Source: Eledone cirrhosa (Eukaryota). From it: 64,000 bases of DNA. The translations under genes were made by a program, and so were the position numbers. Where the stretch lies: contig OZ024757.1 in assembly GCA_964016885.1 (NCBI GenBank), forward strand, positions 23,560,001 to 23,624,000, written 5' to 3'. Each line of letters opens with the position of its first letter. Position 1 is the first letter of the stretch. The notes under the pieces were generated by a model, which made no database searches, was not told the DNA's origin, and saw nothing but the letters and a program-made list of their open reading frames with translations. Below, in pieces: positions 1 to 64,000 of the stretch.

Positions 1-12984: not shown

Positions 12985-13715
12985 CATCATCCTCATCATC
13001 ACCGTTTTACGTCCGTTCTTCCACGCTAGCATGGGTTAGACGGGTTGTCCTGTTGTGGGCAGTGTCTGGTCGGCTGACCATGCATTGCTCATACAGGAAC
13101 TGATTTGGCTTGATTTCTACAGCTGGATGCCCTTCCTAACACCAACCTCATTTACAGTGAGTGCTGGGTGCTTTTTCGTGGCGCTTACACGTCCACTTTA
13201 CAGTGTGGGCTGGGTGCTTTTTTGCCGTGGCTCCTCCACGGCCACCTTGCGGTGGGGGGTGTGGGGGCATATTGTCTATATGCTTCAGCTTGTACCCATG
13301 GGAGGTCGGGTACTCTGTATTACTGCGTGACGCCAGAAGTCACGGCCGTGTGTCATTGCCTTTGAGAGGTGTAATTGGGTAAGGTCGGCTTTTATCACCT
13401 CATCCCAGGTCATCTTGGGTCTCCCCACTCCGCGGTTTCCATCAACTTCTAGTGCTCTGCACCTTTTTATGCAGCTGTCATCCTTCATACGCATCACATG
13501 TCCATACCAGCACAACCGCCTCTCCTGCACACAGCATTTGATACCTCTTATGCTCAGTCTCTCAATTCATTTATGCTTTGTCGTTCACGTATATTACTGT
13601 TACACATCCATCGGAGCATGCAGGCTTTGTTTCTCTCTAATCTACGTAAGTCTTCCACCTTCAGCGCCCAGGTCTCACTACCATGCAACATTGCTGTTCG
13701 GATACACGCATCATA
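12985..13715 (-). mobile_element. RTE LINE 3' fragment (ORF end plus 3' UTR)
   Basis: ORF 13285-13530: ERRLCWYGHVMRM...GVGRPKMTWDEVIKADL...RDFWRHAV, a typical RTE C-terminus. The same 3' UTR occurs at 17545-18020(-) and 55030-55295(+). Confidence 0.85.
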
Positions 13716-13934
13716 CAGTGGATGCCCTTCCTAACACCAACCTCATTTACATCTCATTTCTACAGCTGAGTAAACTAGAGCAATGTGAAATAAAGTGTCT
13801 TGCTCAAGGAAACAACACATCACCCGATCTGGGAATTAAACTCACAACCTTTCGATTGCAAGGCCAATGCTCTAACCACTAAGCCATGTGCCTCTATATA
13901 ATTACGATAGGTATTCTAGATAAATATCAACACT

Positions 13935-15103
13935 GTAACCCTTTTGTTATCACATTTCTAATGAAAGACACTTCCTATGATTTTCAATTAATTTTGAAAA
14001 TAATCAAGAATGTGTAGATATTGAGAAATATAACTTTCTCATTACTAAATTATGTTGAAAGGTTTTTAGATAAATATTAACACTTTAATACTTTTGTTGC
14101 CATATTTCTATTGAAAGACACTATCAATTAATCAAGACTGTGTAGGAATTTACTAATATAACTAACTTTTTTGTTATAAATTGGTATTTGGAATATGATT
14201 TAAAGGTTCTTACATAAAATTATGACAGGTTTTTAGATAAATATAAACACTTTAACCCTTTCATTACCATATTTCAAATGAAAGACGTCACAATTTTTAA
14301 TAAATTTTGAAAATAATCAAAATTATCTTTGTTGTTAATGAGCTGGTGTTTGAAACATAAGTGATTTTATGTAAAATTATGATAGGGTTTTTTTTTAGAT
14401 AAACACTAAGCCTTTCATTACCATATTTCTAATGAAAGACAATGACTTTCAATTAATTTTGAAAATGATCAAAAATGTGTATGTAGAGACTTAGTTATGT
14501 AACTAACTTTCTCATTATGAAGCTGATGTTTGAAACAAAGGTTCTTGCATACAATTATGTTGGAAGGTTTTTTAGATAAATATAAACACTTTAACCATTC
14601 CATTGTCATATTTCTAATGAAACACTGTTTTTGTCAATATTAAGTGGGTGTTTGGAACATAACAGATGATTTTAAATAAAATTACGATAAGTTACCATAT
14701 TTCTAATGAAAAACACTATCAATTAATTAAGAATCATTATCACCATCGTTTCACAGGCAGGGATTTAGTAATATAACTAACTTTCTTGTTATTAAGTTGG
14801 TATTTGGAACATGGCAGGTTTTTAGATAAATATAAGTGCTTTAACCATTCTGTTATGTTATTTCAAATGAAAGATACTTCAATTAATTTTGAAAATAATC
14901 TCCAATGACTTTCGGAAACGTTTTTTCATGCTCAGAGTTGCTGAAGCATGGAACAAACTACCTGCATCAGTTGTTACCTGTCGGGACACTGCATCCTTCA
15001 AAACTTCCATGCTTCCCGAAATTCACCAACACTATACAGCAAACATTTCTGTATCATAGAACTAGGGGCTTGGTATCATGTGGTTTGGTATCAAAATGGT
15101 AAA
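13935..15103. repeat. degenerate tandem array of the left part of a TTAA-type MITE, interrupted by a CR1 fragment (about 14900-15035)
   Basis: TAACCCTTT..TTACCATATTTCTAATGAAAGACAC...GGTTTTTAGATAAATATAAACAC recurs about every 150-170 bp. The CR1 piece reads RVAEAWNKLPASVVTCRDTASFK on the plus strand. Confidence 0.65.
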
Positions 15104-16049
15104 GTGACAACATTCTATTGTCATTGAGAACATTTTTTGGCAATCAGAATCAGATGATATAAAGGAAAGGTTAGAATAAAAATTGAAAACAGGTTTGTTG
15201 ACTAACGTTCTTGCTTTTTGAAGTTTTTTTTTCCTATATTATTATATTTCCTTATTATTCCAAGATCTATTTTAGTTAATCAAAGCTTAAGAAACAATCC
15301 AATAGCAGAGCAAAGACAAGGAATAGATACAGCAGATAAATTGGAAGAATTTTCCTAAGAAAGTTACCAGTAAAAACCAGTTTAATCTTGTTAAACTTGT
15401 AATAACCATTATAAAGTTTGTTTGTAGTTTGTTTTTATAATATAAACCAGAAAAATTCTTTGATCCTCTTATTCCTTCTTGTTTTATTTCAGATTCAACT
15501 GTATGTTTAGAATTCACTGAAAAAAGTCTAAATATCAAGATGAAATAAGAAAACTTTTAATGTGATTAGGTTTTCATTGTATGCAATCATTGTTGGAACA
15601 GAGTTAAAACTGAAATTCTTTCAACTGAAATTTCTTCCTTTTTCTAATTAATTGTTCTGAAAATAAATATCAAAATCTCGTAGATTCAATATTATGTGAG
15701 ATAATTATGTAAAATAAAGTGTTTAATGTGAAAATACAATAGTAAATATAAAGTAATGTAAATGCTAAATGTCTAAGGAAAGAATCGCTGGACAGATTTA
15801 ATGGGCAAAGCCAATTGGCAGGAGGCTCAGAGATAGACCACAAGCAAGATGGATGGATAACATCTATGAGTTCAGCAGGTATTCATTAGAAATTCAGATA
15901 GATTAATTGAAGATGGTTGCTGACGATAGGACTCTCTGGAAAGTATGTCTGAGGACTCTGTCTCATGAACCTCTCTGGCATAAGTGGGCAAAGAAGAAGA
16001 GTACAAATTCAAACTTAAGTTAATCCCATTTGCATTTTATGTTCTACAT

Positions 16050-16380
16050 CAGAGGTTCTCAAACTGTTTGGGCCATCGCTCCACTCACTGCCACATAAGA
16101 CCCTCAGCACGCCCAACCCTATTGCCAGAGAGACCTGCCTACACGCAAATCATAAATAATATATAACAAAGAAAATCGTTATTTTATATATTATAAATAA
16201 AATAATATATACTACGTATAAATAGATATATTTTTGTTTATTTTACTATATTTATATATAATATGTATCTGATATTTAATATACTATTATATCATCTCTA
16301 CCACCCTTTTAGGCCATAGTGACATCCTGGACCTTCTCAACGCCACAGCCCAGGGGTAGCGCCTACATTAAGAACGTCTG
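16050..16380. mobile_element. hAT-type MITE
   Basis: TIRs CAGAGGTTCTCAA / TTAAGAACGTCTG, with a perfect 8-bp TSD TTCTACAT at 16042-16049 and 16381-16388. Confidence 0.88.
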
Positions 16381-17181
16381 TTCTACATGATTTGTAAATG
16401 TATTTCTTTTGTTGTTGCTGTTTAGCCCAGGGTCAACCCTGATCAAGTACACATATGATCAAAAGCCTGTCATGCCTGTCTTTATAGAGATATCTATAAC
16501 TATATTATCCAGTTTATCCTGTAGGAGGAGAAGTGGTTAGTGAGTGAGTTTGAGCCTTCTTTTTCATGTGGTCTAGGTGTTTTGAGCAAAAAAATTCTAA
16601 AGTCTGTCTCAAGCCCAGAGGCTCATTAAGCTGGTGTTTATCCCAGTTTCCATGGTGTGAAGTGACTGAATATACAAGACTTCCCACTGGATAGGACACC
16701 AGCCCATCACAGGGTTAAATCCCCAGATATTACTGGTATTCATTTTCAACTGAGTATACTGGAGCAACATGAAATAAAATGTTTTGATCAAGAACACAGC
16801 ACATAACCCAGTCCAGGAATCGAACTCACAACACACTTACCAGGAATCGAACTCCAACACACTTACCACTTGAGAGAAAATTAGGAACCAGGGACCTATC
16901 ACACTATATATGACAAATACTAAGGTTTTTCTTTGCTTTCATCATCTCAAACAGACAGACAAACACATTCTAATATAAAACAGCTGAAAGTGTGATGACC
17001 TTGTGGCTAAAATTGTTGACTTTCACTGGAAAATAATGCTACCAGTTTATATATTGGCCGGGTACAAATTCGGTTGATAAATAAAGAAAATAGTTTTGTA
17101 ACATTGCCATTTTAACGATCACACAACAATACCAGAGCCAACCAAACACACACATATATATATATATATACACACACAGAT

Positions 17182-17212
<31 letters not shown>

Positions 17213-17503
17213 ACATACTTATATTTGTTTACATCTTTAATTTTCCTTTTTTAACTCCAGTCCTCAGCCTGATGACTGATTGTCTTGATTTCAACTGAAA
17301 CAAAAATAGCTCTGTGTGTGTGTGTGTGTGTGTGCCTGCATCTGTATGTATGTCTACATATGTGTGTTTATGTGTGTGTAACAGTGTATGTGTCTGGCCA
17401 GATGTCCATATGATTTGGCCACTCAACATTACAAGATGCCAATGCCAATATCAAACTGCCAAATTTCTACCCAGATAACCGCAATCATTCGGTGATGGAG
17501 ATC

Positions 17504-17534
<31 letters not shown>

Positions 17535-17544
17535 ATATATATAT

Positions 17545-18020
17545 ATCATCATCATCATCACTGTTGTACATCCGTTCTTCCACGCTAGCATGGGTTAGAT
17601 GGGTTGTCCTGTTGTGGGCAGTGTCCGGTCGGCTGACCTTGTCTTGCTCATACAGGAACTGATTCTGGCTTGATTTCTACAGCTGGGTGCTTTATTTCTA
17701 TGGCGCCTACACGTCCACTTTACAGTGTGGGCTGTATGCTTTTTTTCCATGGCGTCTACACGTCCACTTTACAGTGTGGGCTGGGTGCTTTATTTCTATG
17801 GCGCCTACACGTCCACTTTACAGTGTGGGCTGGGTGCTTTATTTCTATGGCGCCTACACGTCCACTTTACAGTGTGGGCTGGGTGCTTTATTTCTATGGC
17901 GTCTACACGTCCACTTTACAGTGTGGGCTGGGTGCTTTTTTGCCGTGGCACCTCCACGACCACCTTGCGGTGGGGGGTGTGGGGGCATATTGTCTATATG
18001 CTTCACCTTGTACCCATGGG
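17545..18020 (-). mobile_element. RTE 3' UTR copy containing a 49-bp minisatellite (about 5 copies)
   Basis: Unit CTGGGTGCTTTATTTCTATGGCGCCTACACGTCCACTTTACAGTGTGGG; the flanks match 12985-13300. Confidence 0.8.
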
Positions 18021-19337
18021 ATGTGTGTAATTATATATATAGAGAGAGAGATAGATATAAAGTACCAGTCAAGTACTGGGGGTTGAGTCAACCTCTATAT
18101 GTCTTTCTCACTTCCTCAGAAGATATCAGCCCTCTCCGGACCTAATGATGATATGGAACAGTGAAATTAAGATTAAAATCTTGCCTATCATTTGTTTTGC
18201 ATTTGTTCAGTCATCTACCAGAGCAATCTGTAATTCAACGATATGGGACACTGTTGTAGTTATTATTCCACAAACAATTTCTTATCATCATCATTTAACG
18301 TCTGCTTTCCCTGCCAGCAAAGGTTGGATGGGTCTACATAGCCCAAGTCAGTACTGAAGTGGGACTACTGACCTCCCAGACAGGCCATGGTGTCTGCATC
18401 TCAATTACATACGGTCATATCGAATGCAGAAGATAGGTTTGTCATGTCCTTGACACAAATTGAAGGGTTCTCCCAACCCCTTGTTTGGCAAGCTTTCTAC
18501 AGCTGGATGCCTTTCCTATCACCAACCATTTTATGGAGTGTACTGCCTGCTTTTATCATGAAGATCACCAACACTAGGGAGGTTGTCGTCTTTGACACAA
18601 CTGAAGGGTCCTCCCAATCCTTTTTTTGGCAAGCTTTCTACAGCTGAATGCCCTTCCGATCACCAACCATTTTACAGAGTGTACTGGGTGCATTTATCAT
18701 GTAGATCACCAACACTAGAGAAGCTACCATGTCCTTGACACAACTGAAGGATCCTCCCAACCCTTTGTCTGTCTGTCTGTCTTACAAATATTCTATTTCA
18801 CAAACAATTTCATTTCCTTCTTACAAATGTTCTATGCTATTTACAAATACATTTAATGCAAGTAAAAGCCATTCAATGTGCAGCATTTATTTTACAAAAA
18901 TACTGTTCAAGTATAAAAAATCCTGTACTGCCTTTTTAAGTACTAATGACATGCAAGAGAAATATTTATTTACCAATTTTTGAATAAATGATGCTTAGGC
19001 ATAGAATAGCTGATTTGTTTTGTATTGTTATTATATTTCATTTATTTTTTATTTAATATGAAATTCCATGACAAAGTCATGTTTATTTGTAAATGCCAAG
19101 GTGGAACTAGATAAATGAGAGAAATCAATGAAATGGGTCTATTACAATACATGAGCTTTAGGCGGGGGAAAAATCACTGAATGTCTGACATTCTCAGGAA
19201 AATATAAAAATAGCGACATAAATATCATGATATATATCAAATCAAATACATGAAAATGTTGAATTCATGTAAGCTACTTCATCACAGGGTTTTTAACTAT
19301 GAAAAATAGCCAAATAGCCAAACATGTTGGGTATATA

Positions 19338-19842
19338 CAGAGGCATAACTAGGGAAAATAGTGCCTATGGCAAGCAGTGAAATTGCACCCCTACCCAAAA
19401 ATCTGACACCCATCTTTTAGATAACCTTAAAATCAGCTCAAAGAAACCAATCACATTCTACAGGTATCCTTTATGCTTAGGTATACGTAAAATATTTTCA
19501 AAAGTGTTAGTGTATTTAAAGGGAGTGATCTGTGTAATACTGATCTTTGACAAATATTAAAACCCTATTAAAATACTTGACAAGTCATACTATGAGGTAT
19601 CCCTCTGTGATCATGTAGTTCCAGCACAGTATTTTTACCTATGAAGGCCTAATAATTTATAAAAATGGTTTAATGATCCAACTACCATAGTGTTAAAAGA
19701 TAATCAAAGACAGATCATACATCTGAAGAAGTTTCTTTTTTCACTCTCCACCGATTGTTTATCTGACTTTATAGAAAATACTTCTAGTCCAAGTGGCTCC
19801 CATGGCATGTACTATGCTTGCCATATCCTAGTTACACCTCTG
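19338..19842. mobile_element. hAT-type MITE
   Basis: TIRs CAGAGGCATAACTAGG / CCTAGTTACACCTCTG; 8-bp TSD GGTATATA / GGCATATA (one mismatch). Confidence 0.8.
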
Positions 19843-20809
19843 GGCATATAAGACCTTAGAGACTGTCCATTTTTTCCATTTCTAGGGGTCTATATACTCC
19901 ACTTGTTTGACTATTTTTCGTCATCATCCTGTTTTCCCACCTTTTACCAGTCAGTCATTTGTAAATATGAAGGGTTGTGAATGCACAGGTGAAACTCCAG
20001 TGTTATGAAACTCATCACCTTGCTATAATAAGGAGTATCTAAACTCTACTTCAGTATTGAGTATTAATTTTCAAATCCACCAATAATACACACACACACA
20101 TATATATATATCATAATCATCATCACCATTTAATGTCCATGCTAGCATGGGCAGGTTGTCCTATTTGAGGTAAGTCAAGGTCAGATGACCATGTCTTGCT
20201 CATGCAGAACCGATTTTGGCTTGGTTTCTATGGCTGGATGTCCTTCCTAATGCCAACCACATTTACAGTAAAAACTGGGTGCTTTTTGTCATGTCTCCAA
20301 CATGACCACTTTACATTCTGGGCTGGGGGTTTTGGTGGAAGGATGTGTGGGGATTAAGGAGGAGGGCATATGCACGGGTGTGAGGAGCAGAGTTCGAGTC
20401 CCATGTTTTTTTCCATCTCTAAGGGCTTATATGTCCAACTTGTTCAACTATTTTTCATATCTATAATATAATCTGAGTTGAATCAGCTTACTTAATGCTA
20501 ACATATATTCAATATTCGATATTTGTTCAATTTGTAAATATAACTGATTCAATATTTGTTCAATTCAATATTTGTTCAATGCTTTGTAAATATGACTGGT
20601 TCAATGTTTACATGAAAATATATTTGTGTAAGATAACTACAGCTTCTAGATTAACTCTATTGATACCAAACTGTGTGAAACAACCCCTGGTAATATAATA
20701 TGAACCTGTTTATTTTGAAGTGTTTTTTTATATTTATCTAGAAATCTTCCAACTGAAAATCTTTGTTATGTTTTGCTTCAAACAACAACATAATTATATA
20801 ACACTATTT

Positions 20810-21128
20810 CAATGTGTGTGAACGACCCAGCATGAATGTGTTGAGAGAGAAACTGTGTCTGAGAGGGATAGAATGTAGTGTGCGAGAGAGGAGACTGCGG
20901 TAGTATGGACATGTGATGTGCATGGAGGATGACCGATGGGTGAAGGAAGACGTGGTAGAGGTAGACATCGAAAAATATGGTGGGAGGTGGTGAGAACAGA
21001 CCTCAGATCGCTGAAGCTCTCAGCGGAGATGACGAAGGACCGTGACAAATGGAGAGATGCTGTGCTGAATAAGACCTGTCCCACCCTTGCAAGCAGGGAA
21101 AAGCGGACGTATGATGATGATGATGATA
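20810..21128 (+). mobile_element. RTE LINE 3' fragment (second RTE family)
   Basis: RERRLR*YGHV...GRGRHRKIWWEVVRTDL...DRDKWRDAVL, then CCCACCCTTGCAAGCAGGGAAAAGCGGACGTA(TGA)n. A shorter copy lies at 24258-24388. Confidence 0.85.
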
Positions 21129-22469
21129 TTATAAACCACAAGATAGCGAATTGGCAGAGTTGTTAGAACATCAGATAAAAAACTCTGTAGTATTCGTTTC
21201 AGATCTTTGAGTTCAAATTTCACCAAGGTCAACTTTGCCTTTTATCCATTCTAGGCCGATAAAAATAAAAAGTACCAGTCTCGTACTGGGGTCAATTCTT
21301 CATTTATAACTCTTTCTTACTTCCTTTTCCTCGCTCTCTATGTTTCTCTGGAAGAAATCTTCTGTATTCAGACCTGGAGAGGAGATGGGTTCCACCAGGT
21401 TTTAAAAATGGCCAAGAAATGCTGTATCTCAATATGGCACCCCTATGACTTCCTCAGGAGCTAAGAAACCGTCCATTATCATGAACCACATAATGTTAAT
21501 GCTAACTGGTTGGTATAAGAAAATAGAATTGTTTAGAGAAAAAATATTTCAGAGATACCTATTACATATAAAACAGCTTTTAACTCTTAACATCGTGTAG
21601 GTGTCACGACAAAAAAACACAGTCCACACTGTAATGTGGCCATGTAGGTAACACGGTAAAAATCTCCCAGTCCACACTGTGAACATGGTTGGTGTTAGGA
21701 AGGGCATTGAGCCATAGAAAACCTGCCAGACAGTCCTATACAAGCAAGATGACCAATCTTGCCCCAAGTTGGACAATTCCCGTCTAAACCCATGCTAGCG
21801 TGGAAGATAGACGTTAAACGATGATGATGATGATGATCCTGTATCACATAAAGCTGCAAAGTTTAAATCAGAATATAACTTAGATCACAAACCATGTGAT
21901 CCATTCTCCCTGACTCCTCTGGAAGAAATCGGCTGTGTTCAAACTTTGAAAAGGGGTTAGCTATGCTAAGTCTAAACAAATGCCAAGACATGCTGGATAC
22001 AACTTCGGCACCGCTACATCTCCACTAGGAGTTATGGAGTTACTGGTCCATGCATACGTATATATTTATGTATCTATGTGCGTAAGGTCCTGTAGCTGCT
22101 GATAGAGGCATAGGGGTGCCGTATTAACATATAGCGTTTCTTGGGCATTTTAAGCCTGACAGAGCCCATCCATCTCCAGTACTGAGTACAACAGATTTCT
22201 TCCAGAGAGAGAAAGAATCGACCCCAGTACTGGTACTTTATTTATCGACCTTGAAAGGATGAAAAGCAAAGTTGACCTCGACAGGATTTGAACTCAGTGA
22301 GCAGAGAGCCAGAACAAATGCCATAAAGCATTCTATCTGATGTGCCTCAACTCTGCCAATTCACCACCTATATATGAAGCTAAATAAATTGGACATAATC
22401 ATAACTGAGAGGTTAAGAAGCAACCAAGATGTTCTGGGATTAATCACACAGCATAATATATTGGATATA

Positions 22470-22812
22470 CATGGCTTAGTGGTTAGAACATTGGCCTTGC
22501 AATCGACAGGTTGTGAGTTCAATTCTCAGACCGGGTGATGTGTTGTTTCCTTGAGCAAGACACTTTATTTCACATTGCTCCAGTTTCTTCAGCTGTAGAA
22601 ATGAGATGATAGGGACTGAGGTCCCTATCATTCCACTGCAAAGTGGTCGTGGAGGTGCCACGGCAAAAAAGCACCCAGCACTCACTGTAAATGAGGTTGG
22701 TGTTAGGAAGGGCATCCAGCTGTAGAAATCAAGCCAGAATCTGTTCCCGTCCCACCCTTGCAAGCAGGGAAAAGCGGACGTAAAATGAAATGATGATGAT
22801 GAAATGATGATG
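22470..22812 (+). mobile_element. full-length tRNA/CORE SINE with RTE tail
   Basis: Same family as 9785-10247. Confidence 0.85.
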
Positions 22813-22899
22813 TCTTTTACCACAACCCCAGGTCGGCCAATTTTGGGAGTTAAAACTGGGTAGACAGAAACTGTATAGAGGGTGAGTGGAAAGAAACTA

Positions 22900-23100
22900 A
22901 CCATTCTGTAACATGTTTGGTTGACTGTGATACTTAGGAGAAATTCAAAGATCTCATATTTATGCAAGATGGGGTCCCTCCTCATGTTGCATAAACTGTT
23001 CGAGAGTGGCTTGATGTCCAAGGACATCAGCTGGGTCATCAAAGTCCACATCAATGGCCAGCCCTGACTTAATGTCATGCAATTTTATCCTGTGGAATGC
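22900..23100 (+). pseudogene. Tc1/mariner-superfamily transposase fragment (decayed)
   Basis: Translates IFMQDGVPPHVA*TVREWLD and, after a frameshift, QWP..SPDLMSCNFILW. These resemble the QDGAPPH and WPPRSPDLNP.DF.LW catalytic motifs. Confidence 0.7.
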
Positions 23101-23274
23101 ATTTGTCATATTCTGACCAAAAGCTGAGGATACACCCAGACTATTAAAAACACTGGTGGACAACGCTGGTGCCTTTGTAGAATTTTAACACTGTATTGTA
23201 CTTCTACCATTATACTGGTCAAAATAAAACATGTTTTATGAAAATCAACCAATAATTTATAAAGCTCTTCTTCT

Positions 23275-23720
23275 TCACCCACTTATTCCTGAGAGGGTCA
23301 TGAGGGCAGAGTCCTCAAATACTCCTTCCGGTGGGTCCTGTCAGAAGCAACCATCTCCAACTGATCCAGCTGGATCCCCAAGCAGGACCAGCCAAGCTCA
23401 TGGATGTTATCCAACCATCTTGCTCAGGGTTTACACCTGGGTCTCTTGTTGGTTGGCTTTGCCCATAAGATCTGTCCAGCAATCCTTTCCTAACACATTC
23501 TAAATACATGCCCATAGTATCGGAGCTGTGATCTCTCAATTCGGAGAAGTAGAAGCTCTACTTGGAGTGACTCTCTCATCTCTGAGTTACGCACTCTATT
23601 GAGTAATGTTACTCCAAAGATCCTTCGAAGGAACCACATTTCAGCCGCTTGTAATTGTGATCATATTCTTTTGGTCATTACCCAAGATTTCTGACCATAG
23701 ATAAGGGTTGACATGAATAC
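23275..23720 (-). mobile_element. RTE-like LINE 3' fragment (third family)
   Basis: Minus strand reads QAAEMWFLRRIFGVTLLNRVRNSEMRESL...RSQLRYYGHVFRM...ARWLDNI. Homologous pieces at 36750-37020 plus 37585-37680, about 7610-7710 and about 15780-15960. Confidence 0.75.
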
Positions 23721-26700
23721 CAAATTGAAGATATTATAATCAATGAGATCAATAATTGATTATAAAGTTATTAACAATCTTAAATACAGAGTTTCTTTTC
23801 ACCCATCCTGTAGAAATTCATTGGATGGATTATACTTCTAATTCAAAAGGTCCAGCTTCGTAACATATTGAGCCATGCTGCTTCTGCTTAAGATATACTC
23901 AGCCACTTACACATTAATTTAACAAATAACTGAATGCTCACTGCAAAAACTGGTGGAGATGTGGGCTCCATAAGCCATGTATAAGGCAGCTTGTCAAATA
24001 GCCTGTGACTCTGAATAAAATACGACTGTATGGGGTAGACATGGGTTCTGTAAGCAACGGAGAAGGCAACCTTTCTTGGAGAGCAGTCACTTTGAATAAA
24101 AACTGATACAGGGTAGAGAAGACCCTTCAATCTGGTATGATAACTTCTCTACTGCTGGTGGCATGAATAATGCACCCAGTAAAGTGGTTGGTGGTAAAAA
24201 GGGCATCTAGCTAGTAAAACCTTACCAAAATTATGTAATATATATATATAATGAGTGCAGGCCTCAGATTGTTGAAGCTCACGGAGGAGATGACAAAGGA
24301 CCGTGACAAGTGAAGAGAAGCTGTGCTGAATAGGACCCATCCCACCCTTGCAAGCTGGGAAAAGCATACATAAAATGATGATGATGATATATATATAAAA
24401 TATTTATTAGCTAAATAAAAGTGACTAAATTATATATGGTTAATTCAACGTCTATTTTCCATACTTGTATGGGTTAGACAAGCTATCATGTAATGATTTT
24501 AGGCAGGTTAGGTGACCATCTTTTGTTCATACATTCCGCTTTGAGATTGGCTTCTATAGTTGAATACTTTTCCTAATGCCACCCACATTAGAGCGTGGAG
24601 TGGATGCATTCCTTTGTGGCACCAGTACTGGGTGCTTTTTGTCATGGCAATAGCACTACCACTTTATGGAGTGGACTGGATGTTTTTCTTGAGGCACCAG
24701 CACTACCACATTACAGGGTGGACTGGGTGCTTTTTTGTGACACCAGAAATCCCACCTTGCAGGATGGAATGGCTGCTTTTGAGGCACCAGCACTACCAAA
24801 CTACAGGATGGACTGGGTGTGTTTTTTTATGTGGCAAAAGGACTTACCACTTTACAGGATGGAGTGGGTGCTTTTCTTTTTATTTTGAAACACCAGCACT
24901 ACCACTATACAGAGTGGACTGGGTGCTTTTTGTGGCACCAGCAATACTGCCTTTCAGTGGGGATTGGGTGATTTTTACATGGTAATAGGACTTACCACTT
25001 TCCAAGATGAACTGAGTGTTTTTTTATGGAAGTAACAATACCAACCTCCAGTATAAACAAAATATTTATAATCTATTTGTTGAAATTCTTTTTATTAATT
25101 TCTACCAATAACAATAGCTATATTTTCTTTAGAATGACATTTTATGTTTTTCTAGATTACTTTCTGAAGTATTGGCATCTTTTTTCCTATTTTCTTTAGA
25201 GATATTCACCACCTTAAACTAAGAATATTGTCTCTTTGAAAGCCTAATTTTAGATGTTTCAATTTTCTATAAACAGCTATATTTTATTTTGAATTACCAA
25301 CATCTTACCATGAATCAAAGTTTAAAGTGAGTCTCAAGCCCGGGGGCTCATCAGGCTGGTGCTTATCCTGGTTTCCTTGGCATTGAGCAACTAAGAGTAC
25401 AAGACCTCCCCCTGAACAGGACGCCAATCCACTGCAGGGTTAAAGTCTGTTTCAAGCACGGCGGCTCATTAGGGAGATGCTTATCCCGGTTTTATTGGCA
25501 TTAAGCAACTGGAACTAGAAAATTCCGCCCTGGGCAGGACGCCAGTCCATCACAGGGTTAAACCACCAGCTACTGCTGGTACTCATTTTCAGCTGTGTAA
25601 ACTGGAGCAACGTGAAATGAAGTGTTTTTCTAAAGAACACACCACTCACCTTAGTCTAAGAATAGAACCTACGACATTATGCTCGTCAGTTCAACAATCT
25701 ACCTAACCATTAACCCACTCGCCTTCACTGTGCCTGCTTCTCTGTGAAGCTTTTGTTTAATTGATTGTATGTACACAACTGAATCGAAATGAAATTTCTT
25801 TATAACAGTTATTTCCCTTGGGCGTGTTACAAAATAGTTATCTCCCTTGCATTATAAATGTTATGATATTGTATTAAATTGAAGTTAAATATATTATTTC
25901 GGTGGGTGGGAAAAACAGGACTTTAAAACCTATGAATATAAAATAATATGTTGCAGAAAAATGTATAAAACGGATTTATATATTTACAGAAACAATGATC
26001 TCCGATTTAGTCACAAGACTAGCAATTTGAAGCAGGGAAAAGTTTATTATATTCACCCTAAGACTTTACTGGTACTTTATTTTCTCAACCTCATATATAT
26101 TCAGAAATAATGATTTTTAATTTAGGGTCAAATAATTTGTGGAGAAGGGAAGTCGATTACATCAACCCCAGTACATGACTGGTACTTGATATAAATACAG
26201 AAATAGCAATATACTTCATTTCATGTTTTTCATTATAGGACTTGGTCCCTTAATCCTTTAGCATTTACATTATATTTACTATTGTATTTTCACAATAAAC
26301 ACTATCTCACATAATATCAATCTACGAGATTTTGATATTTATTTTGAACAGAAAGAGGTGAGAATTCTGGCCGGATACGTCCGGTTTAAATGCTAAAGCT
26401 GGATTTTGTTTTTTTCCAGAGTGGTCATAGCTGTAAAATAACTCCAATAACTCAAAGAAACCAGCGATCCTTAAGTTTTTTTTTTACACCAAACCACCTG
26501 AAATTAGCCCTACTTCTCTGATATTAACCTTTATGTTTTAAGGTGTTTAAGTTTGTGTTTTAAGGTATCGAATTAGCAGAGTCGTTAGAACATCAGCTAG
26601 AATGCTTTGTGGTATTTGTACCAGCTCTCTGCACTCTGAGTTCAATCTCGCTGAGGTCAACTTTGCCTTTCATCCATTCAAGATCGATAAAAAAAGTACC

Positions 26701-27043
26701 AGTCTAGTACTGGTGTTGATTCTTCCTCTATATCTCTTTCTCACTTCCTCTCTCTCACTTTCTCTCCTTCTCTGGAAAAAATCTGTTGTACTCAGGCCTG
26801 GAGAGGGATGAGTTCCACCAGGCTTAAAATGGCCAAGAAACACTGCATGTCAATACAGTGTCCCTACGACTCCTGAAAATTTGTGTTTAAAAACCTTTCA
26901 TTATAATTTTATGTAAGAACCTTTATGTAAAGATATGTTTCAAACACCAGCTTAGTAATGAGAAAGTTATTTTTCAAAATTCTTGATTATTTTGAAAATT
27001 ATTAGAAACACAGGCTACATATTTTATTAGAAATATGTTAGAA

Positions 27044-27390
27044 TAATAATAATGAAAATTATAGTGTACAATACTCAGGTGCACTACAACTCATCAAAGG
27101 TGCATGTATAGTACATAGAATAATGTATAAATGTCAGGAAAGTGAACACTGTATGAGTCATGATATACACACAGATACATGTGTATGTGTGTGTATGGAA
27201 GGGGAATATCAGATGTAGTGTTGGCAAATTTCCAGAAGCATGGAAATTTTGAAAGATGCAGTGTCCCGACAGCTAACAACTGATGCAGGTAGTTTGTTCC
27301 ATGCTTCAGTAACTCTGAGTAGGAAAAAACGTTTCCGAAATTTATGGGAGCTGTGCTGTTTTCTGACTTTGTAGGCACATTCACGGGTGT
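27044..27390 (-). mobile_element. CR1-like LINE 3' end
   Basis: ORF 27209-27397 RKRFFLLRVTEAWNKLPASVVSCRDTASFK, then a 3' UTR and (ATT)n tail. Confidence 0.8.
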
Positions 27391-27976
27391 TAGACACTTA
27401 TGAAAGAGCTAACCTTTTTGATTCATGCCACATTAAAACATCTCAAAAAATTGTGAAACTACAGACTGCAATATATTTTTTGAACAGCCATGCCACTCTA
27501 CCTAAGGCCTGAATGCATTCCTTGTTACCCCATAGGAAAGACAAAGCTGTGTGATTGCTTTTATTGCATCTGACCATACTCCAGTTTTTGGTGGTCTTAT
27601 TTATGTTAGTCAACAATTTGATACTATTCTCAGACATACAAAAACAAAGCTTTTTATTTTAGAAGCAGCCATTATTTGCCTTATCGTAGCTACATTGCTG
27701 GGTTGTGAAAGTTCTTTTTTTTTTTTTGAGAGCTAACAGTGTCACCCATTTCTCCTAATAGTTTACCACTGTTAGTCCAGGCTTGTTTATTCATCTGTCA
27801 TAAACCCTTTGTTATTACAACTAACCATCATATCTGGTGGTCATATCACCAAGCGCCACCTGCAACCCATCCTTTATATATATATATATATATATATATA
27901 ATTGGTGTTGGATGCTTAAAGTGTCCGTATGCGGTAGGCTGTTTGAGCACTTGATTCCCTCATAGAGCAGAGTATG

Positions 27977-28243
27977 ATATCACAGAAAAAAAGAGAATCA
28001 GTGTTGCGACGAAGGAATTTATTGGACATATTACAATTGTTTCTCGGGCGACCAGCTCGAGGCACAATCGATATAGGAAAATCTGCTTCGTAGAATCGAA
28101 ACTTATCCGAGGACCACGCGATTTCAGAGTCAGGTTTGATCACCACATCGATCGTGCCTCGAGCTGGTCGCCCAAGAAACAATTGTAATATGTCCAATAA
28201 ATTCCTTTCGTCACAACGCGGATTCTTTTTTTTCCGGTGATAT
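27977..28243. repeat. inverted repeat, arms about 96 bp, spacer 74 bp (Penelope pseudo-LTR-like)
   Basis: 27977-28072 is the reverse complement of 28147-28243 with few mismatches. Confidence 0.9.
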
Positions 28244-29174
28244 ATAAATAAACATGTTTCATGTTAAAAACACATCATGTAGACAAACATTGGGTGTGTC
28301 AAGAATTATAGAAACAAAAATTATCGAGATGAAGTATTGAGGGGATAAGAAGTTCATAGAAAAATTTGAAACTCAAACCTGAGAAACAGCCATTAAAACA
28401 GCTGAATGCTATCAATGACAACACCATGGAAGTCAGGCAAAAATACCCCTAAGTATGGAAAACAGTGGGCAGTGATTTCCATGGAAAGGGAAAGTTGTGA
28501 GGTGGGTGAAAAGTATATTTGATAGGTCAGATGCCGAGTGATACACGAAATTATATATTTAATTTGATTTTATACAAATTTGTATAAAGGTGTGATCCTT
28601 TCAGAGTCGGTAATGTGGCTCTCTTAGGTATGCATCCTAGGTGACTATGTATTTGACTTTAATGGTAATGCTGGCCCTGTATAAAACCAAGAGTCTTTGA
28701 AGCTCAGTAACGAACCTCTCTCAGGTTGGTGCCCTAGATGGCTGCCTAGGTGGCCTTAATGGTAACACCTCCCTCAGGTTGGTACTCTAGTTGGCCTTAC
28801 CATTAATTATCTTGTATTATTTCAGTTAATTATTTTTGGGATATTTACCCCCTTACAACTTGACATTTATTTATACAACTGCCATCCTGAATAATCATAA
28901 GCTACCTATAGCAGAACAGTCTTTCGCTCTTTACATCTGATTTCTCTTATCAGTTTTTCTCCCCTCGCGGCTCATATCTTCTACATATCTTTCATTTCTC
29001 TCTCTTTCCTTCTCTGGAAAAAAAATCAATGGGGTTTAGACCTGGAGTAGGGATGGTCTTCACCGGCTGAATAAAATCTCTTAAAGATAATGTGGGTCAC
29101 AAAGATGCCCTTAAGTCTCCATCAGGAAATACAGGTCCATAAATACATTGAGGGTCTCTTTGGCTCTCATTTCC

Positions 29175-29213
<39 letters not shown>

Positions 29214-29274
29214 GAAATCAACTGGGTTCAGACCTGGAGAAGGGTTGGGCTTTGCCAGGTTTAGAAAATGCTTC

Positions 29275-30394
29275 TACGACAGATGAGATCTGTGAATGGA
29301 GCAAGACTTCAGAGAGAAGAAGAGAGACTTGGTGGTCAAACAATAAGATAAATGTAACAATTAAGGCTAAGAGACAGGCATGGAAAAATGGAAGAATGGA
29401 AGAAGCAGGGTATACTATATAGAGGACAGGAGGGAAGCTAGGCGACAAGTATATTTCACAAGGAGGGAAGTGGAAGATGAAAATGTCAAGCATGTTTTTC
29501 AGCGTGAAGACCAGAAATGGGAGATGATCAGGATTGCGAGACAGTGTGTTAGGGAAAATTGTGATTTCATTGGTGAGAAGTGTGTCTGTGATGATAAAGG
29601 TGCACTTGCCGTCACAGACACTGAAAAGAAAGTAGCCTAGAAGAGCTATTATGAAAGATTACTAAATGAGGAGAATGCTTAGGAGAAAGAGAGCCTACCC
29701 CAAATGGACCCTATAGAGGGCCCAGCTATACAAGTCAGCAGCAGTGTAGTAAATAAGGCAATTAAGGATATGAAGACTGGGAAAGCAGCCAGCCCATCAG
29801 GGATAGTTGCCGAGATGCTGAAAGCATCTGGGTAAGTGGGTCACCTTAACCATTTGTGTTATAAACCATGTAATACTAAATGGCTTCATACCAAATGACT
29901 GGCACAGCAGCATCATTGTCAACAACTACAAGAGTAAAGGAGATGTGCTAGATAGAGGAAACTATAGAGGCATCAAGTTGATGGACCAAGTCATGAAAGT
30001 AACAAAGAGTTATAGCATAGCTGATTAGGGACCGGGTTAATCTAGATGAGATGCAGTTCAGATTTGTGCCAGGTAAAAATATGATAGATGCTCTCTTCCT
30101 TGTGAAACAACTACAGGAGAACTACCTAGCTCTATCTGGTGTTTGTTGATCTTGAGAAAGCTTTTGACAGAGTCCCCCATGCCAGTATTTGGTGAGCTCT
30201 TAGAAAACTGGGAGTAGAAGAGTGCCTTGTGATGACTGTACAAGCCATGTATAGGGGAGCAGCCAGCAAAGTTAGTATTAACAACTATAGCAAGGAATTT
30301 TACATATAGGTTGGCATTCATCAGGGCTCCGTCCTTAGCCCCCTAATCCATGCTAGTGTGGAAATGGACGTTAAACAGTGATGATGTTGATGAC
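29275..30394 (+). mobile_element. decayed RTE LINE reverse-transcriptase fragment joined to a 3' tail
   Basis: Motifs ETWW.NN, GKAA.PSGIVAEMLK, KGDVLDRGNYRGIKLMDQVMKV, FVDLEKAFDRVP and GIHQGSVLSP, with stops and frameshifts. The tail CTAATCCATGCTAGTGTGGAAATGGACGTTAAAC follows. Confidence 0.9.
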
Positions 30395-32053
30395 TCCATC
30401 AGAAAATACGGCTCCTTATAAAGATACATTATTGAATATGTGAAGATATGTGGCCCAGTGGTTAGGGTGTTGGCCTTACAATCATAATGTTATGTGTTCA
30501 GTTTCTGGACTGGGTTGTGTGTTGTGTTCTTGAGCAAAACACTTCATTTTTCATTGCTTCAGTCAATTCAGTTGAAAATAAGTACCAGTAATAGCTGGGG
30601 GTTTAATCCTATGATTGACTGGCATACTATCCAGGAGGGAGTCATATACTCTCAATTGCTTAATGCCAAGGCTTGGAACAAACTTTAATTCTGAAATGGA
30701 CTGGCATTCTGTCCTGGGGCAAAGTCTTGTACCCCCAGTTGCTTAACACCAAGAAAACCAGGATAAAAACTGACCTAATGAGCCTCTGCACTTAGGAAAG
30801 ACTTTGGACCTTTTTTTAGGGTGTGTATACTTAGACACACATTAAAACAGCGAGGTAAATAAGTTACAAATAATTTTAACAGAATTCAATTTATATAGAA
30901 ATATGTTGAAATCATTTGTAACATTCACCTCACTGTTTCATCGTGCATCTGAGAATGCCCATTTAAAAGATCTAGTCTTTCCTAAGCCCAGAGGCTCATC
31001 AGGCTGGCGCTTATCCTGGTTTTCTTGGTATTAAGCAACTGAGAGTGCAAGACTTTCCCCTGGACAGGACACCAATCTATTGCAAGGTTAATCTGTTCCA
31101 AGCCTGGAAGTCATTAGGCTGGAAATTGTCCACGTTTCCTTGTAGTTAAGCAACTGAGAGTACAAGACTTCCTCCTGGACAGGACACCAGATACAACGAT
31201 AAAACAGCTAGGTAAATAGTTACAAATAATTTCAACAGAGATTCAATTTATATAGGAATCTGCTGGATATTTACTAATGCCAGAATCAGAAACGGGAGTA
31301 CAAGACTTCCTCCTGGACAGGATGCCTGACACAATAAAACAGCTAGGTAAATAAAGTTACAAATAATTTCAACATATATTCAATTTATATAGGAATCTGC
31401 AGGATATTTGCTAATGCCAGAATCAGAAATGCACAAATGTATCTGTCAGTATTACATCTATATAATACCTTCCTTTGGTTAAAAAATAATAATAATAATA
31501 ATAATAATTCTTCATCAGATTGGTTTTATTTGTTGCTCTCACCAACTCAGTTAAGCATAACATTGAAAGTATTTATTATCTTCATGGCTATTTGTGTCTT
31601 TAGTTATTGTTGTTGTTGTTGTTGTTATTGTTGTTGTAGTAGTTATAATTTATGAGCTAAAGAAGTGAGATATGTAGCAACAACACTAACACCCTTTTGA
31701 TCTATTTCTCCGGAGAAAAAAAACTAATGTTTGAGGCTTACCAACCATGAACTCTGCTTATTTAAAACCTTTGCTTCAAGCATCAAAGGATATAAGTAAT
31801 AAAACAAAATGATAGCAACAACAACAATAATAATAATAATAATAATAATAATATAATAATGATGATGTTGATGATGATGATGATGATTTCTTTTATTTTC
31901 CACAAGGGCACTAAATGAGGAAATATTACAAAGACAAATTACATAAAATGTGGCGGGTTACATAGAAATTGGATGAGGAAAAAAAATAAGATATATATAG
32001 AATTATATATTTATATATATACATATATATATATATATATAGAATTATATATT

Positions 32054-32114
<61 letters not shown>

Positions 32115-32461
32115 GGAAGATGATTTATCACAATAATTGTTCCTACAATCGGCACAGGGCCAGCAATTATCCCAGTGTATTACTGGTACTTTATTTTATC
32201 GACCCCCGTTAGGATGAAAGGCAAAGTTAACCTCGTCGGGATTTGAACTCAGAATGGCAAGGGCCGTAACTCTATGCGCCAAAGCATGGCGTCCGACAAA
32301 GCATGGCGTACCGATACTGCCAATAATAATAATATTTTAGGCACAATGACAACAATTTTGGAGAGGGGAAAGTCGATTAAATTGATCCCAGTGCATTACT
32401 GGTATTTTATTTTGATGATAAAATATATTCATTACTTGGCTGTAAGATAATATATTGCATA

Positions 32462-33470
32462 TGAGGTACACCCAAGAGGTTTTGAGACTTAGAGAGATAT
32501 TTATTTAACTCAGATCAACACAAAACTCTAGTCTCCCTCAATGTAGAACCCTCCAACTTCAATGCCCTTGTTGTAGTGCTCCAGCCACTTCTGGAAGCCC
32601 CCTTGTAGTTTTCAGAATTGAAGGTGTCCAGGGAGCTTGTCACAGCCTCCATCTCCTCCACATTCTCAAAGCTTCTCCTGAGTGTCTCCTTCAGCTTCAG
32701 GAACATCCAGAAGTGACATTGGGGACCCAGTGGATGTAGAAGATGCCCTTGCTATCAAAGAATGGGTTCATCATGTGCTTCCCAGTGGACCTGCTTTACC
32801 TGGCCTTCTTGTGTCTTGGGAAGTCAAAATGTTTTTACTAGGCACTCTGTCTCTTGGTCTCTGGATCATAATGGTAGACCCAGTTCTCAGTGCAAACAAT
32901 CATGACGATCTGAACATATACAAACTTTGTACATGTTCAGATAGTCATGAATGACTGCACAGGGCCCCACTTCAAATTGTTTAACTATCGTCACTAGAGA
33001 TGCACAACGGTCATTGTCCAGAAATTTGTAAATTTTGTCGACTAACTTTGGTGTCCTGATGTCGCTCTCCCTGCCACACCTTTCGTCATCCCTCACCTGC
33101 TCCCTGCCCTCCTGGAATCCCTTGTGCCCGCAGAAAACATTCACCTGGCTCATAAACGTTAGTCCGTAAGCATCTTTGACCATTTCATCAGTTCTTGCAG
33201 TGATTTTGCCAAACTTGACACAAAACTTTATTACAAATCAAGCCTCCAAGTTGTTCTCACGTCCCAACTGCATTGTAGAACCAGTCAGCTGTGACAAGAC
33301 ATGTATGACAGGTAGGGTTTAAAGTGCTGTAGCGGCCTGAACCTTGGGGAAAAAAGATTTGGCATGTTAGCTTATCATAACCTTATCAAGGATGCATTAG
33401 AGTGACAGTTACGTAGGTCAATTAAAAGTGCCAGAAAAGAAAGTCTCAAAAAGCCCTTGAGAGTACCTCA
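32462..33470 (-). mobile_element. internally deleted mariner transposon
   Basis: TIRs TA|TGAGGTACACCCAAGAGGTTTTGAGACTT and AAGTCTCAAAAAGCCCTTGAGAGTACCTCA|TA. Decayed transposase segments: FCVKFGK...AYG...FQEGREQVRDDERCGR (HTH region) and FLKLKETL...FENVEEM. Confidence 0.88.
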
Positions 33471-33509
33471 TACTTTGTGTTTGTCATCAACTACTGCCTG
33501 ACAATCATG

Positions 33510-34425
33510 CTTTATCCTGGTCCATGTTTGACTGCACTGGGGCATTTGCTCCTTCACTTTTTGTGCAAGGAATGCATGCCAATGAACGGGCGTTCAATTT
33601 GCTTAGAACTTAACTACATAGAGAACTGGACATGTCATGGCTGATGATTCACAAATATGAGCTAAAGTTATGACATCTCCAGTTTTTCCTTGAGTTGCTA
33701 TCCGCTAGACACGTCTTTCTCCAGCGCATCTCTTTCATGGAGCTGCATTCCTGGGTCAAGCAAAAACCAAGAAAGAGCATTTGGAAACTGAAATGTCTTC
33801 AAGTGCTCACAACTCTCTTCCAATAAGACAGTATGATCAGTGGAAACTACCTAAAGAGGGTTAGTGGCAGGTAAAAGTGAGGATGTCCTTAGGGAGATTT
33901 TGTGTATTGATTAAAATCAATTATCCACTCTTTTCTGAAGGACTTTTCGTCCAGGGCCCATTGATTACTTCCAGAAATCCCTGGCCTGGCAGGGCTACCA
34001 GGGAGCATTGCCAGTTCAAAATAAACTCCATAGGCATGGAAATGCCATCAGCTGGGCCTGTCCCAGATGCACACAGGGCAACAAAAAACCTCCTGCACAA
34101 ACTCATTGAGTGTCTGAATATTGCTGACTTATGGGTTTATATTGAACACCTCCTATCATGAGTAGGAAAGATCCGGCTATCAGCTGAGTCCCTCATGAAG
34201 ATCGCATTGACACCTATTTTTAGCCAGGAAGAACAGACAGTTTTTATCTGTCTGGTTCCCATGGCAAAAAAGTTGCGTGGTGGACACATTTAAAAGGGTT
34301 GAAGACAAGCATTTTTTTCTTCAGCAAAACCCTGATCAACTTTTTCAGCTTTCACTTGAAGAGGAAGATCAGCATGGAAAGGAAAGAGCTACCTTCCAAC
34401 CGGTTTATTTAAAGATGTGTGAGAG
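33510..34425 (+). mobile_element. decayed Tx1/L1-like LINE 3' fragment
   Basis: Frameshifted translation ELHSWVKQK...[26 protein letters not shown]...ADLWVYIEHLLS is homologous to the ORF at 38625-39683. Confidence 0.8.
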
Positions 34426-34659
34426 AAGTACCAGTAATGGACAGGGGTTGATTTAATCAACTTTCCCCTCCCCCTTCAAATTGCTGGCCCTGTGCCGAAA
34501 GTAGAAACAACTATTATTATTGGCAGTATCGGTAGAGGGTCGGACACCATGCTTTGACGCATAGAGTTACGGCCCTTGCCATTCTGAGTTCAAATCCCGC
34601 CGAGGTTAACTTTGCCTTTCATCTTTACAGGGTCGATAAAAAAAAAATAAAGTACCAGT

Positions 34660-34980
34660 CATCATCATCTTTTCTTCATCATCATCATCTTTTCTTCATC
34701 ATCATCATCATTTCATCATCATCATCATTTCTTCATCATCATAATTTCTTCATCATCATCATCTTTACTTCATCATCATCATAATTTCTTCATCATCATC
34801 ATCTTTACTTCATCATCATCATCATCTTTTCTTCATCATCTTTTCTTCATCATCTTTTCTTCTTCATCATCATCATCTTTTCTTCATCATCATCATCATC
34901 ATCTTTTCTTCATCATCATCATCATCATCATCTTTTCTTCATCTTCTTCGCCATCATCATTTTCTTCATTTTCTTCTTCT
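34660..34980. repeat. (CAT)n/(CTT)n compound microsatellite splitting a SINE
   Basis: SINE 5' half at 34520-34660; SINE sequence resumes at about 34983-35058. Confidence 0.85.
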
Positions 34981-35279
34981 TATGGGGTTGATAAAATAAA
35001 GTACCAGTAATACACTGGGTAATTGCTGGCCTTGTGCCAAAAGTAGAAACAATTATTATAACTTATCATTATCATAGTTACTGTTATTATTGTTCCTATT
35101 ATATCATAACCAACATGGTTGTTGTTGTCTTTGTTGTTGAGATTAGGGATAAGACTACAAAGACTAATATGTGACTAGGTTCAACACACTACAAAAAGCT
35201 GATAAGGACTGTTACATAGAAGAGATGCAAGGACCATGCGAACTCACTACTAAAGAACTACATTTAGTAGAAGAGAAGA

Positions 35280-36342
35280 GAGACGTGTGTATGTGTGTGT
35301 ATGTCTGCATGTGTATGACGTGTGTGTACGTGTGAGTAGGTATATATGTAAATGTAAGAAATACATGTATTTGTGTGTATATAAGCATTGGTGTGTAGAT
35401 GTACTGTATATATGTATGTGTGAGAGTATGTGTGAGTGTAAGAAGTATGTATGTATGTATGCGTATGTATGTATGTATGTATGTATGTATGTATGTATGT
35501 ATGCATATGTATGTATGTATGCATATGTATGTATGTGTATATATGTATATTGGTGTGGGCATGTATATATGTATGTGTGTGTATGTATGAATGTAGGAAG
35601 TACGTATGTGAATGTATGTGTATGTAGGTAGATGTGTGTATGTATGTTGGTGTGTCTGCTTGTGTGCATGTGTGAGTGTAGTATGTATGTATGTATGCAT
35701 ATGTATGTATGTATGTATGCATATGTATGTATGTGTATATATGTATATTGGTGTGGGCATGTATATATGTATGTGTGTGTGTCTGTATGTATGAATGTAG
35801 GAAGTACATATGTGCATGTATGTGAATGTATGTGTATGTAGGTAGATGTGTGTATGGATGTTGGTGTGTCTGCTTGTGTGCATGTGTGAGTGTAAGATGT
35901 ATGTATGTATGTATGTATGCGTATGTATGTATGTATGCATATGTATGTATGTATATATATGTATATTGGTGTGGGCATGTATATATGTATGTGTGTGTGT
36001 GTGTATGTATGAATGTAGGAAGTACATATGTGCATGTATGTGAATGTATGTGTATGTAGGTAGATGTGTGTATGTATGTTGGTGTGTCTGCTTGTGTGCA
36101 TGTGTGAGTGTAAGATGTATGTATGTGCATGTGTATGTATGTATGTATGCATATGTATGTATGTGTATATATGTATATTGGTGTGGGCATGTATATATGT
36201 ATGTGTGTGTATGTATGAATGTAGGAAGTACATATGTGCATGTATGTGAATGTATGTGTATGTAGGTAGATGTGTGTATGTATGTTGGTGTGTCTGCTTG
36301 TGTGCATGTGTGAGTGTAAGATGTATGTATGTGCATGTGTGT
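35280..36342. repeat. (TATG)n-rich region with a higher-order repeat of about 200-220 bp (4 copies)
   Basis: The marker TTGGTGTGGGCATG recurs at about 35550, 35748, 35967 and 36178. Confidence 0.9.
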
Positions 36343-36374
36343 GGTTAAGGACCTTGAAACCTATTGAGGGGTAT

Positions 36375-36719
36375 CATTCATTTCATTCATTTCATTTTAC
36401 GTCCGCTTTTTCCCTGCTTGCAAGGGTGGGACGGGAACTGATTCTGGCTTGATTTCTACAGCTGGATGCCCTTCCTAACACCAACCTCATTTACAGTGAG
36501 TGCTAGGTGCTTTTTTGCTGTGGCACCTCCACGGCCAATTTTGCAGTGGAATGATAGGGACCCCACTCCCTATCATCTCATTTCTACAGCTGAGTAAACT
36601 GAAACAATGTGAAATAAAGTGTCTTGCTCAAGGAAACAACACATCAGCCGGTCTGAGAATTGAACTCACAACCTTTCGATTGCAAGGCCAATGCTCTAAC
36701 CACTAAGCCATGTGCCTCC
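36375..36719 (-). mobile_element. full-length tRNA/CORE SINE with RTE tail
   Basis: Same family as 9785-10247. Confidence 0.85.
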
Positions 36720-37022
36720 ATGTATATTCAATACTATCTCAAGATAGTGTGTGTTGGTCCTGTCAGAAGCAAGCGTCTCCAATTAATCCGGCTGAATCCC
36801 CAAGAGAGATCAGTCGAGCTCCTGGATGTTATCCAACCATCTTGCTTGGAGAATACCCCTGCATCTCCTGCCAGTTGGTTTGCCTGTAAAATCTGTCCAG
36901 CAATTCCTTCCTGAGACATTCTAACCACATGTCTGTAATATCAGAGCTGTGATCTCTTAATTCAGAGAAGTAGCAGCTGGCTCTACCTGGAGTGACTCTC
37001 TGATCTCCGAGCTACATACACT

Positions 37023-37584
37023 TCTTCTTTTCGTATCTTTGAAGCATGTGGTCATATGACAGTTTCCCCCATTTCTTTACACAGTCCTTTGCATTATTAT
37101 TAAATTCTGCGAGGGCGGTGGATTGGCAGTATCGGTAGAGAGTCGGACGCCATGCTTTCCAGCATAGTTACGTCCCTTTACAGTCTGAGTTCAAATCCCG
37201 CCGAGGTTGACTTTGCCTTTCATCCTTACGGGGGTCGATTAAATAAAGTACCAGTAATGCACTGGGTAATTGCTGGCCTTGTGCTAAAAGTAGAAACAAT
37301 TATTAAATTCTGCGAGATCTTTTAAGCTGCACTGGTTGGGTAGTAGAGGGCAAACAAGGCAGTGGTGCATCGTGTGGTCCTCCTCTCTGCATTCGCAGAT
37401 GGTTGGGCCCCGGTCTTGTAGCCCCATCTGGCCATAGCAGCTTTTGATCGCCTACCAACCCGAACAACCTGCATCTCCTCGATGGCATTGCCCCTGCAGA
37501 TGTGAGACGGGAAGCTGCCAGCCGAGTAGAGATCACAAAGGTTATCCTCCGGCCCAACGACTGAAGTCAAGGAGAAGCTTCCTC
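37023..37584 (-). mobile_element. 5'-truncated LINE (Ingi/Vingi-like) with a C-terminal zinc knuckle
   Basis: RSKAAMARWGY..., then after a frameshift CECGEEDHTMHHCLVCP. 3' end GATACGAAAAGAAGAAG. A 13-bp TSD AGCTACATACACT lies at 37010-37022 and 37585-37597. Clade assignment is tentative. Confidence 0.7.
37114..37298 (+). mobile_element. full-length Meta-domain-like SINE with perfect TSD
   Basis: 18-bp TSD ATTATTAAATTCTGCGAG at 37096-37113 and 37299-37316. Confidence 0.9.
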
Positions 37585-38511
37585 AGCTACATACACTGTT
37601 GAGTTACGTTACTCCAAAGACCCTAAAGAGGAACCCTATTTCGGTCGCTTGTATTCACGATCCTATTCTTTCAGTCATTAAATCAGGAGTAGAAATATAA
37701 CAATGTAGGTAGATGTGACCTAGTGGTTAGGGTGCTGGAATTACAATCATAATTGTTTCTACTTTAGGCACAAGGCCAGCAATTACCCAGTACATTACTG
37801 GTACTTTATTTTATCGACCTCGTAATGATGAAAGGCAAAGTTAACCTCGGCGGGATTTGAACTCAGACTGTAAAGGGACGTAACTATGCTAGAAAGCATG
37901 GCGTCCAACCCTCTACAGATACTGCCATAATGTCATTCAATTCCTGGTCTAGGTTGTGCATTGCGTTCTTGAGCAAAACACTTCATTTCACATTGCTCCA
38001 CTATACTCAGTTAAAAATGAGTACCAGCAAAAGCTGGGGGTTCAACTCTGTGATGGACTGGCATCCTGTCCAGGAGAGGTTTTGTAATCTCAGTTGCTTC
38101 ACGCCATGAAACTGGAATAAGCAAGATCTTTTTTACACATAGATACTTCAAATGTACTTTCCAAATTAAAATGCCTCATGTATATATAGATATATATATA
38201 TATATAGAGAGAGATATATATATATATATATATATATAGATATATATATAGATATATATATATAGATATATATATAGATATATATATATAGATATATATA
38301 TTTATAGATATATATATTTATATATATCATCATCATCATCATTTTACGTCCGCTTTTCCCTGCTTACAAGGGTGGGACGGGTCTTATTCAGTCCTATTCT
38401 ATATATATATATAGATATATATATAGATATAGATATTTATATATATATATATAGATATATTTTCAATTTTATTTTTCATTTTACGTCCGCTTTTTCCCTG
38501 CTTGCAAGGGT

Positions 38512-38544
<33 letters not shown>

Positions 38545-38621
38545 TAGATATCTATATATATATAGATATATATAGATAGATAGATAGATAGATATATAGA
38601 TATATAGATAATATAGATAGA

Positions 38622-39683
38622 TTTCTATTTATTGCCACGAGGGCGCAAAAGAAGGAGACAAATACAGGGGGGGGGGGGGGGGGTTACACAAAAAGGCGAG
38701 TAAAGAAAACAAATAAATATAAAACAAATAACAAATATAAAATTAACAAAGTCCTCAATAGGGAGGAGGCGTTTTTGGAGGTCGCACACACCCCCGAAAA
38801 AGTGTGCAACCCTTCTCCTCAGGAGCACAGAGAGAGGGTGCTCCCTTGTTCCTTCATCTTTTCCACCTACAGGCTGATGTAGAGAGAAGGCCCATTTCAC
38901 ACGGGCCATTCTCACCACTTTCACCCATCTTTCATAAAAGCGGCTGGGGTGCAGCACCTCTCTCTCCATCCTGATCCTTCTTCCGAAATGATATCGGAAG
39001 AAATGGACCAGTTGTTGGCCAGAGAGGAAGGTGTCTGACCTCAGTCCTTTCAGACGCATCCACCATACAACTTCTTTCACCATGGCCATTACACACAGAA
39101 ACACCGCCTCTCCTTCATTTTTGAAAGGGGGAGGCGGCTTAATCGTTACAATAGATTCGGTGGTCAACAGGATCGGTCCCACCCATGACAGCAGTCGTTC
39201 GACATAGCCCCACAGATCGGCTACACCCGAGCAGTGTACCAATGCGTGTGCAACGGTTTCCTCGTCGCACACGCATCTGGGACAGATCTTTTTGGCAGGG
39301 TCCCTACCCAGGCGCCCGTGTCTGTAGAGCTTTTCTCGAACGGGTAGAGCCCCTCGGTAGCACTGCCAGGCCAGGGACTTCTGGAAGTTGTCCATAGGTC
39401 CCAGGATGAATGTCCTACCGAACAGGCTGGCCAGTTCGTCTTCCTCCATGTCTAGGGCTTCTCCGAGGGCGTCATCGCACCTGCTGCGTACCAGCCCTCT
39501 ATAGAATCTCGAGGTGGAGTCTCGACTGATAACCGGGTCCGCCTGCCAGAGGGCCGTGAGTGCCTGGGCACATTCAGTGTGCCAGGTGCCCAGTTTTCTC
39601 AGTCTTTGCTTGACCCAGGATTGCAGCTCAGTGAGTGAGACGAGTCTGGGAAAGGGTCGTCTCACAAACAGGGCCCACACCCC
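38622..39683 (-). mobile_element. 5'-truncated Tx1/L1-like LINE, ORF2 C-terminus with zf-RVT-like domain
   Basis: Open frame containing [15 protein letters not shown]...[25 protein letters not shown]-rich relative to the flanks, ends near AATAAA, and is embedded in (TA)n/(TAGA)n. Confidence 0.85.
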
Positions 39684-41275
<1,592 letters not shown>

Positions 41276-41632
41276 AATATTCTAAATTTGAATTGAAAGG
41301 GGGGGGGGGGGGGGGACTAAAGTAGTTACTCTTATATTTTACAGATGTTGATGATGATGATGATGATGATGGACTACCAGAAATACAAACCAGACACTAA
41401 TAACAATACCTCTATTGAAGTCCAACTAAAATAAGAAAAAGTTAAAGGGTTATTTTGAAACAAATAATAAATTGAATGAACAATCTAACAAATATTCTAA
41501 TGTGTTCTAATGTTGTTGAAATATCAACCAACATTTCAGCCATAACATCATTATTTAGAATGAAATCTTGCCAGGGCTATTGTTGCCAGTTATCTTTACA
41601 AGTCAATTTATGAAAAATAAAATTATATATAT

Positions 41633-41952
41633 ATGGCTTAGTGGTTAGAGCACTGGCCTTGCAATCGAAAGGTTGGGAGTTCAATTCTCAGACTGGGCTC
41701 CCTATCATTCCACTGCAAAGGCAAAAAAGCACCCAGCCCACACTGTAAAGTGACGTGTAGGTGCCACGGCAAAAAAGCACCCAGCACTCACTGTAAAGTG
41801 GTCGTGGAGGTGCCACGGCAAAAAAAAAGCACCCAGCACTCACTGTAAATGAGGTTGGTGTTAGGAAGGGCATCCAGCTGTAGAAATCAAGCCAGAATCA
41901 GTTCCCGTCCCACCCTTGCAAGCAGGGAAAAGTGGACGTAAAATGATGATGA
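41633..41952 (+). mobile_element. tRNA/CORE SINE with internal deletion
   Basis: The head jumps to the hairpin region at the GAC microhomology (TCTCAGAC|TGGGCTCCCTATC). Confidence 0.75.
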
Positions 41953-42919
41953 TATATATACATACATACATACATACATACACACGTATATATATATATA
42001 TATATACACATGTACACACACACATATATATACATATATATATACACATATATACATAAACACACACATATATACATATACATATATACGTATATATATA
42101 TATATATACACACACACACAAACATACATACACACACACACATACACTTATACACACACATACATACATATACACACACTTATACACACACATACATACA
42201 ATAAAAATGTAGCTAGAGAATAATTTCAATAGGACTGAATACAAAGACTATAATAAACATCATCAAAAACTAATTCTTGAATTATTCTATCATTAATTTT
42301 TACAGCAGTTTTATTGTCGTTTTAAAGAATATGGAAACTATTTCTCTTTCTTTGTTTTGTTTTTGTTATTTTTGGGAGGGATGGAGGGCTTGATTTTTTT
42401 TTCTTGTTTTGTTTATTTCAGGAAATGTTTGGCAGTTTTATCAGACGAAGCATGAAAAGAAGAAATTCAATTCCTTATTTTAGTTTTATTTTTGTTCCTG
42501 TTGTTGTTGTTATGAAAATAGTTTTAAAATAACTGAAAATGTATTTAATAAAAATGAATTTCAAACCAACTGAAATTTATTTATTTATATATATATTATT
42601 GGGGGAGTTTGTTTTTATTTTAACTTTCCTGTCTTCCTCTCCATTACAACAACAGCTTTCTGTTCTAGTCTACTAATATTAAAACTAGATGTTTTAAACT
42701 GTTATTAATAAGAAAATAACCAGGAAGGATTTACTCAAAAGGAATATAATATACACATAATACTTTCAATGAGCTAATACACAGACCATTGGCTCAACAA
42801 CAAAGCATTAATCCATACTACAATGAAATTTAGAAATACTTTTAAAGGCACTGACAGAAGAAGAGAAAAACATTCTGAAACATATGAGACTTGAAACTTG
42901 ATATACATACATATCTATA

Positions 42920-43518
42920 CATATGGTGGCTGCCAACTCGTTTTCGAGTACGGCCACTACTTTATATCCATGTAGGAGAACCCCTACCAATGCACTGAAC
43001 AAGTGTGACTTTTTAGTCCAGCCAGCGACTTGAAAACTCTGGTACAAACACTACACTTGTGACAATTATTGACACCTAGTGCTAGGCCCATGGTACCATG
43101 TGACGACAAGTGCAGAGAGATCTCCAGATATAAAGCAATGCCTGTGTCGTGAAGATTTTTATAGTGAGAAAAGACACTGCACAAAGCCAGTCCCACTCTC
43201 TTAACCAAGATGATATTTACCAAAAAGAAGAACAAGTCAACATCATTGGATACCATCAGGTTTGCAGGTGTTATATCAGAGTTTTCCTTCTCCTAGAATT
43301 CTGCCTTGACAAAGGCTAAGGGGTCATCTCTCCCAGTGATTTTGGATGGCCATTGACTCTTAAGAGCTCCTTTGCTCTTTGACAGGTTTTGTTTTTAGTC
43401 CTGCAGGATGTCCAAAGTCACCCTCCTCACCAAGAAACCTTGGTGGGGTTGCCAGTTTAGTCGCCAACGACCCGACCATGGGACAGGTTGTACTGGGATA
43501 CATGTTACCAGTAGCACC
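42920..43518 (-). mobile_element. probable internally deleted RTE-like retroposon (5' UTR plus 3' zinc-finger end)
   Basis: Minus strand encodes HKCSVCTRVFKSLAGLKSH (C2H2-like). The upstream part, 43255-43440, is homologous to 2194-2395(+). Confidence 0.5.
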
Positions 43519-43849
43519 ACACATATACACACACACACACAGACACACACATATATATACTATTAGAGTAGCCTATCTTTGCAGGGCAATTTTCACAGTA
43601 GAATGCCTTTTAATTTTTTATGCTTAAGTTTTATTAGGTTGGATGCCCTTCTTACCAGCCACTTATAATAAAGTACCAGCAATACACTGGGGTAATAGCT
43701 GGTCTTGTGCCAAAAGTAGAAACAATTATTAATATAATACATATATTTATGTGCATACATATATATATATATATATATCATCATCATCATCATCATCATC
43801 ATCATTTTACGTCCGCTTTTCCCTGCTTGCAAGATATATATATATATAT

Positions 43850-44182
43850 GGAGGCACATGGCTTAGTGGTTAGAGCATTGGCCTTGCAATCGAAAGGTTG
43901 CGAGTTCAATTCTCAGACCGGGTGATGTGTTGTTTCCTTGAGCAAGATACTTTATTTCACATTGCTCCAGTTTACTCAGCTGTAGAAATGAGATGATAGG
44001 GACTGCGGTCCCTATCATTCCACTGCAAAGTGGTCGTGAAGGTGCCACGGCAAAAACCACCCAGCACTCACTGTAAATGAGGTTGGTTTTAGGAAGGGCA
44101 TCCAGCTGTAGAAATCAAGCCAGTATCAGTTCCCGTCCCACCCTTGCAAGCAGGGAAAAGTGGACGTAAAATGATGATGATG
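43850..44182 (+). mobile_element. full-length tRNA/CORE SINE with RTE tail
   Basis: Same family. Further copies at 49927-50223(+), 53428-53772(+), 61177-61453(+) and 63398-63712(-). Confidence 0.85.
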
Positions 44183-44305
44183 ATATATATATATATGTTT
44201 ATATATATATATATATATGTTGATATATATGTTGATATATATATATATGTTGATATATATATATATATATGTGTATATATATATGTGTGTGTGTGTATTT
44301 ATGTA

Positions 44306-44374
<69 letters not shown>

Positions 44375-46884
44375 GTGTATGTGTGTGTATAAATGTATGA
44401 AAATATTCCCAGCTTGTGTGTGTCGTCTATGTCAGCCATGTGTTAATTCCCATCATGACAACCCAAACAATACATTAAATGTCCAACTTAAGAGATTAGA
44501 ATTGTTAGAAGATAGACTTCTAACATGTAAAGATGGCGGAAGAAGGAGCTGGTGATGGTGGAGGGGAGGGACTGGTGATGGTGGGGGAAGGATTAGTTGA
44601 TGTTTTTGTCAATAGAGGTCACCGGTAGGCTATTTACCTTTACAACCTGTTCACAGTTTACAAATATCTTATAAGCTCTTAATTTTACTCTTGATAAGAA
44701 ATACTGGAATATTTGTTTTGACAGACTGGGAAATAACTGGAGTTGGTGATGTTAGTGGTGGTGGTCTGGAGGTTGTGGTGGTGGTCTGGAGGTTGCAGTG
44801 GTTATGATAAAAATAATCCAGAATTTGCTATTAAGTAATGTAACTTTTTTCATTTCAAAGCTGTTGTTTGAAACATATAACTTAAAATGTTCTTATATGA
44901 TGGAAGGCTTAATCCTTTTGATAGCAACCCAGGTGAAACCAGCTCTGGTTCTATGAAATGAAACCACTCATATTAAATAGTTCCTATCTAAATTAAAGTC
45001 TTCCAACATAATTTTATATATGAACCATGCATTAAGAGACATTATCTTAATAAAGAAATAATTTTATTAAATTTCTCAAAATTTTTCATCACTCTTTTGA
45101 TACCAACATTGGTTTCATGAAACAAAACCACCCATTTTAAAAGGTTCATATATGAATAAAGATTTTCCAACATAATTTTATATAAGAACCATATGTTGTT
45201 ACTATGTTAGTAATGAAATATTTTGTTGTAACTTCTTCAAAATCCTTCATTAATTAATCAAAATAAAGTGTTTTTCATTAGAAATATGGCCATGAATGGG
45301 TTGAACTTTTTAAAAGAAATTGCTCTGTAATAAGGCTAATAGAAGTTTCAAACAGTTTAGTATGAAGAGGGTTAAGATGTTGCTCCAAAATATAATTTTT
45401 CTCTGAGATATAACAAATTCAAACCAGATTTTTTTTACTATTCAGGCCTACCTCATTCTTGTCCAGTTCTAGAAAGTTAATATTGCTTTTTAGGGTGGTG
45501 GATTGGCAGGATTAGCTGAACATTGGATAAAATGCCAGTTCTAGAAAGCAATATTGATTTCTAATTTAGGCACAAGACAGCAGGTTTAAAGGAAGGACAA
45601 AGTTGATTAAGTCAACCTCAGTATTTGACTGGTATTTTATTTTACTGAACTCAGAATGATAAAGGTTAAGTTTACCGCGGCAGAATTTGAACTTAAAGTA
45701 CAAAAATCCAGAATCAATACTGCAATGGTATTTTTATCTGATGCTCTACGATTCTGCCAATCCAGCATCATTACAAAGCAACATAAAATGTAACAATGAT
45801 TTCTAATTTGGGCACAAAGCCAGCAATTTGGTGTGGAGGAGAGACATATTGTTCCCAGCATTTGACTGGTACTTTAATTTATCAACTCTGGAGAGATGAA
45901 GGGAAAAGTTGGCCTTGGTAGGATTTGAACTCAGAATGGAAGGATCCAAAAATGAAAATCCTGCAATGGCATCTTATCTAATACACTACCAAACCTTCCA
46001 ATCCACTACCCTAGAAAGTAATATTAAATGTAATAATTTTACCAAAAACTATCAAGACTGAAATACAACCTGAGGTTATATAAATTTGAGTTCTTTCTCA
46101 AAATACAATAAAATAGAATTTCTTTTTCTTATAGTTTTAGTAATAAATATTCATGTTAATCTAAATACAGTTTCCTTGAGATTATATTTTTTTCTCTTTT
46201 GGCTTCATCTAAAATACCAAGAAGCTTCTAAACAGAACCTCATAAATATTCATTCAAACCATACCAACTGTCAAATCTTTTGGTAGGTATATTTTTTTTA
46301 AGACTGTATTCAAATCAGCACTTTTGAAGATATATATATCTTACCATTTTATCTTCACTTTTTCTATTTTGTTTTGTGATTTAAATAAATATACACTATT
46401 TCTGTCTTTTCCCAATATTCTTTTTAAGAAAAAAAACTTTTTAATTTCCTGATTTATAATTTATATGGCTCATAAAACTAGCTCAACCTTAGATGAAAGA
46501 ATTCATACCTAAATAAGCTTACAGTTTTCATTAGTAGGTATATATTTTGCATGAAAAATATAAAAAGTCAAGTCAAGTCATAACTTTGATTTCATCAGAA
46601 TTTGTAAAATATTAAAATTATGTGTTGGGAAATGAACAAAATAAGTCGATGAAGGCAGATTTTGATTAATAGAAAAGAAGTGAAAGGGGATTCTTCTGCT
46701 GTGTGAAAAATACGACAGCATCCCAAGTGTCGGTGTCATGATAAATTACATTTGGTAGAACATGGGAATGTTTTGAAAGAGGGATGCAAGTCTCTGATTC
46801 ACCTGAGCACTCAGTAAAGTGTGAGAACTTAAGTAAGCAAAATGCAGCCCTCTGGCCCATCTGAATGGTCAGTGAATCCAAACT

Positions 46885-47490
46885 AAAGTCTTTGATTTTT
46901 AATCTGATGCAGTTATAATGCTGTTTTATACTTTTGAAGAATTTCTTGCTCATGTGGTTTGTTAGTTCAAATATTCGTAGTATGTTTACTAGTGGACAGA
47001 TTGTTGTGACAATTTTCCGTATTAAAGTAAAAACTTTGATTTTTAATGTGATGCCATCATAGTGTTGTTTTGTACTTTTCAAGATTGTCTTGATAATTTT
47101 AGTTTCATACAGCTTGCTAATTTAAATATTTTCAGTATCTTTACTAGTGAACAGGTCATTGTAAAAATTCACACTTTTCAAAACAGTCATACTTATATGG
47201 CTTCATGTGGTTTGTTAATTCAAATATTTATAGTATCTTTACTAGTTGACAGATTGTTGAGAAAATTTACAATATTAATAATTAAATTTAATATTTAATG
47301 TCATAGTGATGTTTTGTACTTTACAAGAATGTCTTGCTAAGGTGGTTTGTTAATTCAAATATTTATATCTTTACTAACAGACAGACTGTTGTAAACAATT
47401 GCAGTATTAAAGTAAAAACATAAATTATTATTGTGATGCAGTCATAGTGCTGTTTTGACACTTTTGAAGAATAGCTTGCTAATGTGGTTT
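46885..47490. repeat. degenerate tandem repeat of about 150 bp (about 4 copies)
   Basis: TGTGGTTTGTTA.TTCAAATATT..TAGTAT.TTTACTAGT.GACAGATTGTTG recurs several times. Confidence 0.7.
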
Positions 47491-47789
47491 CATGTGGAAC
47501 AGGAAACTAAGAGTTAAAACAAAACTTGGAAAGAAAGACGAGAGAATATTGGTAACTAGTAATAGTGAGTAGCAAAACTATTTTTATTTGTGGAAGGAAA
47601 AGTAAACATAGAAGATTAGAATTTTAAAATTTCCAAGGAATATTGAATTTTACAAATTGCTTCAAAGCCCAATGATTCTCATTGATCAGAATGGCAGGGA
47701 GAATGCAAAACTGATCAACCATTTATCAGCCAACACCCAGCCATACATCCATAACATTGTATATCAAATAAGTAGACATATGTACCTAC

Positions 47790-48660
47790 ATAGTCACCAC
47801 CAACACCATCACCATCTACAGTCAACACCATCACCAACACCACCATCACCATCTACACAGTCAACACCATCAACAACAACACCATCACCACCACCAACAC
47901 CAATAACATCAACAACACCACTACCACCAACCACCACCACCTTCACCAACAACATCACCACCACCAAGATTACAAACACCACCAATGACCACTACCACCA
48001 CTATCAATACTAAGATTACCACAATCACTGCCACCAACGACCACCACCATCATCATCAACAACACCACCACCAACCACCACAAATACCACCACCAACCAC
48101 CAACGACCACCACCACCAACCACCAACGACCACCACTACCAACCACCACGAATACCACCACCACCAACGACCACCACCACCACCAACCAACACCACCAAC
48201 ACCACCAACCAACACCACCACCACCAACGACCACCACCAACCACCACCACCACCACCACCACCGACCACCACCAACAACCAACACCACCACCACCAACCA
48301 CCAACGACCACCACTACCAACCACCACGAATACCACCACCACCAACGACCACCACCACCACCAACCAACACCACCAACACCACCAACCAACACCACCACC
48401 ACCAACGACCACCACCAACCACCACCACCACCACCACCACCGACCACCACCAACAACCAACACCACCACCACCAACGACCACCAACAACACCACCAATGA
48501 CCACCACCAACACCACCACCACAACACCAGCACCACCAACCGCCACCACCACCCAACACCACCACCACCACCCAACACCACCGCCACCACCACCAATGAC
48601 CACTACCATCACTATCAATACTAAGATTACCACAACACCACCACCACAACACCAGCACCA
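47790..48660. repeat. (ACC)n-rich low-complexity repeat with internal duplications
   Basis: Directly visible. Confidence 0.9.
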
Positions 48661-48855
48661 CTTAGTATTATCACTAACAGTTGATATCAATGTATGACAA
48701 AAAGTAGCCACCTGTGACCCAGATAATTTAAATAATCCAAATTCTGAGGTCAAAGGTCAACAATTAACAAAGTCAAATGATTAATGCTGTTTTATGATAA
48801 TCTTTGAAAGACTTTAAAACATTACCAAGTTGGTTGAAGACTTGACTTACTCTAG

Positions 48856-49420
48856 TGGAGGGGGGGGGGGTCTGGGGGGGGGTCTGGGGTGACTGGGGGG
48901 GGGGGGGGTCGAAGTGTGTGGTTGAGAGGGGTAGTGATCTCTGATTGAGGGGTGGGGTGAGGAGTGGTGTTGTCCGGTTGAGGAGTAGTGGAGGGGTGTT
49001 GTCCGGTTGAGGAGTAGTGGAGGGGTGTAGTTGAGGGTGGAGGCGCATGGTTGAGAGGGGTGGTGGTCTCTGGTGGCAGGGTGGTGGAGGTGTGTGGTTG
49101 ATGGTGGAGGTGTATTGAGGGGTGGAAGTGCCTGGTTGAGCAGGATGGTGGGCTTTGGTGGAGGGGTGGAGGTGTCTAGTTGTGAGGTGGGGGTGTCTGG
49201 CAGAGGGGTGGAGGTGTCTAGTGAAAGGGTGGGGGTGTCTGGCAGAGGGGTGGAGGTGCCTAGTGAAAGGGTGGGGGTGTCTGGCAGAGGGGTGGAGGTA
49301 TCTAGTGAAAGAGTGGGGGTGTATGTGCCTGGTTGAGGGGTGGAGTTGTCTGGTTGAGGGGTGGAGTTGTCAGAATGCTGGGCAGAGGTGTCTGTTTGAA
49401 GGAGTGGAGGTCTCTGGTAT
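48856..49420. repeat. G-rich low-complexity tract including a 42-bp tandem unit
   Basis: Long G runs at 48857-48908; GAGGGGTGGAGGTGTCTAGTGAAAGGGTGGGGGTGTCTGGCA occurs about 3 times. Confidence 0.8.
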
Positions 49421-50862
49421 AAAAGAAATAGGGTAATGAACAGGTTAAAGTGTCTATCATCATCATCATCATTGTCATTTTAACATCCACTTTCCCTGTT
49501 AGCAAGTGTTAGACAGGTCCTTACAAAACTAGTCAATACTGAAGTAGAGCCACTGATCTCCCAGGTAGGCCTGGGATTTGTGTTTCGCTTATGTACAGCC
49601 TCACATTCCACCAAGTGCTCATACCTTTGACATAACGGAGGGTCCTGTCAACCCTTTTTTGGCAAGATTTCTATGGCTAGATGCCCTTCCTATCACCAAC
49701 CACTTTACAGTGTGTACTGTGTGCATTTATCATATAAATCACCAGCACTAGGAAGGTTGTCAAGTCCTTGACACAACCAAAGAGTCCTCCCGGCCCTTTA
49801 TCTGGCAAGTTTTTCAAAAAAAACCTTCCACCATAATTTTCTGTGAGAACCTTTGTTACGTTAGTTCTAAACACCAACTTAATGAAAATTTTAATATTAG
49901 CCGCAATTTTAAATACTGCTTATATCAAAAGGTTGTGAGTTCTTCAATTCTCAGACCGGGTGATGTGTTGTTTCCTTGAGCAAGACACTTTATTTCTCAT
50001 TGCTCCAGTTTACTCAGCTGTAGAAATGAGATGATAGGGACTGGGGTCCCTATCATTCCACTGCAAAGTGGTCGTGGAGGTGCCACGGCAAAAAAAGCAC
50101 CCACCACTCACTGTAAATAAGGTTGGTGTTAGGAAGGGCATCCAGCTGTAGAAGTCAAGCCAGAATCAGTTCCTGTCCCACCCTTGCAAGCAGGGAAAAG
50201 CGGACGTAAAATGATGATGATGATATTTATATAGCATGGTGTGTAATTCAACAACTGTGCTTAGACAGTGCTGTCCAGTAATTGTTTCTACTTTTGGCAC
50301 AAGGCCTCAATTATCCCAGTGCATTACTAGTGCTTTATTTAACCGACCCCATAAGAATGAAAAGCAAAGTTAACCTCGACGGGACTTGAACTCAGACTGT
50401 AAAGGGTCGCAACTCTATTAGTACTGTCCAAAAATACAGACTTTAACAGTTTGATGTTTTCCTTTCAGAATGTAAAATTAATTTTCATTAATTCAATATT
50501 ATTGCATTCATTATTAATGAAAACTAGCTTTGTTAATGATTTAAATTTATTTTATTGTTTGTTGTTGATATTATCAGGAAGTAAATCAAATGTTTGTCTT
50601 TGTTTTTAAGTTCAAAATAGTCAGCAGCATCTAAAATTGTGCCATTAATGTGTTAACGTAGGCTGTCCATGTTTTATTTCATCATCACCATTTAATATCC
50701 ATTTTCCTACGCTAGCATGGGTTGCAAGTGATGTTCCGTTGTGAGACCAGCCGGATCTGATGATCATGTCTTGCTCATACAGAACTGATTTGGGGTTGGT
50801 TTCTATGACTGGATGCCCTTCCTAACGCCAATCACATTTACAGTGTCTACTAGGTACTTTTT

Positions 50863-51190
50863 ATCGTGACACCTAAATGACCACTTTACAGTGTGAGCTG
50901 GGCGCTTTTTATCGTGACACCTAAATGACCACTTTACAGTGTGAGCTGGGCGCTTTTTATCGTGACACCTAAATGACCACTTTACAGTGTGAGCTGGGCG
51001 CTTTTTATCGTGACACCTAAATGACCACTTTACAGTGTGAGCTGGGCGCTTTTTATCGTGACACCTAAATGACCACTTTACAGTGTGAGCTGGGCGCTTT
51101 TTATCGTGACACCTAAATGACCACTTTACAGTGTGAGCTGGGCGCTTTTTGTCATGACACCTACACAACCACTTTATAGTGTGGATTGGG
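50863..51190. repeat. 48-bp minisatellite inside a retroposon tail (6 identical copies plus a variant)
   Basis: Unit ATCGTGACACCTAAATGACCACTTTACAGTGTGAGCTGGGCGCTTTTT starts at 50863, 50911, 50959, 51007, 51055 and 51103. Confidence 0.95.
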
Positions 51191-51659
51191 CACTTTTTGT
51201 TGCATCGCACTGTCTTGGAGAATTGGCAAAGCCATTAGAATGTTGGATAGAATGCTTTATGTATTTGTTTCGGCTCTCTGAGTTCACATCCTACCGCAGT
51301 CAACTTTGCCTTTCATCTATTCGAGATTGGTTAAAAAAGTACTAGTCTAGTACTGGTGGATGATTCTTCCTCTATATCTCTGTCATTTCTATTCTCTTAC
51401 TCTGTATCTTTCTCTGGACGAAATCTGCTGTATTCAGACCTGGAGAGGAGATGGACTCTGCTCTGCTGCCAGATTTAAAAATTCCCTAAAAAAAATACCC
51501 TATGTCTATACGACACTCCTATGACTCCCTCAGGACTTACAGAATCATGCATGCGCATCTCTTTCATCATTATTTAACAATCAGCTTTCCCTGCTAACAA
51601 CAGTTGGATGGGCCATCAACAAACCAGATTGGTACTCAAGGGGGGTTATTATTGTGGTA

Positions 51660-52805
51660 TTGGATTGGCAGTATCGGTAGAGTGTCGGATGTCATGCTTT
51701 GGCGCATAGAGTTACGGCCCTTGCCATTCTGAGTTCAAATCCCGCCGAGGTTAACTTTGCCTTTCATCCTTACGGGGTCGATAAAATAAAGTACCAGTAA
51801 TACACTGGGTAATTGCTGGCCTTGTGCCTAAAGTAGAAACAATTATTGTGGTTTGGAAGTATCGGTAGAGCGTCAGACACCATGCTTTGCATTTTACATT
51901 CTGAGTTCAAATCCCTCCGAGGTTAACTTTGCCTTTCATACTTACGAGGTCGATAAAATAAAGTACCAGTAATGCACTGGGGTTATTGTTGGCCTTGTGC
52001 CAAAAGTAGAAACAATTATTATTATTATTGTTCAAATCCCACCAGGTTAACTTTGCCTTTCATCCTTACGGGGTCGATAAAATAAAGTACCAGTAATGCA
52101 CTGGGGTTATTGTTGGCCTTGTGCCAAAAGTAGAAACATTATTATTATTATTATTGAAGTAGAAATAGAAGCTTCGCTGTAATATTTTGATTATATAATA
52201 TAGTCTAATAATTGTTTCTACATTTGGCACAAGGCCAGCAATTACCCAGTGCATTACTGGTACTTTATTTTATCGACCTGGTAAGGATGAAAGGCAAAGT
52301 TAACCTCAGCGGGATTTGAACTCAGAATGGCAAGGGCCGCAACTCTATGCGTCAAAGCATGGCATCCGACCCTCTACCGATACTGCCAATCCACCGCCCT
52401 TATAATATAGTCTAATAATTGTTTCTACTTTTGGCACAAGGCCAGCAATTACCCAGTACATTACTGGTACTTTATTTTATCGACCCAGTAAGGATGAAAG
52501 GCAAAGTTAACCTCGGCGGGATTTGAACTCAGAATGGCAAGGGCCACAACTCTATGCGTCAAAGCATGGCATCCGACCCTCTACCGATACTGCCAATCCA
52601 CCGCCCTTATAATATAGTCTAATAATTGTTTCTACTTTTGGCACAAGGCCAGCAATTACCCAGTACATTACTGGTACTTTATTTTATCGACCCAGTAAGG
52701 ATGAAAGTCACAGTTAACCGCGGCGGGATTTGAACTCAGATCGTAAAGGGACGTAACTACGCTGGAAAGCATGTCTGACCCTCTACCGATACTGCCAATT
52801 CACCA
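51660..52805. mobile_element. cluster of six Meta-domain-like SINEs: three plus-strand then three minus-strand
   Basis: Plus copies at 51660-52140 and minus copies at 52207-52805. The minus copies are separated by a repeated TATAATATAGTCTAATAAT. Confidence 0.85.
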
Positions 52806-53912
52806 ATGGGTGTAAAAACGCACTGAACAGAAAAAGATGGGTATCAGCAGACCTGGAGGGTCGAACCAACACCTCCCGATATCATCATCATCATCATCAT
52901 CATCACATTAAAGCATCAAATTCCAAAGCACTGGTTGAAAGATATACTTCCACAAATCCTTTGATGGTTGCAGTAAAATATTTTATACTATTTTGTTGTC
53001 CAATAAAATCAAGATAAAATAACTCCAGCAGCACTGAAATCACTGAAGTCACTGATACCACTTTTCAAATGTGTGATTGATTGATTCCTTGTTGAATTTT
53101 ATTGATTTTTTTCGTTGTTTGCTTTTGTCTTTATTTAGAAGTCATTTTGAAATCTGAATAAAATAAATTGTCTCCCTTTATTGTACCCAGTGACCTAACC
53201 ACCCCACCCTCCACCACCATTGCTGTTTGTTGAAGGTCAATCGGTTCATTTATTTAAAAACACATTTCAAGCCTTCCCCCTTTTCTTTTATATATTAAAT
53301 AAGTGAGACTGCTGTCAATAATAAAAACTGGTATTTGTTGAATTTATTTCACTTTTTCAGTACTGCATGTATATGTAAATATAATAGCAGTGTGTGTGGG
53401 TGTGTGTATATATATATATATATATATGGAGGCACATGGCTTAGTGGTTAGAGCATTGGCCTTGCAATCGAAAGGTTGTGAGTTCAATTCTCAGACCGGG
53501 TGATGTGTTGTTTCCTTGAGCAAGACACTTTATTTCACATTGCTCCAGTTTACTCAGCTGTAGAAATGAGATGATAGGGACCTCAGTCCCTATCATCCCA
53601 CTGCAAAGTGGTCGTGGAGGTGCCACAGCAAAAAAAAGCACCCAGCCCACACTGTAAATGAGGTTGGTGTTAGGAAGGGCATCCAGCTGTAGAAATCAAG
53701 CCAGAATCAGTTCCCGTCCCACCCTTGCAAGCAGGGAAAAGCGGACGTAAAATGAAATGAAATGAAAATGATATATATATATTGTTATACTTGGGGAGAG
53801 TCATATTTGTGTAATATTGCCAGAATTAATAACAGAACACACTCACTGTTTGGTTGGTTTTCGCTTCTCGCTGTCTTTTATATCGGTAATCTAACTTACT
53901 CGGTCCTCAATG

Positions 53913-53991
<79 letters not shown>

Positions 53992-54113
53992 AGGAGGTGA
54001 GTTTTATTGTAGCACAATAAAGCAATGCAAATATCGGATAAGTAGCACTCCACAGTTTATAGGACTGGAGTATAAATAATATAAGATCAAAAGATGGTTA
54101 AAAGCGTTCCATG

Positions 54114-54184
54114 TATTTTATTATGCGCATTTCAAAAACAAATATCATCATGGGATGATATTTGCGTTCTCATCAGATAAAATA
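54114..54184 (-). ncRNA. type-I hammerhead ribozyme motif (HHR1)
   Basis: Reverse complement: UAUUUUAU CUGAUGA GAACGCAAAUAUCAUC-CCAU-GAUGAUAUUUGUUUUU GAAA UGCGCA UA AUAAAAUA. Complete core, 8-bp stem I, 16-position stem II, palindromic stem III. Confidence 0.85.
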
Positions 54185-54255
54185 GGGAGACATGATATGA
54201 AGCTTAAAAAACACTTGCATGTTGATTTAACACTGCACTGCTTCATATGTCTCCC

Positions 54256-54326
54256 TATTTTATCTGATGAAAACGCAAATATCATCCCATGATGATATTT
54301 GTTTTTGAAATGCGCATAATAAAATA
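54256..54326 (+). ncRNA. type-I hammerhead ribozyme motif (HHR2)
   Basis: Stem I 54256-54263 / 54319-54326; CUGAUGA 54264-54270; stem II 54271-54306; GAAA 54307-54310; UGCGCA 54311-54316; predicted cleavage after A54318 (AUA triplet). Confidence 0.85.
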
Positions 54327-54356
54327 CATGGAACTCTTTTAACCATCTTTTGATCT

Positions 54357-54377
<21 letters not shown>

Positions 54378-54387
<10 letters not shown>

Positions 54388-54450
54388 TAGTTGTTTTGGA
54401 AGCCTCAAACAATACATTGTTGAGGCTTCCAAAATGACTATTTTTAATAT
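54378..54450 (+). other. 73-nt near-perfect hairpin
   Basis: ATATTAAAAATAGTTGTTTTGGAAGCCTCAA...TTGAGGCTTCCAAAATGACTATTTTTAATAT; the two arm mismatches are G-U compatible on the plus strand. Confidence 0.85.
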
Positions 54451-54651
54451 TCCACAATGTTTCAAGCAAACTTTAGCATTCTCTAATATATATATATATA
54501 TATATATAACCAAAGATTAATATGGTTTGTTGATTATTCAATGAATAGAATTTTACAATAGATTAGAAGCACTCAACAAGAGATTTTCCTGGAGTATTTA
54601 ATATTATTCAAAATATTAATAAATGAAAAATATTCTCATAATCAAAATATA

Positions 54652-64000: not shown

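Follow-up and report, generated by a model that had tools for sequence, protein, structure and literature searches.

Penelope-like elements (PLEs) are described as leaving composite insertions, with an inverted 5'-truncated partner copy, a tail on one side and a bias to (TA)n (PMC8557442), and in the supplement of that paper Penelope-13_HM is listed as having hammerheads on the two strands as well as a 5'-truncated copy in inverted orientation. The origin of the inverted repeats and tails is posed as a question both there and in PMC3846280. Within the PLEs, the Hydra clade is defined in section 11 of PMC8557442 by DKT, CxCx5C, CxxC and CxH and by the lack of CCHH, and its elements are described as 'generally short', which is a trait and not a criterion. 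In Schistosoma, PLE hammerheads are found in pairs on opposite strands, 100-700 bp apart (PMC4209133). For PAc, the Poseidon element of Anolis carolinensis, two internal reverse-transcription start sites bounding the tail have been located in vitro, where insertion proceeds without need of hammerhead cleavage (PMC11167929).

Here we analyse one locus of this kind in Eledone cirrhosa, whose genome has a size of 3.0 Gb; the window means the whole stretch of 64 kb in which it lies. As regards its architecture alone, the locus is almost certainly a truncated head-to-head insertion of a Hydra-clade PLE in (TA)n, with both arms consisting of pseudo-LTR. Judged by its sequence, the element is a Hydra-clade PLE of a new family, and the locus itself is ordinary, a standard PLE insertion scar. 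In common with the Hydra clade, including Hydra-1_Obim of Octopus bimaculoides and Penelope-13_HM, it has a single frame for reverse transcriptase (RT) and GIY-YIG nuclease, a hammerhead in the pseudo-LTR and the (TA)n target (PMC8557442), the last two being traits of that clade. The family's frame contains DKT, the CxCx5C linker, CxxC and CxH, and CCHH is absent as judged from the cysteine positions. Hydra-1_Obim has a different hammerhead sequence, and we therefore regard the present family as separate; the two proteins are alike by motifs only, as compared by eye (supplement of PMC8557442). Unlike the clade as described in PMC8557442, this family has RWI at the matching place of the N-terminal RWK, which its homologues do have, a length of about 3.9 kb (at the full element L064) instead of less than about 3 kb, a tail of 82-90 nt instead of 30-40, and a longer stem II (15 bp).

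Structure of the locus and its hammerheads

The features of the locus are as follows, with coordinates of the window.

53911-53988, no strand: (TA)n/(TG)n microsatellite on the left, target of the insertion, read directly; (TA)n is listed as a Hydra-clade PLE target (PMC8557442 supplement)
53989-54218, minus: long arm, a pseudo-LTR copy whose 5' end lies 41 nt upstream of the ribozyme core and whose 3' end is the 'long' one, by alignment to L064
53989-54072, minus: one-sided 'tail' of about 82-90 nt between the short and long 3' ends, on one arm only
54114-54184, minus: type-I hammerhead motif with C3 at 54176 and a predicted cut 3' of 54122, by descriptor scan and fold
54219-54361, plus: short arm, starting 2 nt inside the preferred 5' start, with two deletions and the 'short' 3' end, by alignment to L064
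54256-54326, plus: type-I hammerhead motif with C3 at 54264, a self-complementary helix III and a predicted cut after A54318, by descriptor scan and fold
54358-54381, no strand: right (TA)n microsatellite, read directly

The first-pass annotation described a protein-free inverted repeat with two hammerheads pointing outward, and both the alignment and the descriptor scan bear this out. Without gaps, the arms are 54079-54193 and 54247-54361 (115 nt, 98% complementary), and over a 3-nt indel the alignment extends to the limits given before, 54079-54203 and 54240-54361. The unit is larger than first drawn: (TA)n runs lie on both sides, the minus arm continues for about 85 nt past the former left boundary, and the whole insertion occupies 53989-54361. 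From 54217 to 53989 on the minus strand, 98.3% identity over 229 nt is found to the 3' pseudo-LTR of L064. What had been taken for a 36-nt spacer is element sequence, belonging to the minus arm up to about 54218 and to the plus arm from 54219; by the same alignment, the plus arm carries a 19-nt and a 3-nt deletion. Searching the whole 64-kb window by tblastn with the family ORF gives no match and no ORF remnant, in agreement with the description of the locus as protein-free. In contigs of four sequencing runs of unrecorded kind, the depth is very high as summed on the arms and low at the locus-specific centre, and no listed piece spans the palindrome, so that these runs speak neither for nor against the assembly at this place.

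Scanned on both strands with a hammerhead descriptor, the 64-kb window gives three matches, all near the palindrome. Two are the pair already annotated, and the third, 54706 to 54660 on the minus strand, is a degenerate motif of another family. The plus-strand motif consists of stem I (54256-63), CUGAUGA (54264-70), stem II (54271-306), GAAA (54307-10), UGCGCA, U54317, A54318 and stem I' (54319-26); on the minus strand the mirror motif has C3 at 54176 and its predicted cleavage base at 54122. Stem I has 8 bp in each motif, and the 36-nt stem II region folds into 15 pairs with one C-U mismatch and a CCAU loop. Both arms have CUGANGA, GAAA, UH and three helices with helix I open, so that the type-I assignment with a palindromic helix III holds for both by scan and fold. 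The hammerhead search proposed in the first-pass annotation succeeds with the descriptor and fails with the Rfam models, for which no ribozyme is among the 25 matches up to E=5, these being only microRNA-like or other hairpins under the gathering score; PLE hammerhead variants have been found using custom descriptors (PMC4209133). An AAUAAA is present as well. We assign it no role as a poly(A) signal, because it belongs to stem I' and because (TA)n, not poly(A), terminates the copies seen.

Compared with the PLE hammerheads of PMC4209133, the present motifs share type I, the palindromic helix III, a predicted dimer and a long helix II, and they differ in having a helix III of 8 nt (non-minimal), a stem I of 8 bp, A-U or G-U and not G-C at 10.1-11.1, and a pyrimidine mismatch that is conserved at position 4 of stem II. 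Helix III yields -10.5 kcal/mol as a self-duplex between two molecules, and its closure inside one molecule costs about 3 kcal/mol, which fits the dimer ribozyme described for metazoan PLEs in PMC4209133. In the parent element the motif is likely to be a slow cutter, predicted to act as a dimer or with assistance of protein, and the two hammerheads at this locus are best read as passengers of a duplicated end. The computed folding energy is -192 kcal/mol for the whole palindrome and about -15 kcal/mol for a single arm, which makes it plausible that self-cleavage would compete with a dsRNA hairpin. Nothing points to the hairpin as a selected function. If the palindromes were read through, they would form hairpins of more than 100 bp, possible substrates of RNA editing or small-RNA silencing.

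The parent element and its copies

The first-pass annotation named a Penelope pseudo-LTR remnant as one of two possible origins and suggested looking for an attached RT/GIY-YIG ORF, and at other copies such a frame is present. Walking upstream from other copies leads to a nuclease reading frame. A search with this nuclease protein yields 30 loci, 28 of which carry the pseudo-LTR at most 1.5 kb away. L064 is a whole element spanning about 3.9 kb, in which direct pseudo-LTRs (2622-2845 and 6290-6518) surround a 715-aa frame, with a 1-kb 3' region; L063 has a 760-aa frame. DKT, YRDD, CxCx5C, CNLC and CLH occur in both frames. The family is thereby shown to encode, at L063 and L064 and so outside the window locus, a TERT-like RT and a GIY-YIG-type nuclease in a single frame. 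For the RT, a fold model with a pLDDT of 77.5, made from an alignment of 37 sequences (34 homologues and three genomic copies), has TERT as its top structural match (E 2.6e-8). The GIY-YIG-type nuclease is assigned by its motifs: Pfam gives no match on the L063/L064-type frame itself, and on the aligned relatives 1 of 37 matches GIY-YIG, weakly. Sequence searches of solved structures (PDB) with the ORF or its alignment are blank or weak. In all, 39 homologues of the frame are found, with 28-40% identity. An asparagine-rich insert of low confidence lies between RT and nuclease at about residues 540-615 of the L063 ORF, like the N-rich inserts of rotifer PLEs (PMC3846280). Frames of remoter Hydra-like families are seen at L031 (2-2169), which is 33% identical to L063, and at L068 (1437-1913).

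The copies are very numerous. With the core plus stem I' as the exact pattern and the reversed pattern as control, the genome has 18,809 matches against 0, from which it follows that the motif is not due to chance, and the count of copies proposed in the first-pass annotation thus runs to thousands. This shows a large and apparently unlisted expansion of Hydra-clade families, the intact motifs numbering 18,809 or more. If the stem I motifs of a divergent pair are required to lie 105-135 nt apart, 4,421 pairs are counted in the genome and 0 in the control, the window's own pair being shorter than this range; among the first 50 listed, 28 belong to the window's family group and 22 to sister families, as sorted by eye. 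For a closer view we use 101 copies that follow one another in the first 27 Mb of a single contig and were chosen because their core is intact. Among them, 34 sit in 17 short pairs and 67 outside short pairs.

For comparison of the motifs, 123 distinct ones were taken from all fetched loci, chosen for a paired stem I and with the core as part of the search pattern. Their stem II sequences fall into 19 clusters, in which pairing is kept through A-U/G-C and U-A/C-G swaps: 149 of 190 cells are paired against 117 +/- 6 after shuffling, and 0 of 2,000 shuffles reach 149, the shuffle being one that ignores relatedness. CUGAUGA occurs in 119/123 and H17 is A in 123/123, a constancy to which the search pattern, including the core, contributes. 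On these terms, the conservation and covariation expected of a ribozyme in the first-pass annotation are both found among the copies. Three main self-complementary variants of helix III cover 106 of the 123 motifs. In place of G10.1-C11.1, A-U or G-U is found for 18 of 19 clusters, and published Hydra-clade hammerheads are frequently without that pair too (PMC8557442 supplement). Position 4 of stem II is a pyrimidine-pyrimidine mismatch, paired in 0 of 19 clusters, and is a candidate for a tertiary contact. The sister families at L148-L167 have stem I and the core in common and differ in stem II; all of them keep the position-4 mismatch.

Ends of the copies and routes of insertion

Two 3' ends recur among the 101 copies: 45-46 stop at a short site and 44 at a long one, which lies another 82-90 nt downstream. 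Where two copies stand head to head, a long one generally has a short partner. This holds for 23 of 26 loci once double counts are struck out manually (P 4e-5), for 15 of 15 loci of a second set, chosen on the centre alone (class 'short/other'), and, as judged by eye, for 14 of 15 sister-family pairs. The window palindrome obeys the same rule, three of the 26 loci break it, and 15 of 58 short copies are without an inverted partner at the junction. By analogy with the start sites of PAc, which are known in vitro, the two 3' ends would be sites where reverse transcription starts. PAc resembles the present family in having two 3' ends downstream of the hammerhead, an AT-rich target and an uncleaved RNA template. 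The start sites of PAc lie inside the ORF, while both 3' ends here precede the ATG (long 3' end at 2845 and ATG at 2924 in L064), and neither the use of one site per arm nor a cap G is reported in the part of PMC11167929 used here. Just past the short 3' end, a short motif is conserved across families (L148-L167; 54040-54075 on the minus strand in the window), which makes a candidate signal for the start of RT.

The 5' ends also pile up. Starts at 67-70 nt upstream of C3 are found in 33 of the 101 copies; 58 copies in all, these 33 included, end within 120 nt. Extents of more than about 150 nt on the 5' side are bounded by the reference copies and were left out. The preferred start, about 69 nt upstream of C3, is an A in what we take to be an initiator-like context, and the short arm of the window begins 2 nt inside it. 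A splice acceptor at this place is ruled out, there being no AG before it. In 80 of 81 copies that run through, the templated base before the start is C. One-base centres of palindromes are C/G in 48 of the 50 listed of 277 and were set aside as evidence for a cap, for an added G and the templated C look alike there. The two-base centres are more telling. A hand count of the 50 listed of 73 gives GG/CC 15, TG/CA 20, CG 2, AG/CT 2, AT 8, AA/TT 1, TC/GA 1, AC/GT 1 and GC 0; among these 50, a G precedes the start on at least one arm at 39, and G-only centres are 24 against 2 C-only (P 5e-6). In L1, an untemplated 5' G is taken as the copied cap (PMC9341517), and by analogy the start base may be a Pol II transcription start and the extra G its copied cap. 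The RT may also add a C without a cap, and the 20 TG/CA centres may be decayed CG.

Starts at the predicted cleavage site are rare. By hand counts, which detect only junctions with a non-templated neighbouring base, about 80 copies start there (32 of the 100 listed, of 247 matches), about 45 start at a control position 4 nt upstream (7 of the 100 listed, of 662), and more than 3,000 start at the preferred 5' start (3,876 matches). With so few starts at the cleavage site, the template appears to be almost always uncut; the twofold excess there may reflect real cutting in the cell or AT microhomology.

We consider it somewhat probable that the palindromes consist of two cDNAs, which were primed from both cut sides at the long and the short site of a sense RNA, itself capped and uncleaved, and which were joined close to the 5' end of this RNA. 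The enzyme would cut both strands of (TA)n, each DNA end would prime a cDNA at one of these sites, one dimeric enzyme would copy one RNA twice, and the cDNAs would join at or before the start of the RNA, their 3' ends annealing through ATAT or other microhomology. Since the RT of PLEs is not known to have RNase H, one RNA could be read twice. L1 twin priming is comparable, both cut sides there priming cDNA on one RNA to give an inversion; its two pieces do not overlap, whereas here both often reach the same 5' end and so form a palindrome. We give about even chances to the fuller statement that the palindromes record a reaction of a dimeric enzyme on a capped, uncleaved sense RNA, in which the two cut ends use one start site each and the transcription start is where the cDNAs come together. 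If it is true, one rule would cover inverted pseudo-LTRs, one-sided tails, tail-only inversions and solo pseudo-LTRs, and it would argue against an antisense self-priming model. A bolder form, with the palindromic helix III as a signal for RNA pairing and not a cutter, is distinctly doubtful. Two further points weigh against the two-cDNA reading: central deletions after insertion, such as those at the window locus, could mimic truncated arms, and copying one RNA twice leaves arms of mixed subfamilies unexplained unless conversion came later. The two arms are of the same subfamily at 268 loci and mixed at 3, with 10 mixed loci for another pair of subfamilies.

Fold-back is an unlikely alternative, in which one cDNA or antisense RNA snaps back at its palindromic start and serves as its own template as far as a TA microhomology. 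It has been proposed, on an antisense template, for rotifer PLEs (PMC3846280), and it would suit the perfect spacerless centres, which are common (22 of 76 rows with ends), as well as the arms being nearly always of one subfamily with private variants in common. The tail cannot be templated by a cDNA that starts at the short site, but loci with a complete short arm and a truncated long arm do occur, even if later deletions could blur this. The short arm is the complete one at L077, L107, L134 and L141, and the long arm at L129 and L144; that either arm can be complete is not given by fold-back of one cDNA. The extra G at the sense 5' end also suits a capped sense template better than an antisense one.

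Quite improbable is a reaction with two RNAs, held together by helix III of the hammerhead dimer and each copied from one cut side. Helix III is indeed self-complementary across families, as its three main variants in 106/123 motifs show, the PAc protein is a predicted dimer (PMC11167929), and mixed palindromes exist, with arms differing at 12-13 positions at L168 and L170. Such pairs make up only about 1% (3 vs 268), and, apart from the tract that differs, their private variants are common to both arms, in keeping with gene conversion; two free RNAs alone would, moreover, not force a long end to pair with a short one. The distances between each arm and its nearest copy do not discriminate, the copies being too alike.

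Less credible still is that the palindrome is a non-autonomous ribozyme element, similar to retrozymes or MITEs, which spreads as a unit, a reading towards which the first-pass annotation inclined. Animal non-LTR retrozymes share the type-I hammerhead, the non-coding nature and the origin from PLE pseudo-LTRs (PMC7229834; bioRxiv 10.64898/2026.07.22.740005), thousands of palindromes here are similar in size and some have an identical centre, and a copy in which the start site is retained could undergo another round of transcription. According to the same two sources, retrozymes are head-to-tail tandem arrays making circular RNA, the array being their defining trait in animals (PMC7229834), while the window locus is head-to-head and without an array. 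In addition, 67 of the 101 copies lie outside short pairs, and the ends are those of the PLE and not inverted repeats of transposase type. The centres vary, at least 12 of 17 being different, and spread as a unit is unlikely because they differ among loci; together with the lack of a tandem array and the arms being of one subfamily (268 vs 3), this indicates that the palindromes form anew at insertion. A MITE of a DNA transposon is ruled out, the arms being PLE ends.

Our preferred reading, two cDNAs on one capped RNA, concerns a genome offering thousands of young scars with three countable rules, namely long and short pairing, a fixed 5' start and an extra G, which are usable as evidence on the mechanism of PLE insertion. 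In the literature searched, older Penelope papers being covered in part, we found no PLE twin priming, no rule of long and short ends and no cap G in PLE copies.

Other features in the window

Immediately to the right of the locus, 54378-54484 is a tiny head-to-head palindrome between two (TA)n runs, 81% like pieces at L013 and L104; its right arm is about 35 nt longer, and it looks like a long and short scar of a third family. Next to it, 54486-54763 on the minus strand is a long-form pseudo-LTR of a sister family, 78-80% like L119, L159 and L166, which carries the degenerate hammerhead (54706 to 54660) and represents an insertion of its own, with the next (TA)n run as target. Three tandem SINE-like units of 207 bp face an inverted copy (52044-52814 and 55289-55495). 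Further to the left, a frame fragment at 38625-39700 on the minus strand contains a cysteine-rich motif similar to the C-terminal zinc-binding part of a LINE RT.
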